A stretch of DNA of 64,000 nt from Diadema antillarum (taxonomy: Eukaryota), in the NCBI RefSeq assembly GCF_040938485.1, contig NW_027271384.1:1736001-1800000 (forward strand), written 5' to 3'. Below, piece after piece: positions 1-64,000 of this stretch. Under the pieces are notes generated by a model, which saw only the letters and a program-made list of their open reading frames with translations, did not search any database and was not told where the DNA came from. The position numbers and the translations under genes were made by a program. Positions within the stretch are counted from its first letter, which is position 1. Every line of letters starts with the position of its first letter.

Positions 1-2523
1 TGACTGATATAGTTATGAAAGTTCAAAACCTACTGGTCTGAATATAGAGGTAGAGCCAGGAAGAAAGCAACTACCAGTAAAGAATAGGAGCAAAAAAAGA
101 AGAAGAAAAGAAGAAGATGGGGAGTGATGGGAAGGGGGAATTCTGTCATACATTAAGTTAGCTGTTGTCGACAACTCTTGCATGTATATTGTGATGATAT
201 GTGGAGACAATGGTAAACTTTCACTGATTGCATGCAGACTGATGTCTTACAAAAAGCATAGCTGTGCTGCATTGATCTGAATCATTTCCTGTGAGAAGTC
301 TTCAATGAAATATATGTGGAAAGAAAGAAAATATATTATACAAGGAGTATCGAGATTCACCGATTAATCTACTCTCATACTTTCATATTTCTTTATGATC
401 AATTCCAAGTGTTTATATTTTGTAGCTTCATGCCAAGCAAGTAATGAACTAAGGGTAAGCCAATATGGTAGAAGTACATGTAGCTGCCACTTGATTTTAC
501 CCAGGACAGTAGGCACTGATTCATCCATATATTCGCACTATTGGTATATTGGTATGCTTTGAATGTTTAATGCCTTGCTTTTCTTATCTCTTTTTTACAA
601 ATAGAATTTGATATGGTATGTCACTCTCACACAATCCTGTGAACTTTAACTTGCATATTGTCAGTCAAATTGAAACAACTTAACAAAGACATGTAAGAAT
701 GAGGAAAATTTTGTTGTAAGTTACATTATAAGTTTCAAAACTTTGTTATATTAATGCCAATAATCTCAGTAGGAAATTTCATTAACTTTTAGCCACTGGG
801 AGGTGGGAATTGCCAACAGATGCACAACAGCCAACTGTGCTAATCCACTTGTCGAATGTAGAGACTGCACATTATATCTGTACCACCGCATCAATATTTG
901 GATGTTGTACCTCACGTGTAGTGTGTCGAGAGTTCTGTGTGTGTCACACTGTCTTGGATGGGTATAAAGGCTGATGAACAGGATTCACTTATGATTAGAA
1001 ATGATACTTAACACATACTTTCCATTGACCCCCTGTCTGATGCACAAGTGAGCATTGATGTAAAGTTATGTGAACCCCCCCCCCCCCCCACGCTAACTCC
1101 TTCATTAACTACTTAACCCTGCTGTTACCATCAGCCACTTGTTTCTATGTCTTGTCAATAGCATTGTGACATGGCGGTGCTGAGGAAGTTAAGGATAAGT
1201 GAGTACTCTTGGGGAATTGTCCAGAGATCGTGTATATGCATCTTATTTTGTACCACATGGGATTGAGAACGAAAGAGGAAGTGCGCTTGATAGGTAAGGG
1301 GGTTTGCTACACAGTATGCTTGTTAATTGTGTTTTGGGCAAATTATGGTTGGTACATATGCTTGCCATCAGTGTCATGGTAGAAATCAATGACAGAGGAT
1401 ATCATATACTCTCTGCCGTATGGTGTATCGTGATCGGGTGCACACAGTCCCAAGGATCCTGCTGGGCCAACTTTGTCACTCTCGTACTACCACGTACGAT
1501 ACATATCCATTATCAGAGATTTACCCAGTCATATAGGTTGTGCGACAGACGTGGGGAGGGTGTGCATTCTTCCTCTGTCTTGCATCTTATCTATTGCACA
1601 GGTAAACCATATTTTCATTCATTTCTAGTATAAGACTTACCAAAGGACCAGCAGGATCCACTCTTAGACACAACAAACATCCATACCGTGAGGCAGGTCA
1701 ATCACCTCCTGCGTGCATTCACCGATACATCTGATGCAGAAAGGTTTGTGTAAAAACGTTGTACGTGTAATGCAATGCAATAGGTTGTATGGCAGTGTAA
1801 CTTCCCCCAACAGTCGAAATGATGTTGTGGCTATGCTTTTGCCACCTTCTTCCCCCTTTTTTAACTTCAATGGAATGTTCCAGTCTGTCTGTAGTTGAGA
1901 TAATTACATGATTTCCATTGTGGAAATGTGATTGATAATTCTTTGATACTTCGCCCAGCTATGGTCTCAGCGCCTTCGGTATTTTGGCACTGTCACGTTT
2001 CTTTCTTGGACTGTTTAGTGGGATGGAAACTGGGAGCCTTGTCATTGACAAGCTAGCAAAAAGTAAAAACAAAGACTGTATATCTGTTTAGACTTGTACA
2101 TTTACATTAAAGGAGAAAATGAATATAACTTCTATAGCATTCTGAATGTTTATATTTTACTAACAGAGATGAGTGGATCTAGTGTGATGCAATTGTCGAG
2201 ATTATTTTTAGCAGAATGAGAGAAAACCGAAGTGTACACATTGGATGTTGTGTGGAACTTGTCACATTTTGATATATCACTGTCTAGGCAAACACTGTCT
2301 TTTCAGCCGTGCTTTGTGTTCATGTGTTCAAACGGTCGTCATTGGCTAAACTTGAATGTTGTAGAATCCAATTTTCTGCCAGCATGCTGATTGTCAATAC
2401 TAGCCTTTCACCCACTGTATAAACTTGTTTATTTTTGTCAAATTTTACCCGATGCCATGACTGTAAAAGACCAGGGAGCTTATTTGATTATGTACAATGA
2501 CTCTATAGGTGCAAATGTACGTA

Positions 2524-2701
2524 CAGTCAACCTCGCCTGAGTCAAATTCAAAGAGACTTGCATGAATTTCGACATACACTGTACAATTAAAACATATGTA
2601 CATTGCATATCCATCTGGGGAAGAGTGTCCCTTCGACTAGGCCGAGTTATTTACTTGTGCTTGCTCGACTGAAGCGAGGCTGACTTAGGCGAGGTTGACA
2701 G
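2524..2701. mobile_element. Short TA-flanked MITE (Tc1/mariner/pogo-like)
   Basis: Terminal inverted repeats CAGTCAACCTCGCCT / AGGCGAGGTTGACAG (one mismatch), TA on both sides. TIR resembles the element at 25432-26263. Confidence 0.7.
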
Positions 2702-2826
2702 TATTTCTTTAGACTACCGGTACTCGTATCTGTGATGGAAAATGTAACGATTTCAGTCTTGGAAGTCGAGGCTCTTGATTTGATACGTAGAAACTATGAC
2801 TGCCCCACTGGGGCTTGTCTGATGTT

Positions 2827-2940
2827 GGGCTGTCATGGCTTGGTGGATAAGACCATGAGCTCTTAATCTTGAGGTTCCTGGTTCAAGTCTGCTGGCAAAG
2901 GTGGATGTGCCCCAGGGCCAAAACATGTTATCCACTTTAC
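2827..2940 (+). mobile_element. tRNA-derived SINE fragment
   Basis: A-box-like TGGCTTGGTGG and B-box GGTTCAAGTC at tRNA spacing, followed by a GTGCCCCAGGGC core-like segment. No complete cloverleaf. Confidence 0.55.
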
Positions 2941-4939
2941 TTTTAATAGTCCTTCAGAATGGACTTGATAGTCAGCAGTCCCATGGTACATAGCTTGCTC
3001 ATAAGCATTGAAGGACTATCGTAGTGGCCGCATAGAATTACGGGCTAGGTGACCCAAACATCCAATACAAGCAGAACACACATGAGATAGGTCAGCCGTC
3101 TTGCTGAATTTCAGAAGCTGGCCTCTGCATTCTGTAGTACATTGTAACTTGCACTTGCTGCCTCACTGAGTGCAGCAAATGGGGCAGCTGTCCTGGGACG
3201 CCTTTACGAGGATCGGTCAAAGACAAGTGGCCTTGACACCATGGCAACTGTAAAAGGAAATTGTTGATCGTCTCTGGACAGTAATGTGGGCATGGTTTGC
3301 AGACACGGCAAATTTTGAAGTGCAGGTCTGTGATGAAGCGAGACACATGTTCAACGTCTTCTCACATTTGCACATTTTCATATCACAAGCCCCAATATAC
3401 AGACGTTTAAACTTCCATTAATAGGGCTGTTCATTTGGTGCTGTCTCTGAATAATATCAGTTTTGATTCCATGTGATTTAGGTACATTGTATTATATGTT
3501 GGTAAGAATCCAGCAGAAAAAAAAATATGCTTGGATGCTGTATACTCTTATTTTCTTTCTTTTTAAAGAAAAAATAATAATGTTGCTGAAACATACCAAA
3601 TGACAGGTGGTCTTGGCATGAAGCAGTAGTCTCCTTAAAATGCAATGTGTATTGTATCATATTAGAAGTGTAAATATAGTATATTCCTGTTCATGATTTG
3701 TGGAAAGGCGTTAAAACACTCATTGTTTTGTAAGTAAGATGAATCCAGCAGGCTTGTGGTAAAATGTCTTGTTAAAGGTTGATTGAAAGTGCACAATTAG
3801 ATCCTGCTCTTAATATTTGGCCATGTTGACATCTTTTTGTTGTAAATGCTACTCCATTTTCTCAACATGTGACTTAAGACATCTGATTCTTATCCTTTAA
3901 TTTCAACAAAGCATCATGAAGATGTTACTGTACACGATAAGCCAGAAATACAAATTGTAAGACCTGCCTTCAGTGTATCATGCATGATACAGTATGGATG
4001 GTGGTTATATATACAAATATACAGTGTATATAAAAGAAGAATGCTTGTTGAAGGAAAGTTTACTTCCAGGAAAATATTATTTTGAATGAATTAAGTAAAA
4101 TCAGAACAGTGGACCAGAGAGGCCAGAGACAAAGAAACAAACAAAGATTTTGAGGAATAAAAAGCTGTCTGAACATGGGGAGATTGTCCACCATGGTGTC
4201 TTGGAAGAAAGTGTTTGCTCACATGATCCTGATGGAGCATTGCACTGAAATTTGAGTAACTTCTGGGTTGTTTGTATGTTTGTTTGCATTTTTTTTTTTA
4301 AAGATTGAATCATCTTTTTTTTTTCCTGAAATCTGTATCGTCATATCTTAGTAGAGTCTAGAACATAATATTTTATGTCATTTTAGAAATATTAGTGTAT
4401 TGACATGTGTATGAATGAATGAGGGGCAAGACATGACTTCAAGACACCCTCTCTGCCCCGTGATCAATGATGTACCAGAATGTACAATAATTCCCCCAAT
4501 CTTATTTTGCCCTTGGCTTGTACTGATCTCTTCCCTCTGCTTCACTGATTTCCTGGGAGTAAGTTTTCGTTGAAAGCTGTACAGACTTTGCTCATTTTCC
4601 ACAGAATTTGTGTGTTAATTATATCACCACATATGCCACCGTGTATGATCATTTCAAATGTGTGTGCATGCACAGATGATTATAATTGTATGTTGTAAAA
4701 TAAGTTTGAAGAAAAAAAAGCTTCAGTTATGTTCAGTCAGCAGATGATGAAAACAAAAAAGAAACAAACAAAAATGAAAGGACACTTTTCTTTTCAGCGT
4801 CATTATGTTTGTGTCTGTTTTGTGTGCAGGTCAAATTGTGTACATTTTCTCCTGATTGTATACTGTATAAGAAGGTGAGAAAGAGGAGGAAGAGGAGCAT
4901 GAGATGGGAGGATGAGGAGAGAGTTGATGCAGTAAGGAA

Positions 4940-6083
4940 AACTAGAATTATCACTGAAGGTGATTAATACCCCCGCCCCTAGTGTTGCTTTATACTGTAC
5001 GAGCTGAAATTTCCGCAATGGTTTTATTTTCGCGAATTTCGCGAATCGCCTTTGAACCACGAAAATAACAACACGCGTATAAGTGAGTTCAGCTGGACCC
5101 TCGCAACCGCAAAATTAACAACACGCGAAAATGTCCTCCAAGTATCAATTTGCGAAAATATCTGTACGCGAAAATTTCAGCTCGTACAGTGGTATGTGAT
5201 GTCATGAGGGTAATCATACAACAAAATGTGACCACAGTTGCTTGAGTGCTATGGTAACAGTTGTTTCCACAAGGTTTCGGTAAAAGGTGTGGTTACCATG
5301 GCAACGCATTGTCTGATACAAACACAAGGGACATTTTGCATACTAGTAACTACACTTAAAGACCATCATACACACCAAATTTGACCTTCATAGCTTGAAT
5401 GGTTCAATTTGATACAAAAATGAGTGGTTACCATGGCAACACATTTCCTTGTGCTAACACATTGGTGTCTTGCATAACTACACCTCCCGATCATCATATA
5501 TACTGAATTTGACCTTAATTGCTTGAATGATGTGGAAGTTATTCAATCCATAAGGTTTTGGTAGAATTATGGTTACCGTGGCAACGCTTTGTCTGACAAA
5601 CACAAAAATTATGTGTTCTACATCTATGCCTCAAGGCCATAATGCCTACCAAATTTGATTTCAATTGCTTCAAAACTGTGGAAGTTGTTCACTCCACAGA
5701 ATTTCGAAGAAAACATGCCGTTACCATGGCAACGCTTTGTCAAATACAAACACAAAGAGTGTCTTGCATAACTGCACCTATAGATCATCATAGATACCAA
5801 TTTTGAAATTGATTGCTTAAATACTATGGAAGTACAAGTTCCCTCCATAAGGTTTTGGTAAAATTGTGGTTACCATGGCAACGCATTGTCCGACAAACAC
5901 AAAAAACATGTCTTGCACATCTATACCTCAATATCATCATTTACTCTAAGTTTCATTTAAATTGCTTCAAAACTGTAGAAGGAGTTCGCGACGCAAGATT
6001 TTGCAACAGACCGACCGACCGCCCGACCAACATCACGGTGATTCCTATATACCCCCTTCACACTAAGTGTGGCGGGGGTATAA
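4940..6083. mobile_element. Non-autonomous Helentron-type element (HINE/DINE-1-like), family 1 copy A, with a nested MITE
   Basis: AACTAG end, hairpin ATCAC-TGAAG-GTGAT, subterminal inverted repeat ATACCCCCGCC / GGCGGGGGTAT, CCGA microsatellite and terminal hairpin ending GGGTATAA. Homologous to 35348-36001. Confidence 0.75.
4995..5189. mobile_element. TA-CTGTA...TACAG MITE nested in the HINE
   Basis: 18-bp TIR CTGTACGAGCTGAAATTT / AAATTTCAGCTCGTACAG. Absent at the homologous position of HINE copy B (about 35402). Internal CGCGAAAAT motifs. Confidence 0.8.
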
Positions 6084-6432
6084 TGAATACCCAACATATC
6101 AAATCATTTGTGACCATAATTTACATTGCATAATTACACAGTATAAATTGCAGTCATCAAGATACTTGTGAGGTGTGCGTAGACAAGAGCGTATAGCTCA
6201 CAAAGAGAGATTCGGAGAAGTCCTGACATTAGTTAGAAGACCAATAACGAAACAGAAAGTAGAGAGGGAGAAAATTTAATACACTGTATCTATATTAAAA
6301 TTTCAATAAATCTTGTGTTTATTCAATCACAGAAAATGTTAATAAGTAATTCCTTTGATGAATGTAAACAATGTATGTATGTGTTCAGAACCTTGGCATT
6401 TGCAAATAACAGGAGCGTCCAGGAGCAGTGTA

Positions 6433-6620
6433 CCGTGCACTCCCGTTATAACGAACACGGTTATAACAAAATTCCGGTTTCAACGAAGTAAAAATTTAGG
6501 CCGCAATACTATGCACTCTATATGTATTTTTATTGTTTATTTGTTCGGTTATAACGAAATTTCGATATAATGAAAGAAAACTGCCGGTCCCGAGGACCTC
6601 ATTATAACTGGAGTATACTG
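6433..6620. mobile_element. Short pogo/Tigger-like MITE
   Basis: Ends C(C)GTGCACTCCCGTTATAACG and TTATAACTGGAGTATACTG, TA-flanked. Same family as 44917-46271. Confidence 0.7.
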
Positions 6621-7179
6621 TATTTCAAAAATGATTATTTGTATTGAAGTCAACTTATGTAACAAAATTCGTTATCTTTTTGATCCATATTTACAATTTA
6701 CTTAATTTATTAACAGTTCACAGGCTGTGCCAAAGAGACAGGTGAGTTGGTGCGGTCGTTTTTGTCTTCCAATCGGGTACACCGTCCGACAGTATAAACC
6801 CGTTTTTGCGGAGACTACTGTACTAAGGACAACCTTTATTATCAGCTCAGGAGGCTCAAAGTCCGCTTCCTCGCTCAGACTGGTCCCATTCCATAGGTCT
6901 ACCTGGTCCAGCTAAGAGACCACAAAACCAGAAATGGGAATTTTTGAGGAACCATGATGTAATGCAATCAAACAATGGAAAATGTCGACATCTCCGGGAT
7001 ATTGTGTGACAAATATGCACAGGACGCAATGCGGGTCAACACGACTTGCGATATGCTTTGCCCAGTTCGCACAAGGAATGCAAAAACTGCCTGTAACCTG
7101 GCAATATACTGTTCTCACTTCAATTGCACCTCTTGTGTTTCTCGTCACATACAACTGTAATTCTTCTATTTGATACAAG

Positions 7180-7261
7180 ATGGTGCGTCTGAAGGAACTA
7201 GTATACTCGGCAACGTGCATTCTAGGATTCTTAATAAGTTCTTCGATTGCTGCAAGAAACG
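7180..7261 (+). CDS. SMPDL3B: SMPDL3-like acid sphingomyelinase-like phosphodiesterase, exon 1 (signal peptide)
   Basis: ATG 7180 encodes MVRLKELVYSATCILGFLISSSIAARN, a hydrophobic signal peptide. GT donor at 7262 is phase 1 and joins in frame to the exon at 16061. The SMPDL3A vs 3B assignment rests only on the C-terminal hydrophobic tail. Confidence 0.75.
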
Positions 7262-7354
7262 GTAACGACATTATTATTTCTGTAATTAATTCCCTCTGCG
7301 TGATGTTGTTGGCCAGTTATATCAAGGTCGTGTGTAATTATGTCATTGTGCTAT

Positions 7355-7413
<59 letters not shown>
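7355..7413. repeat. (TA)n microsatellite
   Basis: About 29 TA units with two CA interruptions. Confidence 0.95.
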
Positions 7414-7551
7414 GTTTCACTTTTTGATATAAATCAAATGCCATTGCAGAGGAAAGAGATCAAAATCGTGCTTAATATACTAGTAATAGAAGAATCAACA
7501 TAAAATTTGTACGGCTATTAGTAAGTTGTTTTAATAACCGCTTTAAAAGGA

Positions 7552-7810
7552 AGTTTACCACCGAGACGACGAGAAGTTCATCGCCTTTTCGACCCTTTCG
7601 GGTCCGAGAAGGCGAGATCCGAGATCTCGGCTTCTCAACTTATCGGGTCGGAGAAGGCAGTAAGGCGAGATAGTTATGAGATCTCGTCGTCTCGACCTTT
7701 TGGGTCCGAGAAGGCGAGTTGTGAGATTTCGTCTTGTCGTCTTTTCTTCTCCGGAGAATTTCAGGCAAGGTGATTCATATCTTCGTGTTGGTCGAGAAGG
7801 CAAGAGTTAT
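7552..7810. repeat. Degenerate repeat/MITE remnant built from GGTCCGAGAAGGCGAG and TCTCGTCGTC motifs
   Basis: The motif GGTC(C/G)GAGAAGGC recurs at about 7601, 7647, 7702 and 7791. Confidence 0.55.
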
Positions 7811-8547
7811 CTCGTCTGCACAGTGAGCGGCACAGAGCTTTCGTGACCATGGTGACTGATCAATAACAATATAATACATGCATCATGAGTAAAAATAGGT
7901 GGCAGCAGCGGCGAGCTGTGTCCCTAGGAGACAAAGCATTCATCCTCTTTGCCTAAGTTCTGAGGATGACGAGGCTCAAAGGACACTATAACAACAACAA
8001 GGAAATAAACATTTTTTTGTTGTAGTTAAAACAAAACGAAACAAAAACAAAGACATCAACAAATCGTTTTCATCAAGAGAATCACTGGAACTTGCAGAAA
8101 ACCGGACATGAGGAAATTAAAGCTTTTAAAAATCTAGCGACAAATCAGACTACAGCAATCAAATTTGCGACATTATGTCACTGTGTGAAGGATAATTTAC
8201 ACTTGGAGCCTTTTTATGCACCTTTATATCAAATCTATTGCTTGTCATTTTTTTTTTCAACCCAAGATTGTAGAAATGTATTGCTTTTCAATTTTTATGA
8301 TAGGTAAAAAATACATAAAGTGTTGCTCGTGATGAATTTGATGTGAAAAATAAATCTTTTTTTTTTTTGGGGGGGGGGGTTAGTTTGATCATGGACTTCC
8401 ATGGTTTGATGTGAGGACTAGGATTAGGGATAAGGGGTATGGTTATGCGTGTGGGTATGTTTTATGTTTGGCTTGGCGTGCAGATATTTCATGGGAGCAA
8501 TTGTCACCGGAGCAAATTTTGTGGAACGTGCTCCTACAATCTTATTT

Positions 8548-8819
8548 TAATGGGTTTTAACGGACTGCAAGGAAGTTAAAACAATTTACTCTTGAAGGAC
8601 ACAGTAGCGATGTTGCCGGGCAGATATAGGGCAGGGGGGATTACGCAACAGGTGACCCCTGCTCTTGCTGCCCCTCTCGTTTGCGGGGGTAAGCGCACGC
8701 GGTGAAGAAATTGCTTAGGTAGCGTCATTCGATGGTGGTTTGTCGTGGAAGCAGGAAGTAATTGAGGCGGCTCCTAATATTGGATTTCGTGCATTGTCTT
8801 ACACATTGAACTTCGAAAC
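8548..8819 (+). repeat. Split direct repeat A1 (272 bp)
   Basis: Identical by eye to 14679-14950 (TAATGGGTTTT...CTTCGAAAC). Confidence 0.97.
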
Positions 8820-9028
8820 TTTGTAGTTTTCTATCATCTTCGTGCTACTTTCCCTCCCTTGGAACTTTTTTGGGTATACCTTCTTGCCTTTGAAATATTG
8901 GATATCATACGTGAACTTACATCGTCGATTCTGGGGCACTGTCTTTGCATTTTCGCATTGGGACGTTTGGGCCTAAGTTAATATCATCTTAGTTCTGCAT
9001 ATCACAACGCCGGTTCTGGACTTTCACT

Positions 9029-10090
9029 ATGCCGAAGTCGCGGAGTAAGATCATGAAGAAGGTGATGGGGAAGGAGCCGCCAGCGCCGCCCTCGTCGACG
9101 CGTCGTCGTGGTCGAAAGACAACCAAGAGTGGGGAGGAGGACCCGGCAGCTGGTCAAGGCGGATCGCCTGCAGCATCCGGTGAGTATAGTGTGTCTGCGT
9201 GTGGGCATGGTGACGCCTCTTGGCCCACCGTGGTCGACGCGGTGGTGCGTGAGCACCACGTGGCAAGCAAATCGGTAGATCTTAGTCCGGTTGGTCAGTT
9301 GATTGACCCACCTGACACTTTTGATGCCCTTCCCCAAGCCTTGTCGTGCGTAGGGGATGAGCTGGGGAGCGTCGTCCCCATGTCGGTTAAAGAGAAAATT
9401 TGGAAGGGGGAGTTTCTTGATTTGGGCATCCTCCTCAAATCCGACGTAGGTTCCCTGAGTGAGGAGGCGTCATTCAGCCTCGTGCAGGCTGGAGGATCTC
9501 TGCAAGTCAGGAGCGCGAGTCGCACCCCGCAAATTGCAAATATTGATATGTGGACGTCGGCCTTTCTGACATACGCTTCGGTGTATGTAGAAAAGCATGG
9601 AAATCGAGCGCGCGAGTTGTTCAAATATATGGACACAGTTCGATCAATCGTGCGCTTCGGAGGCTATAATTGGCGCACCTACGACGTGCAATTCAGGCTG
9701 CGGCAAGCGCGACAGCCGCTCCGTTCGTGGGCGACTATTGACACGGAGCTGTGGCTAACCGTAGCCACAGCCCAGCCCAGAGCAGCGTTTCGTTCGTATA
9801 CTCCGTTGCAGCCCTTTCGGGCGGGAGCTGGGTCAGGAGCCGCCACGTCATACCTGCGAGGTCGTCGCGGGGGGCCTTCCTCACCCCCGAGAGATAGGAG
9901 AGCGGGGGCAGATTTTGCACGCGGACGAGCCAATCACTGCTTCGCATTCAACGCGGGCTCTTGCAAGCGGGCGATCTGCAGATTCGCACATGTCTGCGCA
10001 AATTGCGGCTCCTCTACCCACACAGCTCAAGCCTGCACGCGGGGCGCTGTCAATGGCACCCAAAAAGACTCTCGGCCCATCCCCAATTAA
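9029..10090 (+). CDS. Ngaro ORF1, Gag-like protein (353 aa)
   Basis: Basic N-terminus, then KIWKGEFLDL and WTSAF...YDVQFR...SWATID..LW blocks, and a C-terminal Cys/His cluster CFAFNAGSCKRAICRFAHVCANCGSSTHTAQAC typical of YR-retroelement gag. Confidence 0.88.
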   Translation: MPKSRSKIMKKVMGKEPPAPPSSTRRRGRKTTKSGEEDPAAGQGGSPAASGEYSVSACGHGDASWPTVVDAVVREHHVASKSVDLSPVGQLIDPPDTFDALPQALSCVGDELGSVVPMSVKEKIWKGEFLDLGILLKSDVGSLSEEASFSLVQAGGSLQVRSASRTPQIANIDMWTSAFLTYASVYVEKHGNRARELFKYMDTVRSIVRFGGYNWRTYDVQFRLRQARQPLRSWATIDTELWLTVATAQPRAAFRSYTPLQPFRAGAGSGAATSYLRGRRGGPSSPPRDRRAGADFARGRANHCFAFNAGSCKRAICRFAHVCANCGSSTHTAQACTRGAVNGTQKDSRPIPN

Positions 10091-11654
10091 CATTGAGCGC
10101 GTGATCCCCTTTCTGCGCAATTATCCGGATAAGACAGCTGCAGTTAACATTATTGAGGGCTTTCGTTTTGGTTTCCGTTTGGGTTATACGGGGGAGCGGG
10201 TCGCTCACGAGTCACGGAACCTGGTCTCAGCGACAGCACACGCGCAAGTTCTACATCGTAAATTGTTCAAAGAGGTTAGCCTGGGGAGAATAGTCGGTCC
10301 ATATGTCTCACCTCCTTTTCCAAGATTTCGCTGCTCCCCAGTTGGGGTGGTGCCAAAGAAGGTGCCAGGGGAATTTCGCATGATCCAACACCTGTCAGCC
10401 CCTCGCGGTGCATCCGTAAATGATTGCATTGACCCGCGCGATTGTCAGGTCAGGTATTCTACTTTCGATGACGCCGTTGACCTCGTAATGCGTTTGGGGC
10501 AGGGGGCAGTCATGGGAAAAGCGGACATACAGTCTGCCTTTCGTCTTATCCCCGTGCATCCTGATGATTTTGAGCTACTGGGCATGCGCATAGATGGTCT
10601 ATATTATTACGATCGTTGTCTTCCGATGGGCTGCTCGGCGTCGTGCGCGATTTTCGAGCGTTTCAGTACCTTTCTTGAGTATTGTTGTAGAAATATCGCT
10701 GAGTCGGATGGCGTATTGCATTATTTGGACGATTTTTTCTTCGCAGCTAGCTCTCGACGTGAATGCGCCAGTCTAATGCGTTCTTTCCTTGCAATGTGTG
10801 AGCGGTTTGGGGTGCCAGTGGCTAATGACAAGACTACGGGTCCTGTCACCGTTATCGAGTATTTGGGGCTCACAATCGACTCTGTTTCGCTTACTGTACA
10901 GGTCCCAGCAGAGAAGGTGGTGGCTTTGCGCGCTGATCTAGAGGAAGCCACCTGTTGCCAAAAGCTTACACTCCGGCGTTTGCAGTCGCTAATAGGCAAG
11001 CTTAATTTCGTCTGTCGCGCGGTCGCACCTGGGCGAGCGTTCTTGCGGAGACTAATTGACCTTACAATTGGGATAAAGCAACCATTTCATAAGGTTAGAC
11101 TGACCCGCGGCGCCCGAGAGGATTTGCGTGCGTGGCTCACCTTCTTAATGCAGTTCAATGGCACCGTGATTAGATCGGCAAGCGAATGGACTTCGAATAG
11201 CGCGTTCAGTTTTTATACAGACGCTTCGGGTAGCATTGGGTTTGGCATCTACTTCGATGGGGAGTGGGCGCAGGGCAGATGGCCCGCCGGGGTGCTGCGG
11301 GAAAAACATTCCATCGCATATTTGGAGTTTCTTCCCATTGTCATCGGAGTGCAAGTTTGGGGAAAGCGCATTGCTAATCAGAAGGTGCTGTTTTGCTCAG
11401 ATAATCAGACGGTAGTGCATGTCATAAACAAGCAGAGCTCTAAATGCCCACGCATTATGGCCCTGGTCAGAATTTTCGTAGTGTGCTGCCTCGAGCGCAA
11501 CATTTGGTTCAGAGCACGTTACGTCCCCGGTTGCCGTAATGACATAGCTGATTCTTTGTCTCGTTTTCAGATGGAGAGATTCCGTTTGTTGGCACCACAA
11601 GCAGATCCCCACGAGACCCCCCTGCCACGCCAGCTGTGGGAGAGCTTGTGCTAG
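9915..11654 (+). CDS. Ngaro ORF2, reverse transcriptase plus RNase H
   Basis: RT motifs KADIQSAFRLIP, LPMG and YLDDFF. RNase H motifs FYTDAS, LE, SDN and DIADSLSR. The frame is open from 9765 with in-frame ATGs at 9990 and 10053; the true start is uncertain. Confidence 0.95.
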   Translation: MHADEPITASHSTRALASGRSADSHMSAQIAAPLPTQLKPARGALSMAPKKTLGPSPINIERVIPFLRNYPDKTAAVNIIEGFRFGFRLGYTGERVAHESRNLVSATAHAQVLHRKLFKEVSLGRIVGPYVSPPFPRFRCSPVGVVPKKVPGEFRMIQHLSAPRGASVNDCIDPRDCQVRYSTFDDAVDLVMRLGQGAVMGKADIQSAFRLIPVHPDDFELLGMRIDGLYYYDRCLPMGCSASCAIFERFSTFLEYCCRNIAESDGVLHYLDDFFFAASSRRECASLMRSFLAMCERFGVPVANDKTTGPVTVIEYLGLTIDSVSLTVQVPAEKVVALRADLEEATCCQKLTLRRLQSLIGKLNFVCRAVAPGRAFLRRLIDLTIGIKQPFHKVRLTRGAREDLRAWLTFLMQFNGTVIRSASEWTSNSAFSFYTDASGSIGFGIYFDGEWAQGRWPAGVLREKHSIAYLEFLPIVIGVQVWGKRIANQKVLFCSDNQTVVHVINKQSSKCPRIMALVRIFVVCCLERNIWFRARYVPGCRNDIADSLSRFQMERFRLLAPQADPHETPLPRQLWESLC

Positions 11655-12553
11655 AACGAGAGAGACTCCTATCCCAATCCCGGGCTGCTAGCACGCACAG
11701 CACGTATACACAGGCATGGGAATCTTTTCAATCTTTTCGATCGGCTTATCATTTCAGCCTCAGCGCTAACCCCACGCTCGAGCAGATTGTGCAATTTATA
11801 GCCTACCTGTCCCTTAACGGTTACGCAGCTGCCACGTTGGCCACCTATATCGCGGGGCTCTCCTTTCATTTGCAGTCACGCGGGCTACGTGACGTCACAC
11901 AGTGCTTTATCGTTAGGCGCATGCTGGACGGCAGCAAACGTGGTCGCATCTCCAGGGACGTGCGCTGCCCGATCACCTTACCCATATTAAGCCGCATGCT
12001 TGTGGCTCTCCCACACGTGTGCGCTTCGTCATTCGACGCGTTGCTGTTTCGAACTGCTTTCCTAGTAGCTTTCTTTGCGTTTCTCCGGGTTGGGGAATTT
12101 ACCGTCCGCGCCCGAAACCACACCCCCACTCTCAGATTGATTGACGTTCGCCTGCACAGCGGCAAGGCAGCTTTGGAGCTACACCTCCGTTCTTCCAAGA
12201 CTGACCAGGGGGGTGCTGGTTGTTATATAATCTTGCCTAGCAACGAATCCAAGAGCTTATGTCCAGTAGCAGCCGCTAGTGCCTACGTGGCTGTGCGTCC
12301 ACGTGGTAGCGAAGCTTTCTTCGTGCGTTATGACGGGGCCCCCCTAGTTAGGAAGGATTTCAATAACATATTAAAGCGCTGCGTGGAGTTCGTACGCCTC
12401 CCAGTCGCACTATTTTCTTCTCATTCGTTCCGTATTGGAGCGGCCACGTCAGCTGCCACGGCAGGCATTCCGGATGCAAGGATTAAAGGCATGGGCCGGT
12501 GGTCGTCTAATACATTTAGACGCTACATCCGAATTGATAAGATTTTCTCATAA
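11571..12553 (+). CDS. Ngaro ORF3, tyrosine recombinase (no upstream ATG; probably entered by splicing at 11571)
   Basis: Catalytic residues R (FLRVGE), K (SSKTDQ), HxxR (HSFRIGAAT), W (GRWSS) and Y (RRYIR) are all present. The frame is open from 11552 and the first in-frame ATG is only at 11921. Confidence 0.93.
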
Positions 12554-13085
12554 TAGCGCACATTATTGTGGCGCTTATTGAGCGTTTCGGGGTTTACAAC
12601 CCAAGTAAAGGTTTGGTTTGAAAGCGAAAATAAGTTTTTATCAATCTTTTGAAAGCCAAATGTTCTTCACTCTTAGCTTTAATTATATGTTTCAAGTTGT
12701 GGTAAGGGCTACCCAATCGTTATTATCGTATACTGAGAGTTGTAAACTGAGAGTTATCAATATGCCAGTGCATTACAGTTGCATTACAGTTGCCGAACGC
12801 TGTCTTACATTAGTCGAAGTACAGATAGGGCAACAAAGTTTGTTTTCATGCCAAAGGTAGCACCCTCCCCCCCCCCCCCCCCCATTTCCATTTCGGATAC
12901 CGCGCTTCTCGTCTCTTTTTCTCTCTTTCTCTCTTATCACAATACAGGCGTAAGAGTGATCGCAGACGGGGATTCAGGGGAGCGACGAAGCGGGCTCGGG
13001 CTGTCCTGCTGGGACTCGCTCTTCGGACATGCATAGTAATAAGGTCATTAGCATCTCCACCTTCGCGTTGCTGCCTGGTCGGCTC

Positions 13086-13172
13086 CGTTTACACAGGAGG
13101 TCAGAATCATCGACTTTTATAGTGTGCGTTTACACAGGAGGTCAGAATCATCGACTTTTATAGTGTGCGTTT
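13086..13172 (+). repeat. 41-bp perfect tandem duplication inside the element's 3' region
   Basis: CGTTTACACAGGAGGTCAGAATCATCGACTTTTATAGTGTG twice, plus CGTTT. Confidence 0.95.
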
Positions 13173-13976
13173 CAACCCGGGGCAACTTTATCCTATCATT
13201 CCTTGGTAGTCGCTGTCAGGCAACCATGATATCATCCCACTACCGATCTTGAACTGCCTGGTCTTTGTGTTATACATTGTTCCGAATGGATTAAAGCACG
13301 ATACATACGAACTAACAAACAGACAAGCCAAAAAAAAAATAAATAAATAAAGCAATATTCTCGCGTCATTATAATGTCAGCCATGGGCTGGAGCACAGGT
13401 GTATTTAGCGGCAGGGAGCAATATTCTTAAATGGACCCAAACAGGCCATGGCATTGACTTTCGACAGAAGCCGGTTCCCCGCAGGATTGTAGGTTCTGCT
13501 TCCTCTTTTCCGCGTTATTCGGGTTTACATACTTGACTGTTTTACATTGTATCATACATTCCCTTGTTTGGGCCCTTCAAGACACAGTTTAATATTGTGG
13601 CCAACCGTTCTCATATAATAATGTTAACTCTATTGGCATGGATTAGAACTAAACACGTAGATAAATGAATACATTAGTAAGTAAATAAATTAGAAATATA
13701 ATACAAACTCGTAAAGTAGCGGCCCGTCAGTGTTGTGCCATCTGGATTATTGTTCGGCCGTGTAAATTCATGTTTCACTATTATAGGTTGTATATATGTT
13801 ATATGCTAGTCTGGGGGTAGCGGGCATGCTCTAGTAGGGTCTGGATTGGTTGCGTATGAATTTAGGGGATTATAAAGGAGCTGCTCCGTTGAGCTCCTTG
13901 GATGATTGGAGATAATGATGTCCGTACTTCTCGGTGACTCTGTTATCCTATGGCGGCGGACCCTGGGGGTCCGTTT

Positions 13977-14682
13977 GGCCGTATTTTGAAAAAATTAAGC
14001 CGCTATAGGATAACATCTGCTTTAAAGTACAGTTTGAATCGTTCATAATTATATTCCTCTCGAGGTAAAGGGGGCTTTGTTCTGGTAACATACTTTTGGA
14101 TGCAATTCTATTTACCGGCGAGTAGCGAAGCAGGCTGACCTTAGTACCACGAGGATGGATTGTTATCTAAGCCCTCCGTAAATATGCGAGTCTTGGGGCA
14201 GTCGCGCTGGTCGGTGACTGCTTCAAGGCGCGGACGCAAGGGATCGGAGTTGGTATATGTGCCCTCGTGAAGCACTTGTTAATGCGACCAGAACAGGTGT
14301 TTGGGTTTTATTTCCTGCCAATTTCGCTATCGGTGCGGCGGGGCAGATGGACTTTTACGGGTGGCTTTGCTTTCGCTTGATATACCAGTTGAGTAACATT
14401 GGTTTACTATATGAATTAAGGGCCCTTGTCACAGAGGCTATAAACCCCCTTCATCTCGGGATGCATAATGCTGTGAAGTGTATTACTATTGTACGTGTTT
14501 GGAATGGTGTAAGAAGTTCTCACTATATCAAAATGTATATGCAAGATCGAACTCGTTATTATGGATAAGCACGTTGTCATTCGATTGTATGGATTATATA
14601 ACTTATGGCTTCCACGATTAAACCACCATAACCGCAGATTTGGTCTTCCATGTCTTTTTATTGTGTCGTACCAAGGAGTAAT
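13977..14682 (+). repeat. Split direct repeat B1 (706 bp)
   Basis: Matches 15321-16026 with one visible substitution (G14098 vs T15442). Confidence 0.97.
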
Positions 14683-14950
14683 GGGTTTTAACGGACTGCA
14701 AGGAAGTTAAAACAATTTACTCTTGAAGGACACAGTAGCGATGTTGCCGGGCAGATATAGGGCAGGGGGGATTACGCAACAGGTGACCCCTGCTCTTGCT
14801 GCCCCTCTCGTTTGCGGGGGTAAGCGCACGCGGTGAAGAAATTGCTTAGGTAGCGTCATTCGATGGTGGTTTGTCGTGGAAGCAGGAAGTAATTGAGGCG
14901 GCTCCTAATATTGGATTTCGTGCATTGTCTTACACATTGAACTTCGAAAC
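14679..14950 (+). repeat. Split direct repeat A2, overlapping B1 by TAAT
   Basis: Copy of A1. The B1/A2 junction reads ...CCAAGGAG-TAAT-GGGTTTT... Confidence 0.97.
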
Positions 14951-15320
14951 CCACCTCCTCCCCGTCCGCCTCCTGCAAATCTTGGATTGGTATTTCATTT
15001 CTAATGGGTGTTTCGATAATTGATAACAAAGTACATAGGGGGCAAGCTTACCTACGTATTTCCATACGGTCGTCGTAATGGACGTTTCGGTTTGATGGAA
15101 ACGGATGTGCCGATTAATGATAACATGTCAGGGAGGCATGGGTTGTAAGGTAACAGTGGGATAGTGTGGCCATTCTCAAGAGCGTAGCTTGGTTGCACCG
15201 CGCAGGTGGACCGCAGGGGAATTTTCCGGCGACATTTTCCCTTCATAATAAGGGTGGTTGAGAAAGCTGAAGGGTTTTTTGCTGGTTTTTCGCCCCTGCT
15301 TGGGGGTTGCCACACTTTGC

Positions 15321-16026
15321 GGCCGTATTTTGAAAAAATTAAGCCGCTATAGGATAACATCTGCTTTAAAGTACAGTTTGAATCGTTCATAATTATATTC
15401 CTCTCGAGGTAAAGGGGGCTTTGTTCTGGTAACATACTTTTTGATGCAATTCTATTTACCGGCGAGTAGCGAAGCAGGCTGACCTTAGTACCACGAGGAT
15501 GGATTGTTATCTAAGCCCTCCGTAAATATGCGAGTCTTGGGGCAGTCGCGCTGGTCGGTGACTGCTTCAAGGCGCGGACGCAAGGGATCGGAGTTGGTAT
15601 ATGTGCCCTCGTGAAGCACTTGTTAATGCGACCAGAACAGGTGTTTGGGTTTTATTTCCTGCCAATTTCGCTATCGGTGCGGCGGGGCAGATGGACTTTT
15701 ACGGGTGGCTTTGCTTTCGCTTGATATACCAGTTGAGTAACATTGGTTTACTATATGAATTAAGGGCCCTTGTCACAGAGGCTATAAACCCCCTTCATCT
15801 CGGGATGCATAATGCTGTGAAGTGTATTACTATTGTACGTGTTTGGAATGGTGTAAGAAGTTCTCACTATATCAAAATGTATATGCAAGATCGAACTCGT
15901 TATTATGGATAAGCACGTTGTCATTCGATTGTATGGATTATATAACTTATGGCTTCCACGATTAAACCACCATAACCGCAGATTTGGTCTTCCATGTCTT
16001 TTTATTGTGTCGTACCAAGGAGTAAT
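15321..16026 (+). repeat. Split direct repeat B2 (element 3' end)
   Basis: Copy of B1 ending ...CCAAGGAGTAAT, after which host intron sequence resumes. Confidence 0.97.
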
Positions 16027-16060
16027 ATAATGTTATTTCCCCTTTTTACCCATAATCAAG

Positions 16061-16271
16061 AGGGCAAATTCTTCCATATCTCTGACATCCACTACGACCC
16101 GCAATATGGACAAGGAGTTTATCCGCAAGCTTCCTCGTGCGCGGTGCAGGTTGACGTGGCGGAATTCCCCCTCGGAAATTACGACTGCGACTCCCCTTGG
16201 TCCCTGGTCGAAGCGACTCTAAAGACAATGGCTGACTCCGAGAGTGCCGCGGACTTCATAGTTTGGACAGG
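16061..16271 (+). CDS. SMPDL3B: SMPDL3-like exon 2
   Basis: AG acceptor at 16059-60. EGKFFHISDIHYDP...GNYDCDSPWSLV...DFIVWTG contains the DxH metal motif. GT donor at 16272 (phase 2). Confidence 0.92.
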
Positions 16272-16915
16272 GTACGTACAAACTGCTGGCCTTTTCAATT
16301 CACTTTCTATTCTTCTTCCGACATGTCCGTCCGAGGTAGGGGTAAAACATAGAGAGAGAGAGATTGATTGGAAGTTTAGGTCTCTACCTTTTCGAGGAAA
16401 ATGATATTGGTCAGCTGAAGCAAAACAGCTTTTCTGCACTTTTAGATTATCTATTAGTCCATTCGACTAATATCTATTAGTCGAATGGACCACTAGACCG
16501 CCCCCAATAAATCTCCTGCTGCTTCTCGTCTCGTATCATGTGTTGATCTTTGGCCTTGTTTTAATCCATCCTCGTATTGCATTTATAAAAAATCAAGAAA
16601 ATAAACGTTCTTTGGAAAGAATTTGTAATTTGTAATCAATGCACCAAGCGATTGGATTCCACCACGATGTGCTGCCATGGCATTAAGATGATTATATAAT
16701 GAAATAGTCGACCTCGCATAAGTCGAAGGTCTTTTCAAGACCTTTATTCTCTTTATATTTTATTGAATTTAATCCCTCATAAGTCGAATTTTCTCTAAGT
16801 CAAAATAGATTCAGCCAATGCAAGAATGACTGATTGCTCAGCGCGATGCGCAAAGCGATTACAATCTTAGAACCCGTTTCTTTCAATAATTATATATTTT
16901 CCTGTCAATCTGCAG

Positions 16916-17163
16916 CGACACACCTGGGGCGTTGGCACAAGACCTCTTGCCCAACACCACAGTCCTCGAAATCATCCAGAACGCCTCCAGGGCCATCGAA
17001 GACCGCTTTCCGAACCTCCCAGTCTTTCCCGCCATCGGTAACCATGACAACTGGCCGCGGCATCTTCTGGAGCCCCAGCCAAATGCTTTCCGGGATGCCC
17101 TGGGCCAGGTGTGGGCCTCGTGGTTGGCGGACTACTCCGGCGCGTTGGACACATTCAGCCAAG
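16916..17163 (+). CDS. SMPDL3B: SMPDL3-like exon 3
   Basis: TGCAG acceptor. Completes WTGD and contains PVFPAIGNHD. GT donor at 17164 (phase 1). Confidence 0.93.
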
Positions 17164-17604
17164 GTAGGCGATTATCATCTTTACTATGTCTTACCATTAT
17201 CGTTATCATCATCATCATAACATTATCCTAGAATAATGTAATAACCTTCAAAGAGAAATCTACGCAGAGAGAATTTCCTCAATCTTCGTTTATTTTGCAC
17301 GCATTCTTTTTGCTATTGGCCCCTCATTAGCCAGGTATCACCAGCGAAATGTATATAATTTTAGTACACGATAGTTATTCGTCTCCGCAAGTGAAGGCTT
17401 TTGGGCGCTCATATAATTTACGGTAAGTGCATTTCAATATGTTTAGTCTCGAGGTTCTAAGCACAGTGCGTAAACATCATCGTATGCAAGATTGAATGTG
17501 ATGTGTATGCCTATCTTTTGTGTTTAATTTTAGAGTGTATGCACGTGTGCCATCATTTTACGTTTTGCCCTTTCACAATACCAATATCAATTGCCTATAC
17601 GCAG

Positions 17605-17768
17605 GGGGATATTACGTGACTGCAATTAACGCCAACTTGTCTGTCATCTCGCTGAACACTGCATTCTACTACTACAAGGACACGCGCGTCGAAGGACTCG
17701 ACGACCCGGCGGGACAATTCGTGTGGCTGGAAGAGAAGCTAGAAGACGCGGAGAATGATGGCGTGGTG
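17605..17768 (+). CDS. SMPDL3B: SMPDL3-like exon 4
   Basis: GGYYVTAINANLSVISLNT...DPAGQFVWLEEKL. GCAG acceptor and GTATGT donor (phase 0). Confidence 0.92.
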
Positions 17769-18178
17769 GTATGTCCTCCATAACCAACTGCCGAACAAAC
17801 ATGTTCTTAGGCATTGTATGATATATTTTATATAAGAGAGAGAGAGGGGGGGGGGGGGCTGAGAATAGGATTTTTTTTTTTGATACACAAAAATGCTATA
17901 AAATCTTGAGTACAAGGCCTAAATATTTAAGCTTTGATGTACCGGAAATTAAAGCATGACATGAATCGGTATATCATTAAAACAAATCCATTCATTCATT
18001 CATTTTCATTCATTTAAGCCTGATTGCATCGTATATCAAAATAGATGATTTTTCCTCTCAACACACAGCGTGTTTACACTTTTGAAAAGATCGTGAGGTA
18101 TATGTATAACTATTAGAAAATCCTTAACCCTATAATTACTCGATACATGTATATAATAAAAAGTAAAATTCCGAACTC

Positions 18179-18582
18179 TCTCACTGGAGGAACCAGCCGC
18201 GACTGAGAAGACAAAAAAAAAAAGACAAAAAGACAAACAAAAAATAGCTTGCACTCTCAACAACAAGGCGACTCCGAGACGTCTTCTCTGACTCCGCGAC
18301 GTCTCCATTGGTCCTCGCAAGGTCGTGGAGACGTCGTGGAGACGTCTCCTGGACCAGCTGGAGACTGAAAAAAAAAAGGTCAAAAAAAAAAAAGTATCGA
18401 ACGTGTTTGATTTCCTCGCGACTCCCCTGAGACCATAGCCGGCTCGTCTCAAGGAGGCGTCACAGGCGACGTTGTGGAGACGTCGCGTCGCGGAGACGTC
18501 TCGGCGACCAGAGAGATTTGAGTGTCCACTACGCATGCTAGGTGGCCACAATATATTGGCTATGGTCTCTAAGCCAGTGAGA
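18179..18582. mobile_element. Probable MITE with repeated GAGACGTC motifs
   Basis: Short TIR TCTCACTGG / CCAGTGAGA and about 7 internal G(A/C)GACGT(C/T) motifs in both orientations. Confidence 0.45.
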
Positions 18583-18640
18583 TACCCCCTTTAGTGTCTT
18601 GAATATCAAACTACATGGATTTGTCCTCTCTGCATGCAAG

Positions 18641-18818
18641 GTCTACATCGTTGCACATATCCTACCGGGCTCCTTGGAAGGGGAAACGCTGAAGTCGTTC
18701 CAGCCCAGATTCAACGAGAGATACCTCGACATACTTAGACGCTTCAGTCACGTGATCAAGGGACAGTTCTACGGCCATCACCACTACGATAGCTTCCGGG
18801 TTCTGTATGCTGAGGACG
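18641..18818 (+). CDS. SMPDL3B: SMPDL3-like exon 5
   Basis: VYIVAHILPG...GQFYGHHHYDSFRV supplies the remaining His ligands (H and GHxH). Donor at 18819 (phase 1). Confidence 0.93.
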
Positions 18819-20102
18819 GTAGGTGATGGATGAGAGTAACCATTGTTGTGATGCTTCTCAAACAGATTTGCTGTTGATGCAAGTTTATAAGTCTGCGTTC
18901 GTTTCATGCAGTTGCCATGATTATGATTTTATGCCACAGAGTTGGAGGTGAGAGGGGTCAATGTTACCATGGGAGTTAGTTCCATGATCTTACTATCAAT
19001 CACGTTTTATGATAAGAGGCCCGGGTAATACTAGCATGTCATGAAACTTAAAATACCATAAAATAAAAAAAAAAACTTGAATGCAAATGATTATTCTTCT
19101 CTTGAGCCATCATGTTGCCCTTCAGTGATTGCAGTACATTCATCCCATAACTTACTACTGACTACTGACTTGACTGATTGGAGTTACGTTTTCCGGCATG
19201 GTAACATGTAAATGTAATTATGATATAATCAGATACCGTCAGGAAGCATACGGCTATGTAAAATGCGTAATGTATATCCTGCCATTAAGAACACACATAC
19301 AAGCACATGCACTCACACTCATTCACCCATAGATATTATAATACATTAATGCACTAATACGCACAAGTTCACACACAGCAAAATTAACTCCATCATTGTA
19401 TTACGAGGAAAGCTCGTGATGAACACTCTAATGACTGAGTTGGTTTGTTTTTTCTCCCAAGAACCTTGAAATGAAGCCGCACTTTTTCGTACTTATTGAC
19501 AAACCATATTCATGGCACCGGACTCCTTGTTGACGTGCAGGGAACATTTTAACCTGATCGCTATTCTGCGCAAAGTTATAAGTAGGCTACTTTTTTTTTT
19601 TTTTGAATGATGGCAAACTTTACTTTCAGAAATAAACAAATTCGGGTTTTGTTGATTTCCCAAACTATGATACGAAACAACTACACATCGCAAAAAAGGA
19701 TTATTCTGTCCTATTCCATAAACTACAATAACGTTTTTGCCTTCGAAAATAGTTCTGTCCTCATTTGTATCATGGGTTGATAATCTCAATAGTCTTTCAG
19801 TTACTTCAAACACGTCAGACCAGCGATTAAAAATCAGCAATGTAACAATAAAAGTGTGGGGGGGGGGGGGTGGGTGAAGATGAAAATGACAGTCATGACA
19901 AGACAAATTGAACTTTTGGGCGCTTTATTTAGGTTGCCCTCATCGCTGGATTTCAAAAACCCTAACAATGCTGTAAATCAAAGTAGACGATCCTTTGATA
20001 ACCATTCATGTGCCTATCAGTGGAGAGGAAGAACAGACAACCAAAATGACATTTGTCACGAATTATGACCTTTTTTTTTCTTTTTTTCTTTTTTCCAAAC
20101 AG

Positions 20103-20590
20103 GCACTCCGGTTAATGCGTTGTATGTACAGCCATCTTTGACGCCGCGAAACGCCACTGCTCTGGGTCCGAGAAATCCGAGTTTCCGTGTTGTTAGCTAC
20201 GATCGCGCCACCGGCGACGTACTCGATATCGAACAGTACTACCTCGACCTCGCGAACAGCCAACTGACGTGGGAGCTCGAATATCGCGCCACCACCTCGT
20301 ACGGCGTAAGCGATCTCAGTCCCGCCTCCCTCGACGCACTCATCGAGAAATTCTCCGAAGGCGAAGCGGCGTCTAACGAAATCTTTCGCCGTTACCATGG
20401 CCACAGCACCGCACTGGCGGACGTGAAAGAGTGCGATGATGATTGCAGACGATATCACTTTTGCGCCATCACCAACCTCGACTACGACAAATACGACGAT
20501 TGCCTCAGTGGACATGCTGTGAGGAAAGGCGGACAGATCGGCAGCCTTGGAGCTACAATCTTTGTTCTTCTCTATAACTTGCTTTCTTGA
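20103..20590 (+). CDS. SMPDL3B: SMPDL3-like exon 6 (last), with hydrophobic C-terminal tail
   Basis: Long pyrimidine tract and AG at 20101-02. PSLTP..NPSFRVVSYD...YYLDL, Cys pair CDDDCRRYHFCAI, TGA at 20588. The total CDS of 1371 nt is divisible by 3. Confidence 0.92.
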
Positions 20591-22269
20591 ACTGTGTGAG
20601 TTCATACACGCGATGGACTCGATTAGTATTTTATTGCAATGTATGATCATTATTTCCACTTCAGCTGTACGAGAATATGACGACTTGTCATCCCAAATTT
20701 TCGACGCAATCGAGATCACTCCTCTCAAATGTCATCTCTGTAAGTTAATGTGTCCAGCCTGCATATCATAAAGGTCACATTGGTCAAATCGACTTTGGTT
20801 CACTTTAAAGTGCCATCAAACCCCTCATAGTAATAATCGTTGTGAAATACTATCACAGCTATGATTTTCACTAATATCTTAGTTTTTTGTTGTTGTTTTT
20901 TGGTGCTCCATTTAAAAGACAAAGAATAAAAGTTTGAATAAACATTTAAATAGATGAATTTAGAAGTAAAGAGAGAAGAAAGATAAAAGAGGAGGAATAA
21001 GAAAGAATGAAAGAAACAGAGGAATTAGAAAAGAAAGAGAGAGGGAGAGAGAAATAAAAAGATATCTACTAAAACTAGTTTTACCGCACCAAATCAGGAG
21101 AATCGGGTATGAGGGGTGATGACGTTGCACAGACCCGAAGCTCCGTGAAGAATTTATGTTATCTAAATTTCATTTGCGTTTCAGCATATTTTGATTTTAT
21201 TTCACCAGTAAATAAGTTTAAAAGTGGAGTAAATTTGAAGCTAATTAGCACTATCTAGATTTCTTTATTTTGTTTGAATTTCAGATTATTTGTGCCAACT
21301 TCTTCATCATTTCAACTAATTATTTTTGATTTGTCAGGATCAAACAATAAAATGTAGAAAGGAGAACATTCATCACGCTATATGTAATTTTTATCTTACA
21401 CAGTGCCAATCATCTTGAGTGCTCAGGTCAAACGTTTTTGATAATTTATGTGGTGAAATGATTGTCATTTTTCATTTCTTTAAAAAGCTTAGACAAAATG
21501 TAATACAATGTACTTAGTACATGATATGTTGCATGCTTTGATCTTTCACAATATGTCTCACATCCGGAAATGTACAATGATATATGATTTCTTTAGTAGC
21601 AAAAACATGAAATACATGGGTAGGGTAATTTTCATTTGTAAGTAGTGAAGCCAAGACAAACAGCATGGTGAAAATGCGAGTGAAATCAGATAAAGAAACC
21701 TATGACGAGTTATTGCCACTACGTCATCGTTGTTTGTTGCCACGGATATCTGCAATCTTATTCATGTGATTACACAGTATTATTTGAAAAAATACCTTTT
21801 TTGTTGTCTTGTCACTTTATCAAATGTCCTTCAAACTTGTTGTAAATGATGTCAAAAATAAATCTCTGCAGGACACGAAAAAGCATTAATTCTCACAAGT
21901 GCAAATTACCCAACTGTTGAGGTTTTGTTTGCAATGTTGTTACTTGTTTGCATTTTTGAAACCAACAACCTGTGCGTGAAGAGTTATATGATGAGGATTT
22001 ATATTTCAGGTGGCCATGGTGTGCGGTATCACTTTCTACTGTTTTTTATCCAAGACTTTTCAACATTTGCATCTCCTGATTTTGCTCAAATAGCTTAATT
22101 GTAATACTGTAGAATTGCCCATTTTCCTAGTCCATTATATCAACAAAAACATTCTCAAATAATTAACATACTACTTAATAACACCGCTATGTCAGTATTG
22201 ACTGATACTCTCCATAGAAACACCATGTAATCTTCTGTACCATTTCATGTTTCCCACACATGTACAGTC

Positions 22270-22538
22270 NNNNNNNNNNNNNNNNNNNNNNNNNNNNNNN
22301 NNNNNNNNNNNNNNNNNNNNNNNNNNNNNNNNNNNNNNNNNNNNNNNNNNNNNNNNNNNNNNNNNNNNNNNNNNNNNNNNNNNNNNNNNNNNNNNNNNNN
22401 NNGCNNNNNNNNNNNNNNNNNNNNNNNNNNNNNNNNNNNNNNNNNNNNNNNNNNNNNNNNNNNNNNNNNNNNNNNNNNNNNNNNNNNNNNNNNNNNNNNN
22501 NNNNNNNNNNNNNNNNNNNNNNNNNNNNNNNNNNNNNN
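22270..22538. other. Assembly gap (N run) with an isolated GC at 22403-22404
   Basis: Directly visible. Confidence 0.99.
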
Positions 22539-23297
22539 CATTGATTAACCGTGTCCGGGTAGGGATTCGTACTGTCAATATATACATGTATGAACCCTTG
22601 TACGTTACAGAAACACTGGCACACACAAACACAAACACACAAATGTAATTTCCAATCATAATTAAGCATAGACATTCCTCAAACTCAATCCTTCTTTTGT
22701 TACAAATGTTTATCCCTTCCCACTCCTTATAAGAGAGTTCAACCCAGGGGATATAACAGTGATGATGTTTTACCAATCTATAACCACAACTCATCAACAC
22801 ACAACCTGCTCAAACTATACCATGAACACTGAATATACGAGTTAGGCACACTTTTGAACATTAATGATTCACGTAAATGAGAAAAATATATTTTATTGAA
22901 CTACCTGAAAAACAAGGTATTCTCAATATACAAATATCATGTTCAGAATTTTAGAGTAGTCATTTTTTTAATGAATTTGCTGAACAACTTCAGTGCATCA
23001 TCTTCAAAGGTGTAGAAAATGAATACTGGCACACGAGGACTGTTACGTATATTTTCTCAGTAAAGATCCAAGACAACTCACTTTCTAGTTCAATGAGTGT
23101 GCTATTTCAAGTAAAACAGCAAGGTTTGGTCACTGCACCAGTTCAATAAAATGGGCATATAGGTCTAATGACCACTTTCCGAGACAAGTGTTTTTCTACA
23201 ATGCCTCATGATATCTTAATTGACATCAGCTGTTAAGTTGGACCACATTTGAGGAACATGTATCCCCGGTATTTTCTGCAAAACTGCAAGAACTTGT

Positions 23298-23354
23298 AAA
23301 ACAAACAAACAAACAAACAAACAAACAAACAAACACACAAACAAACAAACAAAA
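23298..23354. repeat. (CAAA)n microsatellite
   Basis: Directly visible. Confidence 0.95.
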
Positions 23355-24683
23355 CCTTCACTGTGAAGGCCTGTACCGTTCAGTAGCAAATAATGGGTTA
23401 AATCAGCATTCTAGTATGAGCTTCTGCAACACCAAAGGGCATGTAACTGTCCTTAGATACCATTTTATCAATTTTATAACATACCGAGTGAAACAGAACA
23501 TTCAGGGGAGTCCCCTTTATGAAAATCACCAGGTTAATTGTCACGTCCCAACTAATCTTTCCTTGTTCAACTAAGGGAATTTGAAGTTTCTTTTACTGCA
23601 AGATTAATTTCAGGCCAAAAATCACGGAAAGATATAGGAGAATACAGTATGTCCACATGAAACAAGGAAGATTTTTGGTCTCATACCAAACAACGGCAAA
23701 GTCACATGCCCTGTCCAAACCAACAAAATACTGTTGAATGACTACTCTTGATACTTGCCAGAATTATCGCTGCATGGTCGAATTTTCCCAGTGACGAGTG
23801 CCACATACATGTGTTCTTTGTATACGCCAGTTCGCAGTTCAACTTCGCGCGCAGGAGCAGAAAAAAGGTCATTCCTACCGACAGGCATGTTGGTATTTAA
23901 ATTCACTGGGATAAACATCTGTGATGTAACAATTATTGATGTAATCCTTACATGCTGCTTGCCAGCACATCCACCTGAAAGCAAAAGTGGTATTTGGCAT
24001 TTGGCAATATCAATACTAAAAAGAGATTTTTAAGACATGTACATTCAATGCAAAATAATGAAAACGGATGCTTTCCCAGGTGTTAACTGAATGATCATTC
24101 TGGTCATTTGGTCTATGCAAGTTCATTCTTTGTTTGAACAAGATTGATGAACCCCATAAATTGTTATGTAAAACTTATGCATTATGTCGCTCTGAAAATG
24201 AGTGAAGTGCCCCTCACTGACTGAAAAAAAAAAGAAAGGTAATTTGTACCACTGTGCCCGTAAGCTAACTCTGAAATGGCTTATCACTTGATCTCAGTAT
24301 AGTATAGTGGATAACAATCTAACAACACGCAGATCCCAGATCTGCATCATGATTACTGTCAAATCTAAAATATTTGACAAGAGGCAAGAGTAATGTTTTT
24401 CCTGCACGAATACTCTCAACACTTTTCCGATTTATTTCCTGTTTTTGTGTTCAACAGTGCTGCATCATACCATAATGTAACCCTGACATAGTAGAAGATG
24501 TTTGCATTCACACATTTGTGGGTATGTTTAAAGAGTCCGGAGGCAACACGTGAGGGTCCTCTGTAACAAGTTTGATTAGCTGGGCCCAACGCCCTCCTTA
24601 TGACAGGATACCCCTGTTCCAAACTTGGATTTGAAGCTGTCATTGTCTCATTTGCCAGGCAGCAGCTCTGCCAAGTAAGCAGT

Positions 24684-25064
24684 ACTGTACAGTTCTGGTC
24701 GCGGTGAGGATTTAGCTTTTAATGTTTTGCGAGATATTCAGAAACCACTCTATGAGATGTCCAAGAGCATGCAATTCGAAGGGGTATCAAAAGTTTATTT
24801 GATGAAAATCGGTTTTGAAATGGCCGAGATATCCAAAAACAAGGTGAAACAGAGATCCTAATAAAGTTGTGGCATGTCGCCTTTTATTATTATCACTTTT
24901 TTGGATATCTCAGCCATTTGAAAACCAATTTTCATGAAATAAACGTTGAATCCTTCTTAAAATTACATGTTCTTTCATACTTCATAAGAGGTTTCTCATT
25001 ATCTCCCTTAAGAATGTTCAAAACATGAATCCCCACCTCAACCAGTACTGTACAGTCCCTTCAA
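24684..25064. mobile_element. Palindromic MITE, Kolobok-like termini, copy 1
   Basis: Long imperfect inverted arms (ACTGTACAGTTCTGG..GGTGAGGATT / AATCCCCACCTCAACCAGTACTGTACAGT). Right end GTCCCTTCAA resembles CCCT-TTAA. Confidence 0.6.
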
Positions 25065-25431
25065 GCCATTTGGTGGCAGTGACACAATAACTTTGGCACA
25101 CATAACCAACATCTCCACATATTAATAGAATACAAAAATCTGCATGTGCTTTAAAAAGACATCGGATATCAGATATAAACTGAAAGTCAAGGTTTAGGAA
25201 AGCAATATAAAAATGAAGACACACTATTTGGATGCTAGTGATTTCGCATTCATCTAATGATATGATATAAAACATAATATATCGACTTGATACACATACA
25301 AGTTGTATGTCATTGTCTTTAGTATTGAGTAAATGTATACTAGTGACATAACACTCATCCAGTGCTATAATATAAAACAGGATAAAACATGATACTCTGT
25401 ATATTCATCTTATCTTCTTTAGTACTGACTA

Positions 25432-26263
25432 CAGTTAAACTCGCCTAAGTCGACATCGCATATGTCGAATAATCGCGCAAGTCGATGATTTTAAAAAGTC
25501 CCGATTTTTCCCCATTGACCTACGTGTATTAATTCACTCACAAGTCGAATTTTGTAAGTCGAATATTCGCCTAAGTCGATGAAATTCCAAGAACACTTTC
25601 ACGGAAAAACCATTAAATTCACTGTGCCTAAGTCCAATAAGATTTTATTGTGCAATAAATCACTGTCAAAATCACGAGACGCCAGTTTTTGTTTACATAA
25701 GAACTAGCCCGACCAGACAGGTGACAAAAAATGATCTAAAGTATCAAAATTCAAAGCGATTGCATGCGATTGTTGAACTCTCTTCGTGTTTGGAGGTCCG
25801 CTGGTACTACCCTGTCGCGCTAGCGCTACGTACGTACAGCTACTGGGCTGTGTATAGTTATGCGTACAGCGACTGGGCTGTGTATAGTCTATGTATGTTT
25901 GCAGTCTGCGCTGTGCAGTGGATGGATGAAGCTGCTGAGTTTTCAAAGCATTTCAAGCCATGGTATGGTAAACTGGAATCAATCACTGCTCAAATATCGT
26001 TCATATTCACTTCCTCAAGGTTTAACAAGGGTGTAAAGTAATCGGACCTGTGCCAATACTAATGCACTGTCCATGCAAAGTTCACCGCGGCCCTGCCGGG
26101 CGACCCGTGCTGCGGCACACCTCTCCAGCTCTCGGCTCCAGATTAGACAACATACATGTATATGTGTAACTGTTGTTAAGTCGATTTTTTTCGAAGTCGA
26201 AAATCGCCTAAGTCGATGTGTTTTGCTCAGTCCCGAGAAGATCGACTTATGCGAGTTTAACTG
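25432..26263. mobile_element. pogo/Tigger-like MITE
   Basis: TIR CAGTTAAACTCGCCTAAGTCGA / TCGACTTATGCGAGTTTAACTG, TA on both flanks, repeated AAGTCGA subterminal motifs. A fragment of the family lies at about 16705-16820. Confidence 0.8.
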
Positions 26264-26737
26264 TATTTGTATACTAGCGACATAACTTTTGTCCAATTCT
26301 ATAATAATACAAAGCATAATAAATCAACATGATACACATATATCATCATCTTTAGTCTTGAGTAATTGTGTATTAGTGACAACATATGATAATAATTAAA
26401 GCATCTTAATATAATAAATCAACATCGTACAAGGATCTACACAAAAAAGTATATTCCATTGATGTTAATCAAAGCTGTCCACATATTACATTTTGATAAA
26501 AGTAGTTGCACAAAGAAAATACATAAAATAGACAAATTGTGTATGTACTGTATCAAAAGTTTATATCCCCACAAAAAGTCATTGGCTGTTGCTATGGCAT
26601 TTACCACAGTAAGTTCTTCATGCACCTATTCTTTCCTGTCTTTATTTTTCTGAAAGACATACCTGTGCCTATGGCTTGTACAAAATTCCTTCACCTCTGC
26701 AGCATTTTGTTGCTATTGTGCTATATTCAAGGCTGCA

Positions 26738-27192
26738 TCATATATTCAAGGCTGCATCAAACTCATTCTTTGGCATCCCAAGCAGCATCTGCACCTGTTT
26801 CCCCGCCCTATCGACCGCCTCCATGATGTACTCGTTGGTTGGGTCTTCATCCCGTGCTTCATGGGAGAGGATGACATGCTGGGCATTGCGAGCCACGATG
26901 CAGAAGAAGAGAGCCTTCAGCTCCACTGCAGGAACCTCGGCGGCGGACATGTAGCCCGAGATGATTTGAGCGGCGGCTGCCAGCTTGTCGCCGGGCGTGG
27001 TCTGGGACAGCATCAACTCGGCGACGGTGATGGCCAAGTCGTAGATGAGACAGGACACGGCCACCTCTCCGAAGTCGATGATGCCCGACACGGCATAGCG
27101 GTCCTTGGAGAGGAAGGTGGAAGGATCACTTGCCTCCGAGTCCCGCCCTGATACAATGATGTTATCCTCATTGAAGTCTCCATGGATGATAC
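26738..27192 (-). CDS. HYKK: Hydroxylysine kinase-like (APH/choline-kinase fold), exon 5 (last)
   Basis: GIIHGDFNEDNIIV (Brenner motif) and IIDFGE. TTACAG acceptor (phase 1); stop TGA at 26738-40. Confidence 0.9.
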
Positions 27193-27926
27193 CTGTAAGA
27201 TAACAGTCAGGAGGAGAAGTGGGGGAAGAGGAGTTATATCATTCCGGCACTCTCTTCAAACACTCCGCGCTTACCAAACTCAATAGGATATGATTATCTT
27301 TACGAATACACTTTATATGATACGTGGTCACAAATGAGAGTCCAAGTATTGACAATGGTTGGTCTTTACATTTAGCGAAGGAAGGAAATGAATTGGTAAT
27401 TTTAACAAAGCTGTCAATCAACATACATGAACAAAGAAAAAATAATAAGTACTCTCAAAATGAGGGTTTAGTCTGAAAGAAGCAAGTAAAATCTCCATGA
27501 AAAATCTGCATACTTGACTCTGATGATATCACACTGGATAGATGCTGACATCCCACAGGTCTTATCTTTCTCATCACTTTTCCACTCATATAACTTAAAT
27601 TCCCACATGATCTGTAACGATGTGTGAAAAGTTTTTTTTTTTCTTTTCTATAATGAATAAAAACCCTTTTAAAAGGGGTTTATTGCCCATGAGCATAATT
27701 TTCATGGTTACCCCTCGATCAAATTTACTGGCCCATTAATCAACAAGCAGAGCAAAGGTATCATCTCTTTCTTCATCCTTCAGTAATCTGAGATACCAGT
27801 CTACTTTTCAATAGTATACTTGTAATTTGTTCATGGTTTATCTTTTGCCTGTCAGAAATAGAATTATGCAATCTTGGTCATGGCTCTCCATCCCTACGAG
27901 TGCAAATTGCAGGTGGTGTCTCCTTG

Positions 27927-28293
27927 GTAAGATCACTCGTATAGCTTTGGTTGATATGGGGATTCAGATTTTTAACTTTTAGTGCAATGTTTAGAAACAA
28001 CATACATTGACATCTGAAAGAGGAATTGAAATCTATTTGATGAAAAAATGGCTGAGATATTCAGAAACAAAGAGGTCCTAATAGAAGGGAGGACCTACCT
28101 TTTATTAGGACAACTTTGTTTTACTTTGTTTTTGGATATCTCTGCCATTTCAAAACCCATTTTTAAAAAAATAAACTTTTAATTCCCCATAGAATTGTAT
28201 GTTCTGTAATATTTCACATAAGTGGTTTCTAGTTAGCTTGCAAAAAGTTAAAATCTGAATCCCCATCTCAAACAAAACTCTGCCATCCCTTAA
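27927..28293. mobile_element. Palindromic Kolobok-like MITE, copy 2
   Basis: Arms TTGATATGGGGATTCAGATTTTTAAC / GTTAAAATCTGAATCCCCATCTCAA; right end ATCCCTTAA. Confidence 0.6.
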
Positions 28294-28318
28294 AAGTTGA
28301 AAATTTAACAAAGAATAC

Positions 28319-28505
28319 CTCTGCGGAACTGTGGGATGACAGGCACCACGTGCTGGTCAAACAGGTCAATGGTCTTCTCGAAATCCATCCTCAGCTGGCT
28401 GTCCTCTACAAGGCTGATCAGATGGCGCTGACCGCTCAGCTTATCCGGTGACCACTGGCCACTGCAGTAGGTGGACGGGTGTTGACTGTCGTATTCCTCA
28501 AAGTC
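28319..28505 (-). CDS. HYKK: HYKK-like exon 4
   Basis: TTTGTAG acceptor. DFEEYDSQ...QWSPDKL...FDQHVVPVIPQFRR; GT donor, phase 0 to phase 1. Missed by the ORF track because it has no start codon. Confidence 0.85.
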
Positions 28506-28695
28506 CTACAAATGGCACCAAGAAAGGAATTAGCAAACAAATCAGCCTCACTCAACTGCATACACATCCACACACATACACACAAAACGATATGGCAGCT
28601 TTATAATACAATGTAGCAGCAATTAAAACCATTCCAGTAGTCCATTATTTTTCAGGACATGCGGTTACTGCTACATTCATAACAACTAATGTGAG

Positions 28696-28832
28696 CAGGG
28701 GCGGATCCAGGGAGGACCGCAACCGGCACACGCCCCCCCTTTATTTTTTGTTGAAACAAAAGAAATAAAAAGAAAAAATGGGGGGAGGGGTGCGTGCGCC
28801 CCCTCTTTACGGAATTCCTGGATCCGCCCCTA
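28696..28832. mobile_element. Short hAT-like MITE
   Basis: 14-bp TIR AGGGGCGGATCCAG / CTGGATCCGCCCCT. Confidence 0.7.
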
Positions 28833-31197
28833 GTGAGTGCATGTCTTTAATGCAACAAGTAATTTATATCTCGTTATATAACTTTCATATACTTTTGTTA
28901 ACTTGCTATGGTTAAAAGCTACAGTTTACTCAATTGTATCATGCTACAGTTAACTCAAGGTACACCTTACCAATATCTAATTGTTTCAACTGTTTTGTGT
29001 TAGTGAACTATATATGAACATATGCATTTCTAAGACCTGAATATTATCAGCATTTCTAAGAACTGAATATTATAATCATTGTTGTTTACAATACCAGTCA
29101 AGAGGCCTCCTAACTGGGAAGGGTTGTTAAAAGTGTTTCCGTAGACTCATGCACACCACCCTACTCAAAACCCAGTGTGTACATTATACCAAACCATGTA
29201 AAATCATCCTACAAATTAAACATTCAAAACAACAGGTGATACACACATGCTAAAACACTTCCGAGACAAACCAGGAAATTAAAGGAAAAAAGTGCATGTG
29301 TGCATAGAAGATGACGGCACTCGATAACAAGACCAGAACAGTGCGATCCACTTTTGTAATCAAGCAAACTACAACTAACTGGCAATGTTTTGGCTGCACA
29401 ATCAGAAGAATCTATCTGGGGCTGGTTCAAAATTAACAGTTTTGCTAGGGAAATGAGATCCCTGTAATTACTTCTGGTGATTTAGATGTCATTTTTAGGC
29501 AAAGTTTGCGGATGCTAGAGGGGTTTCAGCCAAAACACTTCCAGTTAGTTCTGGTTAGTGTAAACACCCTATATTTTCATGGGGCGTTTATTTTTGTGAA
29601 TTCTGCAAGTTGGATGCTACATTGATACTGTGAATTTAACAACAGGCAAAAATAATAACTGATCCTGGCATGACTGCGATGTGCACACATGCACTTCTCA
29701 ATGCATTACTGTACTACACATATGCAAATTTTAACCACTTGTGAAACTGTCAGAAAGTCCTGATTCACGAAAAAATAGACTTGCTAGATATACTGCTTAT
29801 ACAGTAAGTGGTGAAAATAACACATACACAGTGAATTTTGTTACACTTAAGCAGTGCTCCTGCTAAGAAGTTTCCAATTATCAGGTCAGCACTGTATTCA
29901 CTGTATCTCTTTTCTTTTGAATACCTTTATCACCAAGATGCACTGAAGAGTTTCTATCAATGGAGATGGACACTTTTTTAAAGCAAAATCTAGTTTTACA
30001 GTGCAATATGACAGAAATATATGACAAAAATACCTGTGTCTTTGAGTACCTTGCTTCAATTAAAAAGAAAAAAGAAGAAGACACAAACAAAGAAAAAAAT
30101 ACAAACTGAGCTGTTATCTCGATATTTTCTTAAACATTGTCCCACCAAAGAACCTCTGTTGCACATTCTGGCAAAGTACATCAATCTCTACCCTTCTGCT
30201 GATGGAGGCAAATATAACAGGGCAATATAATGAAGTGAATGTAAAAGAGGAAGTGCCTATCTGAAAGGGTAATAGATCATGTTGAATGCTTGATCTGGTA
30301 CTTACCATGCCTCAACTTAAAAATTCATATAATATATGCACACAGGAATAGGAGGAGGTTGTGGGAACATGAAAGGTTTGTACGAAATGCACATACAGTA
30401 CATGTCTATGTACCAATATCTTCCAAGAATCCGAAGCCACTAGGGGGGAAAAAAATGAAATCACCTAACCACACCCTTTTTGAGCCTACAGTACATGTGC
30501 ACTGTACTATCAGGAAAATATAAGTAATAATTCAGTTGGTTGCTGACTTTACAAATACCGATATTGCATCCTATTGTGCTGAACTGTTTATTTATGTATA
30601 CTTTGGCTTACAAAACAAACAAAATAAAAGCAGAAGAGCAAAACAAAGTCCTTGAGTTCTCTTAATTTCAAGCAATTTGATTTTGTAGTTACTTTTATGA
30701 ACAATTTTTGCCTTTTAAAGTATTTAACACAAGTACTCACCAAAGAAATGCATGTGATTGCCTTGTTTTTTGGTACAAATTTGAAAGTTTGAATAGATGG
30801 TTTTTGTGGTATGCCAAGCATATTACAGCAAAACAAAACAAAACAAAACAATACAAAACAAACAAAATGATTACAAAAGGTCAATTAGAGGGAAACAATG
30901 AGTGATTCACAAAGTGTTGGTGAAGTTAGTTGGAAGCAATGTAAAATTACTAGCCCATATGATATGGTAGTTGAATTGTTATGAATGTAAGAAGATAGAC
31001 AAAAAGAGAGAAAGGAAAGAGAGAGATACATATAAAATATAAACATGTATATCTGTCACAGAATACCAAACAGGCAAGCACTGCACGTGAATTCTCAGCA
31101 CACAATAAAATATGAATATGCATGCATTCTATTTTTATAAAGAACAAAATCCACAGCTTTCACCAATCTTCAGCTAAGAATTTCCTAGCTGCACGAA

Positions 31198-32818
31198 AAC
31201 TAGAAATGTCGCTATGGCGACTGACGTCTCCGCCATAATGCATGATTCTCCCAATAGGTGTATAGTACAATGTCTTCACAATGTGTGATGACAGTTTCAC
31301 ATAACTGGCAAAATACTGATATGACAGGTTTGTCAGAAATGTCTTGAATGTTCACTTTCCTCAAACTGGGTTTGCTATAATTGTCTAAGAGTGCAGGTAC
31401 ACATATTTGGGGAATTGAGGATTTTTACTTGACTTCTGACTGACCCTGTTACAAGTTTATGCACAAAGACTCCAACTCTCCCGTTTTTGACGGGAGATCT
31501 CCCGCCGAAAACCAATTTTTGCAAAATCTCCTGTTCTCCCGCTTGAGATTTAATTTCTCCCGCCCTGGCTCTGTGTCTCCCGTTGGAAAGGATTTCTTAC
31601 TTATTGCTTTTGTATGTTGAAAAAAAAAAGCCTTTAATAGCACCAGAGAGCATCAAGAACCCTAGGAACTTCGCGCTTCGCACACATCAACTTGGAGTCT
31701 CCCATTTGCTAGGGGTTTCAGGCGGGAGAATCTCCGGATCAGAAGGTGCTTTGGGTTGGAATCTCTGTATGCATTAAGTAATTTTCAAGGTATGAAGAAA
31801 GAGTGTAATTACAGTATGAAATAGATTTTTTAAAAAAATCAAAATCTGACCTTTGACCCTTAACCTTTGACCTTCTGGCTGGAAATTTCCTAGAGAATCT
31901 CCATTAGGTAATACATGTATATATTAAGTTTTAAAACTAATAATGAAAGCATTGCATATACTAGTATATGAGGGAAACAGTAAAATTTTGAGGAGTTAAC
32001 CTTGACCTTTGACCCCTGAATATTGACCCATGACCCCTAAATTCCCTAGATAATCCCTGCCAGTCAGTACCTGTATGCATATGTACCAAGTTCCATGAAG
32101 ATACATTGAACCATTTGAGAGAAAAGTGAAATTGCAACATTTTCACCTAACCTTTGACCTTTTGACCTTTGACCTTATGACATGAAACTCTCTCTGGAGA
32201 ATCTTTACGCAGTAGTTCATGTCTACACTAAGTTTCAATAAAATACCTTCGGGATTGCATAGATTTGGGGGAAATAGCAATATTTTTAGCATTTGACCTT
32301 GACTTTTTGACCTTTGATCTCTTGCCAATGTCACTAAAATCTCCTCAACTAATAATTCCATCATACATCATCCTTGGACCAAGTTTGGCGAAAGCTGCTT
32401 CATCCAGTTTTGAGTTATCACGTAATAAGATAAATTTTAGGATTAGACCTTGATCTTTGACCTTTGACCTCTGTCCGATTACAATAAAAAACTAATCATG
32501 TTATTGTCCCATCATACATCATCGTCGGACAAAGTTTGGTGAAATTTGCTCGATCCAGACTTGAGTTATCGTGTAAATGGATACGATTTCATGATTTGAC
32601 CTTGACCTTTGACCTTTGGCCGATTTCACCCAAAATCTCATTAAGTAATTGCCCTATCATACTTCATACTTGCACCAAGTTTGGTAAAATTCCAGTCAAT
32701 ATTTCTCAAGTTATCGCGTAAACGAATGCGGACGGATGTGCTACGGACGTACGTACGTACACGGACGGACAACCCGAAAACATAATGCCTCCGGCACCAC
32801 TTCGTGGCAGAGGCATAA
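31198..32818. mobile_element. HINE/Helentron-type element, family 2, with a nested MITE
   Basis: AACTAG plus hairpin GTCGC-TATG-GCGAC and subTIR-like GTCTCCGCC at one end; GGAC/GTAC microsatellite and hairpin TGCCTCCGGCACCACTTCGTGGCAGAGGCATAA at the other. TGACCTTTGACC-rich interior. A terminal remnant lies inverted at about 48505-48545. Confidence 0.7.
31464..31767. mobile_element. MITE nested in the HINE
   Basis: TIR CAAAGACTCCAAC / GTTGGAATCTCTG, TATGCA on both flanks, repeated TCTCCC motifs. Confidence 0.55.
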
Positions 32819-32831
32819 TAACTCCATGTTG

Positions 32832-33058
32832 CTGTATAAGCTGTTATTTTCACGATCGGAGGGTAAAATTTTCGTGAATTTTCACAAATCACAGCTGAAC
32901 CGCAAATTTATCAACATGCGAAAATGTCAAGATGTGCTAAGGTAAAAGTGCGCTTATGAAGGCCTCTGTGTCAAGTCACGTAAACAACATCTCGCGAAAA
33001 TGTCTGTGACCTCCTCATTCGCAAAGATATCTGTACGCGAAAATAACAGCGTATACAG
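32832..33058. mobile_element. CTGTA...TACAG MITE family copy
   Basis: TIR CTGTATAAGCTGTTATTTT / AAAATAACAGCGTATACAG, with CGCGAAAA motifs. Confidence 0.75.
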
Positions 33059-34098
33059 TATTCACAGAGTGATGTACAAGTGCTATCTACAAGATTCAAA
33101 ACATGCAAAGTGGACAAAGCATTCACTCATCAGCACACAATCATCTTTGACAATGAATGCATGGTCAATTTATGTTTCTCTTTGATATACAGTAGAAAAG
33201 AATTCGCCGATACCTTTACCAACCTTATGAGCTCTGCATCAGCATTTGGTCCTTTTATAGCTGCCTGCTTGACGGGGGAAAAAAAATGACGAAATAATTC
33301 TCTAAAGACCTGGGAATGAATATTGAATTGAAGCACATCAAAGAAACCTCACAAACTGGAGAGACAGAGAGTATTACATGGTATGCATAAGAGGGTAGGG
33401 GAGAGACAGTGATTACGAAAACAAACTAAACTAAACACACTGGAGGAAGGAGAACTGCTCCTGAAAGGGCTAATAAGATTATGAAGTGTAGTAGTAAGCA
33501 TGATATATTACATGGAGTTTTGGATTACCAGCCATTACTTGCTGATTAACTGTCAAAGTTAATTTTCAGGATATGGATATGCTTTAAATCACAACAACAA
33601 GATATGGGATGGACAGACAGACAGACACACAGATAAACTTTATCATAATGCCGCCAACACCTTTCGGGGGTGAGGCTCAATCTGATTGAGCCAAAAAATA
33701 ATAGCTGTCACTGCTTGACATACAGCTGCATTACACAGCGCCTGTAAATGTATCAAACGTTTTTTCGTCTGTCATTCACTATTGTACATGACATTCATTG
33801 GTATGTATTCCACGTATATCACAATCTTCAAACAGGAGTCTTTCAAAGTCAAAGTGCTCTCTGAATAAGCATGCCTTTGTCATGCACATAAACTTGTCCA
33901 GTATACTATCAATTTCATACACTATTGATTAAATCTGGCTTGGGAAGAACTAAAATCTGCAGTTTTACACATCTTTTCAAATTGCACATTAATGGTCATA
34001 TATTTATATGGTTATCTCCAGAGTCTGTATCCTTATATCTTGAGGCATTGCCCATTCATTTATAGCACACATCACTAATTATTATGCAAAGTCTGTTG

Positions 34099-34603
34099 TT
34101 ATTACCTCCACCAAGGGAGAAGGTTATGTTTTCGTTACCGTTGGTTGTTCGTTTGTTAGTTAGTTTGTCCATGTGCAAAATAACTCAAAAAGTAGTTAAC
34201 GGATTTGGACGAAACTTGCAGGAAAGGTTTAGAATGATACAAGTAACAGATGATTAAATTTTGGTGGTGATCCGAGAATTTTTTGGGTATTTATGAAGGA
34301 TTTTTTATATTTTGGCAGGTAGGGTCAATGAACTTCGGAGTTCAGGCTGCGCGTACATGAGGTTTGCATGCGTGCACTAAAGTGCATGCTCTAGTTTCTG
34401 CTTGGGCGAGGCGCGCCGTGCAGCTGAGGGTTTATGACGTAACAAAGGCTTCTATATTGGGAAATCGGGCGACTTTCAGCACACAGTGCTATAAGTACGT
34501 ATGGGTGGAAATCACTGATATCTCTATGGAAGAACAAGATCAGTGGTGGAAAATGAGCTGCATGCTTGGCAGAGGTCTGCACTCTCATAGTGCTTCTCTA
34601 GTT
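34099..34603. mobile_element. HINE-type element, family 3
   Basis: Starts TTATTACCTCCACC, has a GTTT/GTTA microsatellite, and ends with subTIR GGCAGAGGT, hairpin GCAC..GTGC and CTCTAGTT. Confidence 0.7.
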
Positions 34604-34670
34604 ATCAATACTTTCAAGCTTATTGACCGATTCTGTGACGCGCTATGTGTATTTTTGGCATGGGCAGCGC

Positions 34671-34899
34671 CATTACTGCGGTGTCTCAGCCGACCCCCCC
34701 TCCTCTCTCCCCCACCCCCTCCTACATTAGCACGCGCAAGGAATGAAAAACTGATGCATGGTTGTTTTAGCCAATGGGCGTCTTGTACTGAGCGCGCGAA
34801 TGCTTACTTAGTGCGAGAACCTTTGTTACAAGTGCGCGATAAACATGTTGCCCGTGGGGTGGGGGAGAGAAGGGGGGTCGGCTGGGACACCGCAAAATG
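34671..34899. repeat. Foldback (about 48-bp GC-rich inverted arms)
   Basis: CATTACTGCGGTGTCTCAGCCGACCCCCC...CCCACCCC pairs with GGGGTGGG...GGGGGGTCGGCTGGGACACCGCAAAATG. Confidence 0.8.
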
Positions 34900-35347
34900 A
34901 GCTAATGGCTGCGCCCAGTGCCACAAATTGTCTGCTGCCCTCAACGAACCCGAATCGGTCAATACATCTGCCTGGTTGCATCTATACCATTTTCATAGCT
35001 TCCGGGGTGGTATTGTTTCACAACTGTCTATTTATCCCTCCTTTGCTTCTCTACACCTGCCTTTACCAGTTACCTACCAATAATCTAATTCTTTTATATT
35101 CAATTACTGAAACTTTGTTATATCATTGTTTCACCTTTAAACTGAAAACTAATCCATACTGACCAGCTGAATTGAATTTTGAATTGAAATTATTTGTCAC
35201 ATTTTGCCGCAAAATACAATACATATCCATAGCGCATGGACAAAACATATGTTGAAATCATCAAAATAAAATTTGAAGCATAAAAACTAAATACAAAGTA
35301 TATGCAATGTTGCATGAGCTCGTAAATAAGAAGGTCAAATCTAAATA

Positions 35348-36001
35348 AACTAGAATTATCACTGAACGTGATTAATACCCCCGCCCCTAGTGTTGCTTTA
35401 TAGTATGTGATGTCATGAGGGCAATGACGTTAATACCAAGTTTGTGCACTTGTCGAATTGGAAACAGAATAATTTTAGTTTACTGTACAATTACAGAGTT
35501 GACACTGAGTATAAAACTTACAGCAAATGGAAACATGCTTTCCCACAGCATCACTACACTTAAAGACCATCATACACACCAAATTTGACCTTCATAGCTT
35601 GAATGGTTTATTTTGATACAAAAATGAGTGGTTACCATGGCAACACATTTTTCTTATATTAACACATCAGTGTCTTGCATAACTACACCTCCCGATCATC
35701 ACACATACTAAATTTGACCTTAATTGCTTGAATGATGTAAAAGTTATTCAATCCACAAGGTTTTGGTAAAATTATGGTTACCATGGCAACGCATTGTCCG
35801 ACAAACACAAAAAACATGTCTTGCACATCTATACCTCAATATCATCATTTACCCTAAGTTTCAGTTAAATTGCTTCAAAACTGTAGGAGTTCGCGACGCA
35901 AGATTTTGCAACGGACCGACCGCCCGCCCACCCATTCGCCCGACCAACATCACGGTGATTCCTATATACCCCCTTCACACTATGTGTGGCGGGGGGTATA
36001 A
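35348..36001. mobile_element. HINE family 1, copy B
   Basis: Same termini, subTIR and interior as 4940-6083; lacks the nested MITE and part of the internal repeats. Confidence 0.75.
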
Positions 36002-36861
36002 TGATGGACTCAAGGCTTTAAGTACATAACAAATAAGAGAGTAAAATATGATAGAATCAACTGAAAGCAATGCTTGTAAGTACTAGTCGGTTTCTTCATT
36101 TGAGCGCACATTAAGTTTATATAAGAGAGAACAGAATTCTTGAAACAAAAGTTTCTGTTATCCATTAAGATAAAAATGTTCAATTTTTGCTTCGAATAAT
36201 TAATAATGATAAACAACAAAGGGGAAAAGAGACAAAAACAAGGTAAAGTGTATCATGTTCAAATACTTTTTGTAAGCATCTCTTTAATACAGGGTTGAGA
36301 AAGAATACATGGACATGTCAAACTGGATCTCAATTTGCCTGAATGCTGATGAAGAGACAATGTTGTTATCAAGTTATCACATGAAATGAAAGTGGTGTCA
36401 TACCTTTTTAACAAGAAAGATTTTAATCTGCTTTTGAAAATGGGGGGGAATGGTTAATACCTGATGACCTCAGAGAGGCCATTCCAGACTTTAGGACCAT
36501 TATGCTCGATTGTTTTCCTTGGCAAAAACTGTTCTTGTTAGTGGTAAACGGAAAGAATGGCTTTGTCAGGTTGGTTTCTATGCATGGTTTACATAAGACA
36601 CTGGGGAAATCATCTGTGGATAACTCATGGATAAACACACCAATTTGCCATATTATAAAACAAGAATAAATTCCCTATTTTGTATACTTTATTTGAAAAG
36701 ATTAAGTTGTTCACTATTCTAATGGCATAATGAAGTATGAGCATTCTATTTCACTTTCCATAGGTGCGAGGCAAGTTCGGGGGTGAAATCAGTATTTCCA
36801 AGGACTCCCATGTCATATATATTCTCGATTAGTTATAATATTCTACACATCCAGAACTTAC

Positions 36862-37007
36862 CTGCGCAAGGGTGTGAAAGTTTGCAAGATGTCTACCACA
36901 GTCGTAGAACACACCCGGAGGGACAGGCTCCAGGGAACTCAGCAGTTGGCCAGGTAAGTAATTTAGGAGAACTACCATATGTGAGCTTTCCTTCACTTCT
37001 TCAGGGT
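36862..37007 (-). CDS. HYKK: HYKK-like exon 3
   Basis: TTTTTTTCCAG acceptor. DPEEVKESSHMVVLLNYLPGQLL...GRHLANFHTLAQ; GTAAGT donor (phase 0). Confidence 0.9.
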
Positions 37008-38136
37008 CTGGAAAAAAAAGGGAAAAAGGAAAACAAACAAAAACAAGTAGAAAATCTTCTTCATGTTTCACATGGGGCAGTAGTATACAAATATTGACTG
37101 CTCGTAAGGATGATGGTGGAAATTATCATTCCCAAGGTGTTTGTCATACCGACCCTTCCATCGATAATTTCCACCACCATCCGAATATAGAGTAGTTGAT
37201 ATTTGTTTTATATACCTCATCGTTTAAGACTTAATCAAGATCTAGGGCTAGGCAAAAACGAAGTAATCTAACTGTTTAGTGTTAGGCCTAGCCCTAAAAT
37301 CAGGCCACAGCGCTCGCTTGCATGGTTTTCATGCATTTCGTAGTCTGCCCAGTACGCACGGTACTCACTCACGGTCACACTGCCTTCGGCGAGCTCCTGC
37401 ATAAAATCTTGGCAGAAAATTACAGTATACATCCAGTTTCTCGTCGCTTGTGTTTTAATTCGATATTTCCAACATGCTGAGATTTGTCTCTGCTTCGGGA
37501 TCCTAAGAAATCCTAAAGACAAAGTGTACGATCTTTGATTCAACTCACTTCAAATCATGGAGGAGCGCGAGATCACCATGCCATGTTGAAGTACTGCTTG
37601 CTATGCGCTAGTGCGATGATTGTGCACATGTGTTGTATACGATGCGCGTAGTGAACGTCCTTGGAGGGGTTACGGGGTTACTTGTTATGTGTACAAAAGT
37701 CGCGGAGGGTTTACGGATTCTATCACAAGGGTTTTGACTTACTATCACGAGGGTTTTGCCTTTCTATCACTTACATGAAAACAATAAGGCAAGATAGACG
37801 GGACTACACCTTGTCACGTGATATACTTTTGACCAATCAGTGATACGAATCTCACTTATGAGGTACTTTGGTATATAATACTGTGTGTTGACTGTTGCTA
37901 GTCACCTAGGACAAACAAGGCATCTGCATCATATACCCCTTTGTCCAGTGTGTGTGACAGGCCATTTCACCAAGTTTATTCCCTGATAAACTCATGTAGA
38001 TTATGGTAGGATGCTGGAAGAAGCTGGCATGATGTAAGTTTCAAGGGTTGGTATAGTACTCTAGTATTGGTGGAGATATGATGATTGGGCTCACAGTGTA
38101 TAACTTTATGCGGGAAACCAAGAAACCCCTTATGAA

Positions 38137-38445
38137 GTTAACATAGAGCATACCATTCTAAGAGGAATTCAAAGTTTATTACACAGAAATCGGTTTTGGA
38201 ATGGCTGAGACATCCAAAAACAAAGCAAAACAAAGCAATCCTAATAAAAGGTGGGTCCCACCTTTTATTAGGATTGCTTTGCTTTGGATATCTCAGACAT
38301 TTCAAAAACAATTTTCATCAAATAAATGTTGAATCCCTCTTGAAATTACATGCTCTTTCATATTTCAGAAGAGGTATCTCATTATCTCACCAAAAATGTT
38401 AGAAACGTGAAGTTAGGTCTCAACCAACACTATATGATCCCTTTC
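38137..38445. mobile_element. Kolobok-like MITE, copy 3 (left end truncated)
   Basis: Shares the GGCTGAGA(C/T)ATCC, AAACAAAG and TTTTATTA blocks with the 24684 and 27927 copies. Confidence 0.5.
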
Positions 38446-39342
38446 AAGTCTTGTTGCTGATTTATAAGAATTTGGAGGTTTGCTCCTTGATCCTGGGGAT
38501 GTGTGAAGTGATGTCACTTACTACACATGCGTCACCTGCGACTTTCACAAACGTGATGGCCATTATACATGCATGTCTTATCTGAGGAAGAGTGTTTGAA
38601 ATGTTGCTGGAGAGGGGGGATGGGTAGCTAACATATGACATCCCAGAGCTGATTGTAAGTGGATTGATAAAAACACACACACATAAATTATATTTATAAA
38701 CAAAAACAAAATTATACTGGTCATTTCAAAGTAAGAGATACTGACTGCACAACTGCAATGTGAAGCAATACACTATCAACTGTCAACACTATGACTTATC
38801 CTCACAATACATACTTTCTTGAGGTGTATATTTTTTTTTTCTGCCTACAATCATAAAATAGCTGTACAATGCACAATGGTACTATTTCTGCTTAGCTGTA
38901 CACTTTCCCCTTCAATTTACTTTGAGCAAAAATTTCCAACTATTGAACACCTCTGCCCTGATAGAAAAAAGAATACTAAGTTAAAATTGGGAAAGGAACA
39001 CTGGGTCCTATAAAACAGCATGGACAGAGCTAATTTGGAAAGTTGGAAAATCCAAGACCAAAATGAATCTTCTTCACTATTTTTACACTTTTATCATGAC
39101 AGTTAGAATATATACATCTGATAATGACTTTGAACCTATACAAGGGTATTTACCTTTCAACTGCATTACACTGACGGACAAATATTCATTTCACAGAATT
39201 AAAGCCAAATATTCCTTCACTCAAATACAATGCTAGTCATAATATGACATTGACACTGCCGATATTTAAACCTTCTTCCTGACAGCCATGTTTAAGCAAT
39301 TCCATTTCAAGGCAAACGATTGTACGGGGAAGAAGCACTTAC

Positions 39343-39505
39343 CAGAACCACCATTGTCCATCGCTATTTTTTCCAGGTGCAGCAACTTTCCATGTTGACT
39401 TGTGATGGGGAGTGGGCAGCTGAACCCCTTTTGCCACAGATAGGCCATTGTGTTCACAGCCAGTTCCACCCTGTTCCCATCCAGAGAGTCCTTTGAGTTG
39501 TAAAT
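39343..39505 (-). CDS. HYKK: HYKK-like exon 2
   Basis: CCAAG acceptor. IYNSKDS...MAYLWQKGFSCPLPI; GTAAGT donor (phase 1). Confidence 0.88.
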
Positions 39506-40261
39506 CTTGGTGCAAAATTGATCAAACCAAGACCGATACATACAAGCACATTTATGGCAATGACACGTCACCATCATTGATACTGTATTTGAATTAACCT
39601 CAACCTGAACCTGAACATATCAGGGATCAAAACTAACTTTCTTGTCTGGAGGCCCATTCGGGTCACTAAAATCTTGAAATCAGAAATTTTGGTGGCCCGA
39701 AGAAGGTATGTAGTGGCTCAAAACTAAAGCAAAAACAATAATCCATTTTGAATCTTATAGTTGCCTGATCAGGCCATCAAAAGACAAATCTGGTGACCTG
39801 GCAATAATTTTGGGGGGCCACTAGGCCATCGCTTTATGTATCAATTGTTTACACATTTTTGCTCTAGTAAGTTTTCCACATATATTTTTCCACTCCACAT
39901 ACATTATATTTTCTTTGATCAACATCCGATGAAATGTCATCAGTTCCCACCCACCCCCACAAGCACACACTATGACATTTTTTTTTAAATCACAGAATTT
40001 AATGATTTATTTGAAAAGGTGCTGGATTCCTATAAAATGTGTGAAAATAATAATAAATTATCAAATAAATCAAAAATTGAACAAAGAAAATGGAATTCCA
40101 TTAGGATTAGACCCCGAGTCCTCCAGATGCTAGCCATAAACCAGGATGTAAATTATCAATATGTGTGTATTGTGTGTGCTTTACACACACACACTACAAT
40201 AGCTTCTGACCAAACAAGCATTATTGAGAATTGAGGGTTTCTGGGATGGACACTGTCCTAG

Positions 40262-40345
40262 GGCTCTCTATTGCTCAGTCGGTAGAGCACAGGGCTAGCA
40301 TCCACAGGTCTTGGGTCGAATCCCGATGGAATTCCATTTTTTTTT
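40262..40345 (+). pseudogene. tRNA-like sequence (degenerate tRNA or SINE head)
   Basis: A box TTGCTCAGTCGGTAGAGC, B box GGTCGAATCCC and a downstream T run. Acceptor and anticodon stems pair poorly. Confidence 0.55.
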
Positions 40346-40930
40346 TCTCAATTCTCACTTATAAATTATATGCATTTCTGGTCAGTTTCCTTTTATTTGC
40401 ACTTCTTACATATTCAAAATAATAAATAGTGAGCTTGGAACTGAAATACCTGGTACCATTAGATTTCAAGAGTAGTGTGTTGGTACAAATCGTGTATCAT
40501 TGCATTTTCCAACAACATGTACCGTGGTACATACTGTACATGTCTATATGTCTTCAGAAAATATCCCAAATTTCCACAAGATGAAGACAGTTTTGAGTTT
40601 ATTTGCCACTCTGCAATAAACATTAGTCTTTTAATGACAGATATGGAGTTAAAGCTTTCAAATAAATATAATCAACAACATCACTGTCTGGAGGTCAGAT
40701 ATATGTCAATGGATAGGCCTAATGTTGCAAACCTTGACTCTCACGTGTCCAATACACCCCAATCATCACGAGTGGTTCAACCTCGTTTTATCAGATTTAG
40801 AGCAACTACTTATTAATATACAGTGGGTCTATTTTCTGAGCCATCCTTTTTTTCCCCTACACAAAGAAACATCTGGCCAGAAAAGATAAAGTCTTGCAGT
40901 GAAGTGCTTTTGCATTTTGCTCGAGAATAC

Positions 40931-41131
40931 CTTGAGAATAAACTGGCTGGAACTGAGCTGGCGATCTCCGTCCCCCACAGTCACTGGTGTGCCAAGGTCG
41001 ATGAGAAAGTTGCGATCTGCAAAGCTGTTCAATTCTTCAGCCTCCTTAGCCCTGTGGCCATAGAGCTTTTCAAGGAGGCGGCATGCTAAGGTCTTTGAGA
41101 TGACAGGCCGTTGGGAATTCTCCTCGTCCAT
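40931..41131 (-). CDS. HYKK: HYKK-like first coding exon
   Basis: MDEENSQRPVIS...LYG...EELNSFADRNF...FILK (the ATP-binding Lys). GT donor at 40930 (phase 0). The joined CDS is 1152 nt, 383 aa. Confidence 0.88.
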
Positions 41132-42149
41132 GCTCCTTGCTAGGGTCCTACATGCACCAAAGAACCAAATAACACAGTTATACTGTGCTCCTTGTACACA
41201 GTTAACTGTGGGAGCTTCGTGTTCGGCGTTCGGGCTGTGTTTCGCAGTTAGCAGCTCTCAAGTCTAATACCAAGGAAGGTTTGTTGGAAACCAGGATATG
41301 CTACTCCTAGGGTCTTGACTAAGCAGAAAAATCCATCTGACCGGAGTGAGTTTTTCTTTTTTAATCATCTTTTCTTTCTTTTTTTAAAATTATTATGGCT
41401 CTCCCAAGGCCTTTTCTTTGAAACTCAATAAACGTTCCTCGTCCTTCCTGCACAGCAGGCATGCAGACAATTTGGAGATGCCGATCCATAAATGGTCTCC
41501 ATCTCCATCCATGTCAACGTGTCCCACGTCCACAGGCCAAACTGCTAGCAGGGTAGTAGGCATGCAGCACATCGGGCAATAGCCAATGCTCGCAATGGCC
41601 AAGCTACCCCGGGGCCCAGGAAACTACACCTGTCTTCATAGATCTGCCTGGCGATTTGTCAGGCCTCTAAAAGACAGCAGTCTTGACTCTTGTAGCACCC
41701 TCCCACTTTCAGCTAACTGCGACTAGCCCAAACGCTTCACGTTTGGGTTTCCACAGAATAACTGTGTTACAACTCAAGGAACACCCTGGGGTTAACTTTC
41801 ACTAGTTTCAGCAAGCTTCCACTGACACTGATCACTGTATGTCAAACTCGAATATCTTGATTTCTCTATTGCAGCTTCTTTATCACAGCTACGCCCATAA
41901 CCCCTGGGTGCTCCTTGTACACAGTTATACTGTGGAATGCTTCGCATTTGGCATTCGGCATTCGGGCTGTGTTTTGCAATTAAAATTACTACGCCCAGTG
42001 AAAAAGTTTGGACGAAACGCCACGCCCACACTTAATACTTATCATTAAGAATAAGAAGAAAACAAAATAAAGAAGACTAACGTTAGACTGGCTAAAGTAA
42101 AGAATTCGTACAGAAACAGAAGATGATAAGACTACGAGAGGATACTCGG

Positions 42150-42720
42150 CCTCGGATCACAAAATTCACATAATAAACAGTTAAGTTGAGCACACTTGCA
42201 CTCGCTCGCACTCTACTCTCTATCTCATCTGCTGACTGACGTCGCCTTGACAGTGTGCAGTGATTACCGCGTGGCCGTGGACAGTCAATTCAGAGCAGAA
42301 GAGGCACACAGCAGACGCTGTCTTGGTTAACACGAAATGATGTTTTGGACTTGGGTTCATTCAGGCCGTTGATAGCTGCCAACACTACAGTAACACATGT
42401 CATCTTCTCACTATTAAAAAATTATTGGTTCTATGTGTACACTTGCACTTGTTGGTCGTTGATACGGGCATCGACAGCATCAGGTTCAACTCATTAGCGG
42501 CACCTTTTCTTCTTCAAGCTTTCTTCCGGTAAACTGTGCATCAGCAGCAGCCAGCGCGCACAGCCAGTTGCCGTCGACCGACACCCACCCACCGGCGCGG
42601 CGAGCCCCTCGCTCGCGACCGACCGAACTTCTGGGAACACCACACTCGTACACCACACTTCAGCTGCCCTCACTTCACAACGATACATGCACGAGACGCC
42701 GCGATGCACGAGAATACTAA
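42150..42720. promoter_or_regulatory. CpG-rich candidate shared (bidirectional) promoter of the HYKK-like and UBAP2-like genes
   Basis: Local CpG/GC enrichment between head-to-head genes. Outward-facing donor-like sites lie at about 42265 (-) and 42529 (+). Inference only. Confidence 0.35.
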
Positions 42721-44916
42721 ATACATTTAAAGGGCCACGATTAGACCAAACGATTAATTACAGGGGCTTGCAATAATCTTCAAGGAGCTAAATCAAAATT
42801 AGGTTGGAAAAATTCATTTTAGTTATTTTGTGTTACTTAAAAATATTGATGGTTATTCAACTAGGGGATTTGCATTGTCTATATATAGCTAAGATGTATG
42901 AATAATATTATCCGAGAACTATAAAACCAGGGAGGTGGAATGTACCTCCCTGATAAAACTCCCTATTATCAAATTCATTTTCCCGGAAGTAATCGTCTGG
43001 CCGCCGCGAAATATTTTGACCTTTGTCACGTGACATAAGGCTTTGTGAACCATCGGATCTCAATTTCTTGAGAAAGGTAAGTGCGAATTTAGAGACTTTC
43101 TTGCGAAACCGGCAAAATATGTGTATTTCAGTGAATTTACTCCTTAGATATTGAGCGATCCACCATCTTGAATGATTTTTGATTCGCAAGGTAGGAGCCA
43201 TATGGAATTTGGTTCCAAAATACGGTCATAAAAGAGATTTTCCGTGAGCCCTACATGTGATGTTTCTCACGTTGTTATTGTTCCTTCTGTGTGTTCGCAT
43301 GCCGTACCGTGTGTGTGTGTACGTGTGTGTGTGATGGGCAATCCAATGATGTCACCCCGACGTCGCTTGCTTGCATGGCATGTTGCTGGCTACATGGATT
43401 CTACAGAAGCGTGGATGGGCGAATGCAAACGTATACCCGGGTATGCAAACTGTGGCTTCGAGCTTCGTGTGTCGTGCCACTTTAAACGGGTTCTCCTATT
43501 TAGATTTTTTTTTTTTTTTTTCACTGATGGAGACGGGCCGCCCCGCGGTGTCCTTATGACCAATGTCACTCATGTCCATGATCATAGAAGACGACTTACT
43601 AGTTACCTCTAGACGTCTATCTGGGAAACTGTTCATGAAGAGGGCTCTGGAGTCTGGCTCATGAGGATTCCTCCTCCTCGAGCATCATGCTCATGAGCAT
43701 GGCCGGGGTGCTCATGAGACCCCCGGGCGAGATGCTCATGAGGTCACGTCCCCTGTTCACTTATCATCCATCTCGCATCTGACATCAATATATTGTCGCA
43801 AGTTCACTGTGATTTTTTTGTTACATAGACATGTTCACTCTCCATGATGAAAAGGAAAAAAAAATTCTGTCTGCGCTTTTTGACACAAAAAATCAAGTTT
43901 CAGTTAACCGATGTGTGCAGCCGCCCAACGAAACACAAGTGCCAGCGGGTTCATTCAATGCAGGGCTGCCACACCTATACACAGTGTTTGTAGTTCTCTG
44001 CCTGATCCGACTCGAAATTTTCTGTGTTTTTTTTTCTCACCTCTCGACCTACGTACATGTATGTAGCTCTCCGTGCATGAATCAGCAGATCAGCCCCATG
44101 AAAGCGAGTCTGACATCATTCTACAAATATTTGTAAAGAGAAAAAATCAGAACTAACCCGATCTTGTGCATGTATTCCAAATTAATACTAACGTTAAATT
44201 CTATTCGATATTCCACACTGATAGAGTAGTTGGGTACTCGAATTTGTCGGCAAACTAATCACTTTGTAGGTGTTATGGGTTCACTTTCTTTGTGAATGCC
44301 GCCATCCATCGGCTATGGGCACCTTTTGTGCAAGTTTCCTGCTGCAGACAGCACGCAAGCCATGCAAGCTGTGGGGTTTTCAGAGTGAGCTTGCGTACGC
44401 ATGGTGTGAGATTTCTGTACATAGGACGGCTTATGCACTGTCTGCGCTGAATGCCACGGGATGCTTGCATGACAGGCGCCCAAAGGCTTGTGGATGGCAG
44501 AATTCATTAAGAAAGTGAACCTGTAATACCTGCAAAGTGATTAGCTTGCTGACAAATTTGGTACCAACCTACTGTATCGGTGTGGATGCACAAGATCAGC
44601 TCGGGTTAGTTCTGATGCTATTTTTTTGGAAAGACTTACATATGTACCCCCTGCTAAAATTGCGTGAAAAAAGCTCTAGGTTGACATTCTACAAAAGGGC
44701 GATAATTTTGATGGGGGTTAGGTGAAAAATGGGCGTGGTATTTTTTAGGGGGGTTATTTCTAGAAAAAAAAACATCAAAAAAGTGTTTTCTCTCCTCTCC
44801 CGACCCCTTCCTTCTCTCTCTCTCTCTTTCCCTTTCTCCTTCTTTTTGTCTCTCCTTTTGACGATCGCCATCTCAGAGGACTTCCTGCAATGTACCGTAA
44901 AGACAAACATGACATA

Positions 44917-46271
44917 CAGTGCACTCCCGTTACAACGAACACGGTTATAACGAAGTAGAACTTATGGTCCCAAAAATTATCGCCGTTAAAGTCTATGGTG
45001 CTAAATTCTCTTGTAACGAACATGGTATAGTGAAATGTTCATTATAACAAAATCTTTTTGAGCGCCATGGACAAAAGCAAAAGAAATGTGCTCCATTATA
45101 AAGAAATGCGGATAGATTTAAAAAAAACATAGCGGAACAAGCATTTAAAGATTGTCTCTGCGTAGGCGAATGCTCCACCTCACTCTGCGTTTGTTCCCCG
45201 TGTTACGCATCGTTTTTGAGAGGAACCTTCATTACTATAATACGTTTATCTGGAATGAAATAAGGTGTGTTTTTCGAAGGTTTTTATTACGAAATACACA
45301 AATTCTGATATACCTAGATGTTCTTTTAAAAAGGGTTCCTTATTACGAACACTGGGGCGTTATTCTGAAGGTTCATTGTTAATTTTATAAGGTTCGTTAA
45401 TCCGACAATAAAATAAGGTTCTTACCACAAAGGTTTGCCTATACCGAAAATGATAGGAATCTCCTGCTATTCAAAATGCTCGTTAATCGGAACATGGAAA
45501 AAAAAGTTTGTTCATTAATTCAAAACTGGAAAAGGCAAATTTAATGACAACCTTCGGAATTACAAACTTATAGTCTTCGGATAAACGAACCTTCGAAAAA
45601 GGAACCTTTGTCATTTTTGAATTGACAAACCTTCGGGATAACAAACCTTATTTCATTTTCGGATTAACGAACCTTCGGAATAGCGAACCTCTCTCCAGAA
45701 TTAGCAAACCTTCGAAATAAAGGAGCTTATTCATTTTTTGGGATAAACAAACTTTTGGAAAACGAACCTTATATCTCTTCTGGATACAATAGTACGAACT
45801 TTTGGAATAACGAATCTTCAGATGAGTGAAGCTTCAGAATAACAAACCTCATTTAATTTTGGATTAAGGAACTATTGGAATAACAATCCTTTGGAATGGT
45901 GAACCTTCAGAATAAGGAGCCTTTGAGGTACTGAACCTTAGTTATAACAAACCTTTGAAATAACGAACTGTAACCAAATCCTAAACCACCATTTTCTATA
46001 GGGCCTACAAGTACATGTGTTTTGATACTAGGCATGACAGTACAAACAACTTTATGCTCTCTCTTAAATGTAACATTAAACGAAATAATAATATATAGCA
46101 TTCCATTTGACATAACTTTCCAGTGTATGATGAATATACTTAATAAATAAAACACCTATGCGTAGTTGCGTGTTTTCATCATAATCTGTATTTGTTCGGT
46201 TATAACGAAATTTTGTCATAATGAAAGAAAACTGCCGGTCTCGAGGATTTCGTTATAACGGGAGTGCACTG
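44917..46271. mobile_element. Long pogo/Tigger-like MITE containing a degenerate tandem array
   Basis: TIR CAGTGCACTCCCGTTA(C/T)AACGA at both ends with TA flanks. About 45560-45960 is made of AACGAACCTTCGGAAT-like units. Confidence 0.8.
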
Positions 46272-47242
46272 TAATAGATAGAGGAAACATTTTGACATAG
46301 CATACTGTCGGGTCCGGGTCTCAAACTCACTATCATGAGTATCTGAGCCCAGTGCGCTCACGATCGTGCTGCATGATGAGTTGCAACAGAGGAAATTCAT
46401 GAGAAATATACAATGTATCAACTGTACTATGCTCACCGTAGATGGCGCTATTTGCATACTTTCTTCCGAGTCGTCTGCCTTATATTGTTTGCATAATAGG
46501 TGCAGTCTCAGCAAATGAAAGGAGACCTCCAGATGATTTTAAGATTTTTACATTTGATCAACTATAAATTAGTTATAATAGGCATTTTCACATCAGCCCG
46601 ATAAAAATCCAAGCTCGAGATATTTTTTAATTTCCCAAGTCAGAAAATAGCGCGCTATTTCGAAACATCGGGCTGATGTCAAAACGCCTACTGAGGACAG
46701 AGTTTCAGAATTTATGATAATTGGGATGCAGAATAATATTTTCAAAATTTATAACAAATTGCAATGAACAACGATGATGACATGGTGACAGGGTCGCCAT
46801 AAGAATGCATGAGTTGGGGCACAACAAAAGAAGAAGGCATGCATAGATTATAAACAGGTGAACTTGCAAGCAAGCGGTATTGTAAGGGAATTACACTTCT
46901 ACATTTCTGAAATATGTGAGCCTCCTATGTCATCATCCTTGTTCAGTATAATTTGTTCAAAGTTTTTCAAAGTACATGTATTGTTTCTCTGCTCAAGAAC
47001 AACTATAAATCCCACAAATCTATTCATGTAGCTGTTGATTTATGTACTACATGATGTAAAATTATGATAATCGTTTGGAATGCCCCTTGAAGTTTCACCC
47101 CAGTACAGACCAACCTTTGACTTCTTCTAGTTTTGACTGTTTTTCAGGCAATTGAAGCATTATGTGCATAAAATCAAAACCATAGAAGGTTTATTAATTT
47201 ATACATGTAGGTGGATAAGAGTCTAATGTCACAGGGAATCGC

Positions 47243-47515
47243 GTAACCCAGGGGTGCGCGTCACCCTAGGACACCGGGGTGCGCGTCACCCTAGGACACT
47301 GGGGTGTGCTTCACCCTAGGATACCGGGGTCTGTGTCACCCTTGGACATCAGGGTCAATGTTACCCTAACACTAACCCTGACCCTAACCCTATAAGTAGG
47401 ACACCGGGTCCGCGTCACCCTAGGACATCGGGGTCCGCGTAACCCTAGGACACCGGGTCTGCGTAACCCTAGGACTGCAGGATCAACGTTACACTAACAC
47501 TGACCCTAACCCTAA
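47243..47515. repeat. 25-bp minisatellite interrupted by CCCTAA-like hexamers
   Basis: Units like GGGGTGCGCGTCACCCTAGGACACC (about 7) in two blocks, each followed by ACCCTAACACTAACCCTGACCCTAACCCT-type runs. Confidence 0.8.
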
Positions 47516-49068
47516 TCATAAGCTGTAACGTTAATATAACCATCAAAATAGAATTTTTACTTTCTGACCGTAAACCTGTACAAATATCTTGACTACTGGC
47601 ATTCTTCGTGTTGATTTGCATTTTGGTCACGGCCGAGTTGTCTAATAATTGCTGCGAGTTAAAAGTGCAAGTTACCTTCAACAACAAAGTATGGTGTCCA
47701 TCCATTGCATCAGGTCTTTGAACTGTACATTTCACTAGCAGTAAGAATCTATTTCTTTCATTGCCTGTTGGTACAGAGAACAATATATATAATTGATATA
47801 CAGATTATGTAGTTTAGCAGGATTTGCGTGCATTAGCATGCGGAGTTGATCAGAAATCCAATCTCTTGAAGAGATGTAAACACTGATTTGATGAGCTTCA
47901 GACTTTTTTTGTGTGTGAGACTTCTTGTGTGTTCCAGCAGTAGAGATACAATACAACTCTATGCTTTACTACAATGTGCAATGTATTCAGTGATGAAAAG
48001 AGGACCTCACAGTTTTAGAGTGATTGTTAGTGACTGAGGTATTAAAATCCTTCCTGCTGTCCCACCAATGGAGAATATTGCTTGTGAAATGGAATATTGT
48101 TTGACAAGTTTTTTTAAAGTAAGTTTTTCTTTTTCTTTTTTAATGTGACATAGAACTTGTGTGTACTGATGTACACTTCTTAAAGTGCATACTTCTAATA
48201 CTTGAGTGTGCACATGTTAGTATTAATGTTGCATTACTATGACTGCCATTAGTAGAATGTCTTTCCATACAAAGTTAGTGAATATTGAACCGGTACAGTA
48301 TGTTCAGCTGACACTATGTTTTGATTGTCACTGGCCACCATTTTTGCATCATATGAAACACTCAAAATGAACCTTCATATCGTAAGAAAAATCGATTGCA
48401 CTGAAATTTTCATTTTAATAACAAACTACTGTGTGTTTTCTAGTGAGTTTTCTGGAATAATTTACACCCAGTGAAGCGTGACAGCCTGTAGAACCGTGTT
48501 GTTTTTATGCCTCTGCCACGAAGTGGTGCCAGAGGCATTATTTCCCGATGTTTTGTAAGACATCCTTAAAGTCGTAATCGTCAATTGTGATTACAGAGCC
48601 CAACAGGGATACATTTTGTACAAAGTGTCTTTCACAGCCTGCTCTTGTCCTTGTGGGAGAAAGATATTCCTGTAATTTTTGGCATTAACTGAAAATGATA
48701 AAAGGGAGAATTCATCGTGACAAGAGGCTGTGCTGTGGAGAAAGGTCGGGAGACAAGCAGTTGTGAGCAGGATCAGACGGTACAATTCATGCAACGTGAT
48801 ACATACATGTCACAAGTGATGCTACATTTTCATTAGATATTCTCTGACGCGTTACTTTCTGTCGTACACAACTGTAGACACGCTGCATTGCAAAGTGTTT
48901 GTAAAATTTGTGCATTCACCGTAGCTCCTGCTCCAAAGTGACAAGCAGCATGTGATACAAGTGTATGAATGCATGCTGAGTGCATTATTCATTGCTTTTT
49001 GTTACAGCCTGCCATTTCAGTTTGGTGGTATTATGTTTCTTATCTACAGGGCTGTAGGTTACCTATTG

Positions 49069-62308: not shown

Positions 62309-64000
62309 GTATACTATCCTGGTTCTTCAGGCCGGGAATTTAGGACTAGCTTTGAAAGAAAAAACAAACAGCATGGCAATACTGATATTTGGTATTGCAT
62401 CAGCATTATGCTCTTTATTCACCATTCTAACCTATGCGAAAACACCTTTTTATCAGTGATGCAACCTTTGCTCTAAAAGCTTATGGAGAGATATAAGTGC
62501 AATGTAGACTGTGAATGCAACCAAATGTGTTTGGGGGAGGGAGGGGAGGGGGAGATACAGCAGGATTTAAATGTGTGCATATGGTAGTCGAACAACTGTT
62601 GTAACAAAATTTTAAACAGACCTAGTCATATCCCTGAGGTAAAACACATGTTAATTTTTGTCTTACATATGTACAGTTGTTCATTTAATTTTAGTATATA
62701 GGCACAGAAAAAACAAAAGTGCCAGCACTATTAAAATTGTTAGATAATGGCTGACAGATACATGTACCAGTGAATATGTATACTACCACTAATGGAAAGA
62801 ACTGGTACTGTATTAGTTGCTAGCACTAAGCCATAAAACAAAATGTGACAACCCTTCATCTTATTGTGAGTGGTTGGATTATTGGATACAATGTAAGTGA
62901 TGAACATGATTATGCCAGGACATACACCTAGTGACACAGAATTCATGTCATGTTGTCAATTGTGTAATTATGTATCACCTGATCTCCCCCCTCCCTCCAT
63001 TAACACTGCTCTTTGATGTCAGAGCCCACCCCATTCTGCAGGTGTTGAATGCTTGATCAGCCCCACTTTAGGTTCTTGCCTAAGCTTGAGATACATTTGT
63101 AGCTTAAAGGCCTGTAATTGCATCACCCCATCTTCTGTGAGCTTGTCTGTTTGAGAGTGAGGTTCTGAAAATTGGTGTACTTTTACTCTCGGGAGATTCT
63201 ATTGTGCTTTGCATGGAGATCAGAACAAACTTCTGAAGTACAAGTTTGAGTGTGAAAGCTTCTGCCTCATCTCTGACGCAGTCAATATTGTTCACAGAAG
63301 ACATGCATGCATGATATTCAAGGATTCGAGGAGAATATCAAAGTACTGATTCTAAGCGTAGATTTCATCAGCCGTCTAGAGCACATCTCTACTGTGCTGC
63401 AGTGATGTGCTGGTGTCGCCAGTGTCCGCAAGGGGTCTGTGGATGAGACGAGCAGTCGCGAGAATGCAGCCTGGTGTGAGGAACGGTAGTCCTCACCTGG
63501 CGGTGACCCCCAAACGTCCAGGGTTGAGTCAGTTGGGTGAATCAGGGAGGTATGACACAGGGCCTGGCTGGGAGATGGGGGCTCTGTTTGTTTTGTAACT
63601 GTCGCTGTGTAAGCATGCCCCTGCAGACGGCGAATGTGGAAGGGAAACATGAGAGATGATGTGTCGGGGGGCTGGTTAGAAATTCTATTTGGCAGGGTAA
63701 CGAGACGCGGCCACTCGCGCTAATAAGCGTGCCAAGAATATATGCCGTGGGTGTATTACATGACTGGAATGCATATTGGGGATGGCTTTGCACAAAGCAA
63801 ATGGGCTCATTCGGTTCAGTGGCCATGTTGCTATTTATGCATTGGTGCATATGTGATATGCTGCATATAAGAAAGTCAGAGGAGAACCGAATTCAAAATT
63901 TGCGATAGTCTCATACAATAATTTAACAATTTTGATTTGACTTGCAATATAGTCCTATCAGCGATGCAAATGATTTTGGGGGGATGGAGGGGAGGGGCAT

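What the first reader, a model, noticed from the sequence alone, without database searches (positions are those of the whole stretch)
7180..16271. Element and host share splice phase 1, predicting in-frame chimeric proteins in both directions
Seen: host intron 1 (7262-16060) is phase 1, and so are the element's donor (9180) and YR acceptor (11570). Host exon 1 spliced to 11571 gives signal peptide plus YR (82+983 nt, 354 aa). The element's gag exon spliced to host exon 2 gives Gag(1-50) plus the entire phosphodiesterase without its signal peptide (151+1289 nt, 479 aa), driven from the element's own promoter in A1. Inference: one sense insertion could put the recombinase under the host promoter, or create a mislocalised (cytosolic or nuclear) SMPDL3-like enzyme.
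Basis: inference. Interest (0 to 1): 0.72.

Follow-up and report, generated by a model that had tools for sequence, protein, structure and literature searches.

The report
Intronic retrotransposon whose splice phase matches host
A young, intact mobile element sits in the first intron of a sea urchin enzyme gene; its splice sites could in principle join in frame with the host's, but that match is a one-in-three coincidence and no fused transcript or protein was found.

Summary
Every coordinate and length in the finding checks out. The window is Diadema antillarum (GCA_040938485.1). The host gene is the annotated 456-aa SMPDL3B-like phosphodiesterase. Its exon 1 (7180-7261) encodes only the signal peptide, and intron 1 (7262-16060) is phase 1.

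Inside the intron, in sense orientation, lies an intact 7.5-kb Ngaro-like tyrosine-recombinase (YR) retrotransposon (8552-16026). NCBI models in D. antillarum, two Lytechinus species and an oyster all join a Gag leader to the recombinase at the same place and in the same phase.

So both cross-splices would be in frame (354 aa and 479 aa). This is a single coincidence, not two. Three of the five host introns are phase 1, and phase 1 is typical after signal peptides.

No chimeric protein is in the databases, and no RNA evidence could be reached. The predicted products look non-functional: one is a recombinase sent to the ER, the other a secreted enzyme stranded in the cytosol.

New here: the second haplotype in the same assembly lacks the element, so the sequenced animal is heterozygous. 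The likelier effect on the host is a weakened filled allele. The conserved spliced recombinase message is the more interesting by-product.

The parts
7180..7261 (+). Host exon 1 of the SMPDL3B-like gene: start codon plus signal peptide (27 codons + 1 base). Donor GTAACG at 7262.
   Evidence: Identical to the N-terminus of NCBI protein P0272. Identical in the empty allele.
7262..16060 (+). Host intron 1, phase 1. It is 8799 nt here and 1308 nt in the empty allele.
   Evidence: The S. purpuratus ortholog has a phase-1 intron at the same position.
8539..8551 (+). 13 nt of AT-rich left flank ending in TAAT. Absent from the empty allele. TAAT is the probable crossover core.
   Evidence: TAAT lies left of A1 in three independent copies.
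8552..16026 (+). Intact Ngaro-like tyrosine-recombinase retrotransposon (7475 nt) in sense orientation.
8552..8819 (+). Split direct repeat A1 (268 nt), 100% identical to A2 at 14683-14950.
9029..9179 (+). Gag leader exon (50 codons + 1 base). Very basic, includes RRRGRK. Followed by donor G|GTGAGT at 9180.
   Evidence: This is the only GTGAGT in the 3.5-kb coding region.
9029..10090 (+). ORF1 (gag-like), 353 aa. It reads straight through the donor.
   Evidence: Annotated as a gene in the assembly. No Pfam match.
9180..11570 (+). Element intron: 2391 nt (a multiple of 3), phase 1, GT...AG.
   Evidence: NCBI model P0001 on copy L001. Conserved in Lytechinus and an oyster.
9915..11654 (+). ORF2 (pol): reverse transcriptase plus a thumb/RNase H-like tail. 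It is in the +1 frame relative to gag.
   Evidence: Pfam RVT_1 at E 7e-15. Weak RVT_thumb and RT_RNaseH matches.
11571..12553 (+). Recombinase (YR) exon (983 nt including the stop). Its frame opens only at 11552, and it has no ATG before about residue 118.
   Evidence: Catalytic R, K, HxxR, W and Y are all present. Pfam Phage_integrase at E 2.9e-5, below the curated cut-off.
13338..13351 (+). Three overlapping AATAAA hexamers downstream of YR: a candidate early poly(A) site.
13977..14682 (+). Split direct repeat B1 (706 nt), 99.9% identical to B2. Contains ATTAAA at 14617.
14683..14950 (+). Split direct repeat A2.
14951..15320 (+). 370-nt spacer between A2 and B2. This is a non-textbook arrangement.
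15321..16026 (+). Split direct repeat B2, the element's 3' end. Contains ATTAAA at 15961.
16027..16060 (+). The 34 nt of host intron left between the element and the exon 2 acceptor. Only the last 26 nt are shared with the empty allele.
16061..16271 (+). Host exon 2, which starts at the first residues of the mature catalytic domain.
   Evidence: Aligns to residue 3 onward of SMPDL3B structures 9k2e and 5kar, E 1.4e-11.
16916..20590 (+). Host exons 3-6: 16916-17163, 17605-17768, 18641-18818 and 20103-20590. Ends with ASMase_C and a hydrophobic tail.

Best explanation
A recently inserted, apparently functional Ngaro-like retrotransposon lies in sense orientation in intron 1 of the Diadema antillarum SMPDL3B-like gene. 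Its 3' end is 34 nt upstream of the exon 2 acceptor. The insertion is on one of the two haplotypes of the sequenced animal.

The element carries its own conserved phase-1 intron. Splicing joins the first 50 codons of gag (start codon plus a basic leader) to the recombinase ORF, which has no start codon of its own. This would give a subgenomic recombinase mRNA, as avian retroviruses do for env.

Host intron 1 is an ordinary, ancient phase-1 intron after a signal peptide. Cross-splicing in either direction would therefore be in frame. That is a coincidence with roughly 1-in-3 odds, not a designed feature.

If cross-splicing occurs, the likeliest consequence is reduced output from the filled allele. 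The routes would be trapping of host exon 1 on the strong element acceptor with polyadenylation inside the element, or a disturbed 3' splice region. A useful chimeric protein is less likely.

Shown: the anatomy, the phases, the heterozygosity, and the conservation of the element's splice sites. Inferred: actual splicing, promoter use, and the fate of any chimeras.
For: Identity of window and host:
- The window is 100% identical to GCA_040938485.1 contig JBFRCO010000496.1.
- NCBI protein P0272 equals the six-exon host model.
- Exon 2 begins at the mature N-terminus of SMPDL3B structures. ASMase_C is in the last exon.

The element:
- RVT_1.
- YR catalytic residues are invariant across relatives.
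- A1/A2 are 272/272 identical and B1/B2 are 705/706 identical.
- All three ORFs are intact.
- Two more copies at over 98.7% identity, each flanked by TAAT.

The element's intron:
- P0001 (377 aa, D. antillarum) is exactly Gag(1-50) + D + YR.
- Models in L. pictus, L. variegatus and the oyster Saccostrea share the phase-1 structure and the identical acceptor TCTCGTTTTCAG.
- The donor CG|GTGAGT is the only GTGAGT in each urchin element. It lies at nt 152-170 of gag in a stretch that otherwise does not align.
- The YR frame opens 19 nt before the acceptor in all four elements.
- No X_XXY_YYZ slippery site lies in the pol/YR overlap in any of them.

The empty allele:
- L005 is on a second contig, flanks are 98% identical, intron 1 is 1308 nt, and it encodes the same protein.
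- The assembly is an uncollapsed diploid with 2.52% heterozygosity (PMC13511894).

Phase statistics:
- Host phases are 1, 2, 1, 0, 1.
- The S. purpuratus intron 1 is phase 1.
- PMC1626468.
Against: - No RNA data could be examined. Neither the element's own splice nor any chimeric splice is demonstrated.
- The four spliced models come from gene-prediction pipelines. A predictor could favour a GT...AG that supplies an ATG to an ORF without a start.
- Acceptor conservation partly reflects the pol coding constraint (codons S-R-F-Q).
- The 'empty' allele is not a clean pre-integration site: 'GC' replaces 22 nt of flank.
- The element's splice sites match the consensus better than the host's. The donor is 8/9 versus 6/9, and the acceptor is CAG with a longer pyrimidine tract versus AAG. 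Appreciable cross-splicing therefore cannot be excluded.
Confidence: 0.8

Rival explanations
1. One reading: cross-splicing really happens and matters. The host promoter drives a signal-peptide-recombinase fusion, and/or the element's promoter drives a cytosolic or nuclear Gag-leader-SMPDL3B enzyme. Either would have biological effect or be raw material for domestication.
For: - Both junctions are in frame and free of stops.
- The element's splice sites are strong and conserved.
- The host donor (GTAACG) and acceptor (AAG) are weaker.
- The element's end is only 34 nt from the host acceptor.
- Capture of transposase exons through splice sites is a documented route to new genes (10.1101/2020.05.07.082677).
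Against: - No 354-aa or 479-aa chimera is among the near-identical hits for either partner.
- NCBI annotates the normal 456-aa product on both alleles.
- A signal peptide would send the recombinase to the ER, away from DNA, and it would lack the basic leader (inference).
- The enzyme fusion lacks its signal peptide and needs read-through of poly(A) hexamers at 13338-13351, 14617 and 15961.
- Once the element's own donor and acceptor pair, the acceptor is no longer available to the host donor (inference).
Confidence: 0.12
2. The element's 'intron' is a gene-prediction artefact. The recombinase is made as a Pol-YR fusion by ribosomal frameshifting or another recoding event in the 103-nt pol/YR overlap. 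In that case 11570 is not a real acceptor and the chimera argument collapses.
For: - The literature on DIRS/Ngaro elements describes overlapping ORFs and does not mention splicing.
- YR is in the -1 frame relative to pol, with a 103-nt overlap.
- The spliced models are computational.
Against: - There is no canonical slippery heptamer in the overlap of any of four elements.
- The donor CG|GTGAGT is positionally conserved in three urchin elements inside non-alignable sequence, and is unique within each 3.5-kb coding region.
- The same phase and the identical 12-nt acceptor are found in an oyster.
- The intron length is a multiple of 3, and the Gag leaders are uniformly basic.
Confidence: 0.15
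3. L004 and L005 are recent paralogous duplicates rather than alleles. The insertion would then be fixed in one gene copy, and 'carrier versus empty' individuals would not exist.
For: - The first assembly preprint argued for segmental duplication.
- The empty site differs by an extra 22-to-2 nt change.
Against: - The later paper shows the 1.75-Gb assembly retains both haplotypes: 84.4% duplicated BUSCOs, a haploid genome of about 0.7-0.9 Gb, and 2.52% heterozygosity.
- Flank divergence of 1.4-2.1% matches that heterozygosity.
- The two loci encode identical proteins.
Confidence: 0.1

Closest known systems
Ngaro-like tyrosine-recombinase retrotransposons (order DIRS; Goodwin and Poulter 2004, as summarised in PMC4157794, PMC9210276 and PMC13465315)
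   Same: - gag-like ORF, RT/RNase H ORF and YR ORF with overlapping frames.
- Split direct repeats: A1 at the 5' end and B1-A2-B2 at the 3' end.
- No target-site duplication.
- Relatives carry an SGNH/GDSL hydrolase ORF.
   Different: - A 370-nt spacer separates A2 from B2.
- This copy has no hydrolase ORF.
- The conserved phase-1 intron joining a Gag leader to YR is not mentioned in the open literature I could search.
Retroviral subgenomic env mRNA that borrows the gag start codon (avian leukosis/sarcoma viruses; from my own knowledge, not looked up here)
   Same: - A donor lies a few dozen codons into gag and an acceptor lies just upstream of the downstream ORF.
- The result is an in-frame fusion that gives that ORF gag's AUG.
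   Different: - The downstream product is a recombinase, not an envelope protein.
- The borrowed leader is 50-89 aa and basic.
- There is no RNA evidence yet.
Gene-trap-type alleles from sense-oriented intronic retroelements (for example mouse IAP/ETn insertions; from my own knowledge)
   Same: - A sense-oriented intronic insertion brings a strong acceptor and poly(A) signals.
- The predicted result is host exon 1 spliced into the element, with premature termination.
   Different: - No aberrant transcripts have been observed here.
- The trapped ORF would be in frame, which is incidental to the loss-of-function effect.
Host-transposase fusion genes formed by splice-site capture (10.1101/2020.05.07.082677)
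   Same: - A mobile element supplies a ready acceptor in front of its enzyme ORF.
- Upstream host exons can therefore be joined to it in frame.
   Different: - Those cases fuse host regulatory domains to DNA-binding transposase domains, and they are fixed and conserved.
- Here the host part is only a secretion signal, and the insertion is a young polymorphism.

Membership tests
Ngaro-like YR retrotransposon | Reverse transcriptase domain | tested here: met
   Pfam RVT_1, E 7e-15, 55.7 bits against a cut-off of 29.6.
Ngaro-like YR retrotransposon | RNase H following RT | tested here: inconclusive
   Only weak matches: RVT_thumb at 0.02 and RT_RNaseH at 0.087. The oyster relative gives RVT_3 at 8.9e-4.
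Ngaro-like YR retrotransposon | Tyrosine recombinase with catalytic R, K, HxxR, H/W and Y | tested here: met
   R172, K209, H284, R287, W310 and Y318 are invariant in an 8-sequence alignment. Pfam Phage_integrase scores 24.4 bits, just under the 27.1 cut-off.
Ngaro-like YR retrotransposon | Split direct repeats A1 ... B1-A2-B2 | tested here: met
   A1 equals A2 (100%) and B1 equals B2 (99.9%), with B1 abutting A2. One deviation: a 370-nt spacer between A2 and B2.
Ngaro-like YR retrotransposon | No methyltransferase-like domain (separates Ngaro from DIRS1/PAT) | tested here: inconclusive
   ORF2 is 579 aa and YR follows directly, which leaves little room for such a domain. No profile for the DIRS MT domain was available to test its absence.
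Ngaro-like YR retrotransposon | Integration without target-site duplication at a short core shared with the B|A junction | tested here: met
   TAAT precedes A1 in three independent copies, and B ends in TAAT. There are no flanking duplications.
SMPDL3B (host gene) | Calcineurin-like metallophosphoesterase domain plus ASMase C-terminal domain | tested here: met
   ASMase_C at E 3.5e-22 in the last exon. Precomputed PF00149 + PF19272 on P0272. The best solved-structure match is SMPDL3B.
SMPDL3B (host gene) | N-terminal signal peptide and C-terminal GPI-anchor signal | not tested
   Inferred from the hydrophobic N-terminus in exon 1 and the hydrophobic C-terminal tail. No predictor was run.
TE-host chimeric transcript / exon trap | Sense orientation inside an intron with phase-compatible splice sites | tested here: met
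TE-host chimeric transcript / exon trap | Chimeric junctions observed in RNA or protein | not testable with these tools
   No sea urchin RNA-seq is reachable. No chimeric protein is among the hits. The joined models were deliberately not searched.
Spliced subgenomic mRNA of a retroelement | Conserved donor and acceptor giving an in-frame leader-ORF fusion | tested here: met
   Four species in two phyla share the phase, the acceptor and the leader architecture.
Spliced subgenomic mRNA of a retroelement | Spliced RNA species detected | not testable with these tools
   Only annotation models are available. The Logan contig L006 is unspliced.

The most novel reading that the evidence does not exclude
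Ngaro-like retrotransposons of bilaterians (sea urchins and oysters at least) may express their tyrosine recombinase from a conserved spliced subgenomic mRNA. That mRNA would borrow Gag's start codon and a basic, NLS-like leader. This expression strategy is not described for the DIRS order in the literature I could search. One consequence is that every sense-oriented insertion into a phase-1 intron carries a ready-made, strong, in-frame exon trap. That is a plausible route both to hypomorphic host alleles and to recombinase capture. This heterozygous SMPDL3B insertion in the reference animal would be a natural test case.
Probability: 0.4. Interest if true: 0.55.

Novelty: new member of a known kind. 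Interest (0 to 1): 0.33.

Why it matters
As stated, the finding is an ordinary coincidence: a sense-oriented intronic transposon whose splice phase happens to match the host's.

Its practical value is that the reference individual is heterozygous and three synonymous exonic SNPs mark the alleles. The effect of a strong transposon donor and acceptor pair on a host gene can therefore be measured directly in one animal.

The by-product may interest transposon specialists. It is a deeply conserved Gag-leader-to-recombinase intron in Ngaro-like elements. It would explain how an ORF without a start codon is expressed, and it would add a retrovirus-like subgenomic strategy to tyrosine-recombinase retrotransposons.

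Tried and rejected
- Pfam on gag, on host exons 1-5 and on small ORFs in the element's 3' region gave nothing.
- Literature searches for splicing in DIRS, PAT or Ngaro elements found only engineered introns, or no mention. The key subscription papers (Goodwin and Poulter 2001 and 2004; Poulter and Butler 2015) are not in the library, so 'undescribed' is provisional.
- I looked for transcript-derived contigs showing the splice. L006 (a Logan contig, 71% identical YR) is unspliced pol+YR. L007-L009 are RT-less contigs in which the long YR ORF extends into a pol remnant, not processed copies. The Mytilus model P0084 is not on record.
- The -1 frameshift alternative has no slippery heptamer to support it.
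- The D. setosum ortholog, wanted as an outgroup for the empty site, is absent from the protein collection.
- I did not scan the viral, metagenome or prokaryote DNA collections for junction strings, because they do not hold sea urchin RNA.
- In one search I located the exon boundaries of three database proteins on their own loci. This used an in-memory two-piece comparison, and nothing joined was output or searched. The later mappings used tblastn instead.
- The N runs at 22270-22402 and 22405-22538 were left as they are. The corresponding stretch of the other haplotype was not read.
- No contig looked human.

Full report
**What is in the sequence**

- A start codon at 7180 opens an 82-nt exon that ends at 7261 and is followed by GTAACG.
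- The next host exon starts at 16061, after ...ATCAAG.
- Within the 8.8-kb intron, an ATG at 9029 opens a gag-like ORF.
- 151 nt into that ORF there is a perfect donor, G|GTGAGT, with GT at 9180.
- A good acceptor, TTTTCAG, ends at 11570.
- From 11571 the recombinase frame runs to TAA at 12551-12553, which is 983 nt.
- Piecewise translation shows no stops.
- The donors at 7262 and 9180, the element acceptor ending at 11570 and the host acceptor ending at 16060 are all phase 1.

**Host gene**

- Exon 2 aligns from its first residue to residue 3 of the mature SMPDL3B structures (9k2e and 5kar, E 1.4e-11). The last exon holds ASMase_C.
- I used one exon to reach a full-length urchin ortholog. With that I retrieved the annotated D. 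antillarum protein P0272, 'acid sphingomyelinase-like phosphodiesterase 3b', 456 aa.
- P0272 equals the six-exon model exactly: 7180-7261, 16061-16271, 16916-17163, 17605-17768, 18641-18818 and 20103-20590.
- Exon 1 encodes only the hydrophobic signal sequence. The intron phases are 1, 2, 1, 0, 1.
- The S. purpuratus ortholog has a phase-1 intron at the same position. The host phase is therefore ancient, and it is typical of introns at signal-peptide cleavage sites (PMC1626468).

**The element**

- It spans 8552-16026 and has the split-direct-repeat layout of Ngaro-like elements.
  - A1 (8552-8819) equals A2 (14683-14950) at 100%.
  - B1 (13977-14682) equals B2 (15321-16026) with one mismatch.
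  - B1 abuts A2.
- It encodes gag (353 aa), an RT-containing pol (RVT_1, E 7e-15) and a tyrosine recombinase with all catalytic residues.
- Two other copies in the genome are over 98.7% identical. All three have TAAT to the left of A1, and B ends in TAAT. This fits recombinase-mediated integration at a TAAT core without target duplication.
- The near-identical repeats and intact ORFs indicate a very recent insertion.

**Is the element's intron real?**

- The recombinase frame opens only 19 nt before the acceptor and has no ATG until about residue 118, so it needs a start from elsewhere.
- The top database hit, P0001 (NCBI, D. antillarum, 377 aa), is exactly Gag(1-50) + D + recombinase. It comes from another copy of the element.
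- RefSeq models in Lytechinus pictus and L. variegatus (about 50% identical recombinases), and one in the oyster Saccostrea cucullata, have the same two-exon, phase-1 structure.
  - They carry basic leaders of 51-89 aa.
  - Their acceptor, TCTCGTTTTCAG, is identical.
- In the three urchin elements, CG|GTGAGT is the only GTGAGT in the 3.5-kb coding region. It sits at nt 152-170 of gag, inside sequence that otherwise does not align.
- The alternative is a -1 frameshift from pol. No slippery heptamer lies in the 103-nt overlap in any of the four elements.
- I therefore rate the splice as probably real (about 0.75), but it rests on conservation and on annotation models, not on RNA.
- Open-access literature on DIRS/Ngaro elements speaks only of overlapping ORFs.

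**The chimeras**

- Because all the sites are phase 1, host exon 1 joined to the recombinase exon gives 27 + 1 + 326 = 354 aa.
- The gag leader joined to host exons 2-6 gives 479 aa.
- Both numbers are confirmed piecewise. I did not build or search the joined sequences.
- The coincidence is weak. The element's two sites share a phase by necessity, so there is one free condition. Three of the five host introns satisfy it.

Functional plausibility is low (inference).
- The first product would be a recombinase behind a signal peptide. It would be directed to the ER and would lack the basic leader that every native model carries.
- The second would be a normally secreted, probably GPI-anchored enzyme without its signal peptide.
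- The second also requires transcription to pass three AATAAA hexamers at 13338-13351 and ATTAAA at 14617 and 15961.

No protein of either architecture appears among near-identical hits. NCBI annotates the normal product.

**What I think matters more for the host**

- The element's sites match the consensus better than the host's. The donor is GTGAGT versus GTAACG. The acceptor is a long pyrimidine tract plus CAG versus an interrupted tract plus AAG.
- The insertion leaves only 34 nt (26 of them original) in front of exon 2, which is the usual branch-point zone.
- The expected outcome is the classical one for sense-oriented intronic retroelements: some trapping or mis-splicing and a weaker allele.

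**Heterozygosity**

- P0272 is encoded on two contigs of the same assembly.
- L004 is the window itself, at 100% identity. L005 has 98%-identical flanks, the same six exons and a 1308-nt intron 1 without the element.
- The assembly is an uncollapsed diploid with 2.52% heterozygosity (PMC13511894). These are therefore almost certainly the two alleles of one animal.
- Three synonymous SNPs (16095, 17093, 20338) distinguish the alleles.

**An unexplained detail**

The empty allele has 'GC' where the filled allele has 13 + 8 nt of AT-rich flank around the element, including the TAAT core. This is either an independent indel polymorphism or an imprecise deletion of the element.

**Verdict**

- The locus is an ordinary young polymorphic transposon insertion.
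- The conserved Gag-leader-to-recombinase intron is a modestly interesting side result.

Noticed in passing
window 9180-11570; L002 5170-7590; L003 5155-7539; L012 3269-5530: A conserved phase-1 intron joins a basic Gag leader to the recombinase in Ngaro-like elements of three sea urchins and an oyster. The 12-nt acceptor TCTCGTTTTCAG is identical in all four. The recombinase ORF has no start codon of its own.
   Followed up: yes
L005 4355-4372 versus window 8531-8551 and 16027-16042: The empty allele carries 'GC' in place of 22 nt of AT-rich flank (including the TAAT core) that surrounds the element on the filled allele. It is therefore not a clean pre-integration site.
   Followed up: partly
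window 15994-16404 (+): An ATG inside repeat B2 reads in frame, without a stop, through the last 66 nt of the host intron into exon 2. An unspliced read-through transcript could also encode a signal-peptide-less enzyme.
   Followed up: no
window 14951-15320: A 370-nt spacer separates repeat A2 from B2, unlike the adjacent B1-A2-B2 usually drawn for Ngaro elements. It is also present in copies L001 and L010.
   Followed up: partly
window 13086-13167: A perfect 41-nt tandem duplication lies in the non-coding region between the recombinase stop and B1. No hydrolase ORF is present there, unlike in relatives (L007, L012).
   Followed up: no
L001 8128 (equivalent to window 11157-11202): The copy on which NCBI modelled the spliced recombinase has a 46-nt deletion in pol. 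That copy is not autonomous, yet it could still supply recombinase.
   Followed up: no
L007, L008, L009 (metagenome and Logan contigs): Three independent 3-kb contigs carry a 193-aa ORF, a 375-aa recombinase and a GDSL/SGNH hydrolase, but no reverse transcriptase. This may be a deletion derivative of a mollusc-type Ngaro element.
   Followed up: partly
window 7347-7419 and 7594-7746: The host intron upstream of the element contains an (AT)n microsatellite and a diverged 51-nt direct repeat. Both lie in the stretch that aligns with the empty allele.
   Followed up: no
window 22270-22402 and 22405-22538: Two N runs lie downstream of the host gene. They were left untouched, and the corresponding part of the other haplotype was not read.
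   Followed up: no
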